From assembly GCA_016845365.1 (NCBI GenBank), contig JAERST010000003.1:8961-72960 (forward strand): a stretch of DNA of 64,000 nucleotides, in the 5' to 3' direction. The notes beneath the pieces are model-generated. The model was not told the origin of the DNA. It worked only from the letters and a program-made list of their open reading frames with translations, and searched no databases. Positions within the stretch are counted from its first letter, which is position 1, and each line of letters opens with the position of its first letter. This DNA comes from Methanobacteriota archaeon (lineage in GTDB: Archaea; Thermoplasmatota; Poseidoniia; Poseidoniales; Thalassarchaeaceae). The position numbers were made by a program, and so were the translations under genes. This document shows positions 1 to 64,000 of the stretch, one piece after another.

Positions 1-2121
1 GGCGTCGACACAGTATTCGGAGAGACGCCGGAACTGCACGGATTGCTTGGTGTTCACCGCTCGCTCGAGACAGCGGAATCTCTGTTGTTTGAGCAGGCCG
101 TTGGAGTCAGCTCCTCTGAGTCCTGTGCGATTGCCACCCACGCTGCCCGAGCGGTTTTGGATGGGCAAGAGAATACCGACGAGAATGACGCTCTTGCAAT
201 TCCGGCTGGTTTGGCTCCGCTCGTCGAGAGGCTCGGGGCGATGCTCGATGCTGGCGAGATGCACGCCGAGGATCTCGAATTGACTGGACCGGAGCAGCGA
301 CGGCTGGGAGAATTATTCCACGCCGTCGAGCGAACGGACCGAGCGGCGCAGTGCTATCGCCGAGCCCATGAATTGGGTTCAGAGGATGCTGTTGCACTGC
401 GCTCGCTAGCTGCTATTCAGCGCGAGGAGGGAGATGTTGAGGCACTCGACCGCAGCCTCGAGAGACTCCTCGCAATCGACCCTGATGACGTCGAAGTTCT
501 GCAGGAACAAACCCTACTTCTATCCGGAACAGATACCGACAGAGTTGTCCGCAATAAGCGTCGACTTGAGGCACTGGGAATCGATGCTAATCCATCGGCG
601 GCGGAGAATACCATCGCCGATCTTGCAGGCCGAGCGCACGAGACGAGGATGGAGGTTGATCCGATCTCAAGCGAGCCGACAACCGCTGCTGGATGGACCG
701 AGCGGGCTGCAAAATTGATGCTTGTCGGCGAGGTTCAGACCGCCTTAGAATCGGTTGAGAATGCACTCGAATTAGACCAATCCAATCCCGACGCATGGCT
801 GCTTCACGCTCGCCTACTCTCCGCTATGGAAGGCCAAACATCCGAGGCGATACAAAGCGTCCGACGTGCGGTCGCATTGGGAGAATACGGCATTCTTCTC
901 GAGGCGGAGATTCTCGATAATGACGGCCGCCTCGAAGCCGCGCGCGAGGTCTTGCAGAAGCATTTGGAGAAAGATCCAGGCGATGCAGAAGCGCGCGGAA
1001 GACTAGCACTAATCCTTCTCAGGGCAGGCTCTCCAGAGTGGGCGCGCACAGTCCTGAACGAGGCCTCTGAACTCTCTTGGGAGAGCGCTTCCCTGCACGT
1101 CATGGACGGTCGACTACACCTCGAAGAAGCCGAGCAGCACCTCGATTCCACCGGCGTCCACGACGAGATGATTCTACTCCAAGCCCTAACCGCATTCGAT
1201 GAGGCAATTGAGCGGGACCGAGAGGCAGGTCTTGCATGGCTTGGCCGTTCACGCACCCTGCGCTACCAAGGATTCCACGATGAGGCAGAGATCGCAATTG
1301 TCCGAGCGCGACGCCTGATTCCCGAACACCCCTCAATCCCACTTGAGAGCGCTCGCTTATTCACAGAGATGGGCCGATATGACCAGGCCAATACAATGCT
1401 AGCAGAGGCCGCGACCAATCTCCACGACCACGCATCGATTCCCTACGTACGCGGCCTCATCGCAGCCCGCCAAGGAAGAATGGCAGAGGCCCAGAGCATG
1501 TTCACAAAGGTTCTCGAGCGAGACCCCGAACACTCACGCGCTCGCCTCAATCGCTGTTCCTCAGCCCTACTTCGTGAGGACTTGACGACCGCTCTAGACG
1601 ACGCGAACCTCCTCGTTGAGCAACGCCCAGACCTGGACATGGCTCGCCAGCGTAGGGCAGAGATTCTGATGAATCTCGCAGATTGGACAGAGGCTGAAGC
1701 CGAACTTCGCCGCCTCTCCGAGCGCAACCCTCAGCACGTGATGGCGCTCGTCCACCTCGGCACTTGCCTGAATGCGATGGACCGTGCCGAGCAAGCAGAA
1801 ATCCCACTCAACCGAGCCTTGCAAATCAACCCTAATCACTCGGATGCATGGTATCAACGCGGCCTCCTCTACCTTGATTTCGGCCGCCTCGAAGAAGCAT
1901 TCTCCGACTTCAAGAGCGCAGCAGCAGTCGACCCACGACACCTCGATGCCCGCCTTCGAATCGCCGCAATTCTCCACGATGCGGGCGACCCAGCCAAGGC
2001 GATTGCCGCATGGCGCGATGTCCTCGATGTCGACCCAGAGCACAGACTCGCGCGAAGAAGACTCGAGGAATCGCGCGAAAGAGTCGAGTCAACAGCACCC
2101 CGCCTAGAAACGCAGGATTGA
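1..2121 (+). CDS. TPR-repeat protein (5' end may lie outside the window)
   Basis: ORF 43..2121 begins at a TTG and has no in-frame stop back to base 1. The translation is a long array of Ala/Leu/Arg-rich helical repeats of about 34 aa (e.g. AWLLHARLL, AWYQRGLLYLDFGRLEEAFSDFKSA), typical of TPR. Confidence 0.6.
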   Translation, partial: GVDTVFGETPELHGLLGVHRSLETAESLLFEQAVGVSSSESCAIATHAARAVLDGQENTDENDALAIPAGLAPLVERLGAMLDAGEMHAEDLELTGPEQRRLGELFHAVERTDRAAQCYRRAHELGSEDAVALRSLAAIQREEGDVEALDRSLERLLAIDPDDVEVLQEQTLLLSGTDTDRVVRNKRRLEALGIDANPSAAENTIADLAGRAHETRMEVDPISSEPTTAAGWTERAAKLMLVGEVQTALESVENALELDQSNPDAWLLHARLLSAMEGQTSEAIQSVRRAVALGEYGILLEAEILDNDGRLEAAREVLQKHLEKDPGDAEARGRLALILLRAGSPEWARTVLNEASELSWESASLHVMDGRLHLEEAEQHLDSTGVHDEMILLQALTAFDEAIERDREAGLAWLGRSRTLRYQGFHDEAEIAIVRARRLIPEHPSIPLESARLFTEMGRYDQANTMLAEAATNLHDHASIPYVRGLIAARQGRMAEAQSMFTKVLERDPEHSRARLNRCSSALLREDLTTALDDANLLVEQRPDLDMARQRRAEILMNLADWTEAEAELRRLSERNPQHVMALVHLGTCLNAMDRAEQAEIPLNRALQINPNHSDAWYQRGLLYLDFGRLEEAFSDFKSAAAVDPRHLDARLRIAAILHDAGDPAKAIAAWRDVLDVDPEHRLARRRLEESRERVESTAPRLETQD

Positions 2122-2176
2122 ATCACCCGTCCTCAAACACAGGATTGATTCGTCCCTCCGTAGGATTGAATCGGAG

Positions 2177-2749
2177 ATGCCACCTCGTCCCAGCATGCCT
2201 GGACCACGAGGAATCGAACCCGGAGACGCAGCGCCTGACTTCACACTACCAAATGCCAACCGTTCAGCCGGCGCTGAAACCCTCAGTCTCTCCGACGCTT
2301 CCGGCACCGCCGGAACCGTCGTCATGTTCACCTGCAACCACTGCCCATATGTGGTGGGGTCAGAGGAGCGAATAGAGGCGATGGCGAGCAAGGCAAGGGA
2401 CCTTGGAATGGGTTTTGTGGGAATCAATTCGAATGACCCAATCGTCTACGAATCGGACAACTGGGACGCTATGGTCAAGCGCGCGGACAAGGGCATGAGC
2501 TACGCCTACCTCCACGACGAAACCCAAGAAACCGCACACGCTTACGGGGCCGAACGCACACCCGAATTCTACCTGTTAGAGGGAGGCGGCGCGGTGGTTT
2601 ACCGTGGCCGCCTCGACGACTCGCCGCGCAATCCAATGGATGCGACGACGGCTGAACTTGTGGAAGCGATGGACGCACTAGCGGCTGGCGAGTCGATTGC
2701 TAATTCTCGCACCGATTCCATCGGTTGCTCGGTCAAATGGAAGCAGTAG
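2177..2749 (+). CDS. Thioredoxin-fold redoxin (AhpC/TSA-like) protein
   Basis: ATG preceded by GGAG. Has the FTCNHCPYV CxxC motif and the PDFTLP N-terminal motif typical of redoxin family proteins. Confidence 0.7.
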   Translation: MPPRPSMPGPRGIEPGDAAPDFTLPNANRSAGAETLSLSDASGTAGTVVMFTCNHCPYVVGSEERIEAMASKARDLGMGFVGINSNDPIVYESDNWDAMVKRADKGMSYAYLHDETQETAHAYGAERTPEFYLLEGGGAVVYRGRLDDSPRNPMDATTAELVEAMDALAAGESIANSRTDSIGCSVKWKQ

Positions 2750-2926
2750 GCTCTCAAAGTTCACTTCTGACACTGCAAATTTTCTACACAGTAAGATCGT
2801 AAGATTTGGGTGACGAGGGTCGACTAAAAGCAAAGCGAGATTGATGGAAATCGGCCGCGAAGCGGACCTCAAATGAACGCTGTCGGTCGCAAGAGCGACC
2901 GACTCTATCGACCAGAGGAACAACAA

Positions 2927-3349
2927 CTAGTATTGTTCCAAGACTAACTCAGTTTGAGTCGATGTGATGTCACCGGGAGCGGTGAGCCACATTCGGTCGA
3001 GAAGATCGCGAAGCGCGACCGTATCATCGACGTGAACGATTCCAATCAAGTCGGCGTCGCCAGAAATCTCGTAGACGCACTCGACGCCGGTCCATCCAGC
3101 GAACTCTCCAGCGAGGCTACCAATCTCAGTTCCAGGTCCAACCTTGATGCGAACAAGAGCGGTCAAACCGATGCCAGCCTCGCGAATTGTATACCCGCGC
3201 ACAACGCCTTCTTCCTCCATGCGCTTCATGCGTGTGCGCACGGTTCGCTCGGTAACCCCGACCTGTTTTGCAATCTCTACGAAGGGGGCTCTGGCGGACT
3301 CGCGGAGTACGGCGAGGATCGATCGGTCAAGGGAGTCTACGGCAACCAT
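2927..3349 (-). CDS. Lrp/AsnC family transcriptional regulator
   Basis: 140 aa. N-terminal HTH (LDRSILAVLRESARAPFVEIAKQVGVTERTVRTRMKRMEEEGVV) followed by an AsnC-type ligand domain. Confidence 0.85.
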   Translation of the reverse strand: MVAVDSLDRSILAVLRESARAPFVEIAKQVGVTERTVRTRMKRMEEEGVVRGYTIREAGIGLTALVRIKVGPGTEIGSLAGEFAGWTGVECVYEISGDADLIGIVHVDDTVALRDLLDRMWLTAPGDITSTQTELVLEQY

Positions 3350-3492
3350 GCGGCCTTCCGATTTTGGAACCCTATTTGTATGTTAGGTGCTAATTGTCAC
3401 AAATTTGCATCAATATTTTTTCCGGATTTCGGATAATTTCTTTGTTAAATGTCGAAGTTGCATTCAAATGGGACGCCGTTCCGTTCGTATCG

Positions 3493-3927
3493 ATGGGCGC
3501 GGATGAGGGGTACACTCAGCTGAAGGTCCAGCAGTATCTGGATGACGTCTCTAGGCTCGACATTTCCGCCGATCAAACCCAATGGTACAACGTCGACGTG
3601 GCGAACGTGCTCTCTGGAACTCGAATACTCGGTCACGAGGTCGACGAGCACTCGGGCTCGTCGCTTCTTTTTCTTGAGCGGAGCGTGATGCTTTGCTGTC
3701 CCGAGTCCGGTAGGATGCATCATTTTCCGAAGCATTTGTTGCATTGTTTTGTAGATGATAATCGAACGAAATGCGACGCGCCGGATGGCGTATTGGTGCG
3801 CGCAGAGTTGTTCTCGATTACGCCGAACGGCGAGCAACTCGCATGGGAGCGCTGTTGCCGGTCTGAGATGGAAGTGCCCGGCGTTCAGAATGCGGTTGCT
3901 CGCTGGCTATCTTGGTTGAATGCCTGA
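3493..3927 (+). CDS. Hypothetical Cys/His-rich protein
   Basis: ORF 3394..3927; the first ATG is at 3493. Third-codon positions are mostly G/C, as in neighbouring genes. No family recognised. A competing antisense ORF (3445..3837) has an unprotein-like KKKKRRAR composition. Confidence 0.4.
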   Translation: MGADEGYTQLKVQQYLDDVSRLDISADQTQWYNVDVANVLSGTRILGHEVDEHSGSSLLFLERSVMLCCPESGRMHHFPKHLLHCFVDDNRTKCDAPDGVLVRAELFSITPNGEQLAWERCCRSEMEVPGVQNAVARWLSWLNA

Positions 3928-4011
3928 AGCGGTGCCTCGATTGGACGGGAGACTGCACTTCGGCGGCTGCGCGGCGGTATCTTGAGAAGGCGCCCGCCGG
4001 TCGCCGGTTCA

Positions 4012-5262
4012 ATGGGTACTCGCATCTCGCGCGTGCACGGTCGGATGGTTCTCGATTCGCGAGGTAATCCGACCGTAGAGGTCGATTGTCTGACTGAGGG
4101 CGGTGTGCTTGGACGGGCGATGGTCCCCTCCGGCGCTAGTACTGGAAGACACGAAGCGGTCGAGCTTCGTGATGGTGGTGAGCGCTGGGTCGGAAAGGGA
4201 GTCGATGGTGCGGTCGCCAATGTGAATGGGGCGATTGCAGAGGCTCTGATTGGCATGGATTCGGCCAACCAAGGCGCTGTTGACGCTGCTATGTTGGCGC
4301 TTGATTCCACCGCGAATAAGGGTGAAATTGGTGCAAATGCGATGCTCGGTGTATCGATGGCTTGCTTGCGGGCGAGTGTTGGCGGCGGCGAGATTTGGCG
4401 ACATTTGGCAGCGGGCGGTGATGGCTCAACGAGTCTGCCGGTGCCGCTGATGAACATCCTCAATGGTGGAGCGCACGCAAACTCGAATGTCGATGTGCAG
4501 GAATTCATGGTGGTTCCTCACGGCTTCGATTCTTTCCCGGAGGCGCTTCGCGCGGGTGTGGAAATCTACCACTCGCTACGAGCCGTGCTGAAGGAGGCCG
4601 GTCTGCTTGGTGGGGTTGGAGACGAGGGAGGATTCGCTCCGAACTTGCCACGAAATGAGGAGGGTCTTCGCTTCGTGGTCGATGCGATTACCGGTGCGGG
4701 GTATGCGCCTGGTGAGCAAGTTTCGATTGCACTCGATGTTGCGAGCCAGGAATTTCTCCACGAGGATGGTTACCATATCGACGGGGGCGTGTTGAGTGGT
4801 TCCGAGTTGGGGCGATTGTACTCCTCGTGGTTGGATGATTACCCGATTGTGTCGATCGAGGACCCATTCGGCGAGGATGATTGGGACTCTTGGATTGAGT
4901 TTACTCAGCGAGAGGGGCACCGAGTGCAAGTCGTTGGGGATGACCTCTATGTGACCAACCCCGAGCGCTTGGCGAAGGGAATTGAGATTGGCGCATCGAA
5001 TGCGATTCTAATCAAACTCAATCAGATTGGAACGGTCACCGAGACTCTCGAGGTCATTGCAATGGCCAAGGCTGCTGGCTTTGGTACAATCATCTCTCAC
5101 CGCTCGGGAGAGACGGCTGATTCGATCATCTCCGACATCGCTGTTGGAACTGACGCGGGACAAATCAAGACGGGCGCACCAGCCCGCTCAGACCGCACGG
5201 CCAAGTACAATCAACTTCTCAGAATAGCCGAGCAGTGCAGCGATTACGCGCAAATATTCTGA
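4012..5262 (+). CDS. eno: Enolase (phosphopyruvate hydratase)
   Basis: Start [24 protein letters not shown]. Motifs [35 protein letters not shown]. The track start at 3982 is a TTG; the ATG is at 4012. Confidence 0.95.
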
Positions 5263-5283
5263 GTTGGACAAACCTTAGCAGGC

Positions 5284-6234
5284 TTAACTCTCTAGGCTTG
5301 CGAGAAGCAAGGGAAGAACGATTGTTGCATCGGACTCGATGACGAATCGAGGTGTATCGAGTCCGAGTTTTCCCCAACTAATTTTCTCATTTGGCGGCGC
5401 GCCCGAGTAACCTCCGTACGACGGGCGCGACTCAGAAATCTGAGCAAACCAAGCCCACAACGGAACTTCTTCTCCGACATCTTGGCGCAGCATCGGAACG
5501 ACACAAATCGCGAAGTCGCCAGCGATGCCGCCGCCAACCTGCAGAATGCCGGTTGGTGAATCATCCTCGCGATACCAATCAGCAAGGGCCTGCATCGCAT
5601 GCAGTCCGCCCTTGACAATGTCCGCGCTCTGAATCGTACAATCAATTACGCGCGAGACCAAGATATTGCCCAGAGTCGAGTCCTCCCAGCCTGGGACAAA
5701 GATTGGCAGGTTAGCATCAGCGGCAGCCAACAACCAGGAATCGTTTGAGTCCGAATCGAATTCAAGCTCCCCGTGAAGCAATAGATCGTAGAGATATTCG
5801 TGTGGATAGCGCTTGTCACCGGCCGCCTCAGCATCCTTCCACAGTTGCAGTAAAGGCTTCTCGATGTAGCGAATTGCCTCCTCTTCTGGTATTGCAACAT
5901 CTGTCACTCGATTCATCCCGCGCTCGGCCAAATCAGCATCAGCCTGAGCGCTCCAGTCACGCCAATCATCAACCCGCTCATACGAGGAATCCGCCACCAA
6001 TCGGAACAAATCCTCCTCCAAATTCGCCCCAGTACAACAAATCGCATGCACTTTCTGAGCACGTATCGCCGGCGCCAAAGAGCGACCGATACCGGCAGTC
6101 GACATGGCCCCTGCCAAGGTCACGATTAGACGTCCGTCACCACCGAGGAAACCGTTCAGGGACTCTGCACAATCGGCCAACGCACCTGCATTGAAGTGAT
6201 GGTAATGGCGCTGAATAAATTCACGAATCGCCAT
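5284..6234 (-). CDS. dys: Deoxyhypusine synthase family protein
   Basis: 316 aa with HFNAG, GGGIAGDF and the C-terminal NEKISWGKL signature of the DS family. Confidence 0.8.
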   Translation of the reverse strand: MAIREFIQRHYHHFNAGALADCAESLNGFLGGDGRLIVTLAGAMSTAGIGRSLAPAIRAQKVHAICCTGANLEEDLFRLVADSSYERVDDWRDWSAQADADLAERGMNRVTDVAIPEEEAIRYIEKPLLQLWKDAEAAGDKRYPHEYLYDLLLHGELEFDSDSNDSWLLAAADANLPIFVPGWEDSTLGNILVSRVIDCTIQSADIVKGGLHAMQALADWYREDDSPTGILQVGGGIAGDFAICVVPMLRQDVGEEVPLWAWFAQISESRPSYGGYSGAPPNEKISWGKLGLDTPRFVIESDATIVLPLLLASLES

Positions 6235-6237
6235 GAT

Positions 6238-6639
6238 TCAAGCCTCCTCTCTGCCCTCGAGATCACGGTGAAGGAACCTCTCGACAACCTCGCGGCGCAT
6301 CTGAATCAAACCATCCATCGCGCCGCGCAGAGCCTCATCCAAAGCATCTGAAACAATCTCAGGGTCGCTCCCGCCACAGGTGAAGGAATCGATGGCCAGC
6401 CAGCCATTATCGTAGTAGCAATGAGCGCTGATGTGGCTCTCATCAAGAAGCACGACGGCAGCAAATCCAGTCGGCGAAACGCTGCCGTCGAATTCCTCGA
6501 CATGCGAATGCACAATCCGCACACCAGCAGCATTCGCAGCCTCGACCATTCGCTCGAGCATCCAGCCCCCGTCGTGCACACCGTTGCGGTGGTAACCGGT
6601 GTAGTCGACGTAGACGTGCTTGCCGTGAGAGCGAGTCAT
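6238..6639 (-). CDS. speH: Pyruvoyl-dependent S-adenosylmethionine decarboxylase proenzyme (SpeH-type)
   Basis: LDESHISAHCY self-cleavage (ES) motif, small size. Probable ATG at 6639 (MTRSHGKHVYVDY); the track ORF extends to 6684. Confidence 0.7.
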   Translation of the reverse strand: MTRSHGKHVYVDYTGYHRNGVHDGGWMLERMVEAANAAGVRIVHSHVEEFDGSVSPTGFAAVVLLDESHISAHCYYDNGWLAIDSFTCGGSDPEIVSDALDEALRGAMDGLIQMRREVVERFLHRDLEGREEA

Positions 6640-6743
6640 CAAACAACCTCGAACGAGTCTGCTCGGTGCTAGTCCCGATTTCAATGATTCTCAGGCCACG
6701 CGCAAGGGCGCTCGCCAAAAATCAAGCCCGCAGCGCGCTGATT

Positions 6744-7874
6744 TCAGCAAAGCCAAGCCTTCAGTCGACGCAATCCCTCGTGGATTACTTCTTCATCGGC
6801 GGCGTACGAAATCCGCACGAATCCCTCGCCGCCAGCAATCAAACTCGCTGGAATCAATTGCACTCCAGCCGCCAGCGCTCCATCGGCAAATTCGACATCG
6901 GTCATGCCGGTTCCCGTGACGTCGACAAAGGCGTAGAATGCCCCCTCAGACTCGCCAACGCGCAAACCGGGAATCTCGGACAAACCCTCCAAGACAATCT
7001 CGCGTCGCTTCTGGTACTCTGCGTTGAATCGATCGACTGCGTCGTCGCACGATAGGGCGACGCGCGCGGCTTCCATGAGGAAAGTCGGGATGTGGGAAGC
7101 CGAGTTTGCTTGAGATTTGATTGCAGCTTTCATCGCATCGGGCGGTCCTGCGAGGAAGCCGATGCGCATACCGGTCATCGCCCATGATTTCGACCAGCCG
7201 TTGACGATGAGCGTTCGTTCGGCGCCGCCGGGAATGGTTGCAGGAGAGACGTGAGGGTAGTCCATCCAATTCAGGCGGGCGTAGATTTCGTCTGAGACAA
7301 TCCACAGGTCGTGTTCGACCGCGATTTCGACAATTTCACGAATCTCTTCGGGAGTGTAAACCGCGCCTGTCGGGTTGCAGGGGGAGTTGAGTAGTATCAT
7401 CCGGGTCTTGTCGGTGATCGCGGCGCGGATGGCATCCAAATCAGGATGGAAATTGTCCCGGCGAACGGGCACGTTCACCGGCACCGCTCCGATGAGATTG
7501 AGCATCGGTTCGTAACTCGCCCACGATGGTGCGAGAAGAATCGCCTCATCGCCTGGCATCGTGGTTACCATGAATGAGTAGAGCAATGCTTGCTTTGCTC
7601 CAGGTGTAATCACCACATCCTCGGCGCTCACCTCAACATCGTGATGTCGAGCCAAATACTCGGCCACGGCTTGACACAAATCCATCGCGCCCGGGCCGCG
7701 CGTATACTTCGTATTCCCAGCCTCAAGACCGGCAACTGCAGCATCGATTACCTCGCGCGGCGTATCAAATCCAGGTTCACCCACAGTCCAGCGAACGACC
7801 TCAGGACCAGGGGGTTGCAGGTATGGTGCGAAGCCCACACCCAGCCCATCGTAGCGCGAAGCGATGCGTGGCAC
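6744..7874 (-). CDS. Class I/II pyridoxal-phosphate aminotransferase (aspartate aminotransferase-like)
   Basis: 376 aa. Motifs GEPGFDTP, NSPCNPTG, SKSWAMTGMRIG (PLP lysine), RISYA. Confidence 0.85.
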   Translation of the reverse strand: MPRIASRYDGLGVGFAPYLQPPGPEVVRWTVGEPGFDTPREVIDAAVAGLEAGNTKYTRGPGAMDLCQAVAEYLARHHDVEVSAEDVVITPGAKQALLYSFMVTTMPGDEAILLAPSWASYEPMLNLIGAVPVNVPVRRDNFHPDLDAIRAAITDKTRMILLNSPCNPTGAVYTPEEIREIVEIAVEHDLWIVSDEIYARLNWMDYPHVSPATIPGGAERTLIVNGWSKSWAMTGMRIGFLAGPPDAMKAAIKSQANSASHIPTFLMEAARVALSCDDAVDRFNAEYQKRREIVLEGLSEIPGLRVGESEGAFYAFVDVTGTGMTDVEFADGALAAGVQLIPASLIAGGEGFVRISYAADEEVIHEGLRRLKAWLC

Positions 7875-8055
7875 GGCGGGGAGCGGATGACGACCGGCCT
7901 TGAACGTATGCGGGCGTGAGGGTGAGGGAGCCTGAGCTGGTTATGCGAGCAGGAGGATGCACAGCCGTGAACTGGTTAGGTCCACGAGCGGAGGAACTCG
8001 GCTCAACTGCACTCCGAACATTCTTCAAGTGGGGGTCGGGGGTCGCCAATCCACA

Positions 8056-8129
8056 GCACGAGTGGCAGAGCAGCTATGCAACGGACTGCAGATCCGTGGA
8101 CCCGGGTGCAAATCCCGGCTTGTGCTCCA
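8056..8129 (+). tRNA. tRNA-Cys (GCA), with encoded CCA
   Basis: Hand-folded cloverleaf. Acceptor gcacgag/cttgtgc (one G-U). Anticodon arm acgga-CTGCAGA-tccgt. T arm ccggg-tgcaaat-cccgg. Discriminator t, then cca. The D and T loops are atypical (see findings). Confidence 0.75.
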
Positions 8130-8163
8130 ATTTTACTGCGAATCAGCGGTAGCGTTCGGGCTC

Positions 8164-9111
8164 CTAAATGGGAAATGCTTCCTCGTCGATATTTCCTCCT
8201 GAGAGGATTAGTCCGACGCTACCGATGCCGCTCAGTGCGCTGAATTCCGGTTGCAGCACGGCGGCCAGAACAGTTGCTGATGATGGTTCTACGACGATGT
8301 CGAGGTGCTCTTTGATGAGCGACATCGCGGCGAGGACATCTTCGTCCGAGACGGTGATGATGTCCTCGAGATGCTCGGACAGAATTCCAAATGTCAAGTC
8401 CGAGAGGGATGTTAGCAGACCATCGCAGATGGTGTCTGGGCCGGTCTGCGGAATCAATTTGCCCGCGGCGAGCGAGCGCGCCGCGTCGTCCGCGCCCTTC
8501 GGCTCAGCCCCGAAGATACGGGCCTGTGGAAGCAGGGCGCGAGTTGTGATACTGCTTCCTGAGAGAAGGCCACCGCCGCCGATTGGGGCGATGATTGCAT
8601 CGAGCGGCCCCGCTGCATCGATCAATTCGAGGGCCGCGGTGCCTTGTCCTGCGACGACGTGAGGGTTGTCGAACGGGTGCACAAATGTCGCCCCGGTTCT
8701 CTCCATTACCGCCGCCGCGGCTCTCTCCCGAGCCTCCAAGGTCGGCTCGCAAAAAGTGATCTCAGCCCCATGGCTACGTACACCTTCGACTTTGACGCGC
8801 GGCGCAGTCTCAGGCATCACGATGTAGGCTGGAACGCCGCGCTGCTTGGCTGCGAGGGCGATGGCTTGGGCATGATTTCCGCTTGAATGAGTACAGATTC
8901 CGCGCTCGGCCAGCACGCCCAAGAGCGCCACAGCATTGCTTGCCCCGCGAAATTTGAAGGCGCCGACATGCTGCAGATTTTCGCATTTGAAGAATAAGCG
9001 CCGGCCTGCCAATGAATCGAGAGCCAGCGAGGTCAGGACAGGAGTTCGGGCAACTAGGCCCTCGATCCGAGCCGCGGCCGCACGGACATTCTCAAATTCG
9101 ACGGCCGCCAT
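8164..9111 (-). CDS. PLP-dependent serine/threonine dehydratase (serine racemase-like)
   Basis: FKCENLQHVGAFKFRGASNA PLP-lysine motif, SSGNHAQA, GGGGLLSG glycine loop; 315 aa without an ACT domain. Confidence 0.85.
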   Translation of the reverse strand: MAAVEFENVRAAAARIEGLVARTPVLTSLALDSLAGRRLFFKCENLQHVGAFKFRGASNAVALLGVLAERGICTHSSGNHAQAIALAAKQRGVPAYIVMPETAPRVKVEGVRSHGAEITFCEPTLEARERAAAAVMERTGATFVHPFDNPHVVAGQGTAALELIDAAGPLDAIIAPIGGGGLLSGSSITTRALLPQARIFGAEPKGADDAARSLAAGKLIPQTGPDTICDGLLTSLSDLTFGILSEHLEDIITVSDEDVLAAMSLIKEHLDIVVEPSSATVLAAVLQPEFSALSGIGSVGLILSGGNIDEEAFPI

Positions 9112-9213
9112 CTTCCCTCATCCCGTCGAAGGAGCCACAGGGCATCACTTCTGCGGCGACATCAACCATCGTGCGGCGGCGTGTTCAAGCCGGATGCGCG
9201 CCTCGACAAACCG

Positions 9214-9639
9214 ATGACGGAATCCTATCCCGACTTCACAGTCCATGCCGTCATCGGTTCAATCCTCATCCTCGATGCGGTAATTCTCGGCTTTGCCCCA
9301 GCCGGCCCGTGGGATTCTCCTTCGTTCACCCTTGGAATAATCGGCATGGCCGGCTTAGGTTTCTGGTACGTGGCTTGGTATCGATTCACCTTCAGCCGAA
9401 AGGGGCTCATCCCGTGGATAGACCGATGGCAAGACCCTCATGGCTCCTCGCGAAAAGTCCTCGCAGCAGGTGTCGGAACCCTCGCGCTATCATGGGTCGC
9501 AGGAAATCCCGCCCAACCTCATTTACCAGACCCAACCGGACTAGTTCTGATGCTAATCGGCCTACTGATTTCTCTCTCCGGAATCTACGCAATGCTCGCA
9601 AGCGGCCCCCTCGCAGATTCTCCCGAAGAAGCCGAGTGA
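9214..9639 (+). CDS. Hypothetical membrane protein
   Basis: Four hydrophobic segments and an acidic C-terminus. The overlapping Arg-rich frame 9012..9653 was judged spurious. Confidence 0.5.
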   Translation: MTESYPDFTVHAVIGSILILDAVILGFAPAGPWDSPSFTLGIIGMAGLGFWYVAWYRFTFSRKGLIPWIDRWQDPHGSSRKVLAAGVGTLALSWVAGNPAQPHLPDPTGLVLMLIGLLISLSGIYAMLASGPLADSPEEAE

Positions 9640-9698
9640 AGCGGCTGAAATGACCGAGTAAAGCAGCTGAAGAACGAAGCTGACCAACCAGAAACAGC

Positions 9699-10238
9699 CT
9701 ATCTGTTGCCCGGTTTCCAAAATTGCAAGGGCAAAGGATCCTCGCCCGACATCGCCCTGAAAGCCAGATGGTCCGCCCTCTCATTCCAGCGATGACCTCG
9801 GTGTGCACGAACGTGCTCACCGACCAATTCGCAGACTCCAGCAACCTCGCGCCAAAGTGACTGAACCCGCTCAGCCAAGGCGCGATTCTTCTTCGCCCGC
9901 CATTCACCAGAAGCAATATTCAGCGCGTATTGAGAATCGGCGCGAATCACAACTTTGCCCTCGCGCGCCGTCTCAAGCACCCACCGCAGAGCATGCGCAA
10001 TAGCACTCAGCTCTGCGGTATTATTCGAGCCGACCTCAGCCCCAATGAATCCGGCTCGCCCCGAGTCGGTAACCACAGGACCACTCGACTCGTGGACCAC
10101 ATCACCCCGTCCTCGTCCAAGCCCAGTATCCCCGACCACGACAGCGAAGCCCCACCCAGCAGGGGTTGCGGAGGTGACGTTTCGGTTCTCTTCACACGAG
10201 CCATCCACGTAGATGTGGACCGCCGACAAATCACTCAC
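9699..10238 (-). CDS. rnhA: Ribonuclease HI
   Basis: VHIYVDGSC, NNTAELSAIAHALRW, HVRAHRGHRWNERAD: type 1 RNase H catalytic DEDD context. Confidence 0.85.
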   Translation of the reverse strand: MSDLSAVHIYVDGSCEENRNVTSATPAGWGFAVVVGDTGLGRGRGDVVHESSGPVVTDSGRAGFIGAEVGSNNTAELSAIAHALRWVLETAREGKVVIRADSQYALNIASGEWRAKKNRALAERVQSLWREVAGVCELVGEHVRAHRGHRWNERADHLAFRAMSGEDPLPLQFWKPGNR

Positions 10239-10614
10239 CGATTAGGGCAGAATAAGCAGCGGCGTCCAACAAACCGTCCAACTGCGAAGCATCCCCAACC
10301 GACATCTTCCAAATCCATCCCTCACCGTAAGGGTCCTGATTGATCTGCTCGGGAGCGTCTTCCAGAGCCTCGTTGACCTCGGTAATTTCTCCGGCGATCG
10401 GAGCGTAAATCTCGCTCACCGATTTTACTGACTCAACGCTTCCACACGATTCCGTCTCAGCGACTGCAGCTCCTTCTTCGGGAAGTTCGACCCAAACCAC
10501 GTCCGTCAGGGCATCCTGTGCGAAATCCGTGACTCCAATGGTCGCTGAATCTCCTTCGATTCGAACCCATTCGTGTTCTGCCGTGTATCGTAGGTCAGAG
10601 GGCACCTCGCTCAT
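10231..10614 (-). CDS. gcvH: Glycine cleavage system H protein
   Basis: LRYTAEHEWVRIEG, ESVKSVSEIYAP (lipoyl-lysine motif). Likely ATG at 10614 (MSEVPSDL). Confidence 0.9.
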   Translation of the reverse strand: MSEVPSDLRYTAEHEWVRIEGDSATIGVTDFAQDALTDVVWVELPEEGAAVAETESCGSVESVKSVSEIYAPIAGEITEVNEALEDAPEQINQDPYGEGWIWKMSVGDASQLDGLLDAAAYSALIGE

Positions 10615-10737
10615 GTTATCGAGACTGCGAGGGTCGGGAGAGGGGTCAAGTTTTCGATGCAAGTTTTAGGCCAAAAGGCAGGAGAAATGCCTCACTCCTC
10701 TTCGCTGAGACGGCTCACCCTTCTTCGCTAGGACTGC

Positions 10738-11124
10738 TCACTCTTCTTCGCCGTAACGTTGCTCCAAGTCCTTCTTCTCGAGTTGCGCCCAACGCGAACT
10801 TAGACCTTCATCTCCTGATTCGAAGCGCTCTTCTTCGAGCCGGGCTCGCATAACTGGTTCCGGCTCGCGACTAAACCACCTATCGAGGCGCGCCTCGCCG
10901 TATTCCTTCGATTTCGCGAGGCGCAGAATTAGCAGGCCGAGAAGTGAGAGGATTACGATTGCAGGTAGGGCGAGCGCGTACTGGCTGGTGCTAGCACAAG
11001 CGCTTCCCGTGCAACCGATCAATTCGATGCGCCCTTCAGCGAGCGCGAGAGCTGTGAGGAAAGTTGCGGGGAGCGCGATGCCGATTAGCACGCGCTCGAG
11101 GCGGGCCGCGGGTGATTCCATCAA
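10738..11124 (-). CDS. Hypothetical membrane protein
   Basis: Two hydrophobic helices followed by a charged tail. No family recognised. Confidence 0.45.
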   Translation of the reverse strand: MMESPAARLERVLIGIALPATFLTALALAEGRIELIGCTGSACASTSQYALALPAIVILSLLGLLILRLAKSKEYGEARLDRWFSREPEPVMRARLEEERFESGDEGLSSRWAQLEKKDLEQRYGEEE

Positions 11125-11213
11125 GCGGCGTGAGCGGCCCCGAGTGGATGAATGCCTCGCATCCTCAATTCGTGTTGGAGAAGTTCCAACAAGGCTGGCC
11201 AGAGGGCTCAGCC

Positions 11214-11870
11214 TCAGTAGGTTTCACGAACCAATTTGTGAATCTTGTAAGGGAGCAGTGCCCTGTTTACTGGGGTTACTTCGAGGATGCGAGCATCATC
11301 GCGTCGGCGAATATCTTGCAGCAATGGATGCCGACTCTTCTTGTGTAGAGTCAATATCGTCGGCATGTCTTTTTCCAGAGCTTCGCGAACGATCTCGACG
11401 AAGGCTTCACTCTCCACAGAGTATTTTCCAATCTCGTCGACGACGAGAATCTCGCACTCATCCATCGTTCTCTGAATCGCAGCGACCCCGATTTCATCCA
11501 ATGCGGTGGGGTCGATGCCATAGCCGAGGATTCTCGTTCGCGAATCGATATCTCGATGTGCCATTACTGCAGACTCTTCTGTCACAATGTCCACACACTC
11601 GAATCCAACGCGTTGACCATCCTCGAGAATTGTTCGAGTTTTCATCCCGCCAACAATCGGCCGTCCTGCGGTTTCTTCATTGCGAGAACGCATCTCTTGA
11701 CGCCTCTCATCGATCAGCATACTGACGACTTTTTCGAGAACGGCGGACTTGCCCGAACGGGGCAGGCCGGTTATGCCGATTTTCGGATGAATTCCCAAGA
11801 TTATCACCTCAGACCCGTATGCTAAACGCGAAGGTACGCCTTGCTTACGTACTGTAGCCGTAATAATCAA
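11214..11870 (-). CDS. P-loop nucleoside-triphosphatase (THEP1/MJ1559-like)
   Basis: Walker A IGITGLPRSGKS and Walker B ILVVDEIG in a protein of about 190-218 aa. The true start is possibly downstream of 11870. Confidence 0.7.
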   Translation of the reverse strand: MIITATVRKQGVPSRLAYGSEVIILGIHPKIGITGLPRSGKSAVLEKVVSMLIDERRQEMRSRNEETAGRPIVGGMKTRTILEDGQRVGFECVDIVTEESAVMAHRDIDSRTRILGYGIDPTALDEIGVAAIQRTMDECEILVVDEIGKYSVESEAFVEIVREALEKDMPTILTLHKKSRHPLLQDIRRRDDARILEVTPVNRALLPYKIHKLVRETY

Positions 11871-12070
11871 TTTGGTCGAAACGCATCAAACGCTCCGTTC
11901 GACGGAAATTCATTTCCGGAGTACATACTCCTCTTTTCCGGTTCTCTGCCTCAATCCGAAAATCGAACGACATGAGTGACAACCCCTCACAATTTGGAGA
12001 AAAATGCAAGTTACACGACCACGAGGTCTCTGGGACTAAGTCGGAACAGACGTGACATCGAGGTTCGAAA

Positions 12071-14104
12071 TCAATTCTGCAGGCGAATGGTTGCCAAATT
12101 GGCCGGAGGTGGGAATGGTAGGTTCTCGATTTCGTAATTGTTGACGTTGTTATTCGCCGCCCAAGCTCTCGACCAAAGGTCGAGGGTATCCGAATTGAGA
12201 TGCTCTGCCAACCAAAGGAGGCCATCGTCGAGGGTTCCGTACTGTTCTGCCAAACTGTCGAGGACTGCCTCGGGCAATTCTAGGAAGTTGACAGAGTTGC
12301 CCAATACGCAGTCTGGTGGTACAACGACCCAGCGCAAGCGACGGTTCTGCTGGGCGTTGACGATTGCTTGGCAAGCGATTCTGCTAACTCCGCGCGGCTC
12401 GATAGGCCCCTTCCACAGAGCCTGCGCGCGCTCGAGAGAATCTTTTGGAATCTGAGGATTATATCCAGGGTGTCGGATCGATACCTTGCCATTTTCCAAG
12501 TTGAAGTGGATTCCACGAATGAACGGGGTGCCGCGAGAGCGAGGATTCCAGGCACGGATATCGGATGACCAAGTTGTTTGGTCAATCTCTCCGACACGAA
12601 CGCGGATTGGGTCGCCGCTCGGGTTGAGCCAATTGTGTTCCTCGGAAAGTCGAGGCAAGTCTGCGAGCTGCGAGATTGCGGAGAGGACTGAGCGGCGCTC
12701 GTGTTCTGCGCGTGGCATGCGCGGTACTGCCCAATTTGTATCGGTCCATACAGCCCACGCGCCGCGGTCGAGTACCATCTTCGGCGACTTCGGGTCAAGT
12801 CCGGATGAAGGCAAGATATCGCTGCTCTCGAGAGGCCCCCAACTGGTTAGTTCCGAGGTTTCTCCGCCAACGGTGATGCCGATGACAAGAACGCCTTGGG
12901 ATACTCCCGGGAAAACTCTCTGACTCTCAGGGAAGGACCAAGCCGAATCCCAATCATTGCGCTCGACGATAAGTTTGCGAAGAGGGATACTGCTCTTCTC
13001 GCGCAATAGCGAGTCGGGGACAATCATTCGAACTCGACCTCCCTCGCGGACGAGTTGCATCGAGCGCTCGAGGAAGAGGCGGTAGAGATTCACATTGCCG
13101 AGCAATGTGCTGAATCGTAGCCGACCATCATCTTCGGTGATACTGCGGAGTTCGCGTGAAAGTTCCTTGCGAAGGCGGCTGCCTTCTGGGTGGCCGCGGA
13201 ATCTGTCTTTGATTCGTAGCCAAGGTGGATTGCAGATTAGTAGGCGAGGCGCCTCATCCCACGGCCAGATACCTCGCAAGGCGTCCCCGTGCTGAACGCT
13301 GATCTCGAGCAGTTGCTCTGCGACTGCTCGTCCAATTCTCGCCTCATCTCCCTCTCCATCCAAATCGACCAATTCCGATTTGGCGAGAACCAAGAGAAGG
13401 CGTCGGCGAGTGCAGCGAACCGCGACTTCAGAGATATCGAGTAATTGCATGTTAGAGAGGAGTCTGATTGTATCCTCCTTGCGGTCGGAATCCGACATTC
13501 CATCGATTCGCTCTGAGTGGACCTTTAGCACCCGCTCAGGGAATAATCCTGCTCCAACAGCGGGGTCTGCGAAGGGAAGTGGAATGCCCGAGGCGGTCTT
13601 TTCTCCAGCCACTACCGCCTCGTCTAATTCATCATCATCTTGCTGAGAATTGGCTTCGTTCATCTGCGCAGCGAAGGCACGGAAGCCAGGTGGTAAAGCT
13701 GCCAGCGAGATGTTGGTAGGCATCTGTGCGGTTTCACCAGCGCCGCGAGCACCTAACTCGTCAGAGAGCATGGCATCCGCGAATCGAGCAGGAGTCGCAT
13801 AGGCGCCGCGAGGCGAGCGACCATCGATTTCAGCATCGTAGCGAGCGAGCATATGGTCGAGAACAGCGCTCGGATTGGAAAGAAGTCCAGCGGGCAGTGT
13901 TGGCCAATCGCTTGGCATGGTAGCAGCGATTGGAATATTGTGGCGAATCGATTCCTCCCAGGCATCTAGCCACGAGTCGAGTTGTTCGATTCTATTCTCG
14001 CACGACCTGTCCAGTCGCGCGTACCATCCCGAAGCGTCGCTGACCATGGTACCGACGCGACTGCCGACATGGGTCTCTTCTTTGAAGGGAACGGTTACTT
14101 CCAA
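12071..14104 (-). CDS. Gamma-class N6-adenine DNA methyltransferase with TaqI-like C-terminal target-recognition domain
   Basis: Motif X RGAYATPARFA, motif I FADPAVGAGLF, motif IV LICNPPW, C-terminal NYEIENLPFP. No nuclease motif seen. Confidence 0.85.
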   Translation of the reverse strand: MEVTVPFKEETHVGSRVGTMVSDASGWYARLDRSCENRIEQLDSWLDAWEESIRHNIPIAATMPSDWPTLPAGLLSNPSAVLDHMLARYDAEIDGRSPRGAYATPARFADAMLSDELGARGAGETAQMPTNISLAALPPGFRAFAAQMNEANSQQDDDELDEAVVAGEKTASGIPLPFADPAVGAGLFPERVLKVHSERIDGMSDSDRKEDTIRLLSNMQLLDISEVAVRCTRRRLLLVLAKSELVDLDGEGDEARIGRAVAEQLLEISVQHGDALRGIWPWDEAPRLLICNPPWLRIKDRFRGHPEGSRLRKELSRELRSITEDDGRLRFSTLLGNVNLYRLFLERSMQLVREGGRVRMIVPDSLLREKSSIPLRKLIVERNDWDSAWSFPESQRVFPGVSQGVLVIGITVGGETSELTSWGPLESSDILPSSGLDPKSPKMVLDRGAWAVWTDTNWAVPRMPRAEHERRSVLSAISQLADLPRLSEEHNWLNPSGDPIRVRVGEIDQTTWSSDIRAWNPRSRGTPFIRGIHFNLENGKVSIRHPGYNPQIPKDSLERAQALWKGPIEPRGVSRIACQAIVNAQQNRRLRWVVVPPDCVLGNSVNFLELPEAVLDSLAEQYGTLDDGLLWLAEHLNSDTLDLWSRAWAANNNVNNYEIENLPFPPPANLATIRLQN

Positions 14105-14124
14105 CCTCAGATTTTGAGGGAAAA

Positions 14125-14736
14125 TTAGGAATTCAAGCCGAATATATCCTGTTCCAATTCAATGATTAGACGGTGTTGCAATAGATGCGCAATCGCTTCA
14201 TCGACCTCATCGAGGGAGATGCCCATTGGGTTCAGTGCCTCGATGAGGTCGTCAAAGTGGACTGGTGAGGAGTCCTCGAGTGAGGAAACTTCGATGGTGC
14301 CGAGAATATGTTCGGCGACGATTGCAAGAAGCGGGTCGTCCTCAATTCCGAGGATGCCGCCGGAGACAACTGGCTCGTCGGCTTCGTCTACTTCCAGAGA
14401 CTCCGTTCGCGAGGGCTCCGGCCCTTCGAAGACATCGAAGAGATTCTTCTGCATCGGGTCATTCAGAAGGTTCTGGTCGACAACCTCGCGCTGTCGCTTC
14501 AAGCGCTTGACAAGAGTCTCGATTCGATGCAAGCGCTGTTCGAGGCGCATTTTCTCTCGACCAAGATGCGCCTCGACGAGTTCCAACTCCTCCTCGGCCC
14601 TCTCATCCAACCAGCGCGCCAAATCCCAAGATGGGTCGAGACGCAACATCGTCTCCCAAAGGCGCGCGACCGAATCCGGCAAGGACTTCACGTCGATGCG
14701 AGGAAATTCGTTGCCGTCCTCCCCCGAGCGGTCCAT
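14125..14736 (-). CDS. Hypothetical acidic coiled-coil protein with C-terminal winged-helix-like segment
   Basis: 203 aa, directly upstream of and co-oriented with the methyltransferase (20 nt gap). Heptad-like EELELVEAHLGREKMRLEQRLHRIETLVKRLKRQ. C-terminal FDDLIEAL...VDEAIAHLLQHRLIIEL. Confidence 0.55.
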   Translation of the reverse strand: MDRSGEDGNEFPRIDVKSLPDSVARLWETMLRLDPSWDLARWLDERAEEELELVEAHLGREKMRLEQRLHRIETLVKRLKRQREVVDQNLLNDPMQKNLFDVFEGPEPSRTESLEVDEADEPVVSGGILGIEDDPLLAIVAEHILGTIEVSSLEDSSPVHFDDLIEALNPMGISLDEVDEAIAHLLQHRLIIELEQDIFGLNS

Positions 14737-14856
14737 GAGTCTCTTGTTCGCGGTGGCCGTCTATCAAATATCGCCTGCGAAGGAATCGCTTCTTGCCCTC
14801 GATCAACAAACAATCTGCTCTCTCAGGCCGAAGGAATGGATGGGTCGGATTGATGA

Positions 14857-16071
14857 ATGATGAGCAGGTGCCGCGACTCGATGACAGCGTATCGACTCGC
14901 GGTGTTGCCCGGCGATGGAACCGGCCCAGAGGTCATCGCGGAGGCCTTGCGAGTTCTCGCAGTCTTCGAGGAAAACGCTCCAGTATCCTTCGATATCACA
15001 GAAATTCCATGCGGCGGCCAATATTACCTCGAAACTGGTGAGGAGTGGCCAGCCGGCTCCTTCGAGCACTGCCGAGATAATTCAGACGCAATCCTCCTCG
15101 GCGCCATAGGCTGGCCCGACGCCCGCCTTCCAAATGGAGACCTCGCGGGCGGCCAAACAATCCTTGGACTACGCAGCGGACTCAAGCTATTCGCTAACGT
15201 CCGCCCGGTCAAACTCTACCCTGGTGTGCAGCACAAGGTGCACGGAGTTCACCAACAAGTCTGGCAACCAGACCTAGTTGACATGGTGATGATTCGTGAG
15301 AACACAGAGGGTCTCTATCACTCCCTTCTTCGCAGGATGGAACAGAAGGCGAAGGGAGACAAGGACGAGCCCATCGTCATCGACGAATTCCCTGGGCTCG
15401 ATGGCGAGGTCGCTTGGGATCCGCGCCCGATTTCACGCAAGGGAAGCGAGCGGGTAATCAAGTTCGCATTCGACCTCGCCCGCCATCGCCAGCGAAAGTT
15501 GGGCGTTCCGCAGACGGTGACTTGTGTGGATAAGTCGAACGTGACGCGGGGGTGCAGATTGTTCCGCAGCATCTTCCAAGAAATCGCTGAAGAGAACCCG
15601 GGAATCGACACACACGAAGCCTATATCGACGCTTTCACAATGTGGTTGATGAGGGACCCAGAAGACCTCGATGTCGTCGTTCTACCGAATATGTTCGGTG
15701 ATATCGCGACCGACCTGGCCAGCGTCCTACAGGGCGGAATGGGGATGGCTGCAAGCGCAAACCTCGGTCCGAATCACATGCTTTTCGAGCCGGTCCACGG
15801 CTCGTCTCCAAAGTATGCTGGATTGAATGTGGTGAATCCGATCGCTACTTTGCAATCGGTTCAGATGATGTTCGAGGCCCTTGCTTACCGCCGTGAAGAC
15901 GAGGACCTCGATATGTGTGCTGATATTCTTCAGACTGCGATTCAGCAGCACTTCGAAGAGGGTGGAATTGTGACTTACGACCTCGGTGGAAGTGCTAGTA
16001 CGAGCGAGGTCGGGCAAGCTATCGCTGACCGATGCGAGAAGTTGCTTCGCGAGCAATTCGCGACTGCCTAA
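14857..16071 (+). CDS. Isocitrate/isopropylmalate/tartrate dehydrogenase family enzyme
   Basis: YRLAVLPGDGTGPEV, MIRENTEGLY, NMFGDIATDLAS, PVHGSSPKYAG. The start may be the ATG at 14881. Confidence 0.85.
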   Translation: MMSRCRDSMTAYRLAVLPGDGTGPEVIAEALRVLAVFEENAPVSFDITEIPCGGQYYLETGEEWPAGSFEHCRDNSDAILLGAIGWPDARLPNGDLAGGQTILGLRSGLKLFANVRPVKLYPGVQHKVHGVHQQVWQPDLVDMVMIRENTEGLYHSLLRRMEQKAKGDKDEPIVIDEFPGLDGEVAWDPRPISRKGSERVIKFAFDLARHRQRKLGVPQTVTCVDKSNVTRGCRLFRSIFQEIAEENPGIDTHEAYIDAFTMWLMRDPEDLDVVVLPNMFGDIATDLASVLQGGMGMAASANLGPNHMLFEPVHGSSPKYAGLNVVNPIATLQSVQMMFEALAYRREDEDLDMCADILQTAIQQHFEEGGIVTYDLGGSASTSEVGQAIADRCEKLLREQFATA

Positions 16072-16108
16072 TCGTCTGGGCACTTCGGCTTGTTCGCTTC
16101 GTCGCGAA

Positions 16109-16894
16109 TCAGATTCGGTTCGACGCTTCAGCCATGATGTCGAGTGCATCGCGTAGAGTTGCATCGTTGTCCCACTGAGTTGGACTTGGATTGTCGAGGA
16201 GGGCTTTGCAGAGTTTCTTCATCGCTCGGCTGACCTCGTCGACGATTGTCACATTGGCCATCCTCGCGGTTCTTGAGAGTGGATTAAGGTCGACGACGAG
16301 GACTTGCTTTCCAAGGGCGATGAGCGCCTCGCATCTATCGCCGTCCTCGAGTGGGACTAGCACGGCGTCAGCGGCTTCGATGCCACGCGAACTGCATTGG
16401 GAGCGAGGCCCTTCGAGGCCTGCGATACGGCCGTCGGCATCTGCTCCAAGGATCTCGACGGCCATCACAGCATCGGGCCACTGCGAGCCAGTCCATGCGT
16501 CTGGAGCAGGCTCGCTGGAAACCTCGTCGCGCATCTCGGTCAATGTCGAAATCAACTTACTCATTCTCTCGGAAGTTCGATAGTAGATATTGACTTCAAC
16601 CGGGCATCCGAGTATTGCCGCAGCCCGAATCGCATCTTTTCCTGCGAGCACGGTGGTATTGCCGTTCAAGGAAATCACCGGGCGCTCCGCAGCGAGCAGG
16701 CGAGCAGCACTTTCGTGAATCGCCGCGAGTGCCGAATCGCTCGTCATCTCACCGAGGAGATAGTCGAAGGCCTCACCTCGGCCATGGGCAATCATTGCAG
16801 ATTCGGCGAGCAAGCCCTCAGCGGCAGCTTCAGTCAGCCTCGCTCGCGCCAGCAGCGAGGGCTTCCGAGGGTGTGAGTCAGGAATCTCTCCCAA
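16109..16894 (-). CDS. Archaeal 4-phosphopantoate--beta-alanine ligase (phosphopantothenate synthetase)
   Basis: HPRKPSLLARARLTEA...IAHGRGEAFDYLLGE matches the archaeal PPS (COG1701) signature as I recall it. Confidence 0.8.
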   Translation of the reverse strand: MGEIPDSHPRKPSLLARARLTEAAAEGLLAESAMIAHGRGEAFDYLLGEMTSDSALAAIHESAARLLAAERPVISLNGNTTVLAGKDAIRAAAILGCPVEVNIYYRTSERMSKLISTLTEMRDEVSSEPAPDAWTGSQWPDAVMAVEILGADADGRIAGLEGPRSQCSSRGIEAADAVLVPLEDGDRCEALIALGKQVLVVDLNPLSRTARMANVTIVDEVSRAMKKLCKALLDNPSPTQWDNDATLRDALDIMAEASNRI

Positions 16895-17899
16895 TCACTC
16901 ACCACCCTCAATTCTCATCGATAAATCGAGCGGGGCAACCCCTCTATTCAGAGCGCTAGTCGAGACCAAATCAACCCCGCTCGCCACCCAATTCTCAAGG
17001 TCGGCACGGCTGACCCCGCCCGACCCTTCGAGGATACACCAGGCTCGCAGTCCATCGACTACGAGCCGTTCATGGGCCGCAGCACAAGCCTGCGGCCCCA
17101 TATTATCGAGCAGCAACACCAGCCTCTCAGAACCGCCGCGCTCGACTTGAGCCTCAGCCCAAACACCAGCAGCAGCAAGCGCCTGAGCAGAATCGCGAAC
17201 CTCCACCACTGTGAAGGTTGCATGAACGTCCATGTCGACACCAGCAACAGCCAGCGCGACTGCGCTCGCCTCATCCTCAGCTTCAGGCGCGAGCGCTGCC
17301 AAATCATTCTCCTTAATCATCAAAGCATCAGCCCGCGAAAGCCGATGCGTCAAACCTCCGCCAATGTGCACAGCCCATTTGTCGAGCAGGCCCCACTCAG
17401 TCTTGCGAGTGCAGGCCACACCCATCGAGCCAGCAGAGCCTACCCAGTCCGCGGTGTAGGTTGCAATCCCGGACATCCGCCCGAGTAAATTGAGCAGAAT
17501 ACGCTCGCATCGCAAAACCTGACCAGCAGGTCCGGATAGAGCCAAAACCGCATCACCAGAAGCCACTTGCCCTCCTTCGGAAGCCTTCCAATCAATCTCA
17601 CAATCAGCAAAATGACGCTCGACGAGACGGTCGCAAACAGCACAACCGGCAATCAAACCGGCAGCCTTGGCGCGCACTCGCCCGCGAACGAATTCGGATT
17701 CCGCGCGCCCCCCGGCAACACCAGAGCCGCCACCGTGCTCGCCAACAGCATCAGCACCGCCGCCCTGCTCGTCGGCAACCATCGCATCCACCCAACGGTC
17801 GATCGAATCGAGAAACAACTCACTCGCCCCGCCGCCATCAGACGCCGATTCGTCGCCCTCCCGGAGGAGGTGAGACCGGTCGTGGGGTAGAGTTCTCAC
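16895..17899 (-). CDS. nadC: Nicotinate-nucleotide (quinolinate) pyrophosphorylase
   Basis: CTRKTEWGLLDKWAVHIGGGLTHRLSRADALMIKEND core motif. Abuts the preceding gene with no gap. About 50 aa Gly/Asp-rich N-terminal extension. Confidence 0.8.
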   Translation of the reverse strand: MRTLPHDRSHLLREGDESASDGGGASELFLDSIDRWVDAMVADEQGGGADAVGEHGGGSGVAGGRAESEFVRGRVRAKAAGLIAGCAVCDRLVERHFADCEIDWKASEGGQVASGDAVLALSGPAGQVLRCERILLNLLGRMSGIATYTADWVGSAGSMGVACTRKTEWGLLDKWAVHIGGGLTHRLSRADALMIKENDLAALAPEAEDEASAVALAVAGVDMDVHATFTVVEVRDSAQALAAAGVWAEAQVERGGSERLVLLLDNMGPQACAAAHERLVVDGLRAWCILEGSGGVSRADLENWVASGVDLVSTSALNRGVAPLDLSMRIEGGE

Positions 17900-17962
17900 G
17901 TTTTGGTCGGGTTATCGCTCAGCCTTGAATGGTCCGAAACGCAGGCCCGGAGAAGAAACCTC

Positions 17963-19009
17963 ATGCGCCATCCGCCGAAACGCCCTCAGGTGCGAGTCGC
18001 GGTCATCGGGGGTGGAATCGCTGGGTTGTCAGCGGCCGTTCAATTGGCTACGGATGGGGCCGCTGTCACCTTGTTTGAGTCGGGGGAGACTCTTGGGGGT
18101 CGAGTTCGTTTGCAAGATTCTGGGGATTGGGTACTCGACCCTGGATTGCATTTGATGCGCCGGCGCGGTCCGTTTCAGCAGTTATTGCGCCGGCTTGGCG
18201 CGCCGCGGGTTTTGGGGAAGCGCTGGGACGCGGCGCGCCTTTTTCCAATCGGTACAGACTCTACGCGCGCGCGAGAAGTAATCTCCAGCATGCGCCTTTC
18301 TGGGGACGGCGAAGAGAGGTCAATTCTGCCTGCTGGAGGTTGGTCGAGTATCGTGGACCGATTGATTCTGGGCGCGCGTGAACTCGGTGTGGAGGTGGTC
18401 GTTGGACGAGATGTTGAAGCTGTTCTTCTGAATGGTGAGAATAGGGTACGTGCAGTGAGTGTAGAAGGCGAGGAGTTCGCTTGTGACGCTGTGGTTCTCG
18501 CCGTTCCACCAAAGGTGGCGACGTCTCTTCTAGCGAGAACCAATCTGACGACAGTGGCCCTCGATGGCTGTACCGAGCACCGAGTCTCTGCCATCGATGC
18601 GGCCCTCATCGGCAAACCGATGGGGCCGTATTCTGGATATTGGGACGAGGACTCAGGAGTCCTCGTCATCGATGCGACGCAGCCCGATCGATTGGGCGAG
18701 CGGGGCAGCGTCGAGGATTGTACAATTCTGCATGCAGTCTGCTTGAAAACCGATGGCGAGGAAGGCTTGAATTCGATCAAGACCTTCCTCGATTCGCGCT
18801 GCTCAGGATGGAGAAATATGGTCGCAGCGCGCCGTTCTTCAGCCTCGATAATGCTGCACCCTTGCCGCGAGGAAGAACGCGTTGACGGCGAGCTCTACCT
18901 ACAGAATCGCATAGCGCTCGCCGGAACTCATGTAGCGAATTCGCACCAACTTTCAGATGCCGCCGTGGATAGTGGACGCAAGGCGGCAAAGGCCCTCATG
19001 CGTGACTGA
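17963..19009 (+). CDS. FAD-dependent oxidoreductase (amine oxidase/phytoene desaturase-like)
   Basis: Rossmann dinucleotide motif VAVIGGGIAGLSAAVQLATDGAAVTLFESGETLGGR. ATG at 17963. Confidence 0.7.
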   Translation: MRHPPKRPQVRVAVIGGGIAGLSAAVQLATDGAAVTLFESGETLGGRVRLQDSGDWVLDPGLHLMRRRGPFQQLLRRLGAPRVLGKRWDAARLFPIGTDSTRAREVISSMRLSGDGEERSILPAGGWSSIVDRLILGARELGVEVVVGRDVEAVLLNGENRVRAVSVEGEEFACDAVVLAVPPKVATSLLARTNLTTVALDGCTEHRVSAIDAALIGKPMGPYSGYWDEDSGVLVIDATQPDRLGERGSVEDCTILHAVCLKTDGEEGLNSIKTFLDSRCSGWRNMVAARRSSASIMLHPCREEERVDGELYLQNRIALAGTHVANSHQLSDAAVDSGRKAAKALMRD

Positions 19010-19241
19010 CCGAATCGTACTCAGCCTCAGCCGCGCCCAATCGCGCCAACAAACCATCAACGATGGCGCGAACCTCTCTCAGATCATCTCCAGCGACGAG
19101 AATCCGCAATCCAGCCTCACCCTCGTCGCAGCCGATTACCAATTCGATTTCGGCCGAGTCTTCACCCTCAATCGCGGCCAGCAGAGCCTCGGCCTTGGCG
19201 AGGTCTCCAACCCAAACCATCTCGGTCTCGACCTCGGTCAT
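18996..19241 (-). CDS. Small acidic protein, possibly Pcc1-like (KEOPS subunit)
   Basis: 81 aa with proteome-typical acidic composition. LRILVAGDDLREVRAIVDGLLARL resembles the Pcc1 pattern (l.i.i.A.D..alRa.vns.lr.l). Based on recollection only. Confidence 0.35.
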   Translation of the reverse strand: MTEVETEMVWVGDLAKAEALLAAIEGEDSAEIELVIGCDEGEAGLRILVAGDDLREVRAIVDGLLARLGAAEAEYDSVSHA

Positions 19242-19372
19242 GTCTTGCGCACCCCCTATCGAATCATGAGCGCTACGGTCGGCTCAGGACGAGCGCCGAG
19301 CCCGCGACGGCGGTTCAGCACTGAGCGCGCAGCGGCGGTTCAGCCCCGAGCACGCAACAACGGCGTGGCCAC

Positions 19373-20194
19373 TCAGACGCCCGAGAGCATCTGCATTCGG
19401 TTGTACCACGGGAAGGCAGAAGGGTGAGATTCGAGAATATCGAAGCCATCGAGGCCTTGCATTGAGCGAAGAATTCCGAAATTGGCGAAGTCAGCACCGT
19501 TTGGGCTCTCGCCGCCGAAGAATTCGCCATTGAAGCCGGTGCTGAGAGTATCGAGCTGAGTCTTGAGATTTTCACGAGGCGGCTCGTCGAACATTTTCGC
19601 TCGAGAACGCCCGACCATTTTCATGACGAAGCCGCCGAGATACTTGTTCACGAGTTTGTCCTTGCGCGAGAAATTTTCGATGCCGTTGACGTATTCGAGC
19701 GCCCGGAATGAGCTGCCGAAGGTGCGGTAGACGACGGCGACAATCGACTTGCCCAAAACCTCGTTGCTGAAGTTCATCCAACGGTCCTGCTCCGCATCCT
19801 CTCCCTCGCGCGGGAAAAGGCTCCCATGCTGCGAATCGATGTAATGCAGAATATCGTTCGACTCGTTCATCGCGCTTCCATCCGAGTCGACAAATACGGG
19901 CACTGCGCTCCATTCTGACCAGTCGAGTTCGGCCTTTTTCATCGGCTCGACCTCGACGTCAGCGTATGGAATTCCACGGCTGCCAAGCAGTGCGCGAATC
20001 TTGAAGCAGAAAGGGCACGACTGGAATGAATAGATGGTCGGCAAACCATCGACGACCTGTTCTGGGTAGAGGCGTGTTCCGTTTGCTTCAGCCTCGACTA
20101 CAGCCGAGATTTCGTCGGCTGGGGCGGCTTTGCTTGGGCAGCAGGATTCTCCTGCGCAGCATGCCTTGTCTTCACCCTCGGCGAGAATCGTCAT
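19373..20194 (-). CDS. Glutaredoxin/GST-like protein (prostaglandin E synthase 2-like, CPFC)
   Basis: IYSFQSCPFCFKIRALL glutaredoxin fold followed by a GST-C-like domain. Cys-rich N-terminal tail ACCAGESCCPS. Confidence 0.7.
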   Translation of the reverse strand: MTILAEGEDKACCAGESCCPSKAAPADEISAVVEAEANGTRLYPEQVVDGLPTIYSFQSCPFCFKIRALLGSRGIPYADVEVEPMKKAELDWSEWSAVPVFVDSDGSAMNESNDILHYIDSQHGSLFPREGEDAEQDRWMNFSNEVLGKSIVAVVYRTFGSSFRALEYVNGIENFSRKDKLVNKYLGGFVMKMVGRSRAKMFDEPPRENLKTQLDTLSTGFNGEFFGGESPNGADFANFGILRSMQGLDGFDILESHPSAFPWYNRMQMLSGV

Positions 20195-20412
20195 ATTCCG
20201 CCGAAAAGGCTCCCTTTCTCAATGCTACGCTGCTTTTGGGCTGCCGGAGATTGGCTGGATTTTGCCAATGAATATTCTATGGGTTTCCTGCGGTACGCGC
20301 GAGCGTGGGTGAGGAAATCGAGGGCGGCGATGCCCAGAATGAGGCCCCTGACCGGGCGGCCTCGCAGAAGGAGCCCACCAACGAAAAAGCACCACCCGAG
20401 ACCCAATTGAAG

Positions 20413-20946
20413 ATGCTAGCACTACTCCTCATCGCCGCTTACATACTCAGCGATGGCGAGGTCCTCAACCAGTTTGGGTTGACAAGCGACCCGCCAGCAC
20501 CCGACCCCCAACCCGAACACTGGCCAGCAGAGTGGGCAGGGACCCAAGTCGTCTGCGTGCATTGGCCAGCAGCGGTATGGCCAACCGATGAGGTACCGTT
20601 ACCCGAAATCCACCGCACGATCGGCACCGCAGGCGAGCCACCAAACCAGATTCCCACCACAGAACCTGGGACGGCCATCGAGTGCGTTGGTGGGATCACC
20701 AATGCCAGCACAGTCGAAGAGGCGACGCGCCAGGCCGCCGCGAGCGCCGGCTGGAGCGTCGAATCACACGACGAATACCTTGGAATCATCATCGACGACA
20801 TCCGAGCGCACGGAATGGGCGCTTTGGAACCGGGAGAAACCAGGGAGTGGGAGTTTTGGCAGGGCGAGACCATCGGGGCGCAGTCCGTCGATCAAGCGAG
20901 GATGGCGAGCGAATCTTGGGTGGTTTGGAGAATCGTGAGCAACTGA
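20413..20946 (+). CDS. Hypothetical membrane-anchored/secreted protein
   Basis: ATG at 20413 gives an N-terminal hydrophobic segment MLALLLIAAYIL followed by a Pro-rich linker and a globular domain. Confidence 0.5.
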   Translation: MLALLLIAAYILSDGEVLNQFGLTSDPPAPDPQPEHWPAEWAGTQVVCVHWPAAVWPTDEVPLPEIHRTIGTAGEPPNQIPTTEPGTAIECVGGITNASTVEEATRQAAASAGWSVESHDEYLGIIIDDIRAHGMGALEPGETREWEFWQGETIGAQSVDQARMASESWVVWRIVSN

Positions 20947-20993
20947 GCCGAGAGTAGCAATTTCGAGGAACAGCGGAGATATTCAGATCGCCG

Positions 20994-21006
20994 AAAACCC
21001 ATATAC
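20994..21006 (+). promoter_or_regulatory. TATA-like box about 25 nt upstream of the metK ATG (leaderless-type promoter)
   Basis: aaaacccATATAc centred about 25 nt before the ATG at 21028, with no Shine-Dalgarno between. Confidence 0.3.
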
Positions 21007-21027
21007 GGCAGGACGACCGGCTGAAAC

Positions 21028-22266
21028 ATGACTGCACTCTTCACCTCAGAATCGGTGAGCGCAGGACACCCCGACAAGGTCTGCGATGCGATCTCAGATT
21101 CTATTGTCGACGCGTGTCTTTCGGTCGATTCCAACGCACGCGTCGCGGTCGAAACTCTGGTCAAAGGATTGGGTGATTCCTCGGTTATTGTGCTCGCTGG
21201 TGAAGTCAGTCTGAATGGTGAGACGCCCGATTACGAGGAGATTGCACGGGCGACTGCAGCGAGGATCGGATACACCGACCATTCGATTGGAATGGATGCA
21301 ACCTCGAGCGAGCGCTGTGAGGTGCAAGTCCACATTACAACTCAGGCTGCCAACATCGCCCAAGGAGTCGATGGAGATTCACTGGATGATGTCGGTGCAG
21401 GCGACCAAGGCATGATGTTCGGCTACGCCTGCACCGAGACCGAGGCTGAAGGGGAATTGCAAGGGCGCTTCTTTCCGCTTCCCGCCGCCCTTGCTCAACG
21501 AATTTGTCGCCGCCTCGACATGATTGTCGCGAGCGGCGAAATCGATTGGATTCGACCTGATGGAAAGAGTCAGGTTACGGTCGAATATGATGATGCTGGA
21601 AATCCACTGCGAGTTCACACCGTTGTCGTCGCAGTGCAACACGATGACACCTTGAAGGAGCGATTTGGAGGCGATATCGAGGCCGAGCAAGCCCACATCC
21701 GCGAGGTCGTCAAGAGCGAAGTCGTCGAACACGCGATTCCAGAGCACTGGCTCGCGGATGGCTACATTTTGCACGTCAATGGGACGGGTCGCTTCGCCGA
21801 CCCAGGCGGCCCGTACGCAGATGCAGGAATCACGGGCCGCAAAATCGTCGTCGATACTTACGGCGGCATGGCCCGCCACGGCGGAGGGGCATTTTCTGGA
21901 AAAGACCCGACCAAGGTTGACCGCTCCGCCACCTACTACGCGCGCTGGGCTGCAAAGCACGTCGTCGCGGCAGGCCTTGCCAGCCGCTGCGAAATCCAAG
22001 TTGCCTACGTCATCGGTGTGGCAGCACCGGTTAGCCTTCGCGTCGAGACCTTTGGAACCGGTGAAACCAGCGAGGATGAACTCACCAAGAGAGTAGCCGA
22101 TGTATTCGACTTCCGCCCCGCAGCCATCGCGAGTGATTTGCAACTTCACCGCCCGCTATATTCAGCAACCGCCGCGGGCGGTCATTTCGGACGCCCACCA
22201 ACCGATGAAGGCCACTTCGAGTGGGAGCGCCTCGACGATGCTCGCATCGTCGCCTTGCAGTCTTGA
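21028..22266 (+). CDS. metK: S-adenosylmethionine synthetase, bacterial/eukaryotic type
   Basis: FTSESVSAGHPDKVCDAISDSIVDA, GAGDQGMMFGYA, GGGAFSGKDPTKVDRS: canonical MetK motifs. Confidence 0.95.
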   Translation: MTALFTSESVSAGHPDKVCDAISDSIVDACLSVDSNARVAVETLVKGLGDSSVIVLAGEVSLNGETPDYEEIARATAARIGYTDHSIGMDATSSERCEVQVHITTQAANIAQGVDGDSLDDVGAGDQGMMFGYACTETEAEGELQGRFFPLPAALAQRICRRLDMIVASGEIDWIRPDGKSQVTVEYDDAGNPLRVHTVVVAVQHDDTLKERFGGDIEAEQAHIREVVKSEVVEHAIPEHWLADGYILHVNGTGRFADPGGPYADAGITGRKIVVDTYGGMARHGGGAFSGKDPTKVDRSATYYARWAAKHVVAAGLASRCEIQVAYVIGVAAPVSLRVETFGTGETSEDELTKRVADVFDFRPAAIASDLQLHRPLYSATAAGGHFGRPPTDEGHFEWERLDDARIVALQS

Positions 22267-22329
22267 GCGAGAATCAGCGGCTCGCTGAGCGACCGATGAA
22301 CACATCAACGGGCGGCAAGCCGCCCGACC

Positions 22330-23985
22330 ATGGCACGCGAGCTCATCCGCATCGAGGATGTGCACCGCGCCTTCGGTGCAGTCAAGGTTCTCGACAGCAT
22401 CAATCTGCGAATCGACGAAGGCGACCGAATCGGCGTGGTCGGCCATAACGGCGCGGGTAAAACCACGCTACTGCGGACCATTTCTAACCAAGACCAAGAC
22501 ATTGGCGACATCGTCTTCGCCCCCGGATTGCGCCTCGCATTCCTAACTCAAATTCGCGATATCGACGAGGGGGCGACCCTCGAAGAAGAACTCAATCGAC
22601 GAGGTCGCCAATTCCAAGAACTCGAGGACGAAATCGCCGCCCTCGAAGCAAAAATGGCTGACCCATCATTCTACGAGGGCGACTGGCAACCAGACATCGA
22701 CCGCTACCAAGAATTACAATCGATGATGGCGCGCAGCGGCGGCACAAATGTCGCCAGCCATGCCCAAGAAATTCTGCGCGCCCTCGACCTCGCTCACCAC
22801 CCGCTCAATATGCCACTCGCAGACCTCTCGGGAGGCGAGCGCGCAAAGGTAGCTCTGGCTCGCCAACTCGTCGGCCTCTCAGAAATCGACGTCTTCTTCC
22901 TCGACGAGCCGACCAACCACCTTGACCTCGCGACCCTCGATTGGCTCGAAACCTTCCTCAATACCTTCGAGGGAGCGCTTCTACTCGTCAGCCACGACCG
23001 CTATTTCCTCGACCGGGTTTGTAACGGGATTGTCGAAATTCAGGACACGCGGGCGAAGGGTTACCACGGTAATTACAGCTCGTACCTGCAGCAAAAGGAA
23101 CTCTTCCTGCAAACCCTCGCCGACCGCATCAAAAAAACCGAAGCTGAGGTAAAACGCCTCACTGGGGCACTGCAGTCGATGAAGCGCGCCAATAAATACG
23201 ACAAATCGATTTCCCAAAAGCGATTTTTGTTGGCGCGCGCGCAAGGTGAATTGCGCTGGCTGAAAGCGCTGAAACCGCGCCAGCGCCGAGGACTGAATTT
23301 CAGGTTGGAATCGACCGAGAAGAGCAGTCTAGAAGTCCTCGACTTCCACAATGCAACCCTGACCTTTGAGGGGCTGAATAGACCGATCATCAAAGGTCTG
23401 GAACTCGGTGTCTCTCGGGCCCAGAAGATAGGCATTGTCGGACCCAACGGCGCAGGTAAAACCACGCTACTGCGCCTCATCCAAGGCGAACTCGAACTTG
23501 ATTCGGGAAGCATCGATGTCAAGCCAGGAGTGCAAATCGGCTACTTCCATCAAGACCACCGATCACTCAATTTCGACTTGACGCCCGTCGAGCAGGTACG
23601 CGCCCTCAAGCCGCGCATGGATTACGGAGATGTCCGCGCCCTGCTCGGCCGCTTCCAATTCACCAGCGAAATGGTCGAGACAAAACTCTCCAAATTGAGC
23701 GGGGGCGAGCGAGCACGAATCGCCATGCTCAAGCTCCTGCTCGAAGACAATAATCTGCTCCTCCTCGACGAGCCGACAAACCATCTCGACACCGATGCCA
23801 AGGAGGCTCTCGAAGAAGCCCTCGAAGAATACGAAGGAAGCATCATCACAGTCAGTCACGACAGATGGTTCCTCGACAGAATTTGCGATACCATCTGGGA
23901 ATTGCCCGGTGACGGAAGCGTATGGATTTGGCCTGGCAATTACTCTGATTACATCCGCCGCAAGCGCAAGCAAGAAGACGCGTAG
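22330..23985 (+). CDS. ABC-F family ATPase (soluble, two ABC cassettes)
   Basis: Two Walker A (GHNGAGKTTLL, GPNGAGKTTLL), two LSGGER signatures and two DEPTNHLD Walker B motifs. Charged inter-domain linker of about 80 aa. No transmembrane domain. Confidence 0.9.
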   Translation: MARELIRIEDVHRAFGAVKVLDSINLRIDEGDRIGVVGHNGAGKTTLLRTISNQDQDIGDIVFAPGLRLAFLTQIRDIDEGATLEEELNRRGRQFQELEDEIAALEAKMADPSFYEGDWQPDIDRYQELQSMMARSGGTNVASHAQEILRALDLAHHPLNMPLADLSGGERAKVALARQLVGLSEIDVFFLDEPTNHLDLATLDWLETFLNTFEGALLLVSHDRYFLDRVCNGIVEIQDTRAKGYHGNYSSYLQQKELFLQTLADRIKKTEAEVKRLTGALQSMKRANKYDKSISQKRFLLARAQGELRWLKALKPRQRRGLNFRLESTEKSSLEVLDFHNATLTFEGLNRPIIKGLELGVSRAQKIGIVGPNGAGKTTLLRLIQGELELDSGSIDVKPGVQIGYFHQDHRSLNFDLTPVEQVRALKPRMDYGDVRALLGRFQFTSEMVETKLSKLSGGERARIAMLKLLLEDNNLLLLDEPTNHLDTDAKEALEEALEEYEGSIITVSHDRWFLDRICDTIWELPGDGSVWIWPGNYSDYIRRKRKQEDA

Positions 23986-24140
23986 CGATTTTTCCGAAAT
24001 CGGTAAATTTCGTCCGATTTTCCACCGATTTCGGACCTGTCCGGTCAACGGTCTATGGCAGAGTAAGCCCCTCGACCAGCATGGTCGGAAGCCGAACCCC
24101 CACATTGACCGCCCCAAACGCTGTAATTCACAAGAGGAAA

Positions 24141-27100
24141 ATGAACAGAATAGAAGTCGAGCGAGCCCAACTCGCCTCAGCCCTAGTTCTGCTCATGTTA
24201 GCCTCGCTCGCAGCCCCATCGCTGATGGCTACCTCTACCGCTTCCGAGGAGTTAGCACAGGAGCCGACGAGGTTCCCGACAGCCAACGGAACGGTTGACG
24301 AAACCGATGCCCAAACCCTGCTCAGCAATCTCAACGCCAACAATCCAATCGACGTCATGGGTGTGATGGACGATTCCAACCGCATCCACCTAGTTTGGAT
24401 CGAAAATGCAAGCACTCCGCTGCTGCGATACGCTCTCATCCAAGTCTCGAGCGGCATCGACACAGTCCTGATTTCTACCACTCAGGTCGGCGATGCAAAC
24501 GCTACTTCTCTCTCCGCGCCGGCGATGGTTATCGATTCCACCGGCCGCGCTCACATCGTATGGGAAATCACCGATACGGAAATTCTCTACACGCTACTCG
24601 ACCCATCCGAGGATGACCTCGACGGCTCAGCTGGCGACATTCAGAACATGACAATCGCCTCACACACCGTCGCCGACGGCAGCGGTACGCGATCTTCTCC
24701 AGACATCGCCGTCGACTCCTACGACGCCGTTCACATCGTCTGGGTCGATACCTACGACCCTCAGGGCATTTACTTCGGTAGCCCGCTGATCTACTACTGC
24801 ATGCTCTCCGAAGACTCGACGAATGGCTTCCAAGTTCTCATCAACGCAACTCTGGTTACTCCCGCACTAGGTCACCGAGGCAACCCAGCGGTGAGTATCG
24901 GCGCGAACAATACCGTCGTCATCGTCTGGGAAGATACCCGCGGCTCGATAGTCGAGTACGTCGGCTTGATCGATTCATCTGGCTCGATGACGTCGGAGTG
25001 GGCTGATATGTGCGCCGTCTTCTACGGTGGCACTCTGAGTACTGGTGAGAATTTCGCCGGCGTCAAGCCGATGCTCGAGGCGGCGAATATCACCGTCTTG
25101 GAGACGCTTTACACGATTAGTGGCAATATGTATCATGCCAATTCGCACGCGAATTGTGCGAGCGCGGTCTCGACTGGCAACGATGGCTCGAACGGCCCGC
25201 GCTCGACTTATCTGGGCCAGAATGCGACCGATACCTCGGGCGGAATCCGCCCACTAACCGAGGTCGTCTACAATGGTTCAGCGATGACCATCTATTCCGA
25301 TTGGGGATATTGGTCTGAGATGTGGGGCCCAGGTTCGACATGGGCCTGCCAATCGTGGCGCGATGCCTCGGGCAGCGCGCCAGGAAACCCTCCAACCGCT
25401 GTTGACCACGTTTGGAATCCGAACGCGACGAAGCTGGTGATTCCGGTCTCTGACGAGGGACCTTTCGGAGGCTCACCAGCGCTGAACGCGGATGATTACC
25501 AAGCGATAAACGAGTCACACGACGCCTGTTTGCAAGCCGGTGTGACTCCTGTTCCAGTCGCTGGAACCCTCGCTTATGGGGCTAGCACAATCTGGTACAA
25601 TGATACTCACGTGCGTCACCACATGACGAGTTTAGCGCACTGCCCAGACATGAATCAGGTCGGCATTCACGCCCGCACCTGCAATGGCACAACTGTGCAG
25701 AATACCGATGCGGGCGGCGAGATGTTCTACTACCCAACAGAAGAATTGACCCAATTCGACGGCGACTTCGAGAATGGCTACATCACAAGTGGATGGAGTC
25801 AATCCGGAGCCGCGAATTGGTTCGTACAGAGCAATCGAGTGCTCGGTGGCAATTACAGCGCTCAATCGGGTTCAATCGGAGATAGCTCGCACTCGACAAT
25901 CGAGTATGCTGGCGCGATGAATGCAGGAACTCTATCGTTCAATTACTCGATTTCCAGCGAGGCGAATTACGATTATCTACTCTTCTGTGTCGACACCGCA
26001 ACTTGCACGACATCCACTTTCACCGCAGCATGGTCCGGCGAGGCCAATGGAAGCTACACTGCGGCGGTGACCCCGGGTTACCACACCTACACCTGGAAGT
26101 ACGTCAAGGACGTCTCGGTCTCGGGCGGCGACGATAGCGCTTGGATAGACAATGTGCAGATTCCAATCGCTTCTTACACCGATGAGATGAATCAGATGGT
26201 CAGCGCGATTCTCAACATCAGTACAGGAAGTGGGGCCACCAACACCTTCCTCAGCGTCCTCAACCCCTACTCTATTCTCTCGAACCCACGCTCGACCTGG
26301 TCGGTCGGTGACCCCGGTCACACGATCGACGAAGAGACGGGCCAATATCAGGAGGATATCGGCCCGGACACCGATTGGTACTGGCGAGAGGACGGCGGTG
26401 GTTGGGACACCGTCGGACACCTCGTCCTGGTCAATGATACTCAGCTTTCGAAGGGTCACGGCTGGGCCGTGAACCCCGATGTCAATGTTGACGACGATGG
26501 TAATGTACACGTTGTCTGGATCGATGGAAGAAGCGTCTTCCCATCGAAGGAAGGCCCGAGCCAATTGCACTACATGCAGCTCGACCCAGACCGGCAAGGC
26601 GCTCTCGATGGAGCGCCTTGGGGACTTGATTTGGATGAGGTGACAACGGTCAAGGATACCGCTGTGCTTCACTCGAATCTGATTTGGGGCGCTAATCCTC
26701 GCGTCGACTTCGACCGCGATGATTCGATTCACATTACTTGGTTCGAGACGCAGGAATCCAAGTCCGAAAAAGCAGGAGTAGTCGAACTGCGCTGGACTCG
26801 AATCCAGTCGCCGGTGATGAACGGATTCGAGGAATTGCCTCTGAACCGCTACCTCACGCAGGCGTATACGGTTGTCAACACGCGAACGATTACTAGCAGC
26901 ACTCAGAATTTGATGGGTGTATTCGGTAGCGAGTTCGATTCGAGCGCTCAGCCGATCGTTCGCTTTGCATGGCCTGAGCGCACGATTGCTTGGACTGCTA
27001 ACGATTGTACGAATGAGGAGAGCCAGGCGAATAAGTGGGATGTTTGCAAGTGGAGCGAGGATATGTTCGACATGGCTCTCGACCTCGACCCGACAGAGAC

Positions 27101-28970
27101 GGGACACGTTACGATGCAACCTGGACAATCGGTCGAGGTGGCAATGAATCTGCGTGGTATTCAGGTGCCCGGCTCGGTAGATCCGGTCACCATCGAAGCC
27201 GACGGAGCTCCTGCGGACTGGGAGATTTCAGTCGGCTTCGGAGAGAATTACCAGCCGAGCAGTACCGTGACTGAAGGCGGCGAAGAGGATGTATTCCTGC
27301 TGATTAGCGCACCTGATATTCGGCTGGTGAATGAGAATCAACGATTCCACATCGTCGTGACCGTTCAATCCACGACCGACGAATACGCATCTGCGACCCA
27401 GTCGGTGCTCGTCGACCTAGTGAACGAGAATGATTGGAACGACGATGACCAAGACGGAGTCCCCGATGAGGACGACCAATGTCAGTACGGCGAATCCGAT
27501 TGGTATTCAGGAGCGATGACAGACCATGATGGAGATGGTTGTCGCGACGCCACCGAGGATTTGGATGACGATAACGACGGTGTCGAAGACCTCGTCGATG
27601 AGTGCCCAACCGGCGCGATGAACCCGGATAGGGTCGATGCGGACGGCGATGGTTGTGACGATGTTCTCGAGGATACGGACAATGATGGAGACGGAGTGCC
27701 GAACCATCTGGACCAATGTCCTGAGGGCGCGCAATATTGGAACTCATTCTCGACCGACCACGATGGTGACGGATGCCGCGATCCAGACGAGGATGACAAC
27801 GATGACAACGACCCTTACCTCGATGTCGACGATGACTGTCCTAGCGGCGTCATCGGATGGAGTGGAGCGGCTTACGACCACGATTCCGACGGCTGTCAGG
27901 ATTACGAGGAAGACCTCGACGACGATAATGACGGAGTCTTGGACCGCGATGATTCATGCCCATACGGAATGCTCGATTGGATTTCGAATGAAATCAGCGA
28001 TCACGACCGAGATGGCTGCAATGATGCCTACGAGGACGCGGATGTCGACGATGACGGCGTCCTCGACGTAGATGACCTATGCACAACTGGAATGTTCGGC
28101 TGGGATTCGAGCCCACTGAACGATTGGGATGGCGATGGCTGTCACGATGCTGAAGAGGACGAGGATGATGATGGCGATGGATTCCTCGACGCAGACGATT
28201 CCTGCCCTCGCAGCCAGACTCCACACATCGTTGATGCCGATAACGACGGCTGCGACGACCGCAGCGAGGACGATGACCTCGATAACGATGGAATCGTAAC
28301 CTCCGAGGATAATTGCGAGACCAATCCAACACCAGGATGGGTCTCAGCCCTCAATTCTGACCGCGACCGAGACGGATGTGCTGACGCAACCGAGGACGAT
28401 GATGACGATGGCGATGGAGTCCTCGACATAGTCGATGCCTGCCCGCTCAGCAACCGCCTAACATCCGACCACGATAGCGATGGTTGCATGGACGAATTCG
28501 ACCTCGATGACGATGGCGATGGAATCCCTGACTCTCGCGACCAGTGCGCGCGCGGTGCGCTCGGCTGGACCTCTTCGAAGTCAACAGATGTCGATGGGGA
28601 TGGATGTGCCGACGCCAGCGAGGACCTCTCGCTGCCGCGCGGAATCATTGGCACGATTACCGACTCGCCAATTCTGATGGCAGCGATCGGCGCCTTGGTA
28701 GTCGTTGGACTGCTTGGCGCCGCTCTGCAATCTCGACCTCGCGGCCGCGGATCAAGAACTGAGGCCCGCGACGATACTCGCGAGGTCGCCGAATCGATGC
28801 GCGAAGAGGCTCTTTGGGAAGTAAAGACCGAGCCGATTAGCACTCCTCGGGCTGTCGAGAGCGAAGGTGATGACCAGTACCAGAAGTTGGTTGAGACCGG
28901 CTATTCACCTGAGGTTGCCCGCGCGATTGTATCCTCTGAGGATGCCCTACGCAAGAGAAACGGAGAGTGA
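24141..28970 (+). CDS. Giant (about 1609 aa) cell-surface protein: signal/anchor, HxVW repeat region, vWA-like domain, lectin-like jelly-roll, thrombospondin type-3 Ca-binding repeats, C-terminal TM anchor
   Basis: ATG at 24141 preceded by aagaggaaa. Hydrophobic N-terminus. Repeated (H)(I/V)VW strands. MIDAS-like DSSGSM. Many DxDxDGxxDxxD repeats. C-terminal ILMAAIGALVVVGLLGAAL followed by a basic/acidic tail. Confidence 0.85.
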   Translation: MNRIEVERAQLASALVLLMLASLAAPSLMATSTASEELAQEPTRFPTANGTVDETDAQTLLSNLNANNPIDVMGVMDDSNRIHLVWIENASTPLLRYALIQVSSGIDTVLISTTQVGDANATSLSAPAMVIDSTGRAHIVWEITDTEILYTLLDPSEDDLDGSAGDIQNMTIASHTVADGSGTRSSPDIAVDSYDAVHIVWVDTYDPQGIYFGSPLIYYCMLSEDSTNGFQVLINATLVTPALGHRGNPAVSIGANNTVVIVWEDTRGSIVEYVGLIDSSGSMTSEWADMCAVFYGGTLSTGENFAGVKPMLEAANITVLETLYTISGNMYHANSHANCASAVSTGNDGSNGPRSTYLGQNATDTSGGIRPLTEVVYNGSAMTIYSDWGYWSEMWGPGSTWACQSWRDASGSAPGNPPTAVDHVWNPNATKLVIPVSDEGPFGGSPALNADDYQAINESHDACLQAGVTPVPVAGTLAYGASTIWYNDTHVRHHMTSLAHCPDMNQVGIHARTCNGTTVQNTDAGGEMFYYPTEELTQFDGDFENGYITSGWSQSGAANWFVQSNRVLGGNYSAQSGSIGDSSHSTIEYAGAMNAGTLSFNYSISSEANYDYLLFCVDTATCTTSTFTAAWSGEANGSYTAAVTPGYHTYTWKYVKDVSVSGGDDSAWIDNVQIPIASYTDEMNQMVSAILNISTGSGATNTFLSVLNPYSILSNPRSTWSVGDPGHTIDEETGQYQEDIGPDTDWYWREDGGGWDTVGHLVLVNDTQLSKGHGWAVNPDVNVDDDGNVHVVWIDGRSVFPSKEGPSQLHYMQLDPDRQGALDGAPWGLDLDEVTTVKDTAVLHSNLIWGANPRVDFDRDDSIHITWFETQESKSEKAGVVELRWTRIQSPVMNGFEELPLNRYLTQAYTVVNTRTITSSTQNLMGVFGSEFDSSAQPIVRFAWPERTIAWTANDCTNEESQANKWDVCKWSEDMFDMALDLDPTETGHVTMQPGQSVEVAMNLRGIQVPGSVDPVTIEADGAPADWEISVGFGENYQPSSTVTEGGEEDVFLLISAPDIRLVNENQRFHIVVTVQSTTDEYASATQSVLVDLVNENDWNDDDQDGVPDEDDQCQYGESDWYSGAMTDHDGDGCRDATEDLDDDNDGVEDLVDECPTGAMNPDRVDADGDGCDDVLEDTDNDGDGVPNHLDQCPEGAQYWNSFSTDHDGDGCRDPDEDDNDDNDPYLDVDDDCPSGVIGWSGAAYDHDSDGCQDYEEDLDDDNDGVLDRDDSCPYGMLDWISNEISDHDRDGCNDAYEDADVDDDGVLDVDDLCTTGMFGWDSSPLNDWDGDGCHDAEEDEDDDGDGFLDADDSCPRSQTPHIVDADNDGCDDRSEDDDLDNDGIVTSEDNCETNPTPGWVSALNSDRDRDGCADATEDDDDDGDGVLDIVDACPLSNRLTSDHDSDGCMDEFDLDDDGDGIPDSRDQCARGALGWTSSKSTDVDGDGCADASEDLSLPRGIIGTITDSPILMAAIGALVVVGLLGAALQSRPRGRGSRTEARDDTREVAESMREEALWEVKTEPISTPRAVESEGDDQYQKLVETGYSPEVARAIVSSEDALRKRNGE
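27430..28630 (+). repeat. Coding tandem array of thrombospondin type-3-like calcium-binding repeats
   Basis: About 20 or more reiterations of D-x-D-x-D-G-x-x-D-x-x-(E/D)-D with paired Cys (e.g. DHDGDGCRDATEDLDDDNDGVEDLVDEC). Confidence 0.7.
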
Positions 28971-28990
28971 ATCCGCATGAAGGGGGGAAT

Positions 28991-29009
28991 GGGTGGCGAT
29001 TCGCCACCC
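28991..29009 (+). terminator. Perfect GC-rich hairpin downstream of the giant gene
   Basis: gggtggcga-t-tcgccaccc, 21 nt after the stop at 28970. Confidence 0.4.
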
Positions 29010-29078
29010 ACGACCTCCCGACCGCGGGCGAGCACCTTGAAAGCCACTCGGGGTGACTGAAAGGTGCGAGGCAATCAC

Positions 29079-29732
29079 ATGAGAGCGGTCCGGGTCGAGT
29101 GCGCTTACGCTGCTCTTGAGCACGATAATCGCGCACTCGCAGCCTTGCAGTGCATCTCTTGGGACTTCAGGTCGATGCTCGGAATGGTCGACGGAAATCT
29201 CAGGATAATGGTCGAGTGTATCACCATCGATGGTAATTGCCCGCCTCCCGGAACCTATGTCGATGGAATTCGCATCGTCGAGATTCTCGAAGAGTGGCAG
29301 TCAGACATTCTGACTCACCACCTGATAGTGATGGAATTCGCCGCCGATTTCGTCGGCCACTATTTCCACGGCGGCGACTTAGCGATCCTCGCCGGCTCGA
29401 ACTTCACGGCCAGCGGATTAGTTCTGCAAATCGCTGGCCGCCACGATGCCATGGTCAAGTTCCTCTCGGATGTTAGGTCCAAGGTGCCGGTTGAGCGCGT
29501 CACCTCGGCAAAGGGCTCGGAAGGCTTGGTGCAGAAGGGGCCGACTCTGCAACAGCACCGTGTCGTTCGCATGGCCCACGAGTGTGGCTGGTATGAGGTG
29601 CCGAAGCGAACCTCGATTCGAGAATTGGCCGACAAGCTGGGCTTGTCGAAATCGACGGTTGCAGAGCAATTGGTCAAGGCCGAGGGTGAAATCGTTGCAA
29701 GTTTCCTCGACACCTCACTTGGAAATGAGTGA
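29079..29732 (+). CDS. Bat-type (HTH_10) transcriptional regulator
   Basis: C-terminal VPKRTSIRELADKLGLSKSTVAEQLVKAEGEIV is the bacterio-opsin-activator type HTH. ATG at 29079. Confidence 0.7.
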   Translation: MRAVRVECAYAALEHDNRALAALQCISWDFRSMLGMVDGNLRIMVECITIDGNCPPPGTYVDGIRIVEILEEWQSDILTHHLIVMEFAADFVGHYFHGGDLAILAGSNFTASGLVLQIAGRHDAMVKFLSDVRSKVPVERVTSAKGSEGLVQKGPTLQQHRVVRMAHECGWYEVPKRTSIRELADKLGLSKSTVAEQLVKAEGEIVASFLDTSLGNE

Positions 29733-29781
29733 TTTTTCCGGCTGGCAGGGATGGTCGCCACCAATCGGTTGGCGCTCGGGG

Positions 29782-31050
29782 TCAGAAGGAATCTAGCCGG
29801 GTTTGTCGGATTCTTTGAGCGAACCATGAGTTGCGCAGGTCTTCGGGTGCTGAGATGCGTGGGGCGACGTGGTCGATGGCTTCCTTGAGCGAGTCGAAGC
29901 GCTTCGGAGTCTGTTTCATCGCCTCTCGAACCGTCTCTCGAATCAGCCAGACTCCGACCGGAGCCCAGTATCCTTCACCGATATCGCGCCATATCAAGCA
30001 GGCTCCGGAACGACCGATTGAGGTCATGTGTTCGAGCACACCCAAGCGTGCTGCGTAGTATGCGCCGGTAACTCGGTCGGCGTATTTTGTTCGAGGTTTC
30101 ATCTCTTCCCAATCGCCCAAAACGCGGCCTGAATCGGTCCACAGCGAGCCGCGAGTCCATGCCTCGAGCATCTGGAATGCCCAGAGGCCGGGGGTCAGAA
30201 TGATGTGGAAGCGGTTGTCGAGATAGGTGGCTTCGTAGACCAGCACTTTGTCAATCGAGGGCAAATCCCTCACCCTGCGCCACAGTCGCTTACCAAGCGT
30301 GTCATCTGTCGCTGTTATGCTCCAGCGCGTCGGGACTAGCCGACGCGCTGACTCCCGCCCAAGGATTCCAGATGAGAGCAGGCGGGAGATATGCGCCTCG
30401 CCGATGGACGAGGCGCTCAATTCATCCATTGCGACAGTTGCCAGCAAGTCGGTCTCACCTGATATTGAGTCGACCTTTCGAGGGATGCTTGGGTGGCCGA
30501 CGACCTCGGCGCGAAGCACCTCGCCCGTCGGTCCGAGAGGGGTACTCATCGAGTCGAAGGTCGGCGAGCGGCCGATGCGAATCGGGTTTGCGAAATCGAG
30601 TTCGACATCGACTGAGCGAGCGGCCATGGCAATCTCTTGAGTAGTCTCGAGCATTTGCCCCGGCCGCTGAGCCTCTTGCACTTTCATTCGCTGCCCGCCG
30701 GTAATCAAATTCGCATGACGGGCAGCCACTTCTTCGAGCGGGCGACCGAATAAATCGGCAGGATCTCCGGTCGCGCTCGGGGCAAATCCAGAATCATTCT
30801 CGAGCATCTCAGCTCCACTACCGAGTAGCTCCGCGCCACTATCTGGCAACCAACTGGCGCTCGGCCCAGCCCGCACATCAGGGTAGCCGTAGCGCCCCAC
30901 GAAGAGTTGCGGCGGGCTCGGCCCAACCATCTCACCGATAGAGGTCGGTTGAACCACGGGCAATCTGCTACGAACCTCGGCCAGCAGTGGACATGGGTCG
31001 ATTCCGCACAATCCCCGAATCCCTCGACACTCAAGACACTCGGGGAACAT
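29782..31050 (-). CDS. Archaeal Nre-family DNA repair protein
   Basis: N-terminal Cys cluster MFPECLECRGIRGLCGIDPCP, DUF650/651-like body, C-terminal PIP-like QTRLDSF. Confidence 0.8.
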   Translation of the reverse strand: MFPECLECRGIRGLCGIDPCPLLAEVRSRLPVVQPTSIGEMVGPSPPQLFVGRYGYPDVRAGPSASWLPDSGAELLGSGAEMLENDSGFAPSATGDPADLFGRPLEEVAARHANLITGGQRMKVQEAQRPGQMLETTQEIAMAARSVDVELDFANPIRIGRSPTFDSMSTPLGPTGEVLRAEVVGHPSIPRKVDSISGETDLLATVAMDELSASSIGEAHISRLLSSGILGRESARRLVPTRWSITATDDTLGKRLWRRVRDLPSIDKVLVYEATYLDNRFHIILTPGLWAFQMLEAWTRGSLWTDSGRVLGDWEEMKPRTKYADRVTGAYYAARLGVLEHMTSIGRSGACLIWRDIGEGYWAPVGVWLIRETVREAMKQTPKRFDSLKEAIDHVAPRISAPEDLRNSWFAQRIRQTRLDSF

Positions 31051-31189
31051 ACACCACGAAAGCTGAATCGAACGCTCTTAGCGATACCCTTTGCACGAAG
31101 CCGAGAATGCGGGCATTCAAAGGGGTGGAATCCCACGCGTTATCCGAAGTAGCCGAGAGGCGAGCGCAATCCAAACAGGAGGTTGGAAT

Positions 31190-31621
31190 ATGAGCAGGAT
31201 ACCAGCGGTCAAATTGCAGCAACTGATGGGGCTGGACGATTATGAATTGACTCTAGCAATCGACCGAGTGGCGACCGAGTTGGGAATGACTCCAGCCCAA
31301 GTTCAAGCCGAATTGGATAGCATCGAGGCTGGTTCTGCCAGCGGAAAAATCGACTCTGCAATCGCACCGGAAGTCGCCAAGCGTACCTCGATTTTCCGCA
31401 CCGAAGTCGAGGACCATGGCGAGGGTGCTCCAACCTACGTCACAGACACCTCGAAGTTCAGAGTCTCATATGACCCGAGCCATGAAGGCAAGAAGCGGCA
31501 AGAGCAGGTCTCGCAAGCAATCGTCTGCTCAAATTGCTCGGCCCCGCTCGGCATCCCTGACATCCGACCAATCAGAGTAGTTTGTCCATCGTGTCAGATG
31601 GAGATGACTTACGAGCGCTGA
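31190..31621 (+). CDS. Hypothetical zinc-ribbon protein
   Basis: ATG at 31190 preceded by aggaggttgg. C-terminal CSNC...CPSC four-Cys ribbon. Confidence 0.55.
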   Translation: MSRIPAVKLQQLMGLDDYELTLAIDRVATELGMTPAQVQAELDSIEAGSASGKIDSAIAPEVAKRTSIFRTEVEDHGEGAPTYVTDTSKFRVSYDPSHEGKKRQEQVSQAIVCSNCSAPLGIPDIRPIRVVCPSCQMEMTYER

Positions 31622-31626
31622 TCGCC

Positions 31627-31650
31627 GAATCGCCGCCAAAGCGGCGATTC
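31627..31650 (+). terminator. Perfect 10-bp hairpin immediately after the zinc-ribbon gene
   Basis: gaatcgccgc-caaa-gcggcgattc, starting 6 nt after the stop codon. Confidence 0.45.
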
Positions 31651-31814
31651 AGCCTCTCTGCGCTCGCTACTCCTATCCGACCTCAGTTCCGGGTAACCGG
31701 GCAGTAGTTGATCATAGGTCACGATTTGAAGGAGGAGAGTGATGGAGTCGAAGTGATCTCGTCTGTTAGTGGCGAGCGCTGTGGTATGCCGAATCTGCTG
31801 AATATTACTACGAA

Positions 31815-32993
31815 TCAAATGCCCCAATATCGGTTGCCGCCATCATCCTCAGCCTCAGCAGTAACCGATTCGATAGCAGTCCTCAGAAGATAGTAGAGGA
31901 TGATGGCGAAAATAGGGAATACCCACGTCTGGTAGACATTCCCGGCATCCAATTGGAAGTCTCCACCACCAAGCTCGGCCAAAGTCACCTCAATCACCGC
32001 CTTCGACACGGCGTAAATCACCGCCCCCAATCCAATCAACAACATCGATTGGCCGGTGAAAGAGCCTTCCTTCCAGCGTAGCACGCCCAGTGAGAGAATG
32101 AAGGAGAAAGTAGCGACCAAAATCCACGTCAAAGCCTGGTCAATTGCGATAACCCAAACAGCAATATTTCGATTGACTGAGTCGATGTCAAATGTGTCAA
32201 TTCGATTGAAAGCATCGAGAACATAAGTGTTCAATTCGGCAGTCGTTCCGTAGAAAACCGAATAGAAAGTCAGTATCGAAAACAGCACCGAAACAATCGA
32301 CAATCCCCACAATAACGAGGACCAAATTCCTCCCGTCGCGCTCTCCCGCATGTCGATCATCAGACGCTCGAGCTGCTGCTCCCAACCGAGTCCTTTTGCA
32401 AGAATCCAGATTCCAATAATCAACGGCATAGCACCGATTAGAACAGCGCCGTTGGGAAGAATCAATCCAAGCCCGAAGATGATTAGAAACAGCGCCACAG
32501 GAACGAGCAATTTTGCTCGCCAACGCGGGTCTTCGATGGCTTTGGCGATGTAATAGTAAGTGCTCTCGATACCTTTCGATTGCCGGACGATGATTTTCTC
32601 GACGTGGTCGACTCGGACTCGCGAGGTGATGATTGGAAGCGAGGCCTCGTCATCAGCACCGTCGGTGACGAGAACCGCTGTATCCGGTTGGAATTCCTGA
32701 ATCACTTCGTCGAGTTGACTGGCGATGGCGCGGTCTGAGCGGGGGCCGACGCGAACATCGCCTGTCAGAATTGCAATCTCGACCTCGTCATCTCCCTCGG
32801 TGCGCTCGGCGATTCTATCGTGATGGTGAAGCGCACCGAGAACCGCGTTCGTATCGGATTCTTCTGGGTCGGCGATACCGAGTCTGAGAGCCGCCGTCAA
32901 TGTGGCTTTGCGGCCGATGACAGGACCTCGAATTCCCGCCTTGACGCCGAGGTCATTGTCTCGGTCGACGGTAAGAACGAGTGTACGCACCAT
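31815..32993 (-). CDS. DUF373 family membrane protein
   Basis: N-terminal soluble domain MVRTLVLTVDRDNDLG...ADPEESDTNA followed by about 6 TM helices, as in archaeal DUF373. Confidence 0.75.
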   Translation of the reverse strand: MVRTLVLTVDRDNDLGVKAGIRGPVIGRKATLTAALRLGIADPEESDTNAVLGALHHHDRIAERTEGDDEVEIAILTGDVRVGPRSDRAIASQLDEVIQEFQPDTAVLVTDGADDEASLPIITSRVRVDHVEKIIVRQSKGIESTYYYIAKAIEDPRWRAKLLVPVALFLIIFGLGLILPNGAVLIGAMPLIIGIWILAKGLGWEQQLERLMIDMRESATGGIWSSLLWGLSIVSVLFSILTFYSVFYGTTAELNTYVLDAFNRIDTFDIDSVNRNIAVWVIAIDQALTWILVATFSFILSLGVLRWKEGSFTGQSMLLIGLGAVIYAVSKAVIEVTLAELGGGDFQLDAGNVYQTWVFPIFAIILYYLLRTAIESVTAEAEDDGGNRYWGI

Positions 32994-33034
32994 GTTCGCT
33001 TCCCCTGCTGCGGGGCGCAATGGGGTCTACTCCA

Positions 33035-34261
33035 TTATGAAGAATCGGCCTTATCGCTCGCTTCTGACGCACCTTCGGTGCGTTCGGCCGATTCGTCGGC
33101 GGCTTGTGCGAGACTCTCGTCTTGGTAGCGCCGCCGTTGTTTTGCTCTGAGATATTTCAGAGGATGAGTCATCCATTCCTGGTCACAAAGACGGTCGTCG
33201 CCATGGCTTACTGGGCAGCGAGCGCCGGTTTTCAGAGCCGAGCAGCCGTGTGGTGTGTATTGGCGCTCGTAGATATGGGCGACTTGGTAGGAGGTAGTTT
33301 CGGCGTTGTAATCGGGGGCGTTTTCGAAGAATGAGGCGGTGAGTTCTGGCGTGTGACCCATGGCTCTGGACATCGCTGCGAGGAAAACCCTCCCCGTGTG
33401 GTTCACGTTGATTCCTTGGGCCAGTTCTGCAACGGCTGATTCGAAGCACGGAGGCCAGTCCTCGCGGACGGCCGCCGACATCGGCATCTCGGCCGTGACG
33501 CGTTCTGAGAGCAGGCCGAGGATGCGGTCGACCGGATCGGCGAAGAGTCCTGCAAAAGCATCGTCCATCTTCGCCATCCGGTCGGCACATTCGGTTGTCA
33601 GCGATTGGCGGACGCGCTCCTTGAGCAGGCGCGCAGTCCGCTGTTGGCTGGTCTCGCCGCTGGCTGGATCCATGCGGACCCAGCCAGCTTCGACCGGGCG
33701 GTTGACGAGTCTCCAATATTTGCCCGTTATTTTTGGGCAGAGTTCGAGGAAATCGACCATCGGCACGTGGTAGACAATCTCGGTCGTGCCGGGCATCGCC
33801 TCGCTGCGAATATCGGAGAGATAAGTGCGGGCGATGGTGTCAAAATTCGGGCTGTCGATGCCGAATAATTGGTCAGCCCGACTGGCTTCTCCTTCGACCC
33901 AGCGGTTGAGCAAGCGGTCTTCGAAGGAGGCGCAGACGACGAGCATCGCGTGTAGGAAGGATAGCGCCTCGGTCATTCGACCGACGTCTGAGGAGATATC
34001 GACCGTGGTCGCCGAATCGACGCCTTCGCTGTGAACTACCGATTCGACCAAACGCAGACTGCCCCGTCGGCGGATGTCTTCCATCCAAGGTTCTTCGATG
34101 AGTCCTTCGACGGTGATTCCGTTATCGCTGAGTTGGGCGCGAATGTAGTCGCGACTCTGCGGTAAGAAGGGGTAACGAGCCAGTACCGACTCATCTTCGA
34201 TGACCGGCGGAGTGAGCGGCATCGGCATAGTGAGTGACAATGTGTCGAGAGGGTATTTCAA
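33035..34261 (-). CDS. priL: DNA primase large subunit PriL
   Basis: 408 aa. C-terminal Fe-S Cys cluster region (WPPCF..., HGCSALKTGARCPVSHGDDRLCDQEW). Adjacent to other replication genes. Confidence 0.8.
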   Translation of the reverse strand: MKYPLDTLSLTMPMPLTPPVIEDESVLARYPFLPQSRDYIRAQLSDNGITVEGLIEEPWMEDIRRRGSLRLVESVVHSEGVDSATTVDISSDVGRMTEALSFLHAMLVVCASFEDRLLNRWVEGEASRADQLFGIDSPNFDTIARTYLSDIRSEAMPGTTEIVYHVPMVDFLELCPKITGKYWRLVNRPVEAGWVRMDPASGETSQQRTARLLKERVRQSLTTECADRMAKMDDAFAGLFADPVDRILGLLSERVTAEMPMSAAVREDWPPCFESAVAELAQGINVNHTGRVFLAAMSRAMGHTPELTASFFENAPDYNAETTSYQVAHIYERQYTPHGCSALKTGARCPVSHGDDRLCDQEWMTHPLKYLRAKQRRRYQDESLAQAADESAERTEGASEASDKADSS

Positions 34262-34295
34262 GACTCACCGAATCCTTCCACTGGAGAGGTCTCGC

Positions 34296-35054
34296 ATGAA
34301 CGGCAAACCCACCGACCTCACCGCGGTCGATGAGCGCTTGCTGGATTTGCAAGATGAGGTGCGGGCACACTTCGGTTGGGGGCTTTCTGCTGATGTCGAA
34401 AGTGCTCGCGATTTGATAGTGGCCGTCGAGGAAAGCGAGGTCGAATCGTGGTCGCGTGCGCGGCGAGCCCAAACCCTCGCTTCGCTGCACCGAAGGCTTG
34501 TTTTGCGCGAGTCTGAGGTGGCGGTTCTGGGGGCGGCGATAACCTCAGCCGAGGTCGAAAAAGCACTCTCGCGCAATGCCCGAATCATCGCCGCAGATGG
34601 TTCGTGCGGGGTGCTCGATACCCTACCCGACTCGATGTCCGAGCGCGCTTGGTCGCGCTTGGTCTGTGTTGTGAGTGATGCTGACGGCGGCGTGGGCACC
34701 GTCGCCGCCGTAAAGCGCGGGATTCCAATTATCCTCCACGCGCACGGTGACAATACCGATGCTTGGGGCGAGCTGCTCGCACTTGCCAGCGCTCGCCGCA
34801 CCCCACCACCACTAGTCTTGACTCATCAGACGCCCGAGCCAATCGATGGCATGCATAATCCCGGCGGGTTCACCGATGGGGATCGGGCGGTCTGCTTCGC
34901 TCGCGCTCTCGGAGTTCCGCGCGAGCGCATCAAACTCCTCGGTACGCGCACCGATGCAGTCGGAGAATGGTCGGGCGCGACCGACCCCGAGCGCAAGCTC
35001 GTCAAATTGCAGTGGATGGCAAAGGTGCTCCAACACCTTGGCTTCCTTGTGTGA
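34296..35054 (+). CDS. MptE-like (DUF115) 6-hydroxymethylpterin diphosphokinase family protein
   Basis: IIAADGSCG, VVSDADGG, ILHAHGDN, THQ...NPGGFTDGDRA motifs. ATG at 34296 preceded by ggagaggt. Confidence 0.7.
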   Translation: MNGKPTDLTAVDERLLDLQDEVRAHFGWGLSADVESARDLIVAVEESEVESWSRARRAQTLASLHRRLVLRESEVAVLGAAITSAEVEKALSRNARIIAADGSCGVLDTLPDSMSERAWSRLVCVVSDADGGVGTVAAVKRGIPIILHAHGDNTDAWGELLALASARRTPPPLVLTHQTPEPIDGMHNPGGFTDGDRAVCFARALGVPRERIKLLGTRTDAVGEWSGATDPERKLVKLQWMAKVLQHLGFLV

Positions 35055-35141
35055 CGGCGCATTCAAGTCCAATAATCAAGCCTCTGAATGACACTGTCTC
35101 GGCTTCGATAAACAAGCGACTGCGCCGCTATTCAATCAAAA

Positions 35142-38100
35142 TCAAAGAAAGTCGCTCAGCGTCATGACGACGACGGTATCGTCGTTGAATAGAGAATCGA
35201 CGCTGTCAGAAAGCCAGTCGACCCGTTGTTGAGTATAGAGGTCGACCCCGTAGTTTTCGATGACGTGGCGGGTGACTTGGATGTATTTTCGGACGGAGCC
35301 TTCGGAGACCGTGAGAACGACGTTGCCCCCGCACATGCTGGACGTATCATCGCGCCCATTCGAAAGGCCTCCCTCGTTCTGCTTGCGCTGAATGCACCGC
35401 CCTGCCAATGGCATGCGGCGATAGGACTCGCCGCAGCGAACACAGCGAACTTTCTGCCGAGTGAAGGCGACGAGGTTGCCACGCAGGTCAGGCAGGAAGT
35501 GAGATTCGATGACCTGACTGGCAACCCTCGAGACATCGACGGCGCGCAGGCGGCTACCCAATGCTAACTGCGCGCTCATCTTGTCTACCATCGTCTCCAA
35601 TGTCTTGTAGGAAGAGTTGGCCGGCCCGGCGTCGAGTGGACCGGAATCGTGTGTCCAACCATAGCCGCGCAGGTCGCCGATTGTGCCCAAGCGGTGTTCG
35701 ACAATTTCGATGTCCGACTTGAGGTGAGCCGGGTGTGGCTGCTCGAGCGTGGCCTCGTAGAAGGCTCGCGGATATTGCCATGAGCAGTCGACGTTGAGAG
35801 CTTCTTTGTCGATTTCAGACGGGTTGAGTTGGGTGGTCAAAACCAGTGGTGCATCCATTCTCCCTCCGCGGTTGGCTGGCAGGATCGAGCGTGAGAAATT
35901 GAGGAGTCCATCCATGAGCATCATGATGCTGTCTTCGTCACCGTCACAGTTGCGACGTTTTGCTGCATGGAATAGCGGATGGGCGTAGCCGGCGGAGGCG
36001 TCGGTCCAACCTACGATGCGGCAGAGCACTCCGCCGGAGGTGTGTGGTGCGAGTCCGATTGCGAGGTGGCCGACGAGGTCGTTGGCGGTTTGGATATTGT
36101 AGAATGGTTCCATGCCGTAGAATCGAGTTAGCAATTCGTCGACATAATCGCAGGTGCCTTTGAGGTGGTCGATCGCGAGGGTTGAGGGGATGAAATCCTG
36201 AGGGTATAATTCGAGGATTTGCTCATCGTTGGCGAGAGGATTTCCGTCGACATCGTGGCTGTATCCTAGCTCTGCGAGGGTCTGCCACGGGGTGTTGATT
36301 TCCGAGGGTCTGAAATGGGTTACCGGCACGTCGATCATATCGTATCTGGCGGTTCCGTCTCTGAATACTGAGATTTCGTGACGGGCTCGCAGTATGCCTT
36401 TTTCGAGCGGTTCTGGGGTTTGATTATAGGACATCAACCCCTTCACTGCCTTGATTCTTTCAGGGAGTCGGTCGAGCCCGAGTGAGCGTCGCTTGACCTC
36501 CATCAGGGCGGCCACGGGGATGCTGGTTCTTTGGCCGAGTCTGCGCGGTGTTCTATTGCCTCGGGGTGGGCGTGGGCGAGTCTTGCCGCCGCACTCCTCG
36601 GCTACTGCTGGGTCGGGTCGGTTATGGCAGCGCAGCATTGGTGATTCCATGCCACATTTTGCGCAGATTCGCGGTCCGGTATCGACTCTGACTCTGCCGC
36701 GGGAAGCTGCGTGGCCGAGCAGGCGCTGAGGTCCACCGTGGTCGCCGATTGGGAATAGTGAGTGGACGAGTGGCTTCATCTCGCGCCTGCTGGCTTTCTC
36801 TGGTCGGCCCATCCTCGAGCCGATTCTGCATGAGACCGCATCTTCCCATCGCAACTCGGAGAGGCGTCGAACGAGCCACAGGTTTCGGTCGACTTCGTGG
36901 TCGTCGAGGATGTGGCGGGCCGCCATCAATTCCTTGTAATTCGGCGGTCCAGGGTCTTCGATTTTTAAGGCGGCTTCATCACCAGCCGCTTCGGTCTCAG
37001 CGATGCTCATTCCGCGCTGGCGGGCGGCGGTTTGGGCGCGGACACGCTCGACATTGCGCGCCGCCTCAATCTCTGACAGGCGCGAATCCTCTGCACGAAT
37101 CGTATCGGTGGCGGTTCGAATGCGCGCAACTCTGTCGGCAACATGTGGTCCGGCATCGACTTTCATTCGCAATTTTGAACCGTCGAGTTCGAGGCCGAGG
37201 CCATCGATTAGCGGCTCCCAATGGCTCGGTATGATGATGTCGCCGCGCTTGTGATGGTGTTGAATTCCGAGAACCAGAAGCGAGGATTTGACCACGCCGT
37301 GGCGCTGTACTTCGGTCCAGCGTGGCCAATCTCCAGTCGATGGAGTGTCCAGGCCAACATCCTCGAGATGTTGGTCGGGAGACCAATTCTTGACGACTGA
37401 AGGAATTCTCAATCCTCGACTTTCGACCTTGGCGGTCAACAAGGCTTCAATCAATTGAGGAGTGAATGAGAGTGGTAGATCGGACCACCACGGATTGAAT
37501 GGAGGCGGTGGGGCGGTCCCGAAGGACAGGCAGATTGCTCGAACCTGTTCCCAATTTAGGTCGAGGTTGCGCAGAAACCGATTCCAATCGCGCCGTCGGC
37601 GTGTGCGTTCAATTGCAGGTTCCCCGCCTCTACTTACCGCCCCATTGAACGGTAGGCCGGGCGGTAAGTGCTCGCGCGCAATACCCAATATTTGCGCGAG
37701 CGCCTCGACTTTAGCCGGCAGGTCGAGCGATTCGGCGAGGTCAGCCGCCCACCAATCTCGATTGTAGGGCGAGGGAACGAGATTCTTGTTATTCTCAAGG
37801 AATTCGCCGAATCCAACGAGCATTTCGCCGCTATCCCACAGTGAGATGACACGGTCGCTGACATCTCGCCATTCCTCGACCGTATCGATTCGGTGGAAGC
37901 CACCATCATCGAGCAAAACACTCGGCCCTTCGATATCCACCGAGGGCGTAACCGCGGCCGCCTTCCCCGGCCGCTCGGTCTTCATTTGCGTTCCAATCGC
38001 CAAGAATGATCCCATCGCTTCCATCGAAACGGGATTGATTCCAGCAGCAGCCAATCCCGAGGCTCGGCTGCGTCCGTAGCGCAGCCGGAAAGCGCCCGGT

Positions 38101-39110
38101 TCACACGGCTCACCAAAGACCGGGCGCCCAGCGATGACATCGTCGAGAAAACGGTCATCGCGCTTGATAATCCGACGTTTGAACGTGGAATCGGCGTCCT
38201 TTGACTTGCCTTTTGAGGCGAAGTGAGCGATGAATTCCCAGCCTGGAATTTGCAATCTTTCGGTGTGTTTTTGGATTTTCGGAGCCTTCAGACAAAGCCC
38301 CTCTCCAATGACCAACATCACGCCACCGCGGACTCGCGCTCCCTCGATATTCCGCACTTCTTTGTAGCCCGAGCACTCGATTTGCTCGGTCGCCTCGCCG
38401 TTGATCATCACAGGGCAGGCGCGGACGATGATCTCGATTTCCTCGGGCGGCGGCTTGTACTGCAGACCGGCTCGATACAAGCCGAACTCCTCCTTGACGC
38501 GCTCTACTTCGGGCGTCGTTGGAATGTAGCGATTTAGCCCGAGCTCTCGGCGGACCATATCTCCGATGAGCACGCCGAGAGCCTGTGCGGTCCCTCCCGC
38601 TGCACGGATTGGACCGCAGAATTCGATTGAAAGGAATTCACTCCCATCCTCATTATTGAGAATCTTCACGTCGCCAATGCCTTCGAGAGGTGCGACGAGA
38701 ACGGCCTCGGTTAGGACAGCCAATCCTACTCGCAGACCGGTATCGATTGAACGTCGCACGTCCGCAGTCAACGCATGCATACGTTTGGCGACCTCGACCG
38801 CGCTCTGAATTGAGGCAGTCTCGCGGTCGACGCGTTTCAGCAATTTTCGCAAATCATCTTCGATTCGAATTGGCTCTTGATCAGGTTCTGGACGAAGGTA
38901 TTCTTCGAGCAATTTTTCGGTTCGGCTCGCAAGGTCAGCCGCTCGTGGAATCTCCACTGTATCGGCAAAATCCAGACCCTTCGAGCGAGCCTCACCCGCT
39001 ATCTGGTAAGCATGCTCGGTGCGCTCTTCGAGCCAGCGGCTGTAAGACTCCATTTCGCTGGTGAGACGAGTCTCATCGACCACCACCTCAGGACTGTCTC
39101 CTCCGACCAT
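35142..39110 (-). CDS. DNA polymerase D (Pol II) large catalytic subunit DP2
   Basis: 1322 aa. Archaea-specific DP2 with the double-psi-barrel region and Zn-finger Cys clusters (CAKCG...CHN, CVRCGESYRRMPLAGRC). Confidence 0.95.
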   Translation of the reverse strand: MVGGDSPEVVVDETRLTSEMESYSRWLEERTEHAYQIAGEARSKGLDFADTVEIPRAADLASRTEKLLEEYLRPEPDQEPIRIEDDLRKLLKRVDRETASIQSAVEVAKRMHALTADVRRSIDTGLRVGLAVLTEAVLVAPLEGIGDVKILNNEDGSEFLSIEFCGPIRAAGGTAQALGVLIGDMVRRELGLNRYIPTTPEVERVKEEFGLYRAGLQYKPPPEEIEIIVRACPVMINGEATEQIECSGYKEVRNIEGARVRGGVMLVIGEGLCLKAPKIQKHTERLQIPGWEFIAHFASKGKSKDADSTFKRRIIKRDDRFLDDVIAGRPVFGEPCEPGAFRLRYGRSRASGLAAAGINPVSMEAMGSFLAIGTQMKTERPGKAAAVTPSVDIEGPSVLLDDGGFHRIDTVEEWRDVSDRVISLWDSGEMLVGFGEFLENNKNLVPSPYNRDWWAADLAESLDLPAKVEALAQILGIAREHLPPGLPFNGAVSRGGEPAIERTRRRRDWNRFLRNLDLNWEQVRAICLSFGTAPPPPFNPWWSDLPLSFTPQLIEALLTAKVESRGLRIPSVVKNWSPDQHLEDVGLDTPSTGDWPRWTEVQRHGVVKSSLLVLGIQHHHKRGDIIIPSHWEPLIDGLGLELDGSKLRMKVDAGPHVADRVARIRTATDTIRAEDSRLSEIEAARNVERVRAQTAARQRGMSIAETEAAGDEAALKIEDPGPPNYKELMAARHILDDHEVDRNLWLVRRLSELRWEDAVSCRIGSRMGRPEKASRREMKPLVHSLFPIGDHGGPQRLLGHAASRGRVRVDTGPRICAKCGMESPMLRCHNRPDPAVAEECGGKTRPRPPRGNRTPRRLGQRTSIPVAALMEVKRRSLGLDRLPERIKAVKGLMSYNQTPEPLEKGILRARHEISVFRDGTARYDMIDVPVTHFRPSEINTPWQTLAELGYSHDVDGNPLANDEQILELYPQDFIPSTLAIDHLKGTCDYVDELLTRFYGMEPFYNIQTANDLVGHLAIGLAPHTSGGVLCRIVGWTDASAGYAHPLFHAAKRRNCDGDEDSIMMLMDGLLNFSRSILPANRGGRMDAPLVLTTQLNPSEIDKEALNVDCSWQYPRAFYEATLEQPHPAHLKSDIEIVEHRLGTIGDLRGYGWTHDSGPLDAGPANSSYKTLETMVDKMSAQLALGSRLRAVDVSRVASQVIESHFLPDLRGNLVAFTRQKVRCVRCGESYRRMPLAGRCIQRKQNEGGLSNGRDDTSSMCGGNVVLTVSEGSVRKYIQVTRHVIENYGVDLYTQQRVDWLSDSVDSLFNDDTVVVMTLSDFL

Positions 39111-39250
39111 ATCTCATACGCTCCGCCGTGCGACATCCGACCACCGCACGCGGCCGTCCAAGAACATTCACTGTGTTCTCGCTGCCGACCCTGCTTCCGC
39201 GTGCGAACCTTCATCCGGTTCCCGCCGAGCCGAAATGGATGGGAAGAGAC

Positions 39251-39835
39251 ATGTCGACCACGGTTGCCCAAGCCAAGCAACGCCTCATCGAGTGTGTGCG
39301 CGAACTCGCCTACCTCCACTCCCCTGACGAACTCTTCACACTCGCCAGCGGACGGCAAAGTCCCCATTTCTTCGATATGAAGCCGGTGATGATGAATCCC
39401 GAGTGCGCCCACTTAATCGGTGTACTGCTCCATGCTGAGGTCGATGCACTCGGCGGTATCGATGCCGTCGGCGGACTCGAACTTGGTGCGGTCCCGCTCG
39501 CCGGCATCGCCATCGCGAAGGCCGGCAAAGGCTCGACGCTTCGCGGCTTCATGGTCCGCAAAGAAGCCAAAGGCCGCGGCGGGCGCAAGACCGGGAATCC
39601 ACCAGGAGTAGAGGGTTCGACCTTGAGGGCGGGCGACCGAGTCGTTCTGCTAGAGGATGTGACGACCACCGGCGGCTCGGCTCTGAAAGCGGCTACGCGA
39701 CTGACCGATATGGGCTGCGAAGTAGTCGCTTGCATCACCATCCTCGACCGCGAAGAGGGTGGGCAGGAAGCATTTGCCGAGGCGGGGGTCAAACTTCTGC
39801 CGTTGATTGTCCGCTCGGACGTGACCGGTGAGTGA
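39251..39835 (+). CDS. pyrE: Orotate phosphoribosyltransferase
   Basis: FTLASGRQSPHFFD and PRPP motif VVLLEDVTTTGGSAL. ATG at 39251. Confidence 0.9.
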   Translation: MSTTVAQAKQRLIECVRELAYLHSPDELFTLASGRQSPHFFDMKPVMMNPECAHLIGVLLHAEVDALGGIDAVGGLELGAVPLAGIAIAKAGKGSTLRGFMVRKEAKGRGGRKTGNPPGVEGSTLRAGDRVVLLEDVTTTGGSALKAATRLTDMGCEVVACITILDREEGGQEAFAEAGVKLLPLIVRSDVTGE

Positions 39836-39857
39836 GAGCGAAGTTTTGGGTGAGTGA

Positions 39858-40253
39858 ATGAGCTCGCACGTCATCGATTCGAGCGAACCTTATCACCCTG
39901 AAAAACTCGAAGAAAAGGAGTACGTCGGCGCTGCAGCTTACTTCGAACTCGATCTTCGAACCGGCGTTATTCTGCGCGTAGAGGAATTTCCGGAGATGCG
40001 CAAGCCCTCGTACAAAATTGAGGTAGATTTCGGCCCGGTGATCGGGCGAAAGTGGAGCTCTGCTCAGATTACGAATTATGCGCGCGCCGATTTGGTGGGG
40101 CGGACTGTTGTCGGCGCGCTGAATCTGGGCGACAAGACTCTCCCGACAGGTTTTGTGAGCCAATTTCTGGTTCTCGGAGCACTTGACCCGGATGGTACGG
40201 TGCGTTTGCTAGAATTGCCGGATGGCGTGCTGCCGGGTTCAGCTGTTGCCTGA
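39858..40253 (+). CDS. tRNA-binding domain protein (CsaA/Trbp111-like)
   Basis: KIEVDFGPVIGRKWSSAQITNYARADLVGRTVVGALNL...VLGA OB-fold tRNA-binding signature. Confidence 0.8.
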   Translation: MSSHVIDSSEPYHPEKLEEKEYVGAAAYFELDLRTGVILRVEEFPEMRKPSYKIEVDFGPVIGRKWSSAQITNYARADLVGRTVVGALNLGDKTLPTGFVSQFLVLGALDPDGTVRLLELPDGVLPGSAVA

Positions 40254-40322
40254 AGAAATGGGCTGGCGATTCTCGAGTCGCGGACCATCATGCTCTTGAG
40301 CCGAAGGCGCTGGGCAAGTCTC

Positions 40323-40808
40323 ATGCCGACCGAAGTGAAGATGACAACGAGTGCAGGCGAGATTACGATTGCATTGTACACGGAGGACTGTCCCGAGACC
40401 ACGGGGAATTTCCTCAAATTGGTGGATGATGGATTCTACAACGGACTACACTTCCACCGCGTTATCAAGGATTTCATGATCCAGGGCGGCTGCCCGCGAA
40501 GCAGAGATCCGAAGAGCAGGGCAGCCGGCACTGGCGGGCCGGGATGGAAGATTCGCTGTGAACCTTCAGCCCTCGCTAAGAAGCACGACCGGCCCGGCCT
40601 ATTTTCGATGGCAAATGCCGGCCCAAATACCGGTGGTTCGCAATTCTTCCTGACGACGGTTCCAACTCCATGGCTAGATGGCAATCATGCCGTCTTCGGA
40701 GAGGTAACCGAGGGCATGGAACACGTCTATCGCATCGAGAATTGCGATACGATGGCGGGCGACCGGCCTTACGATCCTCAGCAGATTATTAAGATCGAGC
40801 GCATTTGA
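40323..40808 (+). CDS. Cyclophilin-type peptidyl-prolyl cis-trans isomerase
   Basis: FHRVIKDFMIQGG, SMANAGPNTGGSQFF, LDGNHAVFGEV. Confidence 0.9.
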   Translation: MPTEVKMTTSAGEITIALYTEDCPETTGNFLKLVDDGFYNGLHFHRVIKDFMIQGGCPRSRDPKSRAAGTGGPGWKIRCEPSALAKKHDRPGLFSMANAGPNTGGSQFFLTTVPTPWLDGNHAVFGEVTEGMEHVYRIENCDTMAGDRPYDPQQIIKIERI

Positions 40809-40875
40809 GCGGTAACCGCAGCCCTCGAAAAAGTCGCTTTCCGGATAAACGCAGTGCTGCGACGGGAAAGCGAAT

Positions 40876-40887
40876 CTTTATTATTAA
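40876..40887 (+). promoter_or_regulatory. TATA box for the RHH-fumarase gene (leaderless)
   Basis: ctTTATTATTAa centred about 26 nt upstream of the ATG at 40908, preceded by a purine-rich BRE-like gggaaagcgaa. Confidence 0.4.
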
Positions 40888-40907
40888 CCAATTAACGCAC
40901 TCGAAAC

Positions 40908-42509
40908 ATGGCGAAACACCGCGCGGGCGACCGTCGCATCATCAGTATAAGCATCCCAGAGGACCTTGCCAAGAAGCTCGATAGGCGAGTCGGCAAGGGC
41001 CGAAACAAGGGAAGGTCAGCAACGATCGCAAAAATGATCCAAAATAGCTTGGAAGTCGAGCAAACAGCACCGATTAGCGAGCGCGCGAGCGAGCCCAGAG
41101 CGGCTTCGGGTGCTGCAGGTGAGATTCGAGTCGAGAAGGACACGATGGGCGAGCTAGAAGTTCCAGCAGACCGCTATTTCGGAGCCCAAACCGCTCGCTC
41201 ACTAATCAATTTCGATATCGGAACCGACACCATGGACCCCTCGGTCATCCGCGCCTTCGGAATCCTCAAGCAGGCGGCGGCAGAGACCAATGTCGAACTG
41301 GCACAACTCGATCCACAGATTGGCGCCCTCATCTCAGCCGCCTGCGACGAGGTCATCTCAGGAGCGATGGACGAACACTTCCCGCTCCGAGTCTGGCAAA
41401 CTGGCTCGGGCACTCAAACCAACATGAATTCAAACGAGGTAATCGCCAACCGAGCCATCGAGATGGCCGGCGGCGAATTAGGAAGCAAATCCCCAGTCCA
41501 CCCCAATGACCACGTCAACCGCGGTCAATCCAGCAATGACACATTCCCGACCGCAATGCACATCGCCGCCGCAGAAGAAATCCACCATCGACTTCTGCCA
41601 GCGGTCCGCCACTTGCACAATGCGCTGGCAGCCAAAGCCGCCGAATTCGAGAACATCGTCAAAATCGGCCGCACCCATCTAATGGACGCCGTCCCGCTAA
41701 CCCTCGGCCAGGAATTCGGCGGCTACGCCTCGATGCTCTCAGCAGACATCCGCCGCATCGAGGCAGCCTGGGACGACCTCCTCGAACTCGCGCTCGGAGG
41801 AACAGCGGTCGGCACCGGACTAAACACTCACATCGAGTTCGCAGACAAGGTGGCCGACCGAATCGCAGAGAAGACCGGCCTACCCTTCGTCTCAGCCGAA
41901 AACAAATTCGCACAACTCGCAGCACACGATGCAATAGTAGCCGCATCAGGCTCACTAAACACGCTTGCTGCGAGCCTGATGAAGATCGCCAATGACATCC
42001 GCTGGATGGGATCTGGACCCCGCTGTGGATTCGGAGAACTGGCCCTTCCGGCCAACGAACCAGGGTCGAGTATCATGCCAGGAAAGGTCAACCCAACCCA
42101 AGCCGAAGCGATGACGATGGTCTGTTGTCAGGTAATCGGCAACCACACCGCAATCAGCGTCGGGGGCAGCCAAGGCAACTTCGAACTCAACGTCTACAAG
42201 CCGATGATGATCCACAATTTGCTCCACAGCACACGCCTTCTCGCCGACACCTGCAGGGCCTTCACCGACAGATGCGTGGTCGGGCTCGAGGCCAACGAGG
42301 GTGCGATTGCATCGCACCTCGAGAATAGTCTGATGTTGGTTACAGCGCTGAACAATCACATCGGATACGACAGCGCCGCCAAGATTGCAAAGCACGCGCA
42401 TGCAAATGGAAGCACCTTGCGCGAGGCAGCTGTCGATTTGGGCCTAGTCACGAATGACCAATTCGATCAATGGGTTAGGCCCAAGGAAATGATCGGACCG
42501 AAGCAGTGA
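40908..42509 (+). CDS. fumC: Class II fumarate hydratase with N-terminal ribbon-helix-helix (CopG/NikR-like) extension
   Basis: aa 73 onward [39 protein letters not shown] signature. aa 9-48 [40 protein letters not shown] fits the RHH pattern. One uninterrupted frame. Confidence 0.9.
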
Positions 42510-42599
42510 GTGCGGTAGTGAGTGCGGCATTGGTCCGCAAAGCCCGCGTCCGCGCTAGCCGTCAGAAACCGAAGGCAGCGGAGCGAGATGCTCCGCAAT

Positions 42600-43300
42600 G
42601 ATTGATAACAAGAAGTAAGGGGGCCGCGACCGTACTGAATGGTACAAGGTGGGAGCAGCAGGGGGTTCTGCACATGGGGGAGCATCCCCCCCTGCTGACT
42701 CCGCAGGGTCCGGTTCTTTTTTCCCGCCCGAAGGCGGTTCTTTTTCCCCGGGTAGATGACTTGAGTACTCCGAAGAGCCCTTTCGTCGTTTCCCGCTTCT
42801 TCGGAGATCTCTCTCCGTTTCTGCGTTTCCAATTCCCGCCCCGGCTCTCACCGGTTTGTTTCTTGGAATGAGTGCCGGTCCTCCACGCGTCTCCGCGCTC
42901 TTGTTCCCGCCACGTTTCTCTCAGGTTTCGCGTTCCCTTCCTTGCGTCCGGTTCTCGTCCACCTTTGTTCCCCGTGGATTCGTCTCAAGCCTTCCCCATC
43001 TCTGGTTCTCTTGCCCTTCACGAATGCACTCGCGGTCTGGTTGGCTGGCACGGTCATGTTTTCCCTGCCGAAGCAGTACGGTTGTGTTTTCCCCAGCTTC
43101 CCCCGTGGCTTCATTCCCCCTTCTTTCGTCCGGTTCTTTCCACCTCGGTTCGACCGCATCTCCCCTGACCCAAGTGCCAGGTTCGATCATCCCCGGATTC
43201 CTTGCGGTTTCCGGTTCTACCACCCCGAGTTCGGGGTTCGGTTCTGTGGCCCGCGGTTTGCGCCGGAGCGCGCCCCACACCACTCCCCCGGAGCGGCATC
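42600..43300 (-). ncRNA. Candidate large structured or protein-binding ncRNA (or repeat locus) in a convergent intergenic spacer
   Basis: About 900 nt lies between convergent genes. The + strand is extremely A-poor. TCCGGTTCT x4, GGTTCT x8, CCGAAG x4 (C(UUCG)G on the - strand). Open frames in most phases only because stop codons are depleted. Strand and ends are inferred, not demonstrated. Confidence 0.3.
42656..42746 (+). terminator. Probable fumC termination region: two hairpins, each followed by an oligo-T run
   Basis: Hairpin cagcaggggg/ccccctgctg (42656-42697), then T6 at 42717-42722. Hairpin ccgcc-cgaa-ggcgg (42724-42737), then T5 at 42741-42745. Confidence 0.4.
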
Positions 43301-43368
43301 TTAGGTCTGTGCGGCGGAGGCGCATAAATCTTTCGGCGAATGAGGTACTGTGGACCGGAAATAGGGGT

Positions 43369-43431
43369 CTAAGGATGTTAATTTCCGGTGCGACGCGAGA
43401 TGCGAAATCACCTATTTCTTAACATCCTTAG
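43369..43431 (-). terminator. 13-bp perfect inverted repeat spanning the stop codon of the beta-propeller gene
   Basis: ctaaggatgttaa (43369-43381) / ttaacatccttag (43419-43431), followed on the - strand by cctatttcc. Confidence 0.45.
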
Positions 43432-44463
43432 ACGTGCTCTCAACTCCGAATTCCGGAAGTTTTCAGGAGATGACTCTTCTTCGTCTGATAATCTACGGGT
43501 GACGACCTCTGATTCGACGATGAACACTTTTCCGAGGTCGTCACCGAGCGCCAGGACTTCATTCATCGAGTGCATCTGGCGCAGGCGGGAATCGTGGGCG
43601 ATATTTGTTACCGATTCGGTGAGAATTGTGAGGCTGGATTTTGTGCCAGTCCAGGAGGATGCCCAGGCATCCGAACCTAAGCTTGCAACGGCATCGATAG
43701 CGCCTTCGACCTGGTGCGAAGCGGCCAGACTGCCAATCGTCCCATCATCATGGCCGGAGATCCAACCGATGGGTCCTGCTGTGATTGCGGTCACCAAGGA
43801 GTCACAGAGATTGTCCGTCGTCTCGGTCGAACCGGTGGTGCTGATGGTCCCGTCGGCATGACCGAGGAGGAATCGGTCCTCTGAGCCACAGACTCCGCAA
43901 GTTACTGGGCTCGCGCTGCCCAATTCGAAATGTTCTGCTTGTTCGCCCTGCCGAATTCGCAAATATCCGCAGCGAGGCCGGCCGAGTCCGAGCAGAATTC
44001 CGCCGTCCTCGTGCAGGCCGAGATGCCATGGGCGCTCGGCCATCACCCAGCGTTCCTGTTCTTTTCCACCTTCATCGAATCGCCATATGGTTGATTCGAC
44101 AAAATCGGCGACCTCTAATTCGTACACCGAAGAGGTCGCCCAAACAACTCCATTCCAAGCCTGAACGTAATCACTTGCTCCCTCCAGCTCGCGGCTCCAG
44201 AGCAATTCTCCGCTCGCCGCGTCGACCGCGTGCAGCGAAGCGGAGGCGGTCGCATAGACCCGACCTCCATCGAGCGCTAAGTCAGAAATCGGCCCTTCGA
44301 CCTCCACTCGCCAGCGCTCGTCACCATCCACAGCACCCCAACAAAGCAGGAGACCCTCGTGCGAACCGGCAAGAAGCAAATCTCCAGACAGCCGAATGAC
44401 CGAACAAGCGCTACCAAGGTCTCGCACAAAGGACGCGAGGCTCTCCAAGGTGCGCTCAACCAT
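43408..44463 (-). CDS. PQQ/WD40-like beta-propeller repeat protein
   Basis: Repeated strand motifs (GRVYATASASLHAVDAASGELLW, GVVWATS...), no signal peptide, basic C-terminal tail. Confidence 0.65.
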   Translation of the reverse strand: MVERTLESLASFVRDLGSACSVIRLSGDLLLAGSHEGLLLCWGAVDGDERWRVEVEGPISDLALDGGRVYATASASLHAVDAASGELLWSRELEGASDYVQAWNGVVWATSSVYELEVADFVESTIWRFDEGGKEQERWVMAERPWHLGLHEDGGILLGLGRPRCGYLRIRQGEQAEHFELGSASPVTCGVCGSEDRFLLGHADGTISTTGSTETTDNLCDSLVTAITAGPIGWISGHDDGTIGSLAASHQVEGAIDAVASLGSDAWASSWTGTKSSLTILTESVTNIAHDSRLRQMHSMNEVLALGDDLGKVFIVESEVVTRRLSDEEESSPENFRNSELRARLRMLRNR

Positions 44464-44502
44464 GGCCTCGCTCCCGCACTCGCCGCTATCGACGTTCCGC
44501 GT

Positions 44503-46005
44503 TCAAGCACTTACGCCGTAGAGCCGTTCGACCTTGTCGCGAAGGTACGCGACGAAAGCATCTGGAGAAGGAGGCGAACCGGTGGCTTCCTCGACCAAAT
44601 CCGCCGGCTCGAGGATGCTCCCCCTCGCGTGCACGCGCGCGCGCATCCAATCCAGAAGAGGTCCAAATTCGCCCCGGCGCATCTGCTCATCATGCTCTGG
44701 CAAATCCTCTCGAGCAGCCGCCAGCAGCTGCGCCGAATACAGATTTCCAAGCGTATAAGTCGGGAAGTAACCGAAGGCGCCGAAGGACCAGTGAATGTCT
44801 TGGAGAACGCCCAAAGTGCGGTTCGGTGCCCTGATTCCGAGGAATTCTTCGTACATATCATCCCAAACATCGGGCAGGTCATCGACCTCAATATCGCCCG
44901 CGATCAAGCGCTTCTCAATCTCGTATCGAATCATGATGTGAAGGTTGTAAGTCGCCTCGTCAGACTCGGTTCGAATGAGGCTCGGCTCGACCAAATTCAC
45001 CGCTCGCCAGAGGTCATCCGCGCTGACTTCCGCCATCTGCTCCGGGAAGTTCTCCTGCCACAAAGGCAAGGCCCACTCGCAAAACTCTCGGCTGCGTCCG
45101 ACCTGGTTCTCCCAAAGCCGACTCTGGCTCTCGTGGACGCCGAGTCCGGCTGCCTTTCCTGCGGGTTGGAAGTCGAGGTTTCGGGGCCGGCCCTGCTCGT
45201 AGGTGCCGTGCCCCGTCTCGTGCATTGAGCCGAATAGCGAGCCGAATGGATCGTCCACTGAGTATCGGGTCGTCCAGCGAACATCGTCTGGGTTGGGGCC
45301 TCCGCAGAATGGGTGGGTGGATGCGTCGCGGCGGCCTGCGTCGAAGTCGAAGCCGATGGCTTCGGAGACGGTTTGGCTGAGTTTTTCTTGGCCCGACTGT
45401 GGCCAATTATTGTCGGTCACGAAGGCCAAGTTCGGGCGCTTTCCTGATTCGACGACCGCTTTGATTAGCGGGGCGACATTGTCGCGCAGCCCCACGAAAA
45501 GCGGGTCGAGTCGGGCGACGCTCAGACCGGATTCGTAGAGGTCGAGCAGAGCGTCGTAACGCAATTCATCATAGCCGAGATAGTCCGCCTTTTGGCGGCA
45601 CATCTCGATCATCTTCGCGAGGTCATCGCGGAAGATGGAGAAATCATCCTTGGCTCGCGCTTCAGTCCAGGAGATTTGGCACTTGGACTGAAGCTTAGCC
45701 ATCTCGCCGACGAACTCCGTCGGGAGTTTCGTCGCCTTGTCATAACTATCGCGCGCGAGGCGGACGTTTGCCGCTTCTACCTCGTCGAGGTCCTCGCGCG
45801 CTTCCAACTCGGCTAGCAACTCGCCGATTCTCGGGTCGGTCATCTTCTCATGACCGGTTTTGGAAATCCACGAGAGTTGCTCGCCGCGCAGAGCGGCGGC
45901 TTTTGGCGGCATCATGACTTCTTGGTCCCAACTGACCAAGCCGCCGATCTGGCTTATCAGATCCATATCTTTCATTCGAGCGAGGAGTTCCTCGTAGGCA
46001 TCCAT
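44503..46005 (-). CDS. M32 (Taq-type) metallocarboxypeptidase
   Basis: HETGHGTYEQG zinc motif, IRTESDEATYNLHI, DIHWSFGAFGYFPTYTLG. ATG at 46005 preceded by aggag. Confidence 0.9.
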   Translation of the reverse strand: MDAYEELLARMKDMDLISQIGGLVSWDQEVMMPPKAAALRGEQLSWISKTGHEKMTDPRIGELLAELEAREDLDEVEAANVRLARDSYDKATKLPTEFVGEMAKLQSKCQISWTEARAKDDFSIFRDDLAKMIEMCRQKADYLGYDELRYDALLDLYESGLSVARLDPLFVGLRDNVAPLIKAVVESGKRPNLAFVTDNNWPQSGQEKLSQTVSEAIGFDFDAGRRDASTHPFCGGPNPDDVRWTTRYSVDDPFGSLFGSMHETGHGTYEQGRPRNLDFQPAGKAAGLGVHESQSRLWENQVGRSREFCEWALPLWQENFPEQMAEVSADDLWRAVNLVEPSLIRTESDEATYNLHIMIRYEIEKRLIAGDIEVDDLPDVWDDMYEEFLGIRAPNRTLGVLQDIHWSFGAFGYFPTYTLGNLYSAQLLAAAREDLPEHDEQMRRGEFGPLLDWMRARVHARGSILEPADLVEEATGSPPSPDAFVAYLRDKVERLYGVSA

Positions 46006-46067
46006 GGCACTCCTATTACATCGACTTTGAAGAACCTCATGTAACACACTCCTCGGTTCTATTTTTC

Positions 46068-47393
46068 TCACATCAGTATGATTGAGTGCCAGGTAACGAA
46101 AATCAATCCAATTATTGAGAGAACCAGATGACCTTTTCTAAATGAGAGCCATGGTATATATTTCTTCGAAAGTTTAGGGTACAATCCTGAATATCCAGCG
46201 ACAGAAATCAACAATATCCCTATGATTCCCAACCATATTTCAAAAGATATTGGAGGCATCGTATCAGATACACCAAACCCGATTATGTGTATAGCCGTGA
46301 AAGCCATTATCCCTCCGAGTAAGGAAAAATGTAACCACCACCAGTAGGATGCTCTTTCTGCAGGCATTTCAGCATCCCAAGTGGTTCCTGTCGTTCTAGC
46401 TTCCTTGTATCGCTCTTTGTAGAGTCTATCGAGTGCACGTTTTGAAAAACCTTGAACCATAATTAATCCTAGAGCACCTAATCCAAGCCAGCCGTACAAT
46501 ATAGCAACTTTACCTGAGATTGGAGGTTCGGGCAAGGATGCTTGTTTTGGTTCAGGAATTACTGCCAAAGCAGCCTCAACGATTGTTCCTGATTCAGTCT
46601 CGGCAGTAAAGGAGATATGAGTGCCATTTGAGGCAGGTGCGGGTCCAATATATTCTACAACAACACTCCAGCCCGCTTGAAGAGAGCCGTCGAATTGAAC
46701 CTCAGTCAAGCTTCCATTCGCGTCGAAAACATCTGTGAATCTGACAGCTCCCCTTTGAGTGGTTGAATTAATTTTTGTAAGATTCGCAGATCCAATATTG
46801 ATTAATTTTGTACTAGATTCATTACCTTCGCCAAGTACAATCAAAGAAGGACTCGCAGTAAATACTCTGAAATGTACTTGGATATTCAACTCCAAAGGGA
46901 TTGATTCAGTTTGACGGTCAGGTCTCTTGGACGATGAGTGGTCATAAAATGCCACAGCATTGAGAGTAACACTAACACTCAATTGATCCACTCCAGCTGA
47001 AGGAGTAACATTGACCCAGCCAGACGTCGACGAACCTGCTGCTAATTCTCCCTCCCAAGGGGTGAATGCTGGAGAATCAGTCGACCCCCCAATAACATCG
47101 ATAATCATCTCTGGTTCAATCCAAACATTCCGCCAAGGAGCTGAAGCAGTCCATCGAATGGCATTATCCACTCCTGCATTCATTGGTTGAGATGCGTAAA
47201 GTGAAAGTCCAATTTCACGATAGGAGGAATGGCAACTATTGCATGATCTCGATTGAGCACTTGCATCCTCAAAAAGTGGTGGATCAACATTGCCTCCAAG
47301 CAGAAGAATTACGAGAAAAGAAAGGGCCAAAGACCGATGGAGTTGTTTAATCAAAAAATCACCTCTCTTCGATGTTAAATGACGAGGATTCAA
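46068..47393 (-). CDS. Membrane protein with CxxCH motif, large extracytoplasmic domain and bis-(H-x13-H) four-TM module (putative heme c / di-heme b protein)
   Basis: N-terminal anchor. CNSCH at aa 51-55 (nt 47229-47243). About 250 aa Ser/Thr/Val-rich domain. TM helices with H355/H369 and H422/H436. ATGA start/stop overlap with the upstream gene. Confidence 0.7.
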   Translation of the reverse strand: MNPRHLTSKRGDFLIKQLHRSLALSFLVILLLGGNVDPPLFEDASAQSRSCNSCHSSYREIGLSLYASQPMNAGVDNAIRWTASAPWRNVWIEPEMIIDVIGGSTDSPAFTPWEGELAAGSSTSGWVNVTPSAGVDQLSVSVTLNAVAFYDHSSSKRPDRQTESIPLELNIQVHFRVFTASPSLIVLGEGNESSTKLINIGSANLTKINSTTQRGAVRFTDVFDANGSLTEVQFDGSLQAGWSVVVEYIGPAPASNGTHISFTAETESGTIVEAALAVIPEPKQASLPEPPISGKVAILYGWLGLGALGLIMVQGFSKRALDRLYKERYKEARTTGTTWDAEMPAERASYWWWLHFSLLGGIMAFTAIHIIGFGVSDTMPPISFEIWLGIIGILLISVAGYSGLYPKLSKKYIPWLSFRKGHLVLSIIGLIFVTWHSIILM

Positions 47394-48145
47394 TCTTCAT
47401 CGTCCTCGTCTTCATCTTCCTCATCCAGGTCATCTTCATCTTCTTCTGTAGACGAATCATCAGAGTCAGAGTCCTGCTCATCAGTTTCATCTTCATCTAT
47501 CACTTCAGACGTATTATCGTCCGAGGAATCACTCGTATTTTCATCATCAATTTCGCCCTCGGATGTTGAATCCGATGAATCATTTTCAGAGGTTTCTGCA
47601 TCATCCTCAACTGAGCCACTTCCGTCTTGAGGATTCATTGAATCGTCTGCTCCTGAATCCTCATGAGATTCATCATCTACTTCGCCATCGGAGTCAGAGG
47701 CCCCCTCACTGTTTTCTTCATCTTCGAAGTCATCCACTTCGTCTTCCCCTTCTTCATTGTCAATGTGACCTCCATCTTCGTCGACTTCGTCCTCATCCTC
47801 GTCCCGGTCGTCCCAATCATCGTCTTCATCGTCCTCCTCATCCCAATCGTCGTAGTCGTCGTCATCATCCCAATTATCATCATCATGCTCGGTCATTACG
47901 TTGTCGAAGATCTGTTGATCACTCGTAGATGACACGGCTGAACTTGAGCTAGCAGTTGTTGTTGAATCAATTGCAGAAGGTGAATCAGTTGTCAATGAAC
48001 CTTGGTTCTGACCTAGTGAAGATGAGTCTGTGTTGATTCCATCTTCGGTTACCAATCCATCTGATGGGATGAACACAGCGGTTAACCCACCGAGTACTAG
48101 TAAGCCAATTGTCAAAACAGCTGTCGCGAATTGTTGTCGTTTCAT
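47390..48145 (-). CDS. Membrane-anchored hyper-acidic (Asp/Glu-rich) low-complexity protein
   Basis: ATG at 48145 gives MKRQQFATAVLTIGLLVLGG anchor, a Ser/Thr linker, then about 190 aa that are mostly D/E with interspersed Trp (DDDNWDDDDDYDDWDEEDDEDDDWDD). Confidence 0.65.
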   Translation of the reverse strand: MKRQQFATAVLTIGLLVLGGLTAVFIPSDGLVTEDGINTDSSSLGQNQGSLTTDSPSAIDSTTTASSSSAVSSTSDQQIFDNVMTEHDDDNWDDDDDYDDWDEEDDEDDDWDDRDEDEDEVDEDGGHIDNEEGEDEVDDFEDEENSEGASDSDGEVDDESHEDSGADDSMNPQDGSGSVEDDAETSENDSSDSTSEGEIDDENTSDSSDDNTSEVIDEDETDEQDSDSDDSSTEEDEDDLDEEDEDEDDED

Positions 48146-48186
48146 CGTTATCGAACCTTGGCATAGAGCTAGGGTACATAGGACGG

Positions 48187-48223
48187 TTGGCACAATGGTC
48201 GACAATGTCGAAAATTGTGCCAA
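48187..48223. promoter_or_regulatory. 37-bp nested palindrome in the divergent promoter region (candidate operator)
   Basis: TTGGCACAAT-gg-TCGAC-aat-GTCGA-aa-ATTGTGCCAA. Lies between divergent starts at 48145 (-) and 48259 (+). Confidence 0.5.
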
Positions 48224-48258
48224 GAAGTATGAATAATGATGGAATTAACCGGAGAACA

Positions 48259-48564
48259 ATGTCTCTTGACTATGAAATACTTGAATTTGGATTGGCCGCA
48301 GCTGCTGGGCTCCTAGCTCTCATTCCATCTGGTTTGACCTTCGCTGCATGGAGGAGAACTCGAAGTCCACGGATATTTTTTGCAATGTTGGCATTTTTCT
48401 CCTTCACTATTCGAGGATTAATTCTGGGTATTCTCTTCATTAGAGGCTCTCCTGAAATATATCACGAAATTGCTGAATTTGGAGGAGATATTGTAATCAT
48501 CACTCTGTTTGTTATCGCCTTCATATCACCATCAAGTGGTAGTGTGCTAGAAGAAGAGGAATGA
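48259..48564 (+). CDS. Small three-TM membrane protein
   Basis: ATG at 48259 preceded by ggag. 101 aa with three hydrophobic helices and a C-terminal EEEE. Confidence 0.55.
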   Translation: MSLDYEILEFGLAAAAGLLALIPSGLTFAAWRRTRSPRIFFAMLAFFSFTIRGLILGILFIRGSPEIYHEIAEFGGDIVIITLFVIAFISPSSGSVLEEEE

Positions 48565-48585
48565 ATTACAGAAGAGTTGAGATTG

Positions 48586-49116
48586 ATGGGTAAGAAAGGT
48601 CGCCGATTGACTCGAAGAGTCAATGAGCGTAAGCGTATGCTCCTCGAAGTAATTGCTCGAAATCCAGGAATTCATCTTCGTGCCCTTGAAAGACAATCTG
48701 GAATTGCGTTAGGCGCTTTGAGGAATCTACTGGATTCACTCATCAATTCGGATTTAATCCTAGAATCTCAAATCGATGGCCGTAGAGTATTCTTCTCATC
48801 TCGAGGCATCGAACCTGATGATCAGCGAATCGTCGCACTACTCAGAAAGAGTCAACTTCGCCAAATTGTTGAATCTCTTCTACATCATGGTAGCCGGAGT
48901 AGGAAGGAGCTTCGTGAAGAACTCAACATCCCCAGAACCACACTTCGAGGCCATTTGGACCGCATGGCTGCAGCTGGATTATTGGAGCTAGGGAAACAAA
49001 TATCCCTAACCGACCCAATCCGGATACAACGAATATTACTTCTCACTCGGGAGAGTTTGATTGAGAGAATGGTTAACTCTGTGATTGAGATTTTTGATGA
49101 AAACCATTCGATGTGA
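48586..49116 (+). CDS. Transcriptional regulator with two winged-helix (ArsR/MarR-like) domains
   Basis: LLEVIARNPGIHLRALERQSGIALGALRNLLDSLINSDLI and SRKELREELNIPRTTLRGHLDRMAAAGLLEL. Confidence 0.7.
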   Translation: MGKKGRRLTRRVNERKRMLLEVIARNPGIHLRALERQSGIALGALRNLLDSLINSDLILESQIDGRRVFFSSRGIEPDDQRIVALLRKSQLRQIVESLLHHGSRSRKELREELNIPRTTLRGHLDRMAAAGLLELGKQISLTDPIRIQRILLLTRESLIERMVNSVIEIFDENHSM

Positions 49117-49156
49117 ATCAATATTCGATAAGCAAGGACTGGCTATTCCAATTTCA

Positions 49157-50038
49157 TCAGATTTCGATGCCAAACCATCCACGTAACGCGATACCAATTC
49201 CGAATGAAATCGCGCTGACCACAACCAAAATTCCAGCCATTTCAGTAAAGCGCTTTCCAAATGATTCATCCTGTGCCACCGCTACATAGCCGTTGAAAGC
49301 GGCAACGATGCCCAAACCAATCCCTAGCGTGCAAACAAGAGCCTGCATGTGTGGTTCTAAGCCGAGGCGCAGAGGATCTTCGCCACTTAGCAAAAGATAG
49401 GGCATGACTAACAGCATGACTGTCGCGATGTAAGCGATTCCAGTGAACGCAGCTGCCTTCAGCGGGGAGCGACCATCGTTCTCTTCTTTAGTTGCCAAAT
49501 ACTCTGAAGCCGCCATCGAAAAAGATGCTGCTATTCCTGTAACAAGGCCAGCTAAAGCAACAAGATTTAGCGATTGAAAAGCGAAGGTCAATCCGGCTAA
49601 AGCGCCGGTTAATTCGACGAGGGCATCAGAAAGTCCAAGAATTACAGAACCGAGATATTGCAAGCCTTCTTCTTCCAAGAGGCCGACTAATTCTGCCTCG
49701 TGTGCTTCTTCCTCTTCCGCAATTTCATCGAGGCCTAATTCACGATATTCAGAAGCCATTTTCTTCTCGCTATTTTCCATCATTTTGACAGTAAAAGTGA
49801 GACCAAAAAATCTCGCTAACAAAATCTGCCAAATCACCATTAATCGATTGATTTTGACAACTTCTCCTGTCCGCTCAGCAATCACCGCTTCATGCCGCTC
49901 TTCTTCGCGTGCAATACGTTCGAGAACCTCACGATTCGCCTCATCTTTCTGGGCTCTTGCAAGTCGTCGGTAGACCTCCGCCTCGGTCGCTTCCATTCGT
50001 TGGAGGCGGAGCAGTCGGCGGCGGGTGGATTCTTCCAT
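49157..50038 (-). CDS. VIT1/CCC1 family iron transporter with N-terminal ferritin-like domain
   Basis: N-terminal EAEVYRRLA...EEERHE di-iron-like helices. C-terminal five-TM VIT1 region (GLSDALVELTGALAG, MAASEY). Confidence 0.85.
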   Translation of the reverse strand: MEESTRRRLLRLQRMEATEAEVYRRLARAQKDEANREVLERIAREEERHEAVIAERTGEVVKINRLMVIWQILLARFFGLTFTVKMMENSEKKMASEYRELGLDEIAEEEEAHEAELVGLLEEEGLQYLGSVILGLSDALVELTGALAGLTFAFQSLNLVALAGLVTGIAASFSMAASEYLATKEENDGRSPLKAAAFTGIAYIATVMLLVMPYLLLSGEDPLRLGLEPHMQALVCTLGIGLGIVAAFNGYVAVAQDESFGKRFTEMAGILVVVSAISFGIGIALRGWFGIEI

Positions 50039-50140
50039 GCAATTTGTTTCCGCCGCCGTACCTCATGAACTCATCTGATTGATTCCGTCAGGTTCACGCA
50101 ATTTCTGAGATGTTGTTGCGCACTAGGCGTCAGAACTCTC

Positions 50141-51991
50141 TTGAGTGTGCCAAGACGCGCGAAGCGCGTGTCCCGTACCATTACGAGTCTATTTCTGGTG
50201 CTGCTTTTTGCGGCACCGATGCTTTCAGGATGCTTCGGTAGTGATGGCATCGGTAGCGACTCAGGTAACTCTGATCATTGGCTTCCGCCGGTCGAGGAAC
50301 GAGCCCATTTGACCTATGAGAACGGCGATGTTTTCAGCCGAGTCTCAAATAATGGAAGCCACGGAATCGATGCAGTGCGCTCCGTTTATGTCTCTGTTCC
50401 AGCGATTACAGCTTCTGATGGCGGAGCTGGTGTAACCGGCGGGGCAGAAGTTCATCTTGGACTCTGGCTGCCACAAATCGAAGGCTGTGATTACGATGCA
50501 GCAGAACTACCAGAAGAATGCAAAGTTCCCGTCATCGCCGAAATTGGCCCATATTACGACGACGGCGATGTCGACGCGCTGACACCGGCAAACCGACTCG
50601 GTCGATTCCTCATCGAAAACTACGTCCCGCACGGATACGGAGTCGCTCAAGTCAGCGTCTTCGGTACCGGCGAATCCAACCACTGCATGGACCTCATGGG
50701 ACTCGACGAGCAGGAGGGAATCCACGCAGCAGTCGAGTATCTTGGAACTGCTCCATTCTCAAACGGAGCCGTCGGCATCATCGGAAAATCCTACGACGGC
50801 TCTACACCTTGGGAGGCGGCAGCGATGGGCTCTGAATATCTCAAGACCATCGTGCCGATGTCCGGACTAATCGGGGTACAGGACCTCATGTGGCGCAATG
50901 GCAGCATGGAGGCACGCGGCGCCATCATGCACAACGGGGTGTACGGAAGCTTCGGTCTAGACGGCGATTCGGGAGATATCGAGAATGCCTGTGAGGGTTA
51001 TGTCGAGGGCTATTACGCAGGACCGCTAGCCTATGTGACCGGCGACAACCTCGCCTGGATGGGCTCGGATTATTGGCAGGAACGCCACTTCCTCACGCGC
51101 GCGATGGAGAACTACGCCGGCTCGGTCTACATCATCCACGGACTACAGGACTGGAATGTCGACCCGCACATGGCCTTCCCCGTTCACCGCATGATGCAGG
51201 ACGCTGGATTCGATGTCAAGGGACTCTACGGTCAGTGGGGCCACGATTACCCCGACCGGATGAGCGGCCATCAGGGGCTTTCGAGTGGGCGGGGCGGCGA
51301 GGCTTTCCCATTTACTCTGCGCTGGGACTGGGCTGACGATATGCTCGAGTGGTTCGATTTCTACCTCAAGGGCGAAGGGCCACAGCCTCGTTTAATCGCT
51401 GAAGTTCAGGATAATATGGGCGGCTGGCGAGTCGAATCGACCTATCCGCCAGCCGAGCAAGAATGGCTGCGAATGGGTATGGATGAGTGTACCATTATTG
51501 GCGGTGGAGAGACGATTACTTCCTCTTCCAATCTTCGCATCGAGTGCCCATTCTTCGATGAGGCAACCCGAATCGTTGGCACTCCTACCTTCCACGTCGA
51601 TGCGACGGTGTCTGCCTTCTCGACCAGTGGACACCTCTTCGTTGAGATGGTTCAGGCGAGCACCGGAATGCATCTTGGCCACGCGGTGATGGACCTTCGA
51701 TTCCACGCGGGTGGCAAGAATGGTGAGGTGCTCGGACCGGGCGAGACTGTGAACGCGAAGATGGAATTCTTCGGCATGGATGTGCTAATTCCTGCCGGTG
51801 ATGGAATCCACTTGATTATCTCTCAAACCGGCGAAGATTACATCCCGAGCCCGGTCTCAATGCAACCGGTTACGGTTGGAGTTGGGGCGACCAGCATCCT
51901 TTCTCTTTCTACCGTCCTTCGCGGCTGTGACGACCTCTTCATGCCGCCGATGATGGCCGACCCTTACCCTCAGTGTGTAGCGGAGGAGTAA
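50141..51991 (+). CDS. Secreted CocE/NonD (S15, X-Pro dipeptidyl-peptidase-like) hydrolase, lipobox-like signal
   Basis: Signal [18 protein letters not shown]. Nucleophile elbow [16 protein letters not shown]-terminal beta-sandwich. Confidence 0.8.
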
Positions 51992-51995
51992 GCCG

Positions 51996-53543
51996 ATGTC
52001 GCGCCCTGAGAGCAAGGTGAATATCGCCGTTGCTGACCGCATTTTGCTGCATCTTTGGGAGCAGGACCATCAGGCTGACCACTACCTTGTGAGCCGTGAG
52101 GTCACTCGCCCGGGAATCGCAGAAATTTGCGCTCTTCACCCGCCTAACGTCTCACGCGCGATGCGCGATCTCGCATTCGATGGAATGGTCTCAGAGCACA
52201 CTCGGGTGGTTCGCGGGGACGAGCGCCGGCAGAAGACTTGGCAGCTGACCGAGGAGGGTCGCGAACAAGTTGGTCGCAGGTTACCCGAACTTCGACAGAC
52301 CAAGGTTTTGCTACGCGAGCGCGGTGGAAATTTGTTGGAAGTCCGCGCTGATGAGGCCGGGGCTCGGCTTGAAACCGGTCTGACCTTGCTACAAGTTTTA
52401 ATGCACGCCCAACACGAAGGTGTGCTGAACTTTGGAGACATTCGATTCGGCGCAATCGTTCGGGCTGAGAAGGAGGAGGCAGCCGCGCCAGGTTCGCTCA
52501 AATTACTCGCTGGCGCGCACTCAACATACCACACGCGCCCTCCGGAGACTCGCACGGTTCATGGGCGCGAATCTGAGGTTCAGACGCTTGATGATTGGTT
52601 TGAGGGCGATGCCTCGATGGTGGTCATTTCTGGCATCGCCGGATGTGGAAAAACCACTCTGACTAGCCATTGGCTTGAGCACGCCCTCGAATCGAATCCC
52701 AGCCTAGAGGTGATGTATTATCCATGCCAACCTTGGGATTCCACCCTCGGAATCGCCACCAGTCTACTTCACAGGTTGGGAATTAGTTCTGAGAACGAGG
52801 GCGAGGACCCCTACGAAGTCCTCGAAGCGCTACCGTTGAAACCGGGAGCGCGCCTCGATCTCGACCTCTACCGCCGCCGTCTGATCGCACACTTGCTCGA
52901 TGAGGAAGGACGTCGAGGTGAGGCGGCGGATTCGCATCTTGTCATCCTTGATGACGTACACAATATCGGCGCTGATGGAGCGAATTTCTTCGGAGCACTC
53001 CTCCAAGTCGCTGAGTCGACCAGCATGCGTCTGCTGCTGGTCTCCAGAACCAATCTCGCATTTTACGACCGACGCGACGTGCACACGCGCGGTCGCGTCG
53101 TCGAGTTACGATTGACCGGCCTCTCACTTGAAGAAGTTGCAGAATGGATTGACTCAATCGAGCTTCCCTCGGACGCTCCGGCGGAGGAAATCCATCGCGG
53201 CACCGGCGGCCATCCACTCGCGGTTGAATTGCTGGAACTTTACGGCAAAACTCTGCACGATGATTGGTTGCGATTCCTCGATGAGGAAATTCTCGACGTT
53301 CTTCCAGACGACCATCGAGAATTGCTGGCCTTGCTCGCGGTTGCCGACCGCCCAATTCCTTGGGAAAATTTGGCGGCGGCTGCCGGATACGATGGAACGC
53401 CGCCAGAAGCGCTCGTCACTCGCGGCTTGATGCTCGAACTCGAGAGTGGAATGTGGCTGCATGAAGCCCTGCGCTCGCGATTATTGCGCGAGGTCGGCCA
53501 ACCTCTGGAAGAGCGCGCTCGCAAATTGCGAGAATCTCTGTGA
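51996..53543 (+). CDS. wHTH-fused STAND/AAA-type P-loop NTPase
   Basis: N-terminal MarR-like wHTH. HGRESEVQTLDDWF...VVISGIAGCGKTTL Walker A. LVILDDVH Walker B. Helical C-terminal region. Starts 4 nt after the peptidase gene, with ggaggag upstream. Confidence 0.7.
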   Translation: MSRPESKVNIAVADRILLHLWEQDHQADHYLVSREVTRPGIAEICALHPPNVSRAMRDLAFDGMVSEHTRVVRGDERRQKTWQLTEEGREQVGRRLPELRQTKVLLRERGGNLLEVRADEAGARLETGLTLLQVLMHAQHEGVLNFGDIRFGAIVRAEKEEAAAPGSLKLLAGAHSTYHTRPPETRTVHGRESEVQTLDDWFEGDASMVVISGIAGCGKTTLTSHWLEHALESNPSLEVMYYPCQPWDSTLGIATSLLHRLGISSENEGEDPYEVLEALPLKPGARLDLDLYRRRLIAHLLDEEGRRGEAADSHLVILDDVHNIGADGANFFGALLQVAESTSMRLLLVSRTNLAFYDRRDVHTRGRVVELRLTGLSLEEVAEWIDSIELPSDAPAEEIHRGTGGHPLAVELLELYGKTLHDDWLRFLDEEILDVLPDDHRELLALLAVADRPIPWENLAAAAGYDGTPPEALVTRGLMLELESGMWLHEALRSRLLREVGQPLEERARKLRESL

Positions 53544-53640
53544 ATTTTCCTCTCGCTGCGAGCGCGGAGGGCGCGGTGGTTCCAAAGACCAATGAGTCGG
53601 CTCGGCGTTCCCGCGTAAAGCGGCGAGAATTGTCGCGCTC

Positions 53641-53958
53641 TCACGCCATGTGGCGGTTCAACCACTGGTCGAACATAGGCTTCGGCATTGCCCCACCCTG
53701 CTGGTCAACGAGTTGTCCATTGTGGAATAGAAGGAGGGCGGGAATGCCGCGGATTCCGAATTTACCGGCCGAAAGAGGGTTGACATCGGTGTTGACCTTT
53801 GCAACGGTCACCTCACGCTCGCCAGCGACTTGCTCAAGCACAGGAGCAATCATCTTGCATGGGCCACACCAAGGTGCCCAGAAGTCCACGATAACCCACT
53901 CATCGCTCTTGGTTACTGCATCGAAGTCCGCGTCGCCTGCGTCAATCACTCTACCCAT
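53641..53958 (-). CDS. trxA: Thioredoxin
   Basis: VDFWAPWCGPCKMIAP, 105 aa. Confidence 0.9.
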   Translation of the reverse strand: MGRVIDAGDADFDAVTKSDEWVIVDFWAPWCGPCKMIAPVLEQVAGEREVTVAKVNTDVNPLSAGKFGIRGIPALLLFHNGQLVDQQGGAMPKPMFDQWLNRHMA

Positions 53959-54072
53959 TCAATCGCCTCGGGATTCCTTCGCTGCATCGGCGTCCTATGA
54001 ATCCTATTGCGAACGAATGAGTCCGAACTGTTGAGAACCGAAGGCGATTCCCACGGTGCGAGGGGAGCCATC

Positions 54073-54753
54073 GTGGAGGTCGCACCGAGCATCTTGACAG
54101 CCGACTTCGCACGGCTCGGCGAGACCCTCGAAGAGGCTGTCGAAGCCGGCATCAATTGGATGCACTTGGACGTGATGGACGGCAATTGGGTGGTCAACAA
54201 AACCATCACATTCGGGCCGGCACTAATCCGCTCAATCCGCAATCGATTGGGCCCGGATGCCTTCATCGATTGTCATTTGATGATTACCAACGCCGAGGAA
54301 ACTTGGTCGCAGTACGTCGATGCGGGGGTTGACCTGGTCATCGCACACATCGAGGCGGTGGACGATGCGGCCGCGCTAATCGCCAACCTCCACGCGGCCG
54401 ACTGTCAAGCCGGCCTCGTCCTAAATCCCGACACACCAGCCGAAGCAATCCTACCCTACCTTCCCGAACTAGACCTCGTACTGGTGATGTCGGTAGTTCC
54501 CGGAAAGGGAGGACAATCCTTCATGCCGGAAGTCGAGGACAAAGTCCGCGCCTTCCGCGCCGCCATCGATAGCCAAATCGCAGACGGCGGCCGCCCAACC
54601 AAATTGATGATCGACGGCGGCATCAAAGACCACAATTCTGCCCAAGTCGCAGATTGGGGAATCGATGTCGCGGTCGTCGGCAGCGGCCTCATCAACGACC
54701 GCGGAACCATCGCCGAAAACCTCGCAGCAATCAATCGCGCCCTCGCCCAATAA
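54073..54753 (+). CDS. rpe: Ribulose-phosphate 3-epimerase
   Basis: APSILTADFARLGE, HLDVMDG, MSVVPGKGGQSF, DGGI. Probable GTG start at 54073 after gagggga (the track ORF begins with a TTG at 54007). Confidence 0.9.
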   Translation: MEVAPSILTADFARLGETLEEAVEAGINWMHLDVMDGNWVVNKTITFGPALIRSIRNRLGPDAFIDCHLMITNAEETWSQYVDAGVDLVIAHIEAVDDAAALIANLHAADCQAGLVLNPDTPAEAILPYLPELDLVLVMSVVPGKGGQSFMPEVEDKVRAFRAAIDSQIADGGRPTKLMIDGGIKDHNSAQVADWGIDVAVVGSGLINDRGTIAENLAAINRALAQ

Positions 54754-54850
54754 TCCACCCGCGCCAGCCCAATGAGCCAACTCTTCGCTGCTCCAACCCT
54801 TCCCACGAGCGCGCGAGCATTCAAATCACACCAGCCCGGGCAACCATCCA

Positions 54851-55177
54851 ATGGTCTCCGAGGAATGGATGGTCGCTGAAGTCCTCAAGGTCGTCCCCGA
54901 CGCTACCGTCGAGGCCAAGGACTTGCACGGTAGCGGCGACCATTGGCACGTTCGCGTGATTTCAGCAAGCTACGAAGGGGTGCGGCCGTTGCAGCGACAA
55001 CGGCCGATTTTGCGCCACTTCAAGCCGCATATCGCGCAGAACTCTGTCCACGCGCTTGACCTCAAGTGCATGACGCCCGAGCAGGCCGCGCAGGCTGGGG
55101 ACACGTCTTTCGACCCTCACGGCGGGGGGGAGATGGAATTCTTCGGAGTACACATCCGCCGACCCGAAAAGGAGTGA
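54851..55177 (+). CDS. BolA family protein
   Basis: GSGDHWHVRVISASYEGVRPLQRQRPI...HALDLKCMTP, typical BolA. Confidence 0.8.
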   Translation: MVSEEWMVAEVLKVVPDATVEAKDLHGSGDHWHVRVISASYEGVRPLQRQRPILRHFKPHIAQNSVHALDLKCMTPEQAAQAGDTSFDPHGGGEMEFFGVHIRRPEKE

Positions 55178-55181
55178 GAAA

Positions 55182-55514
55182 ATGACCTTCAATTGGACAC
55201 CCGCAGAACTCGACGCCCTCGTCAACGAACACCGAATCGTCCTCTTCATGAAGGGCACACCGCAGGAGCCGCGCTGTGGATTTAGCAACCGCGCGGCGAT
55301 GGTTTTGAGCCAAATTGGCGAGCCATTTACCAGCGTCAATGTGCTGATGGATCGCCGGGCCATTCCATTGGTTTGTGAGTGGGCCGACTTCCCTACAATG
55401 CCTCAGATTTACATTCACGGTGAGCTCATCGGAGGCTCCGATATCGCCCTCGAAATGTATCAATCAGGCGAGTTGCAACAAATGATCGCCGATGGCGACG
55501 AAGCCTCTGAGTGA
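55182..55514 (+). CDS. grxD: Monothiol (CGFS) glutaredoxin, Grx4 type
   Basis: VLFMKGTPQEPRCGFSNRA, WPTIPQ-like FPTMPQIYIHGELIGGSDI. Confidence 0.9.
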   Translation: MTFNWTPAELDALVNEHRIVLFMKGTPQEPRCGFSNRAAMVLSQIGEPFTSVNVLMDRRAIPLVCEWADFPTMPQIYIHGELIGGSDIALEMYQSGELQQMIADGDEASE

Positions 55515-55523
55515 GGGGATTTC

Positions 55524-56456
55524 GTGGCGACGGCTGAGGACCGTCGCACGATGTTGATAGCACTTGCAGGTGCGACGATAATCTCCTTCGCTCCGCTTCT
55601 CTACATTCGCTCTGACACCGCTCCGCTGACCGGAGCTTTCTACCGAATGTTGTACGCTTTGCCGCTGCTTGCGATTCTGGTTTGGATGGGTAAGCGCGAG
55701 GATGGGCGTGACTCCCGTTCGCGCTGGCTTGCCTTCGGTGCCGGCGTATTATTGGCGATCGATTTCGCCGGCTATCACACCGCGATTGATTACGTTGGAA
55801 GCGGTATCGCCACAATGACCGGAAATACGCAAGTCATCATTGTGACTTTGGTAAGTTGGTGGTTATTCGGCGAGCGACCCAATCGCTTCATTCTGCTCGC
55901 TTTGCCGATGGTGATGTTTGGCTTGGTGCTGATTTCAGGAATCTGGGATGACGCGGCTTACGGCAAGGACCCTGTGAAAGGCGTCATGGGAGGAGTTGTC
56001 GCTGCAGTCTTCTATTCCTCATTCTTGATTCTCTATCGTCAATCGAATCGCATCGGTGCTCCAGCGGTCAATGCGCAATTTGATGCAACCGCTGGCGCAA
56101 CACTCGGCTTACTCTTCCTCGGCTCGATCCCGCTCACAGGCATCGGCATCGAGCCGATCAACCACGGATTCACTTGGCCAGGCCACGGCTGGCTAATCGC
56201 TCTGGCAATCTCCTGCCAAGTCATCGGCTGGATTGCAATCACCTACGCCCTGCCCCGATTGCCAGCCGCTCACACCTCGTTCGCAGTCCTATTGCAACCG
56301 GTGCTCACAATCGTCTGGGGAGTTCTGCTCCTCGGCGAATCACCCTCCATGATGCAATCCAGCGGTATGGTTCTGATATTCGCCGCAATCATCGCCGTCA
56401 CACTCTTCGGCGCGGCCGATAGCAGCGCTGACTCCGCGCCGAATCCTGCCGAATGA
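55524..56456 (+). CDS. EamA/DMT superfamily transporter
   Basis: GTG start after gagggga. Ten predicted TM helices in two EamA-like halves. Confidence 0.8.
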   Translation: MATAEDRRTMLIALAGATIISFAPLLYIRSDTAPLTGAFYRMLYALPLLAILVWMGKREDGRDSRSRWLAFGAGVLLAIDFAGYHTAIDYVGSGIATMTGNTQVIIVTLVSWWLFGERPNRFILLALPMVMFGLVLISGIWDDAAYGKDPVKGVMGGVVAAVFYSSFLILYRQSNRIGAPAVNAQFDATAGATLGLLFLGSIPLTGIGIEPINHGFTWPGHGWLIALAISCQVIGWIAITYALPRLPAAHTSFAVLLQPVLTIVWGVLLLGESPSMMQSSGMVLIFAAIIAVTLFGAADSSADSAPNPAE

Positions 56457-56459
56457 ATT

Positions 56460-56495
56460 GCGGCCGCGCTCGGGCAAATCGAGCCTCGCGGCCGC
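56460..56495 (+). terminator. Strong GC hairpin after the DMT transporter gene
   Basis: gcggccgcgctcg...cgag(cct)cgcggccgc; a 9+4 bp stem beginning 4 nt after the stop. Confidence 0.45.
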
Positions 56496-56711
56496 TTCCG
56501 ATAGGTGTACAGGGCGAGAGACACAAGCGAGGGGATGGGATGCACTCAGCGAGAACCTCAACGGCCCCGTACGAGCCAGCCTTAGAGCCCGCGATTGATA
56601 ATCGTTGTGCGAATCACGCTTCTTAGACCCGCAAACGCTGCACTGAGCGCCTATTCATCCTGAGCATCCACAACTGGCACACAATAAAATCGCGGCACCG
56701 CGCCAATAATT

Positions 56712-57725
56712 TCACTCGACGCTAAGCACTTCTGGACCACCCTCAGTAATCCAAACCGTGTGCTCGAACTGACCAATCATTCCACGATCTTCACAGCGCA
56801 GGGCAGCATAAGTCTCGAGGAAACGAATCGAAATCAGCTTCTTCGTCAACGCATTCCACTTCTTTCGCAGCGTCTCCTGCTCCTCGCCAGGGAATGGCTT
56901 CTCGAGGAGCGGGTATGCCCAGCGCTCGGCGAAAGGCAGAGTGTGATAACGCTCCTCGATATAGCGAGCCATCGTTGCACCGAGCGGCTTTAGCTTGCCC
57001 TTCGACATCGCCTTTCGAATGGTGATATCACCGGTGACGCGGAAGATATTGCTCGAATGAGCGGGAGGGATATTCTCGATCATCCCGCTCTTACCAGTGG
57101 TGTTGAACGGCTCGACCGCGTACACCGAACCAAGTTCGACTCCACCCTTGAAGCCCATGCTGTCAGCACCGCACGCGTATGATGGAATCGAGGTTCCAGC
57201 GTGCAGATTCCAGCGCTTCAATTCGTGTCCGCACAAATTGCGAATCGGCTCGAACCCAGCATCGGTGTGAACCTGTTCGGCCGCAGCACCGACCTCATGC
57301 CAAGGCGTTCCCGGATGCATCTTCTCAATCGATGCATCCCTCGCTTCTCGCGCCGCCGTGATTTGCTCGGTGTGATTTCCACCATTTCCAACTTCGATTG
57401 TCATCGCGTTGTCGGCGAGAGCCCCAGCGATATGCACGCCGACATCGAGTTTGACGAGGTCACCCTTCTGGAAAACCATCTCCCCCTCGAAGCCATCAGG
57501 AGGCGTCAAACGAGAATCCGCTGTGTAATGAGCGGCTATATCGTTGACCGAGATGGTGACCGGGAATGCAGGTGTCCCACCATGTCGACGGATGAAGCGT
57601 TCAGCTGAGTCAATCACTTCGTCCCAAGCTTTGCCAGCGACGATTTCGCCATTAATTCCTTCAAGCGTACGTCGGGCTACATGTCCGGCGTCTCGCCATT
57701 GTTTGAGATCTGATTCTTCCACCAT
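56712..57725 (-). CDS. map: Type 2 methionine aminopeptidase
   Basis: VNDIAAHY, DVGVHIAGALADNAMT, HELKRWNLHAG, FEHTVWIT metal-ligand context. Confidence 0.9.
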   Translation of the reverse strand: MVEESDLKQWRDAGHVARRTLEGINGEIVAGKAWDEVIDSAERFIRRHGGTPAFPVTISVNDIAAHYTADSRLTPPDGFEGEMVFQKGDLVKLDVGVHIAGALADNAMTIEVGNGGNHTEQITAAREARDASIEKMHPGTPWHEVGAAAEQVHTDAGFEPIRNLCGHELKRWNLHAGTSIPSYACGADSMGFKGGVELGSVYAVEPFNTTGKSGMIENIPPAHSSNIFRVTGDITIRKAMSKGKLKPLGATMARYIEERYHTLPFAERWAYPLLEKPFPGEEQETLRKKWNALTKKLISIRFLETYAALRCEDRGMIGQFEHTVWITEGGPEVLSVE

Positions 57726-58321
57726 GTCAGAACCTCATTTTTGGCAATCAATCCCTCTCTCAGCACCTCTATGCTCGCGCGTTCGGGTACATCACAGACC
57801 GAATGCCACGCTATCAACGTACTGGGTGCCCCTCCGGGGGTCTCTCCTGCTACCAAACCCACTTCGTGACCTGCTTCGCGCAGAGTTTCGGCGGCTGCTT
57901 CGCAGGTGGCTGCGGGGGCGGTTCCGCTGATGTTGGCGGAGGTTGCTGTCAGCGGTCCGGTGGCCCGCAGCAGGGCTTTTGCGGTTGGGTGAGCGACGAC
58001 TCGGATGGCGATTTTATCTGTGCCGAGTCGCGCGTCGAGGGCTTCCTTTGCGGGTAGGATGAGGGTTAGGGAGCCCTCGGGAAAATCTGAGAGGATTTTG
58101 GGGATGTCTGGTGTGAGTTCGACAAGCGTTGCCGCTTGTTCGAGGTCCGCCACGCCGATGCTTACGGGCATGTGGGCTGGGCGGTTTTTGATGGCGTAGA
58201 GTTGGTCGAGGGCGGCTGGGGTTGGGAGGCAACCGAGGGCTGGTTGGGTTGTTGTTGGGTAGACGATGCACTCGCCGTTTCGGGCGAGATTGAGGGCATC
58301 GTCTGGGATGGAGTCCGCCAT
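57677..58321 (-). CDS. L-threonylcarbamoyladenylate synthase, YrdC/TsaC-only form
   Basis: YPTTTQPALG, KNRPAHMPVSIGV, TATSANISG, PSTLI. 214 aa without a Sua5 C-terminal domain. The 3' end overlaps the map start by 49 nt. Confidence 0.85.
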   Translation of the reverse strand: MADSIPDDALNLARNGECIVYPTTTQPALGCLPTPAALDQLYAIKNRPAHMPVSIGVADLEQAATLVELTPDIPKILSDFPEGSLTLILPAKEALDARLGTDKIAIRVVAHPTAKALLRATGPLTATSANISGTAPAATCEAAAETLREAGHEVGLVAGETPGGAPSTLIAWHSVCDVPERASIEVLREGLIAKNEVLTWWKNQISNNGETPDM

Positions 58322-58330
58322 GCTTCTGCC

Positions 58331-58906
58331 TCAACGGATGTGCTTGCGGTTGGCTGGGGGTAGAGAATTCGCGTGCGCTACGATTGAGCCAACGTGGAGG
58401 TCGATGTTAGATTGGTGTGTGTGGCGCTTGGCTATTCTGTTGAGCTCGCGGATTCCTTGGATGATATTGAGAACTGGGATTAGGAAAACGAGTTTTCGGG
58501 CGGCTCGCTCGTCCCACATTTGGCTGGTCATCGCCGAGCCGTCCTCTGCGAGGACTGCGAGGCCGAACATGCGCTGACCGAGGGAGCGAGAGAAGCGCAG
58601 TCCTGTGAGTCGCCAGTAGAGCCAATGGGAAATGAGTAGAATCGCGGCCATGGCGAGGGCGTAGTGGAAGTCTGGCGAGGACCAAAGTGTGAGGTTCCAG
58701 GCATTCATGATTTGCCAGCGTGTTGCGACCATTAGGATGGTTGTTACGATGACAATATCGACGCTCAGTGCAGCGGTTCTGCGAACTCCTGAGGCGAGGA
58801 TTGTGCCTTCGGGAACCGGCCAGTGGCCACCCTCTTCGGCGCTGAGAATCTGCTTTGCGAGAGTGCCGCCGCCCTGCAGGGAGATGGGTGAGTCGTGGTC
58901 AGCCAT
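58331..58906 (-). CDS. RDD family membrane protein
   Basis: Three hydrophobic helices with an RRTAALSVD...WRLTG pattern. The ATG at 58906 avoids overlap with the helicase gene. Confidence 0.6.
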   Translation of the reverse strand: MADHDSPISLQGGGTLAKQILSAEEGGHWPVPEGTILASGVRRTAALSVDIVIVTTILMVATRWQIMNAWNLTLWSSPDFHYALAMAAILLISHWLYWRLTGLRFSRSLGQRMFGLAVLAEDGSAMTSQMWDERAARKLVFLIPVLNIIQGIRELNRIAKRHTHQSNIDLHVGSIVAHANSLPPANRKHIR

Positions 58907-58914
58907 GTGCTTCC

Positions 58915-60909
58915 TCAAGCCATCCCGAGAATGTGCCACGCCTCAAGGTTGCGACTGCGGATATGTGCCAACCACGCTGCCCAAATCTCGTCATTGCGCA
59001 GCGTGTCGGGGTCGCCGATTACGATGAGGCCGCGGCGCGCTCTGGTGAGTGCGACGTTGAGGCGACGAGGGTCGGCGAGGAATCCGATGTTTCCGTCAGG
59101 GTTGGAGCGCACGCATGAGAAGATGATGACCTCCTTTTCGCGGCCTTGGTAACCGTCTACGGTTCTGACCTCAACCGCCTCGTTGCGTTCGGGGATTGCG
59201 TCGCGGATGGCTCTTACTTGTCCCGCGTAGGGGGTGATGATTCCGATGTCTGATTGGTCGAGGTCGCCCGCTTCGAGTAAGCCGTCTAGGATGCGGGCGA
59301 CCCAGCCGGCTTCGGCTGGGTTTTCTTTCGATGCGCCGTCGGGTGAGAGTAATTCGTCGCCGTTGACTGGTAGGAATGCGATCGGTACTTCCCAATCATT
59401 CCACAGTAGGCCTGCTGGATTGGGTCGTTCAGCTGCTGAAACTCCGTCGATGAGGCGGCCATCGTAGAATGTCTGATTTGGAAATTCGGAGATTGCTGGG
59501 TGCATTCTGTATTGGGTGTCGAGAAGGATTGGTTCTATTCCCATAGCGACTAATCTCTCGAATAGAGAGCGGCGCAGTCCGCCGTTTTCGGCGCGCCGGC
59601 TGATGACTGTTGGAGGGAGTTGACGATGGTCGCCGACGAGGACAACTTGGCGGGCGCCGCGGACTAGAGGAACGAGGCTCGCGGGTTCGGTTGCTTGTGT
59701 CGCCTCGTCGAGGAGGACACGCGAGAATCTACGGCCATCGAGAAGGTCGTGGCCGACTCCGATACAGGTGCAGCAGAGGACTTGAGCGCGCTCGAGAATA
59801 TCGTCGCGCATCTGTCTCTCGATTCGGCGCACCTCCTTCCAACCACGATTCAGATCACGGTGCGCCAATCCCTTCTCCTTGCCCTTCATTCCGGGGATTC
59901 GGCGGGCTAATTTTTCGTTCAGTTCGAGGTGTTCTTCGAGGTCTCGCCGTAATGGGTGAATTTCCATTTGGGCATCGACGGTGGCCTCGCGCAAATTCTC
60001 TCGAACTTTGACCGGTTGACCGAGGCGAACGGCGCGAACGCCGAGAGAGAGAAGCCCCTCGAGCAAATTGTCGACTGCGACGTTTGAATCAGCGACGGCG
60101 AGAATGGTTCCAGTGTCTTGGCTGGACCATGATTGTAGGATGCGGACCGCCGTGTGAGTTTTGCCTGTCCCCGGCGGTCCTTGAATCAAGGTAAGACGCT
60201 GATTAATCGCCGCCTCACAAGCCTTCGATTGAGACTCGTTCAACCCCTCCGGCCGGCTCGCAGGGCGTCGATTTGCCCCTCCGAGTTCCGGCCCAAGTCC
60301 AGCCGTACCAACGGGGTCGTGAACGGTGCCGAGCAAGAGGTCGCGAAGCGGGGCTCCGCCCTCCTCTTCGAAGAGTGAATTTAGGGCGTCGCGCATGCGG
60401 TCGAAGGCGACTTTATTCGCTGCCCTATCGATACGCCAATGACCGCTGCGAACACCGCTCGGCAATTCTGGTAAAACGATGCGAATCCGATTGCGCGAGC
60501 GGTCCGAGACAATCGCTTCAATCGGCCTCTCGCCGATTGGATCGCCCCGACTCAGCATCACAATATCGCCTTGGCGAAAGCGATGCGAGCCCAAATCAGC
60601 GCGTCCATCGAGCTGCAATTTGACGATGCGCTGACCGAATAACCAACCATCAGGACGCGCCCTCAAATCGAATAGAGCAAGGCCGTGAGCTGCAAGTTTT
60701 GCTCGCGACCAATTCCGCAACCGCTCCTCGGTCGCGTCCAATTCATCATCCAATTCCCATCGAATCAGCCGCATGTAGGCTTCGTGATGATCCTGGCTGC
60801 GAGTGAACCTCGCTGGGAGTCCACCATCTGAGTCCGAAGACCTGCCATGCGAGTCCACGAACGCTCTCCGGAGAACCCCGCTCATCACGTTTCGCCAGCC
60901 CAAGTTCAC
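58915..60909 (-). CDS. Superfamily 1 helicase, Upf1/DNA2-like (AAA_11/AAA_12)
   Basis: GPPGTGKTHT Walker A, VLLDEATQA, GDHRQLPP, VDGYQGREKEVIIFS, NVALTRAR. Confidence 0.85.
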   Translation of the reverse strand: MNLGWRNVMSGVLRRAFVDSHGRSSDSDGGLPARFTRSQDHHEAYMRLIRWELDDELDATEERLRNWSRAKLAAHGLALFDLRARPDGWLFGQRIVKLQLDGRADLGSHRFRQGDIVMLSRGDPIGERPIEAIVSDRSRNRIRIVLPELPSGVRSGHWRIDRAANKVAFDRMRDALNSLFEEEGGAPLRDLLLGTVHDPVGTAGLGPELGGANRRPASRPEGLNESQSKACEAAINQRLTLIQGPPGTGKTHTAVRILQSWSSQDTGTILAVADSNVAVDNLLEGLLSLGVRAVRLGQPVKVRENLREATVDAQMEIHPLRRDLEEHLELNEKLARRIPGMKGKEKGLAHRDLNRGWKEVRRIERQMRDDILERAQVLCCTCIGVGHDLLDGRRFSRVLLDEATQATEPASLVPLVRGARQVVLVGDHRQLPPTVISRRAENGGLRRSLFERLVAMGIEPILLDTQYRMHPAISEFPNQTFYDGRLIDGVSAAERPNPAGLLWNDWEVPIAFLPVNGDELLSPDGASKENPAEAGWVARILDGLLEAGDLDQSDIGIITPYAGQVRAIRDAIPERNEAVEVRTVDGYQGREKEVIIFSCVRSNPDGNIGFLADPRRLNVALTRARRGLIVIGDPDTLRNDEIWAAWLAHIRSRNLEAWHILGMA

Positions 60910-61042
60910 CCCTGTGGCAACCCCAAGTTCCCCCCCTCGTCAAACAGGTGTGAGTATGCTGCGTGAAGTCCGCCGTTTACAACGGCGGGTGAGGGTTATA
61001 CGCAGAACACGGCCGAACGGGCCCGTCTGTGGAGGCTGGGCC

Positions 61043-62551
61043 ATGGTATTTGACAAGTTCAAAAATTGGCGGAAGGGGGCGGTCGGACCGACCGTTGAGT
61101 GTCCACTTTGTCACACCCCAAACCCGGAGGATGCCAGCGAATGTTCGCAGTGCATGTACCAATTAGGCAAGGCTGCCTTTGAGCAGGTCGCCGCGGTTGA
61201 CGATGAGGAAGCGGGCAGCCTATTCGACGAACTGCTCGCCGATTTCGATGATGATGAAGAGGAGGAAGTCATCGATTGGTCGAAGGGAACTTTCACCATG
61301 GACGATGTTACAATCGACGTCGAACAATACGGCGACGGGGACGGAATCAAGCTCAGCGCGAACCCAACTTTTGCGATGACCGTCGACCATCCAGACCCCG
61401 TCGAAGAGGACGAGGGAGACTACGAACTCACTGCGGCGGATGCGCCTGAGTTCGTGACTAAATTTGAGATGCCCGAGACCGAGGAAGAGCCTCTTGAGGA
61501 AGTTCAGCCTCAGCAGATTGAATTGGTTCAACCGACCGCTGAGGCTGCGGAAAATGTTGAGGTCGTAGCGGCGGATGCAATTCCTGACCGTAACGGCTCG
61601 AGGTCGGCATCCAAGCCAGCGCCGAAGGCCAAGCCAGAGCCGAAGCAGGCAGAGGAGCCTGCGGTCGAGGCAGCCGCTGAGCCGGTGGCTGAGCCCGAGC
61701 TTGAGACCGAGCCGGAGACAACCGTCGAGGCCGAACCCGAAGCGGAGGCGGAGGAAGATCCTGAATCAGCCGGAGAGCCGGCAGAAATCACAGAAGAATC
61801 TCTACTCTCTCTGAAGAAGGTCGAATTGGTCGAAATGGCCGAGGAAGCCGGCCTTTCCACCTCGGGGACCAAGGCAGAACTCGCCGAGAGAATCATCGCT
61901 GGTCCTCAGGAAGAGGAAGCGCCGGCTGAGCCCGAACCAGAGGTTGAGGCCGAAGCAGAAGTCGAGGAAGTGGCTGAACCTGAGCCTGAGTCGGAGCCGG
62001 AGTCAGAACCCGAGACCGAACCCGAACCTATGCCGGCGCCTCCAATCGTCGTCCCTGCCGCACCGGCTGGAATGCCACCACCACCTCCAGTCGCAGCCCG
62101 CGCCGTCGACCCGATGGACGCAGCATTCGACGGCAAGCAAGAGATTCCTCTGGCCAAAGCAAATGCGGTCATGGATCGGCCGACCCCGCCGCGAATCCCG
62201 AAGATTCCCAAGATGCCACATATCGCCGAAGCAAATGCGGCTCTCAATACTGCAGAGAACAATGGCTACTGGCCTTGGCCACAACAGGACGAGTGGTCAA
62301 ATCGCGATGTTGCGATGAAGATCAAGGAGGCCATGGAGGCTGCGAAGCGACGCGACGTGGCCCAAGTTACTGTGCTTCTTGACGAGGTTGGGCCACACTT
62401 GGGAGAGCGCACCAAATTGCTCTATCCAATCGGTGCGCTCTTGCAAAGAATCGGCCGCGCATCAGCCGTCGACAAAATGATTGCAGCAGCGGTCAAAGCT
62501 CAGCCCGATGACCAACAAGTCAAGACGGCGAAGGCAAAATTGCGTCCGTGA
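61043..62551 (+). CDS. Zinc-ribbon / acidic / SAP(HeH)-motif protein
   Basis: CPLCHTPNPEDASECSQC ribbon. Long E/P/A low-complexity acidic stretches. LLSLKKVELVEMAEEAGLSTSGTKAELAERII SAP-like motif. Helical C-terminal domain. Confidence 0.6.
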   Translation: MVFDKFKNWRKGAVGPTVECPLCHTPNPEDASECSQCMYQLGKAAFEQVAAVDDEEAGSLFDELLADFDDDEEEEVIDWSKGTFTMDDVTIDVEQYGDGDGIKLSANPTFAMTVDHPDPVEEDEGDYELTAADAPEFVTKFEMPETEEEPLEEVQPQQIELVQPTAEAAENVEVVAADAIPDRNGSRSASKPAPKAKPEPKQAEEPAVEAAAEPVAEPELETEPETTVEAEPEAEAEEDPESAGEPAEITEESLLSLKKVELVEMAEEAGLSTSGTKAELAERIIAGPQEEEAPAEPEPEVEAEAEVEEVAEPEPESEPESEPETEPEPMPAPPIVVPAAPAGMPPPPPVAARAVDPMDAAFDGKQEIPLAKANAVMDRPTPPRIPKIPKMPHIAEANAALNTAENNGYWPWPQQDEWSNRDVAMKIKEAMEAAKRRDVAQVTVLLDEVGPHLGERTKLLYPIGALLQRIGRASAVDKMIAAAVKAQPDDQQVKTAKAKLRP

Positions 62552-62654
62552 AATCATAGAATATCGCTCAATTACTCTCCCGCAATCATCCGCAGTCGTA
62601 ATGCGGGAGCGCGCCAGCCGATTGGATATGCAGCGGCGCGCGACGACGACCATC

Positions 62655-63212
62655 ATGGTCGACGAGGAGTTAGTGATGCGCCCAGCGAATGCCACGCACA
62701 CACGCACCTTACTCGAGGCATTCGAAGAGACTTGGCCCGAGGTTAGTCGAGCCATGCCGTGGATACTTCCAGAGCATGAAATAGAGCCACAAATTGCTGA
62801 ATTTCTCGACGAAACCGAGCGTACGGGCCGGGTAGGAAGAATGCATCACTGGGTGCTGATTCGACCGTGGGATGAAGCGGTTCTGGGCCTACTCGGATTC
62901 GATCGGGTTACTCGCTCAGCCGAAGCCGAGTGGAACCTTGGTTATTGGGTCAGATCTTCTGAGCAGCGCAGAGGCATCGCCGGTCGTGCAATCGAAGCCT
63001 CCCTGCGCTGGCTCGGCGACCTTGAGCCGGTCGATGTTGAACTCAAGGTCGACCCGAAAAATGCTGCAGGAAAGCGAACCGTCGAGCGCACCGTGCGCCA
63101 ATGGGGGGGAAGTCGGTGCGTCTCGGGAGATTCGGCAATTACAGTCGCCGGAGTCCGAACCCCCCACGAATGCCATCTCATCTCAATCGGTCCCGATACT
63201 GGACCAAGATGA
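62655..63212 (+). CDS. GNAT family N-acetyltransferase (RimJ/RimL-like)
   Basis: [26 protein letters not shown] acetyl-CoA binding motif. Start uncertain (62601 or 62655). Confidence 0.75.
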
Positions 63213-63286
63213 CCGCCTCATACAGACGCGACCATTCAAAACACCCAATCGAGTCCGATGACCTGCCCAAAGGGCAGGTGTCAGCG

Positions 63287-64000
63287 ATGTCGGTCAATCA
63301 CAGACAGCGTCTTCCCGACATCGACCCCGAAGAGACCGACGAGTGGTTGGAGGCTCTGCGAAACGTCGTCGATGCACAAGGAATCGAGCGAGCTCGCATC
63401 TTGCTCCACGAACTACTCGCCGAGTCGCAAGACCTCGATATCGCAATTAGGTCAGCCAGCCAAACCCCCTACGTCAACACCATTCCGTGGGACCAACAAG
63501 CCCCCTATCCGGGCGACCTCGACCTTGAGCGAGAAGTCCAGAATGCAATCCTCTGGAACTCGGCCCTAATGGTCTCAGATGCCAACCGCCGCCTCGATGG
63601 AATCGGTGGACACATCTCCACCTACGCCTCCTCCTCAACAATCTACGAGGTCGGCTTCAACCACGTCTTCCGTGGCAAGGATAGCAACGGAATCGGCGAT
63701 GCGCTCTACATCCAAGGCCACGGCAGCCCCGGGATTTACGCCCGAGCCTTCCTCGAGGGGCGACTCACCAGAGAACAACTCGCTAACTTCCGCCAGGAAG
63801 CCTTTGCAGACGGGCTCTCATCCTACCCGCATCCCCGTCTGATGTCCGAATTCTGGGAGTATCCAACGGTCTCGATGGGGCTCGGACCACTCTCGGCAGT
63901 CATGCACGCGCGCTTCTGGAAATACCTCCACAATCGCGGCCTCGCAGACACCTCCGAATCCACCGTCTTCACCTTCCAAGGCGATGGCGAGATGGACGAG
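63287..64000 (+). CDS. aceE: Pyruvate dehydrogenase E1 component, homodimeric AceE type (3' truncated by window end)
   Basis: Not in the ORF track because no stop is reached. I translated the frame from 63209. It gives [12 protein letters not shown]..., [83 protein letters not shown]. It may alternatively start at 63209 (ATGA overlap with the GNAT stop). Confidence 0.9.

Follow-up and report, generated by a model that had tools for sequence, protein, structure and literature searches.

What occupies the 898 nt between fumC and the gene for a PQQ-type β-propeller protein in a marine group IIb (MGIIb) archaeon of the Thalassarchaeaceae? In the window, by which we mean the whole 64-kb stretch of DNA analysed, fumC takes up an ORF on the plus strand at 40908–42509 (Pfam Lyase_1/FumaraseC_C) and the β-propeller gene one on the minus strand at 43408–44463 (Pfam PQQ_2); these ORF ends agree with a preliminary description of the locus, which had placed a spacer of about 900 nt between the two convergent genes. 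We are highly confident that the spacer is a minus-strand gene for a structured noncoding RNA (ncRNA), which we place at 42610–43300, with a length of about 680–690 nt and with both ends estimated (5′ ± 5 nt, 3′ ± 15 nt). The generic criteria for such an RNA are met: there are compensatory pairs beyond those of controls, and the gene has BRE/TATA and oligo-T signals of its own.

Composition of the spacer and its repeated hairpin module

The plus strand of the spacer is poor in A. The content between 42840 and 43260, previously put at 5–10% by eye, was measured as 8.8% (9.3% over 42700–43260), compared with 22.2% in the window, and the 64-kb minima of both the A fraction (0.085) and the purine fraction (0.29) in 400-nt segments fall inside the spacer. 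The minus-strand RNA of the window species is 68% purine and only 9% U. Divergent members of the family contain 17–25% U and, because the depletion is therefore extreme in one lineage only, it must be dispensable for the function of the RNA. The minus strand also contains G-tracts such as GGAAGGGGAAGG. Elsewhere in the window, at 60803–62551, there is a genuine gene for an acidic low-complexity protein.

Recounting the repeats gave the same numbers and positions as those in the preliminary description. The 9-mer TCCGGTTCT is found at 42709, 42947, 43129 and 43210, with five copies in the whole window, all on the plus strand; GGTTCT has eight copies, every one on the plus strand; GTCCGGTTCT occurs three times, followed by CCACC after spacers of 3, 2 and 1 nt; and CCGAAG is found at 42569, 42728, 42770 and 43068. 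A search of the 64 kb returned three matches to RGAACYGGAC against 0.44 expected, all three in the spacer.

Each AGAACCGGA site forms the 5′ half of a hairpin module that is GA-rich, has a GNRA loop and follows the consensus RGAAC-Y-GGA-C-GNRA-G-GAA-GG-GGA. Copy A of the module, GGUGGAAAGAACCGGAC-GAAA-GAAGGGGGAA (43112–43145, minus strand), is a GA-rich hairpin with a GNRA loop closed by a C-G pair, supported by the consensus and by copy-number variation; across relatives its closing pair is CG in 50 cases and GC in 12, and its Y-G pair appears as CG, UG or UA. Copy B, GGUGGACGAGAACCGGAC-GCAA-GGAAGGGAAC (42932–42964, minus strand), is supported by the alignment of relatives and by the module consensus. 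Individual RNAs have between 0 and 6 copies, a number that correlates with their length (r = 0.81), one relative (L024) carrying six near-identical 52-nt copies and RNAs of the L035 type a tandem duplication of 335 nt, and it is through duplication that module copy number varies. A strict copy is absent from 14 of the 128 RNAs, and two module positions are retained in most. Mimicry of a Shine–Dalgarno sequence was considered and rejected, as the family has the consensus GUGGAG ahead of the module, an order that is not Shine–Dalgarno-like.

Strand, conservation and structure of the RNA

GNRA or UNCG tetraloops make up 448 of 648 loops on the minus strand and one of 588 on the plus strand, the alignment folding energy is −120.9 for the minus strand and −85.3 for the plus strand, and the single-sequence folding z-scores relative to shuffles are −3.19 and −0.66, respectively. 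Loops and folding thus show, without transcript data, that the minus strand is the one transcribed and, together with the covariation, the promoter and the 3′ end, they agree with the purine-rich minus-strand transcript of about 700 nt inferred in the preliminary description.

About 200 contigs from genomes and metagenomes carry the spacer at this same locus, with nucleotide identities from 93% down to 60%. It directly follows fumC in 45 of 80 Poseidoniales species genomes (93% to 60% identity over 640–860 nt), and the neighbouring β-propeller protein falls to as little as 33% amino acid identity in relatives. The RNA sequence alone brought up at least 120 further contigs from metagenomes and, among those with room for the neighbouring genes, fumC adjoins the RNA in 112 of 113 and the β-propeller gene in 78 of 80. 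The RNA gene is fixed at this one locus, in the arrangement fumC > < RNA < β-propeller, throughout MGIIb; in MGIIa, where we looked only at fumC loci, the element is absent beside fumC in Poseidoniaceae, and the conserved pattern was not found in viral contigs. Homologous spacers, which the preliminary description had proposed to seek in related genomes, are therefore present and conserved, without codon-like substitution patterns or decaying pseudogenes. A conserved core (42647–43298) is common to the approximately 200 loci. Across the whole family, in which the RNA is 0.5–1.4 kb long (about 680 nt in the window), only two end structures are conserved, the 5′ hairpin P1 and a 3′ structure of the form GCGGAG-hairpin-CUCCCAMC, and between them the middle of the RNA evolves fast and is replaced, duplicated and resized.

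Covariation, another check that had been called for, was pronounced. In alignment A1, 45 of 89 pairs show compensatory changes, and the covariation score of 0.372, compared with 0.05–0.09 in slid controls, was reached by none of 500 shuffles. In the 3′ domain (alignment A4, 55 distinct sequences), compensatory changes are seen at 15 of 18 pairs, and pairing is maintained in 97.0% of cells, compared with 41–53% in slid controls; a MAFFT alignment of this domain across distant lineages gave only seven pairs and hid the structure, which was recovered when a covariance model was used in its place. The intermediates among the compensatory changes are G-U in 752 cases and A-C in 128. Hairpins of the C-GNRA-G type have a density of 6–7 per kb in the main and divergent lineages alike. 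In addition, the unpaired segments GGGCCAC, GAGUCAUCUACCC and GGACCCUGCGGAGU are invariant, which suggests that the RNA has a core with a specific fold and is not merely a passive sponge.

The elements of the RNA, all on the minus strand, are described here from the 5′ end. P1, the 5′-terminal hairpin GCCGCUCC-GGG-GGAGUGGU (43279–43297), is 100% paired with three compensatory pairs; no other element of the family is so widely conserved, and P1 is found in all divergent lineages. P2 (43253–43278) is a GUGGG/CCGC helix around a variable hairpin; it is locally compensated (GC to AU, UG to CG), with the variants GCGAG/CUCGC in the L137 type and UGUCGG/CCGGCA in the L035 type. A helix closing the 5′ and 3′ ends, GGUGUGGG/CUCCCACC, was predicted by both RNAalifold and minimum free energy folding, but we rejected it because it is disrupted by the variants found in L137 and in the L035 group, whereas the local P2 is compensated. 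We likewise rejected a pairing between the 3′ tail and the GGUGG elements that precede the modules, as GGUGG does not change to GUUGG where the tail is CCCAAC. The hairpins P3, P4 (with a GCAA loop) and P5 follow at 43159–43242, joined by AGAA/GGA linkers, with two to four compensatory pairs per helix and a copy of AGAACCGGA at 43210–43218. A long-range helix, 43153–43156/43033–43036, in which four of five pairs are compensatory, closes a domain (43033–43156) that holds module A and a CUGC-UUCG-GCAG hairpin (43064–43075).

The central multi-helix domain (42871–43028) has three helices with three or four compensatory pairs each, the long-range helix 43024–43028/42871–42875 and the inner helices 42973–42976/42911–42914 and 42894–42898/42885–42889, and contains the invariant GGGAACAAGAGCG...GUGGAGGA. 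Beyond it lie three or four variable hairpins (42754–42866; three to six compensatory pairs per helix), including GAGAUCUC (42802–42817) and CUC-UUCG-GAG (42764–42781), and then a CCCGG/CCGGA(C) helix (42710–42751), with GC to CG or AU changes, around a CCGCC-UUCG-GGCGG hairpin (42720–42740) whose loop is UACG or GAAA in relatives. The 3′ domain (42644–42710) consists of GCGGAG, a long covarying hairpin and the CUCCCACC tail; the covariance model R1 matches it with 96 bits (E 7e-23), as the sole copy in the window. Of the hairpins that had been proposed from the window alone, the 10-bp stem (42656–42665/42688–42697) is real and covaries, as do the stems of the two CUUCGG hairpins, ctgc-ttcg-gcag and ccgcc-ttcg-ggcgg, in relatives. 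The hairpin at 42578–42596 and the copy of CCGAAG at 42569 do exist, but both are conserved in close relatives only and fall outside the RNA, past its likely 3′ end.

Upstream of the RNA, on the same strand, a BRE and TATA box, GAAAGATTTAT (43324–43334), conforms to (C/G)RAAGGTTTA(T/A), which is invariant in all lineages. The weak TATA-like sequence previously noticed near 43322–43332 is this element. The distance from the promoter (GAAAGRTTTAW) to P1 is fixed at 27 nt in all lineages, and no other site in the 64 kb matches this sequence. We infer a transcription start at about 43300, a position for which there is no RNA evidence. Between the β-propeller stop codon and the BRE, a conserved inverted repeat, (C)ACCGGAAAT...ATTTCCGGT (43355–43395, not assigned to a strand), has invariant GGAAAT/ATTTCC cores and outer positions without compensation, and is inferred to be an operator-like element. 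At the other end, a trailer on the minus strand (42603–42645), made up of the hairpin GUAC-CAUUCA-GUAC (42632–42645) and the U-rich CUUACUUCUUGUUAUC, is a probable terminator, a role that is again inferred. In most lineages the 3′ tail is followed by a run of T5–T10, which in relatives comes within 20–45 nt after the invariant CCCACC and adjoins the stop codon of fumC; the U-rich patch at 42603–42620, earlier suggested as a possible terminator, matches these runs in position. Short contigs (658–1026 nt) were considered as evidence of expression and set aside as not being transcripts, because they are of metagenomic origin and carry sequence from upstream of the promoter.

Possible roles and alternative explanations

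The explanation that we favour overall, and consider probable, is that of an independent large structured ncRNA gene whose product acts as a scaffold or as a platform for multivalent binding, both transcription and binding being inferred. The RNA would be transcribed on its own from about 43300 to about 42610 and would accumulate as a stable particle protected by its end hairpins, and it may then act as the platform itself, the reiterated GA-rich GNRA hairpins and recurring GGA/GAA purine blocks serving as putative docking sites for one or a few proteins, with a number that could be tuned by duplicating 50-nt modules or 335-nt segments. As to mechanism, scaffolding or titration can be put forward only tentatively, and a stable RNP scaffold is our best guess, no partner protein having been identified. 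The copy number of 0–6 that tracks length, the 335-nt duplication and the restriction of family-wide conservation to the end structures support the scaffold idea; counted against it are flanking genes that give no functional hint, the 14 of 128 RNAs without a strict module, and the fact that GNRA loops, like A-rich linkers, are no less typical of RNAs that make RNA–RNA tertiary contacts through them.

This last point leads to a possibility that we doubt but take seriously, namely that the same ncRNA gene acts through its own three-dimensional fold, as a self-assembling or catalytic RNA like OLE, ROOL, GOLLD or a ribozyme, in which the GNRA loops, A-rich linkers and GGA/GAA blocks make tertiary or intermolecular RNA–RNA contacts. 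The density of C-GNRA-G hairpins in main and divergent lineages, the nested domains defined by covarying long-range helices, the several invariant unpaired segments and folding 3.2 standard deviations better than shuffles are all consistent with such a fold. However, sequence conservation across the family is confined to the terminal hairpins, a middle that leaves the RNA anywhere from 0.5 to 1.4 kb long would be unusual for a catalytic core, and no receptor motifs were identified.

It is improbable that the element is a long structured 3′ UTR of the β-propeller mRNA, or a convergent antisense RNA or terminator regulating fumC, although it lies on the same strand as the β-propeller gene and directly downstream of it at nearly all loci, and its 3′ end abuts the fumC stop codon in many lineages. 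The invariant BRE/TATA, at its fixed distance from the first hairpin, stands between the β-propeller stop codon and the RNA, the RNA is conserved far better than the β-propeller gene, and a covarying structure of 0.5–1.4 kb is disproportionate for a UTR or terminator. We regard as very improbable an element acting at the level of DNA, such as a protein-binding array, a replication or segregation site, or a tract prone to R-loops or G-quadruplexes. The unidirectional motifs, the extreme purine/pyrimidine strand asymmetry and the minus-strand G-tracts such as GGAAGGGGAAGG would fit one, but the many G-U and few A-C intermediates (752 and 128), the strand-specific grammar of GNRA/UNCG loops and the conserved promoter are signatures of RNA and argue against it, and no Orc/Cdc6 context was seen.

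The coding-potential check proposed in the preliminary description found neither a conserved frame, nor a period-3 signal, nor indels in threes. No ORF is conserved in six-frame maps of 45 relatives, and low-GC relatives have 4–16 stops per frame in the spacer; no period-3 substitution signal was detected (power 5.3 times the median, compared with 689 for fumC and 149 for the β-propeller gene); gaps are in multiples of three in 18% of cases, compared with 100% in fumC and 98% in the β-propeller gene; and a database search with the longest minus-strand ORF returned 12 unnamed proteins and nothing else. A real or decayed minus-strand gene for a charged, K/E/R/G-rich low-complexity protein can thus be discounted almost entirely, the period-3 and indel tests having refuted any protein-coding gene or pseudogene: most frames are indeed long-open, one minus-strand frame has a single TGA over about 265 codons, AGAACCGGA is in the same frame in three of its four copies and gene callers occasionally call the ORFs (the 12 unnamed proteins), but the ORFs are not kept among relatives, 82% of gap runs break the frame, and an RNA with only 9% U trivially yields open frames.

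Novelty and comparison with known RNAs

Large structured ncRNAs are rare and, to our knowledge, almost all known classes are either universal (rRNA, RNase P, SRP) or bacterial. The bacterial classes include OLE, GOLLD, ROOL, HEARO and raiA, and each known large class has either revealed new biology or long resisted explanation. A class of 0.5–1.4 kb confined to MGIIb, which are uncultured and globally abundant archaea, would join this short list. It is conceivable, but in our judgement unlikely, that the RNA is the first large, highly structured Archaea-specific class besides the universal RNAs and the core of an unknown RNP or self-assembling particle; just as uncertain is the fuller form of this reading, in which GA-rich GNRA hairpins form an expandable array from which the class is built, within an archaeal group that is among the most abundant in the surface ocean. 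If it holds, the low-complexity ORFs called here would be artefacts of a U-poor RNA. The RNA may account for wrongly called ORFs in MGII genomes that pass for low-complexity proteins. Its conservation is as strong as that of a gene of central metabolism; it is a testable target for ocean metatranscriptomes and a marker for MGIIb, and its growth, module by module through the duplication of hairpins, provides a natural experiment in the evolution of large RNAs.

Scanning the window with Rfam 15 (4227 models, among them OLE, GOLLD, ROOL, HEARO, raiA, RNase P, SRP, group I/II introns and the IMES RNAs) at the gathering threshold returned tRNA-Cys only, and permissive scans of 42300–43700 and of the relatives L035 and L070 gave only chance matches to miRNAs and IRESs (E ≥ 0.4), so that the spacer still matches no RNA family, as first reported. 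We found no published RNA that matches it, leaving undetermined any overlap with Tan1 (see below). As it matches no described family, we count it, with that one reservation, as a new large RNA of unknown function.

The part GAACC...GGGGA of the module resembles the non-canonical stem of Kt-7, and C-GNRA-G-GAA the 3′ half of the sarcin–ricin loop. A kink-turn (L7Ae site) was rejected, by inspection only, as the module has no 3-nt bulge with an adjacent Watson–Crick C-stem: the would-be C-stem sequences UGG and AGG are not complementary, and the purine pairs are of the GAACC/GGGGA type. A sarcin–ricin or bulged-G motif was rejected because, although the 3′ G-GAA and C-GNRA-G are present, the 5′ side is an invariant GGA rather than AGUA, and the U of the U.A pair is missing. 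With these defining features absent on inspection, the module is assigned to neither.

Tan1 (Thalassoarchaea ncRNA 1) is a highly abundant MGIIb ncRNA of 229 nt with a ‘complex secondary structure’, no match in Rfam and homologues that are 75–79% identical (Hou et al. 2016, PMC5069720). The spacer RNA shares with it the clade (MGIIb, ‘Thalassoarchaea’), a structured nature and the lack of an Rfam match, but is about 680 nt long rather than 229 nt. Tan1 could be the well-conserved 5′ region of about 230 nt (43300 to about 43071), or the product of an unrelated gene. An identification of the spacer RNA with the ‘IDP mRNAs’ of Hou et al., for which no sequences have been compared, is weakened by the genuine acidic low-complexity gene at 60803–62551.

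Yeast telomerase RNA also links small conserved elements, here the 5′ and 3′ ends, by fast-evolving arms of variable size; there is no template region or reverse transcriptase context in our case, and the likeness is architectural only. With CsrB/RsmZ the spacer RNA shares a short motif reiterated on hairpins of one RNA, with copies that vary among relatives; the protein-titrating role suggested in the preliminary description, which is an inference, would be of this kind. However, its motif is not a loop GGA but part of the stem and internal loop of a GA-rich GNRA hairpin, and the criterion for RNAs of this type is not met, the loops being GNRA/UNCG and the GGA triplets lying in stems and internal loops. 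In addition, it has a large conserved long-range fold, which such sponges lack, and we know of no description in archaea of CsrA, a bacterial protein.

The resemblance to OLE, ROOL and GOLLD extends to a size of 0.5–0.8 kb and upwards, a stand-alone gene, dense covarying helices that include long-range ones, many GNRA loops, blocks of invariant unpaired nucleotides, discovery by comparative genomics and a gene context that is uninformative on function. In contrast to these RNAs, whose Rfam 15 covariance models do not match it, the spacer RNA is archaeal, has a BRE/TATA promoter, is 68% purine with 9% U in this lineage, and lies at a fixed chromosomal locus without phage or operon association, where its middle is resized by the duplication of hairpin modules.

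Locus, composition and distribution of the spacer

The source organism is an O1-like marine group IIb (MGIIb) archaeon of the Thalassarchaeaceae, in which fumC (an ORF at 40908..42509, + strand; Pfam Lyase_1/FumaraseC_C) and a PQQ-type beta-propeller gene (an ORF at 43408..44463, − strand, assigned by Pfam) converge on a spacer of 898 nt. The + strand had been described as A-poor, and indeed A makes up only 8.8% of 42840-43260 compared with 22.2% across the window; the 64-kb minima of A content and of purine content (+ strand) both lie inside the spacer, and the depletion persists in low-GC relatives (8-15% A). All of the sequence features listed in the preliminary description were found, namely the four copies each of TCCGGTTCT and CCGAAG, every one in its place, eight copies of GGTTCT, always on the + strand, and the 10-bp stem 42656/42697. 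In addition, RGAACYGGAC has three matches in 64 kb (0.44 expected), every one in the spacer.

The window's fumC matched 80 Poseidoniales species genomes at 94-72% amino acid identity, and in about 45 of these 80 loci blastn found the spacer immediately 3′ of fumC, with 93% to about 66% identity over 640-860 nt (92-60% in the MAFFT alignment). At the same loci the amino acid identity of the beta-propeller protein drops from 79% to 33%; judged by sequence identity, the spacer is better conserved than this neighbouring gene. Searching with a pattern based on the best-conserved spacer block, and without reference to fumC, added at least 120 metagenome contigs, and nhmmer then recovered 128 full-length copies that differ from one another (503-915 nt). 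Where the metagenome contigs left room, fumC was adjacent in 112 of 113 cases and the propeller gene in 78 of 80, which indicates a single fixed locus. The pattern was absent from viral contigs, and the fumC loci of MGIIa (Poseidoniaceae), the only MGIIa loci considered, were without the RNA gene, which is so far specific to MGIIb. A contig filed under a 'Yoonia sp.' MAG (L072, CAXRJJ010000018.1) carries an MGIIb-type fumC (72% identity) and a match to R1, our covariance model of the RNA's 3′ domain, and is probably a binning contaminant.

Three observations concern the flanking genes themselves. FumC begins with an extension of ~70 residues (40908-41120) that matches a ribbon-helix-helix domain, though only weakly and below cutoff (PF01402, E 0.0018); since the alignments to all 80 Poseidoniales fumC loci begin at residue 1, the attachment of this DNA-binding-like part to fumarase is a conserved trait. 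A tandem 12-mer, AGTGAGTGCGGT (1.9 copies, 42505-42527), overlaps the fumC stop codon, and a perfect 15-nt inverted repeat, GTCTAAGGATGTTAA at 43367-43381 and TTAACATCCTTAGAC at 43419-43433, brackets that of the beta-propeller gene and may form the 3′ hairpin of its mRNA.

Coding potential, strand and transcription signals

No reading frame is open across the relatives, with 4-16 stops per frame in low-GC members. Measured on matched alignments, the period-3 power (relative to the median) was 5.3 for the spacer, compared with 689 for fumC and 149 for the propeller gene, and only 18% of its gap runs were multiples of three, compared with 100% and 98%, respectively; on these grounds a coding gene is unlikely. 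The long ORFs of the window's spacer follow from its 9% U, and the longest minus-strand ORF, searched against 5.8 billion predicted proteins, returned 12 unnamed calls and nothing else.

The minus-strand origin proposed for the RNA was upheld both by its loops and by its folding. In the alignment consensus fold, the minus strand had GNRA or UNCG in 448 of its 648 four-base loops and the plus strand in 1 of its 588, and the alignment folding term was −120.9 compared with −85.3 kcal/mol. The window sequence alone folded 3.2 sd better than its shuffles as minus strand (none of 20 shuffles reached it) and 0.7 sd better as plus strand. The hairpin at 42720-42740 is CCGCC-UUCG-GGCGG in the window and has UACG or GAAA loops with altered stems in relatives.

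The minus-strand sequence of 43334-43324 is GAAAGATTTAT, the window's single match to its BRE/TATA consensus; no lineage, however divergent, departs from (C/G)RAAGGTTTA(T/A), and throughout it precedes the first hairpin by 27 nt. Archaeal promoters comprise a BRE and a TATA box centred near −26, and the RNA should therefore start at about 43300, a prediction made without transcript data; cross-lineage conservation begins exactly there. At the other end, a small hairpin (42632-42645, −) is followed by CUUACUUCUUGUUAUC at 42603-42620; the invariant 3′ tail is GCUCCCACC(U), and in most lineages a T5-T10 run abutting the fumC stop codon follows within 20-45 nt. Past the U-rich patch, the hairpin GCGGAGC-GAGAT-GCTCCGC (42578-42596), kept in O1-type relatives only, may be a terminator structure on the fumC side.

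Between the beta-propeller stop codon and the BRE/TATA, at about 43355-43395, lies a conserved inverted repeat, GGAAAT...ATTTCC, the longer form of which is (C)AGTGGAAAT...ATTTCC(A/G)GTG; divergent lineages have two or three copies of TGGAAA(A/T) in this region. Because its outer positions are not compensated, the repeat looks more like a DNA operator (a transcription-factor site) than an RNA hairpin, an inference made without binding data. tRNA-Cys (GCA) at 8056-8129, the one RNA gene that Rfam or ARAGORN recognises in the window, has no obvious upstream BRE/TATA, unlike the spacer RNA with its strong consensus promoter.

Secondary structure and the repeated module

RNAalifold was run on 63 sequences below 95% identity and, separately, on 21 diverse sequences, and both consensus folds contained some 20-30 helices. 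From the 5′ end, hairpin P1 (43279-43297, −) is followed by helix P2, a three-hairpin cluster, long-range helices (43153-43156/43033-43036 and 43024-43028/42871-42875, −) that enclose nested domains, several variable hairpins and the 3′ domain. In the unfitted MAFFT alignment 96.6% of cells were paired, compared with 37-45% when partners were slid, and 45 of 89 pairs showed compensatory changes, compared with 8-14; the covariation score was 0.372 (slid, 0.05-0.09), which none of 500 shuffles reached. Deriving the structure from the same alignment inflates the paired cells, not the compensatory counts. A 5′-3′ closing helix offered by the folding programs was rejected, because its variants are uncompensated whereas those of the competing local helix P2 are compensated.

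In the window the covariance model of the 3′ domain has a single hit (42644-42710, −; 96 bits), and it also finds copies in the divergent lineages. Among 55 distinct sequences, 15 of its 18 pairs were compensatory and 97.0% of cells were paired, compared with 41-53% slid. Its stem is fully rewritten between lineages, for example GCAGGGGG/CCCCCUGC, UGGCUGGCGGG/CCCGCCAGCCA and CUGGUGAGUGGG/CCCACUCACCAG, while GCGGAG and CUCCCA(C/A)C are unchanged.

AGAACCGGA proved to form the 5′ side of a hairpin module whose consensus is GUGGAGAGAAC(C/U)GGAC-G(C/A)AA-GGAAGGGGAAGG. Its GNRA loop is closed by a C-G pair (CG:50, GC:12), below which lie a GGA/GAA purine block, a C-G plus a Y-G pair (CG/UG/UA) and AA(R)/GG(A); the GGA...GAA block also flanks the 3′-domain apex. 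Each RNA holds 0-6 strict copies, a number correlated with RNA length (r = 0.81), and in one related locus (L024) six copies of 52 nt, nearly identical, have been inserted at separate sites. In lineages of the L035 type the spacer reaches 1.1-1.5 kb with no conserved ORF, and the RNA retains the promoter, P1 and the 3′ domain; a tandem duplication of ~335 nt with a second 3′-domain hairpin occurs in L035 (5702-6366) and in L036, L037 and L043. Retained ends, internal duplication and varying copy number together define an RNA family with conserved ends and an expandable middle.

Identity, possible action and comparison with known RNAs

The overall reading of the preliminary description, a purine-rich, structured minus-strand RNA, was correct and the feature is real, on the evidence of conservation, strand, promoter, covariation and lack of coding. 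The spacer is well supported as an independent gene that encodes a large structured ncRNA; a 3′ UTR or antisense role is unlikely, as is a DNA-level element. The spacer RNA represents a new class of large structured RNAs from an archaeal family that is abundant yet uncultured, although its function is not shown. We suggest, only tentatively, a stable ribonucleoprotein scaffold or a multivalent protein-binding RNA, in view of terminal hairpins that would protect its ends, a middle that is rapidly resized and made up of repeated GA-rich GNRA hairpins, and a promoter that is strong, invariant and accompanied by an operator-like element. Only slightly less likely in our view is the main rival, in which the RNA acts by way of its own tertiary structure or by self-assembly, on the model of OLE, ROOL or GOLLD.

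As the preliminary description had stated, no Rfam 15 family matches the window's spacer RNA, and none matches two divergent members; no description of such an RNA was found in the literature. Hou et al. 2016 (PMC5069720) reported RNase P and SRP RNAs in MGII, an abundant 229-nt ncRNA of Thalassoarchaea (Tan1), and mRNAs for intrinsically disordered proteins ('IDP'), one cluster of which is labelled by contig accession only. Tan1 could correspond to the first ~230 nt, at the conserved 5′ end, of the spacer RNA, and the unannotated 'IDP' cluster could consist of ORFs predicted on that RNA, both suggestions being made without sequence comparison. Against the latter, the window encodes elsewhere (60803-62551, +) a genuine protein of the 'intrinsically disordered' type, a very acidic, E/P/A-rich, low-complexity protein of 582 aa, at the purine maximum of the window's + strand. 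A Csr-type sponge was ruled out by motif placement. Although it is without the defining bulge with C-stem of the K-turn and the defining AGUA strand of sarcin-ricin, the module is one that we take to resemble the GA motifs of both.

What the first reader, a model, noticed from the sequence alone, without database searches (positions are those of the whole stretch)
46068..47393. Candidate transmembrane electron conduit: CxxCH motif, large outer domain and two TM helices each with H-x13-H
What the sequence shows: the 441-aa product has a positive-inside N-terminal anchor and then CNSCH at aa 51-55. That is the covalent heme c attachment motif.

A Ser/Thr/Val-rich beta-type domain of about 250 aa follows, then four TM helices. 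TM2 carries H355 and H369, and TM4 carries H422 and H436. Each pair is exactly H-x13-H. The cytoplasmic loops are Lys/Arg-rich, which gives a consistent topology.

What is established: H-x13-H on two helices of a four-helix bundle is the classical ligand geometry for two stacked b hemes. Cytochrome b of bc1/b6f and the membrane subunits of formate dehydrogenase-N and hydrogenases are examples.

What I infer: one polypeptide could move electrons from the membrane or cytoplasmic side to an extracytoplasmic heme c site. I recognise no named family with this architecture, and it sits in a compositionally foreign island of an archaeon.
Basis: partly seen in the sequence, partly recalled or inferred. 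Interest (0 to 1): 0.8.

Follow-up and report, generated by a model that had tools for sequence, protein, structure and literature searches.

The report
Candidate three-heme membrane cytochrome, Marine Group II
A marine planktonic archaeon carries a rare, unannotated membrane protein whose strictly conserved residues fit a wire of two membrane hemes plus one outward-facing heme, possibly for handling iron outside the cell; no experiment has tested this yet.

Summary
The gene lies on the minus strand at 46068-47393 and encodes 441 aa with CNSCH at 51-55, H355/H369 and H422/H436.

The family is tiny: about 10 clusters among billions of proteins, all unannotated. All seven residues, plus H152, are invariant down to 22% identity.

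I add a second signature. TM1 and TM3 each carry an invariant G-x13-G (G301/G315, G389/G403) at the depths of the His pairs. As I recall it, that is the heme-packing pattern of cytochrome b in bc1. The di-heme b bundle is therefore well supported.

The ectodomain is a signal-peptide-led tandem beta-sandwich, and its glycosylation sequons are confined to that part. Heme c is plausible but unproven. The host is a Poseidoniales (MGII) archaeon, a phylum reported to lack classical cytochromes c, and maturation genes could not be checked.

No family match is significant (DUF4405 is sub-threshold; MsrQ, STEAP and b561 are not significant).

The gene belongs to a conserved four-gene cassette with a membrane-anchored polyacidic protein, a small membrane protein and a wHTH regulator, around a conserved 37-bp palindrome. 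The cassette is a low-GC island that diverges far more than its flanks. VIT1 or FeoB neighbours hint at iron.

Verdict: a new variant of a known kind, of moderate to high interest.

The parts
46068..47393 (-). Gene for the 441-aa candidate cytochrome (TTG start, 4-nt overlap with the upstream gene)
   Evidence: homologues
47256..47393 (-). aa 1-46: signal peptide-like N-terminus. It has a basic n-region, the hydrophobic stretch SLALSFLVILLLGG, and an invariant Ala46 in an A-x-A-like site 4 residues before Cys51.
   Evidence: The same layout is found upstream of mis-called starts in L001, L003 and L005. Cleavage is inferred.
47229..47243 (-). aa 51-55: CNSCH, the candidate covalent heme c site
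   Evidence: invariant in 10/10 members
46938..46940 (-). His152 in the conserved motif YDH-x-SS-x-x-PD. It is the only other invariant ectodomain His and the candidate distal ligand. No Met is conserved.
   Evidence: the ligand role is inferred
46557..47210 (-). aa 62-279: two beta-sandwich (Ig/CARDB-like) ectodomains that carry all N-x-S/T sequons
   Evidence: AF2; Foldseek tandem-Ig hits at E 2e-8; CARDB 7.5e-7 in member P0010; sequons
46071..46514 (-). aa 294-441: four-helix membrane domain. TM1 has G301-x13-G315, TM2 H355-x13-H369, TM3 G389-x13-G403 and TM4 H422-x13-H436. A conserved cytoplasmic-face motif E342-x-P-x-E-R-x-x-Y-W-W-W precedes TM2.
47390..48145 (-). Upstream co-directional gene: an N-terminally membrane-anchored, Ser/Thr-rich then poly-Asp/Glu protein (likely start M27 of the 277-aa ORF). 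It has the conserved core IFDNVM..HDDD.WDDDD. A counterpart precedes the cytochrome gene in every locus with upstream sequence.
48187..48223 (.). 37-bp palindrome TTGGCACA-N21-TGTGCCAA in the divergent intergenic region; a candidate operator
   Evidence: Unique in the window, 0 expected. Present at the equivalent place in L001, L009 and L010, and in L012 with 1 mismatch.
48259..48564 (+). Small 3-TM membrane protein, DUF7471-like (sub-threshold)
   Evidence: E 4.9e-5, 23.7 bits against cutoff 27; orthologues in L001, L009, L012 and L008
48577..49116 (+). Regulator with two winged-helix domains (HTH_HVO_0163_N, MarR_2/HTH_24)
   Evidence: orthologues in L001, L008, L009 and L010; weak ArsR/SmtB metalloregulator similarity
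49157..50038 (-). Flanking gene, not part of the variable cassette: a VIT1-family Fe/Mn transporter with a ferritin-like N-domain (MbfA-like, weak)
   Evidence: 91% identical to the L009 orthologue

Best explanation
The gene encodes a membrane cytochrome that carries single electrons across the cytoplasmic membrane.

Export and anchoring. A Sec-type signal peptide exports a glycosylated tandem beta-sandwich ectodomain. Four C-terminal helices anchor it.

The membrane hemes. TM2 and TM4 run from inside to outside, and each offers two His spaced 14 residues apart. H355 and H422 would ligate a heme b near the cytoplasmic face. H369 and H436 would ligate a second heme b near the outer face. Invariant Gly pairs on TM1 and TM3, at the same two depths, make room for the porphyrins.

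The outer site. The mature N-terminus carries CxxCH, and H152 sits on a loop of the first sandwich. Together they most likely bind a third, covalently attached bis-His heme c. That heme would take electrons from the outer heme b and pass them to an extracellular acceptor.

The cassette. The protein is made together with a membrane-anchored polyacidic protein, with which it appears translationally coupled. A wHTH regulator, paired with a small membrane protein, probably controls both through a 37-bp palindrome.

The function. The most likely job is redox handling of a metal cation at the cell surface. I favour Fe(III) reduction for uptake.

Shown: the motifs, their invariance, the predicted topology and folds, the cassette, the palindrome and the island behaviour.
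Inferred: heme binding itself, signal cleavage, H152 as a ligand, the direction of electron flow, the electron donor and the iron link.
For: Residue conservation. C51, C54, H55, H152, H355, H369, H422 and H436 are invariant in every member that covers them, down to 22% identity. The four other His are not conserved.

Membrane domain. Of the 18 invariant positions in the 150-residue membrane region, 4 are the His pairs and 4 are G301/G315 and G389/G403 at x13 spacing. As I recall the human sequence, cytochrome b has the same layout: G34/G48, H83/H97, G116/G130, H182/H196. The heme-packing role of helix-A Gly34 is documented in PMC8379992. On TM2 and TM4 the conserved residues follow an i, i+3/4, i+7 stripe that includes the His, so the His lie on the conserved, inward face.

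Topology. It follows the positive-inside rule, and all N-x-S/T sequons in all members lie in the ectodomain.

Weak, mutually consistent family hints. DUF4405 appears in 5 of 11 members, best E 0.0041. STEAP4 TM3/TM5 aligns with H369 and H436 on what I recall as its heme ligands H304/H397, at E 0.87. DUF4405 proteins have been shown to bind heme b (PMC11334425).

No competing family. Nothing passes threshold in Pfam, NCBIfam or PADLOC.

Gene context. The four-gene cassette recurs in the window, L001, L008, L009/L010 and L012. In L007 only the acidic partner is seen.

Iron context. FeoB lies directly upstream in L008. A VIT1/MbfA-like gene is adjacent in the window, L005 and L009. Asp/His-rich extracellular tails occur in two cassette proteins.
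Against: No heme binding has been measured for any member.

Heme c maturation. The host is a Poseidoniales archaeon. Classical cytochrome c families were reported absent from all Thermoplasmatota genomes surveyed (PMC9287336). No ccm-like gene is in the window. Genome-wide maturation capacity is unknown.

Structure. The region 30-56 that holds CxxCH is modelled below pLDDT 50, and the TM bundle only at about 70-85.

Homology. The TM-only model has no significant structural neighbour; the best Foldseek E is 2.6 and cytochrome b561 reaches TM 0.41 at E 6. hhalign against an MsrQ profile gives probability 0.08%.

Iron link. It rests on two independent neighbourhoods. VIT1 belongs to the conserved flank, not the cassette. 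L001 has no iron gene nearby.
Confidence: 0.55

Rival explanations
1. The di-heme b membrane bundle is real, but the CxxCH...H152 site is not heme c. After Sec export it would bind a metal ion (Cu or Fe), hold a non-covalent heme between H55 and H152, or act as a redox-active CxxC pair that the outer heme b feeds.
For: The host phylum is reported to lack classical c-type cytochromes and to use blue copper proteins next to its oxidases (PMC9287336; taxon). No ccm gene is in the window. Most single CxxCH motifs in archaea are not heme sites (PMC4429474). AF2 leaves the motif region disordered.
Against: CxxCH, including the His, is invariant in 10/10 members. It sits a few residues after a signal-peptide cleavage-type site, which meets the acceptance criteria used in PMC4429474. 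The signal peptides show no consistent twin-arginine motif, so a pre-folded cofactor such as an Fe-S cluster is unlikely. The fold is not thioredoxin-like. The family also occurs in other lineages, with contig GC 0.55-0.75, whose maturation capacity is unknown.
Confidence: 0.25
2. The same three-centre wire runs in the opposite direction. It would oxidise an extracellular donor, for example Fe(II) released by the neighbouring VIT1/MbfA-type exporter, and deliver electrons to the quinone pool. The Fe(III) formed would be trapped on the polyacidic protein, as a detoxification or storage ferroxidase.
For: A VIT1/MbfA-like exporter lies next to the cassette in three genomes. The polyacidic partner resembles mineral- or cation-binding proteins (inference). 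Related DUF4405-like FezC cytochromes are proposed to cycle iron in ferrosomes (PMC11334425).
Against: The only conserved candidate distal ligand is His, not Met. By general cytochrome chemistry (my knowledge), bis-His hemes tend to low potentials, which suit reduction of acceptors. VIT1 is part of the conserved flank rather than the exchanged cassette. The L008 copy sits behind the importer FeoB.
Confidence: 0.2
3. It is the membrane anchor and electron-entry subunit of a larger respiratory enzyme, as FdnI, NarI or the cytochrome b of bc complexes are. It would oxidise quinol and hand electrons to a separate catalytic partner, with no role in metal handling.
For: The His/Gly x13 pattern matches respiratory cytochrome b (plus my recollection of the cytochrome b sequence). 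Conserved residues cluster at the cytoplasmic membrane face (E342, P344, E346, R347, Y350, W351-353, G400-P406) and could form a quinone site (inference).
Against: No oxidoreductase catalytic subunit is encoded next to the gene in any of the nine homologue loci (L001-L005, L007-L010, L012). The invariable partners are an acidic anchored protein, a small membrane protein and a regulator. The helix orientation is inverted relative to cytochrome b of bc1 (plus my knowledge of bc1 topology).
Confidence: 0.1
4. It is not a redox protein. It would be a variable surface protein, such as an adhesin, an S-layer-associated anchor or a virus receptor, and the conserved His and Gly would serve helix packing or metal sensing.
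For: The ectodomain is tandem Ig/CARDB-like, as in adhesins. The cassette behaves as a hypervariable replacement island: 52-75% identity against 91-95% in the flanks. That pattern is typical of surface structures under diversifying selection (inference).
Against: Four buried His at two matched depths, four Gly in register and an invariant CxxCH form a specific cofactor signature that a packing role does not explain. The variable parts are the beta-sandwich surfaces, not these residues. Surface exposure and redox function are not mutually exclusive.
Confidence: 0.07

Closest known systems
Cytochrome b of bc1/b6f complexes (N-terminal four-helix bundle; Pfam Cytochrome_B / Cytochrom_B_N)
   Same: Four consecutive helices carry G-x13-G, H-x13-H, G-x13-G, H-x13-H. 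This gives two bis-His b hemes stacked across the membrane, with Gly allowing close heme packing (cytochrome b positions from my memory; the role of Gly34 from PMC8379992).
   Different: No detectable sequence similarity. The helix orientation is inverted: here the His helices run from inside to outside. There are no helices E-H and no Rieske or cytochrome c1 partners. The domain is fused to an exported beta-sandwich domain.
DUF4405 / MsrQ-like / PepSY-TM (FoxB) / FezC class of prokaryotic membrane b-cytochromes (PMC11334425; arCOG04002 in PMC5898192)
   Same: A small helical membrane domain has four central His as its most conserved residues. These proteins are proposed or shown to bind heme b and to move electrons to extracytoplasmic or organelle iron chemistry. 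The His helices have the same orientation as in the ferric-reductase-domain core. Sub-threshold DUF4405 hits occur in 5 of 11 members.
   Different: Scores stay below the Pfam cutoff, best 18 bits against 26.7. hhalign against MsrQ is not significant. The domain has 4 TM helices rather than the 6-TM DUF4405 or MsrQ models. It is not associated with ApbE or flavinylation genes. It carries CxxCH instead of a flavinylated partner.
Eukaryotic CYBDOM proteins (DOMON + cytochrome b561; for example the Arabidopsis CRR and HYP1 ferric reductases, PMC10784552 and PMC10784544)
   Same: The overall logic is the same: an extracellular beta-sandwich heme domain fused to a di-heme b transmembrane domain, forming a three-heme wire that reduces extracellular Fe(III).
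   Different: The parts are unrelated. There is no DOMON or b561 profile match, and the Foldseek hit to b561 is not significant. The outer heme would be covalent c-type rather than b-type. There are 4 TM helices rather than 6. The cytoplasmic electron donor is unknown.
Bacterial b/c fusion or paired quinol dehydrogenases for extracellular electron transfer, and magnetosome MamZ (ferric-reductase-like domain) with MamX (CxxCH magnetochrome); both cited from my own knowledge
   Same: A b-type membrane domain is combined with extracytoplasmic CxxCH heme(s). The combination is linked to iron redox chemistry and to acidic iron-binding proteins.
   Different: These are different protein families. 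They are multi-heme or multi-subunit, and bacterial. None was detected by any search here.

Membership tests
c-type cytochrome (covalent heme via CxxCH) | CxxCH motif present and conserved among homologues | tested here: met
   CNSCH at 51-55; C, C and H invariant in 10/10 members
c-type cytochrome (covalent heme via CxxCH) | Motif located in an exported part of the protein | tested here: met
   Signal-peptide-like N-terminus with invariant Ala46; positive-inside topology; sequons only in the ectodomain. This is a prediction, not an experiment.
c-type cytochrome (covalent heme via CxxCH) | Cytochrome c maturation system (Ccm or Ccs) in the same genome | not testable with these tools
   None in the 64-kb window. 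The literature reports classical cytochrome c families absent from surveyed Thermoplasmatota (PMC9287336).
c-type cytochrome (covalent heme via CxxCH) | Heme stays bound after denaturation (heme stain, pyridine hemochrome at 550 nm) | not testable with these tools
   Needs an experiment.
Cytochrome b / b6 (Pfam Cytochrome_B, Cytochrom_B_N) | Two H-x13/14-H helices plus Gly pairs on the alternate helices | tested here: met
   H355/H369, H422/H436, G301/G315 and G389/G403, all invariant
Cytochrome b / b6 (Pfam Cytochrome_B, Cytochrom_B_N) | Significant profile match | tested here: not met
   No hit at E up to 10 for any of the 11 members
Cytochrome b / b6 (Pfam Cytochrome_B, Cytochrom_B_N) | N-terminus on the cytoplasmic side, with His helices running outside to inside | tested here: not met
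   The predicted topology is inverted. The bc1 topology is from my own knowledge.
DUF4405 (PF14358) | Profile score at or above the gathering threshold (26.7 bits) | tested here: not met
   Best 18.0 bits, E 0.0041 (P0011). Five of 11 members give weak hits covering TM3-TM4.
DUF4405 (PF14358) | Centrally placed, most-conserved His pairs in the TM helices | tested here: met
   feature as described in PMC11334425
Ferric reductase domain superfamily (PF01794; MsrQ, NOX, STEAP) | Significant sequence or profile similarity | tested here: not met
   No Pfam hit. STEAP4 at E 0.87-1.6 only. hhalign against E. coli MsrQ and a low-diversity MsrQ profile gives probability 0.08%.
Ferric reductase domain superfamily (PF01794; MsrQ, NOX, STEAP) | Six-TM domain with the His on TM3 and TM5 | tested here: not met
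   Only four TM helices follow the ectodomain. They could correspond to the TM2-TM5 core, but that is inference.
Cytochrome b561 / CYBDOM | b561 and DOMON profile or fold match | tested here: not met
   No Pfam hit. Foldseek to 4o6y/4o7g gives E 6-8 and TM 0.41. hhalign against E. coli YodB gives probability 0.3%.
CARDB / Ig-like beta-sandwich surface domains | Beta-sandwich fold or profile match in the ectodomain | tested here: met
   P0010 matches CARDB at 29.7 bits, above the 22.7 cutoff. AF2 predicts two sandwiches at high pLDDT. Foldseek finds tandem-Ig hits at E 2e-8. The window protein itself has no Pfam hit.

The most novel reading that the evidence does not exclude
Marine Group II archaea are among the most abundant planktonic archaea and are thought to lack c-type cytochromes. 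In this reading they carry a laterally exchanged, self-regulated four-gene module for electron export to the cell surface. The module would comprise a previously unrecognised three-heme (c + 2b) wire, built on a cytochrome-b-like bundle of inverted topology, together with a polyacidic metal-binding brush. It would be used to reduce and capture scarce iron, and it would imply a heme c attachment route not yet recognised in this phylum.
Probability: 0.2. Interest if true: 0.8.

Novelty: new variant of a known kind. Interest (0 to 1): 0.62.

Why it matters
Poseidoniales (MGII) are uncultured and globally abundant, and how they acquire iron or exchange electrons with their surroundings is largely unknown. 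A conserved membrane-spanning heme wire with an outward-facing redox site would give them a route for extracellular electron transfer or reductive iron uptake. It would also be a concrete, clonable target.

Three further points follow if the reading holds.
- It would be a candidate c-type cytochrome in a phylum reported to have none.
- It shows that the Gly/His x13 heme-packing pattern of cytochrome b recurs in an unrelated, topologically inverted four-helix domain.
- The exchange of the whole cassette between close relatives says something about selection on archaeal surface redox machinery.

Public databases list the family only as 'hypothetical protein'. They often truncate it so that the CxxCH motif is lost.

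Tried and rejected
- Pfam and NCBIfam on the protein and on all 11 members: nothing above threshold. The recurrent DUF805 hits (E at least 0.023) look like hydrophobic-composition matches.
- Exhaustive profile search of 1.84 billion representatives: only 6 family members and no distant relatives.
- Word-indexed search with the TM-domain profile at E up to 10: returned only P0011.
- PDB sequence searches with the full profile, the TM profile and two single members: only chance-level hits; STEAP4 at E about 0.9.
- Foldseek with the full model: dominated by generic tandem-Ig proteins.
- Foldseek with the TM-only model: no hit better than E 2.6.
- hhalign of the TM profile against E. coli MsrQ, YodB and an MsrQ alignment: not significant. 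The MsrQ search returned only homologues at least 77% identical among those listed, nearly all 84% or more, so the profile had little diversity. This was a poor use of the last search.
- Internal duplication (TM1-2 against TM3-4): weak, E 0.0047 and probability 7.5%.
- Rieske-type or other Fe-S reading of the 2 Cys + 2 His: rejected, because the signal peptides lack a consistent twin-arginine motif and the spacing differs.
- Defence-system reading of the variable island: no PADLOC match beyond generic wHTH similarity.
- Ccm genes: a regex for the WWD motif and Pfam scans of the large ORFs found none in the window.
- Literature on Ccm in Poseidoniales: nothing found.
- Rfam: only tRNA-Cys.
Full report

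Yes. The ORF lies on the minus strand at 46068..47393. It encodes 441 aa from a TTG start that overlaps the stop codon of the upstream gene by 4 nt.

- CNSCH is at residues 51-55 and holds the only two cysteines.
- His lies at 355/369 and 422/436, both pairs at x13 spacing.
- Hydropathy and two AlphaFold2 runs give one N-terminal hydrophobic segment and four C-terminal helices. The runs were the full length (mean pLDDT 73.8) and the membrane domain alone (78.7).
- Basic residues are confined to the N-tail (5), loop 1 (8) and loop 3 (5). Loop 2 has none.
- Between the motif and the helices lie two beta-sandwich domains, 62-175 and 178-279, modelled at pLDDT mostly 85-93.

A lone CxxCH means little. 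Three other six-frame ORFs in this window carry one. A published archaeal survey judged 4347 of 4410 single-motif proteins to be false positives (PMC4429474). The public gene call for this protein (P0001, 371 aa) starts at Met71 and drops both the signal peptide and the motif.

**2. Conservation**

The family is very small. There are six clusters in a 5.8-billion-protein index and six representatives in an exhaustive scan of 1.84 billion proteins. The only name any source gives is 'hypothetical protein [Euryarchaeota archaeon]'.

I aligned 11 members spanning 22-67% identity to the window protein.

- C51, C54, H55 and H152 are present in all 10 members that cover them.
- H355, H369, H422 and H436 are present in all 11.
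- The other four His of the window protein are not conserved, and no Met is conserved.
- The N-terminal extension is coding. Longer homologues conserve a basic, then hydrophobic, then small-x-Ala layout with an invariant Ala46 four residues before Cys51.
- The same layout sits upstream of the mis-called starts in L003, L004 and L005.
- L001 has it too, though no ATG, GTG or TTG precedes its hydrophobic region.

**3. A second signature in the membrane domain**

Of the 18 invariant positions in residues 292-441, four are the His and four are glycines in two x13 pairs. These are G301/G315 on TM1 and G389/G403 on TM3.

With the predicted topology, G315, H355, G403 and H422 lie near the cytoplasmic face. 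G301, H369, G389 and H436 lie near the outer face. Each putative heme level therefore has two His ligands and two Gly contacts.

This is the arrangement I recall for helices A-D of mitochondrial cytochrome b (G34/G48, H83/H97, G116/G130, H182/H196). The requirement for a small residue at Gly34 for heme packing is documented in PMC8379992.

On TM2 and TM4 the other conserved residues fall on the same helical face as the His. These are L358, L359, F365, T366 and G372 on TM2, and L425, G429 and W435 on TM4. The His therefore point into the bundle rather than toward lipid.

I consider the di-heme b reading well supported by sequence, at roughly 0.85. I could not obtain model coordinates, so His-His distances were not measured.

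**4. What family is it?**

None that can be shown.

- Pfam and NCBIfam give nothing above threshold.
- Five of 11 members give weak DUF4405 hits over TM3-TM4, best E 0.0041 at 18 bits against a cutoff of 26.7.
- A PDB profile search puts STEAP4 at E 0.87. It aligns H369 and H436 with the residues I recall as its heme ligands.
- hhalign against E. coli MsrQ, YodB and a low-diversity MsrQ profile is not significant.
- Foldseek with the TM-only model finds nothing better than E 2.6. Cytochrome b561 reaches TM 0.41 at E 6.

DUF4405 proteins were recently shown to bind heme b. They were grouped with MsrQ-like, PepSY-like and ferrosome FezC cytochromes (PMC11334425). Earlier work called DUF4405 half of a cytochrome b561 (PMC5898192). 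The present domain works like that class and like cytochrome b, but it fails their membership tests.

The ectodomain is Ig/CARDB-like. Member P0010 matches CARDB at 7.5e-7, and Foldseek finds tandem-Ig hits at 2e-8. No heme-binding fold was recognised.

**5. Is the outer site heme c?**

In favour:
- The CxxCH is invariant and sits just after a signal-peptide cleavage-type site.
- H152 is an invariant second His, in the motif YDH-x-SS-x-x-PD.
- All N-x-S/T sequons of all members lie in this domain, which fits an extracellular location.
- The protein belongs to no other family. Together with the motif conservation and the signal peptide, this meets the acceptance criteria used in PMC4429474.

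Against:
- The host is a Poseidoniales (MGII) archaeon, probably Thalassarchaeaceae. This rests on the organism names of proteins at least 90% identical to flanking genes.
- One survey found classical cytochrome c families absent from all Thermoplasmatota genomes it examined (PMC9287336).
- No ccm gene is in the window. The remaining genome could not be reached with these tools.

I put heme c at about 0.5. The main alternative is a metal site or a non-covalent heme at the same residues.

**6. Genomic setting**

The gene is the last of a four-gene cassette.

- *Upstream gene.* A co-directional gene at 47390..48145 overlaps the cytochrome gene. It encodes an N-terminally anchored protein with a Ser/Thr-rich spacer and a long poly-Asp/Glu tail, with Trp or His interspersed. 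It has the conserved core IFDNVM..HDDD.WDDDD.
- *Divergent genes.* Transcribed the other way are a 3-TM DUF7471-like protein (48259..48564) and a double winged-helix regulator (48577..49116; HTH_HVO_0163_N, MarR_2).
- *Recurrence.* The full set recurs in L001, L009/L010 and L008, and in part in L012 and L007. This includes members only 22-36% identical to the window protein.
- *Palindrome.* The divergent intergenic region holds a 37-bp palindrome, TTGGCACA-N21-TGTGCCAA, at 48187-48223. It is unique in the window with 0 expected by chance. It is conserved in position in L001, L009, L010 and L012. It is a likely operator for the regulator.

**7. The 'foreign island'**

The GC dip covers exactly these four genes. 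Their GC3 is 0.33-0.38, against 0.59-0.69 in the flanks.

The closest relative, L009, is fully syntenic from PolD to the AAA_16 gene and shows the same dip. Yet the flanking proteins are 91-95% identical between the two genomes (the PQQ-like propeller 83%), while the cassette proteins are only 52-75% identical (cytochrome 67%).

Lower-GC relatives (L001, L005, about 0.44) carry the cassette at ambient GC. This is a replacement-type variable island at a fixed site. The whole module appears to be exchanged among relatives. It is not a one-off insertion.

**8. Function**

No catalytic oxidoreductase lies next to the gene in any locus. Three things hint at iron.

- FeoB lies directly upstream of the cassette in L008.
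- A VIT1/MbfA-like gene adjoins it in the window, L005 and L009. This gene belongs to the conserved flank.
- Asp/His-rich extracellular segments occur in two cassette proteins.

The regulator has weak ArsR/SmtB-like similarity. The only candidate sixth ligand for the outer heme is His, and bis-His hemes usually have low potentials (my knowledge).

I therefore favour outward electron flow to a surface-bound metal, most plausibly Fe(III) reduction for uptake. The closest analogues in logic, though not in ancestry, are the eukaryotic DOMON-b561 ferric reductases (PMC10784552, PMC10784544). This functional step is inference, at about 0.35.

**9. Verdict**

- The protein is a new variant of a known kind, namely a b-type membrane cytochrome fused to an outward-facing redox domain. 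It belongs to a family with no detectable relatives, in an ecologically important uncultured archaeal group.

Noticed in passing
window 46068-49116; L009 8214-11290: The four-gene cassette is a replacement-type variable island. Cassette proteins are 52-75% identical between the window and the syntenic relative L009, while most flanking proteins are 91-95% identical (PQQ-like propeller 83%). Cassette GC3 is 0.33-0.40 in both genomes, against 0.58-0.71 in the flanks (window VIT1 is intermediate at 0.45).
   Followed up: partly
window 48187-48223: A perfect 37-bp palindrome, TTGGCACA-N21-TGTGCCAA, lies between the divergently transcribed gene pairs. It is unique in the window and conserved at the same place in L001, L009, L010 and L012. 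L008 instead has two direct TGTCCCAAA repeats upstream of its acidic gene. It is a likely operator of the cassette regulator.
   Followed up: partly
window 47390-48223 (-): This gene encodes a membrane-anchored protein with a Ser/Thr-rich spacer and an extreme poly-Asp/Glu tail (Trp or His interspersed) and a conserved IFDNVM..HDDD.WDDDD core. It precedes the cytochrome gene in every locus. It matches no Pfam, NCBIfam or PADLOC family. The listed ORF start (48223) lies inside the palindrome, so Met27 (48145) is the likelier start.
   Followed up: partly
window 47183-47393; L001 7869-8001; L003 75-170: Public gene calls truncate this family. The window protein is stored as 371 aa from Met71. 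P0004, P0005 and P0006 also start after the signal peptide. In L001 the hydrophobic N-region has no ATG, GTG or TTG upstream, which suggests a non-canonical start codon.
   Followed up: partly
window 49157-50038 (-): A VIT1-family transporter with an N-terminal ferritin/rubrerythrin-like domain (weakly MbfA-like iron exporter). It is adjacent to the cassette here and in L005 and L009, but it is part of the conserved flank.
   Followed up: partly
L008 2-1687: FeoB (ferrous iron transporter, TIGR00437 at 6e-75) lies directly upstream of the cassette around the divergent member P0009. There all four cassette genes are on one strand.
   Followed up: partly
window 51996-53543 (+): A 515-aa protein with an N-terminal Crp-like HTH and an AAA_16/STAND-type ATPase domain. 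It is conserved next to the S15 peptidase in L009.
   Followed up: no
window 24081-28970 (+) and 12071-14104 (-): A 1629-aa protein with a thrombospondin type 3 repeat (probably a giant surface protein), and a 677-aa Eco57I-like restriction-modification methylase.
   Followed up: no
window 40908-42509 (+): The class II fumarase ORF has an N-terminal extension with a weak ribbon-helix-helix (CopG) match (E 0.0018). Several database members of its cluster are 491 aa rather than 533 aa, so the start may be over-extended.
   Followed up: no
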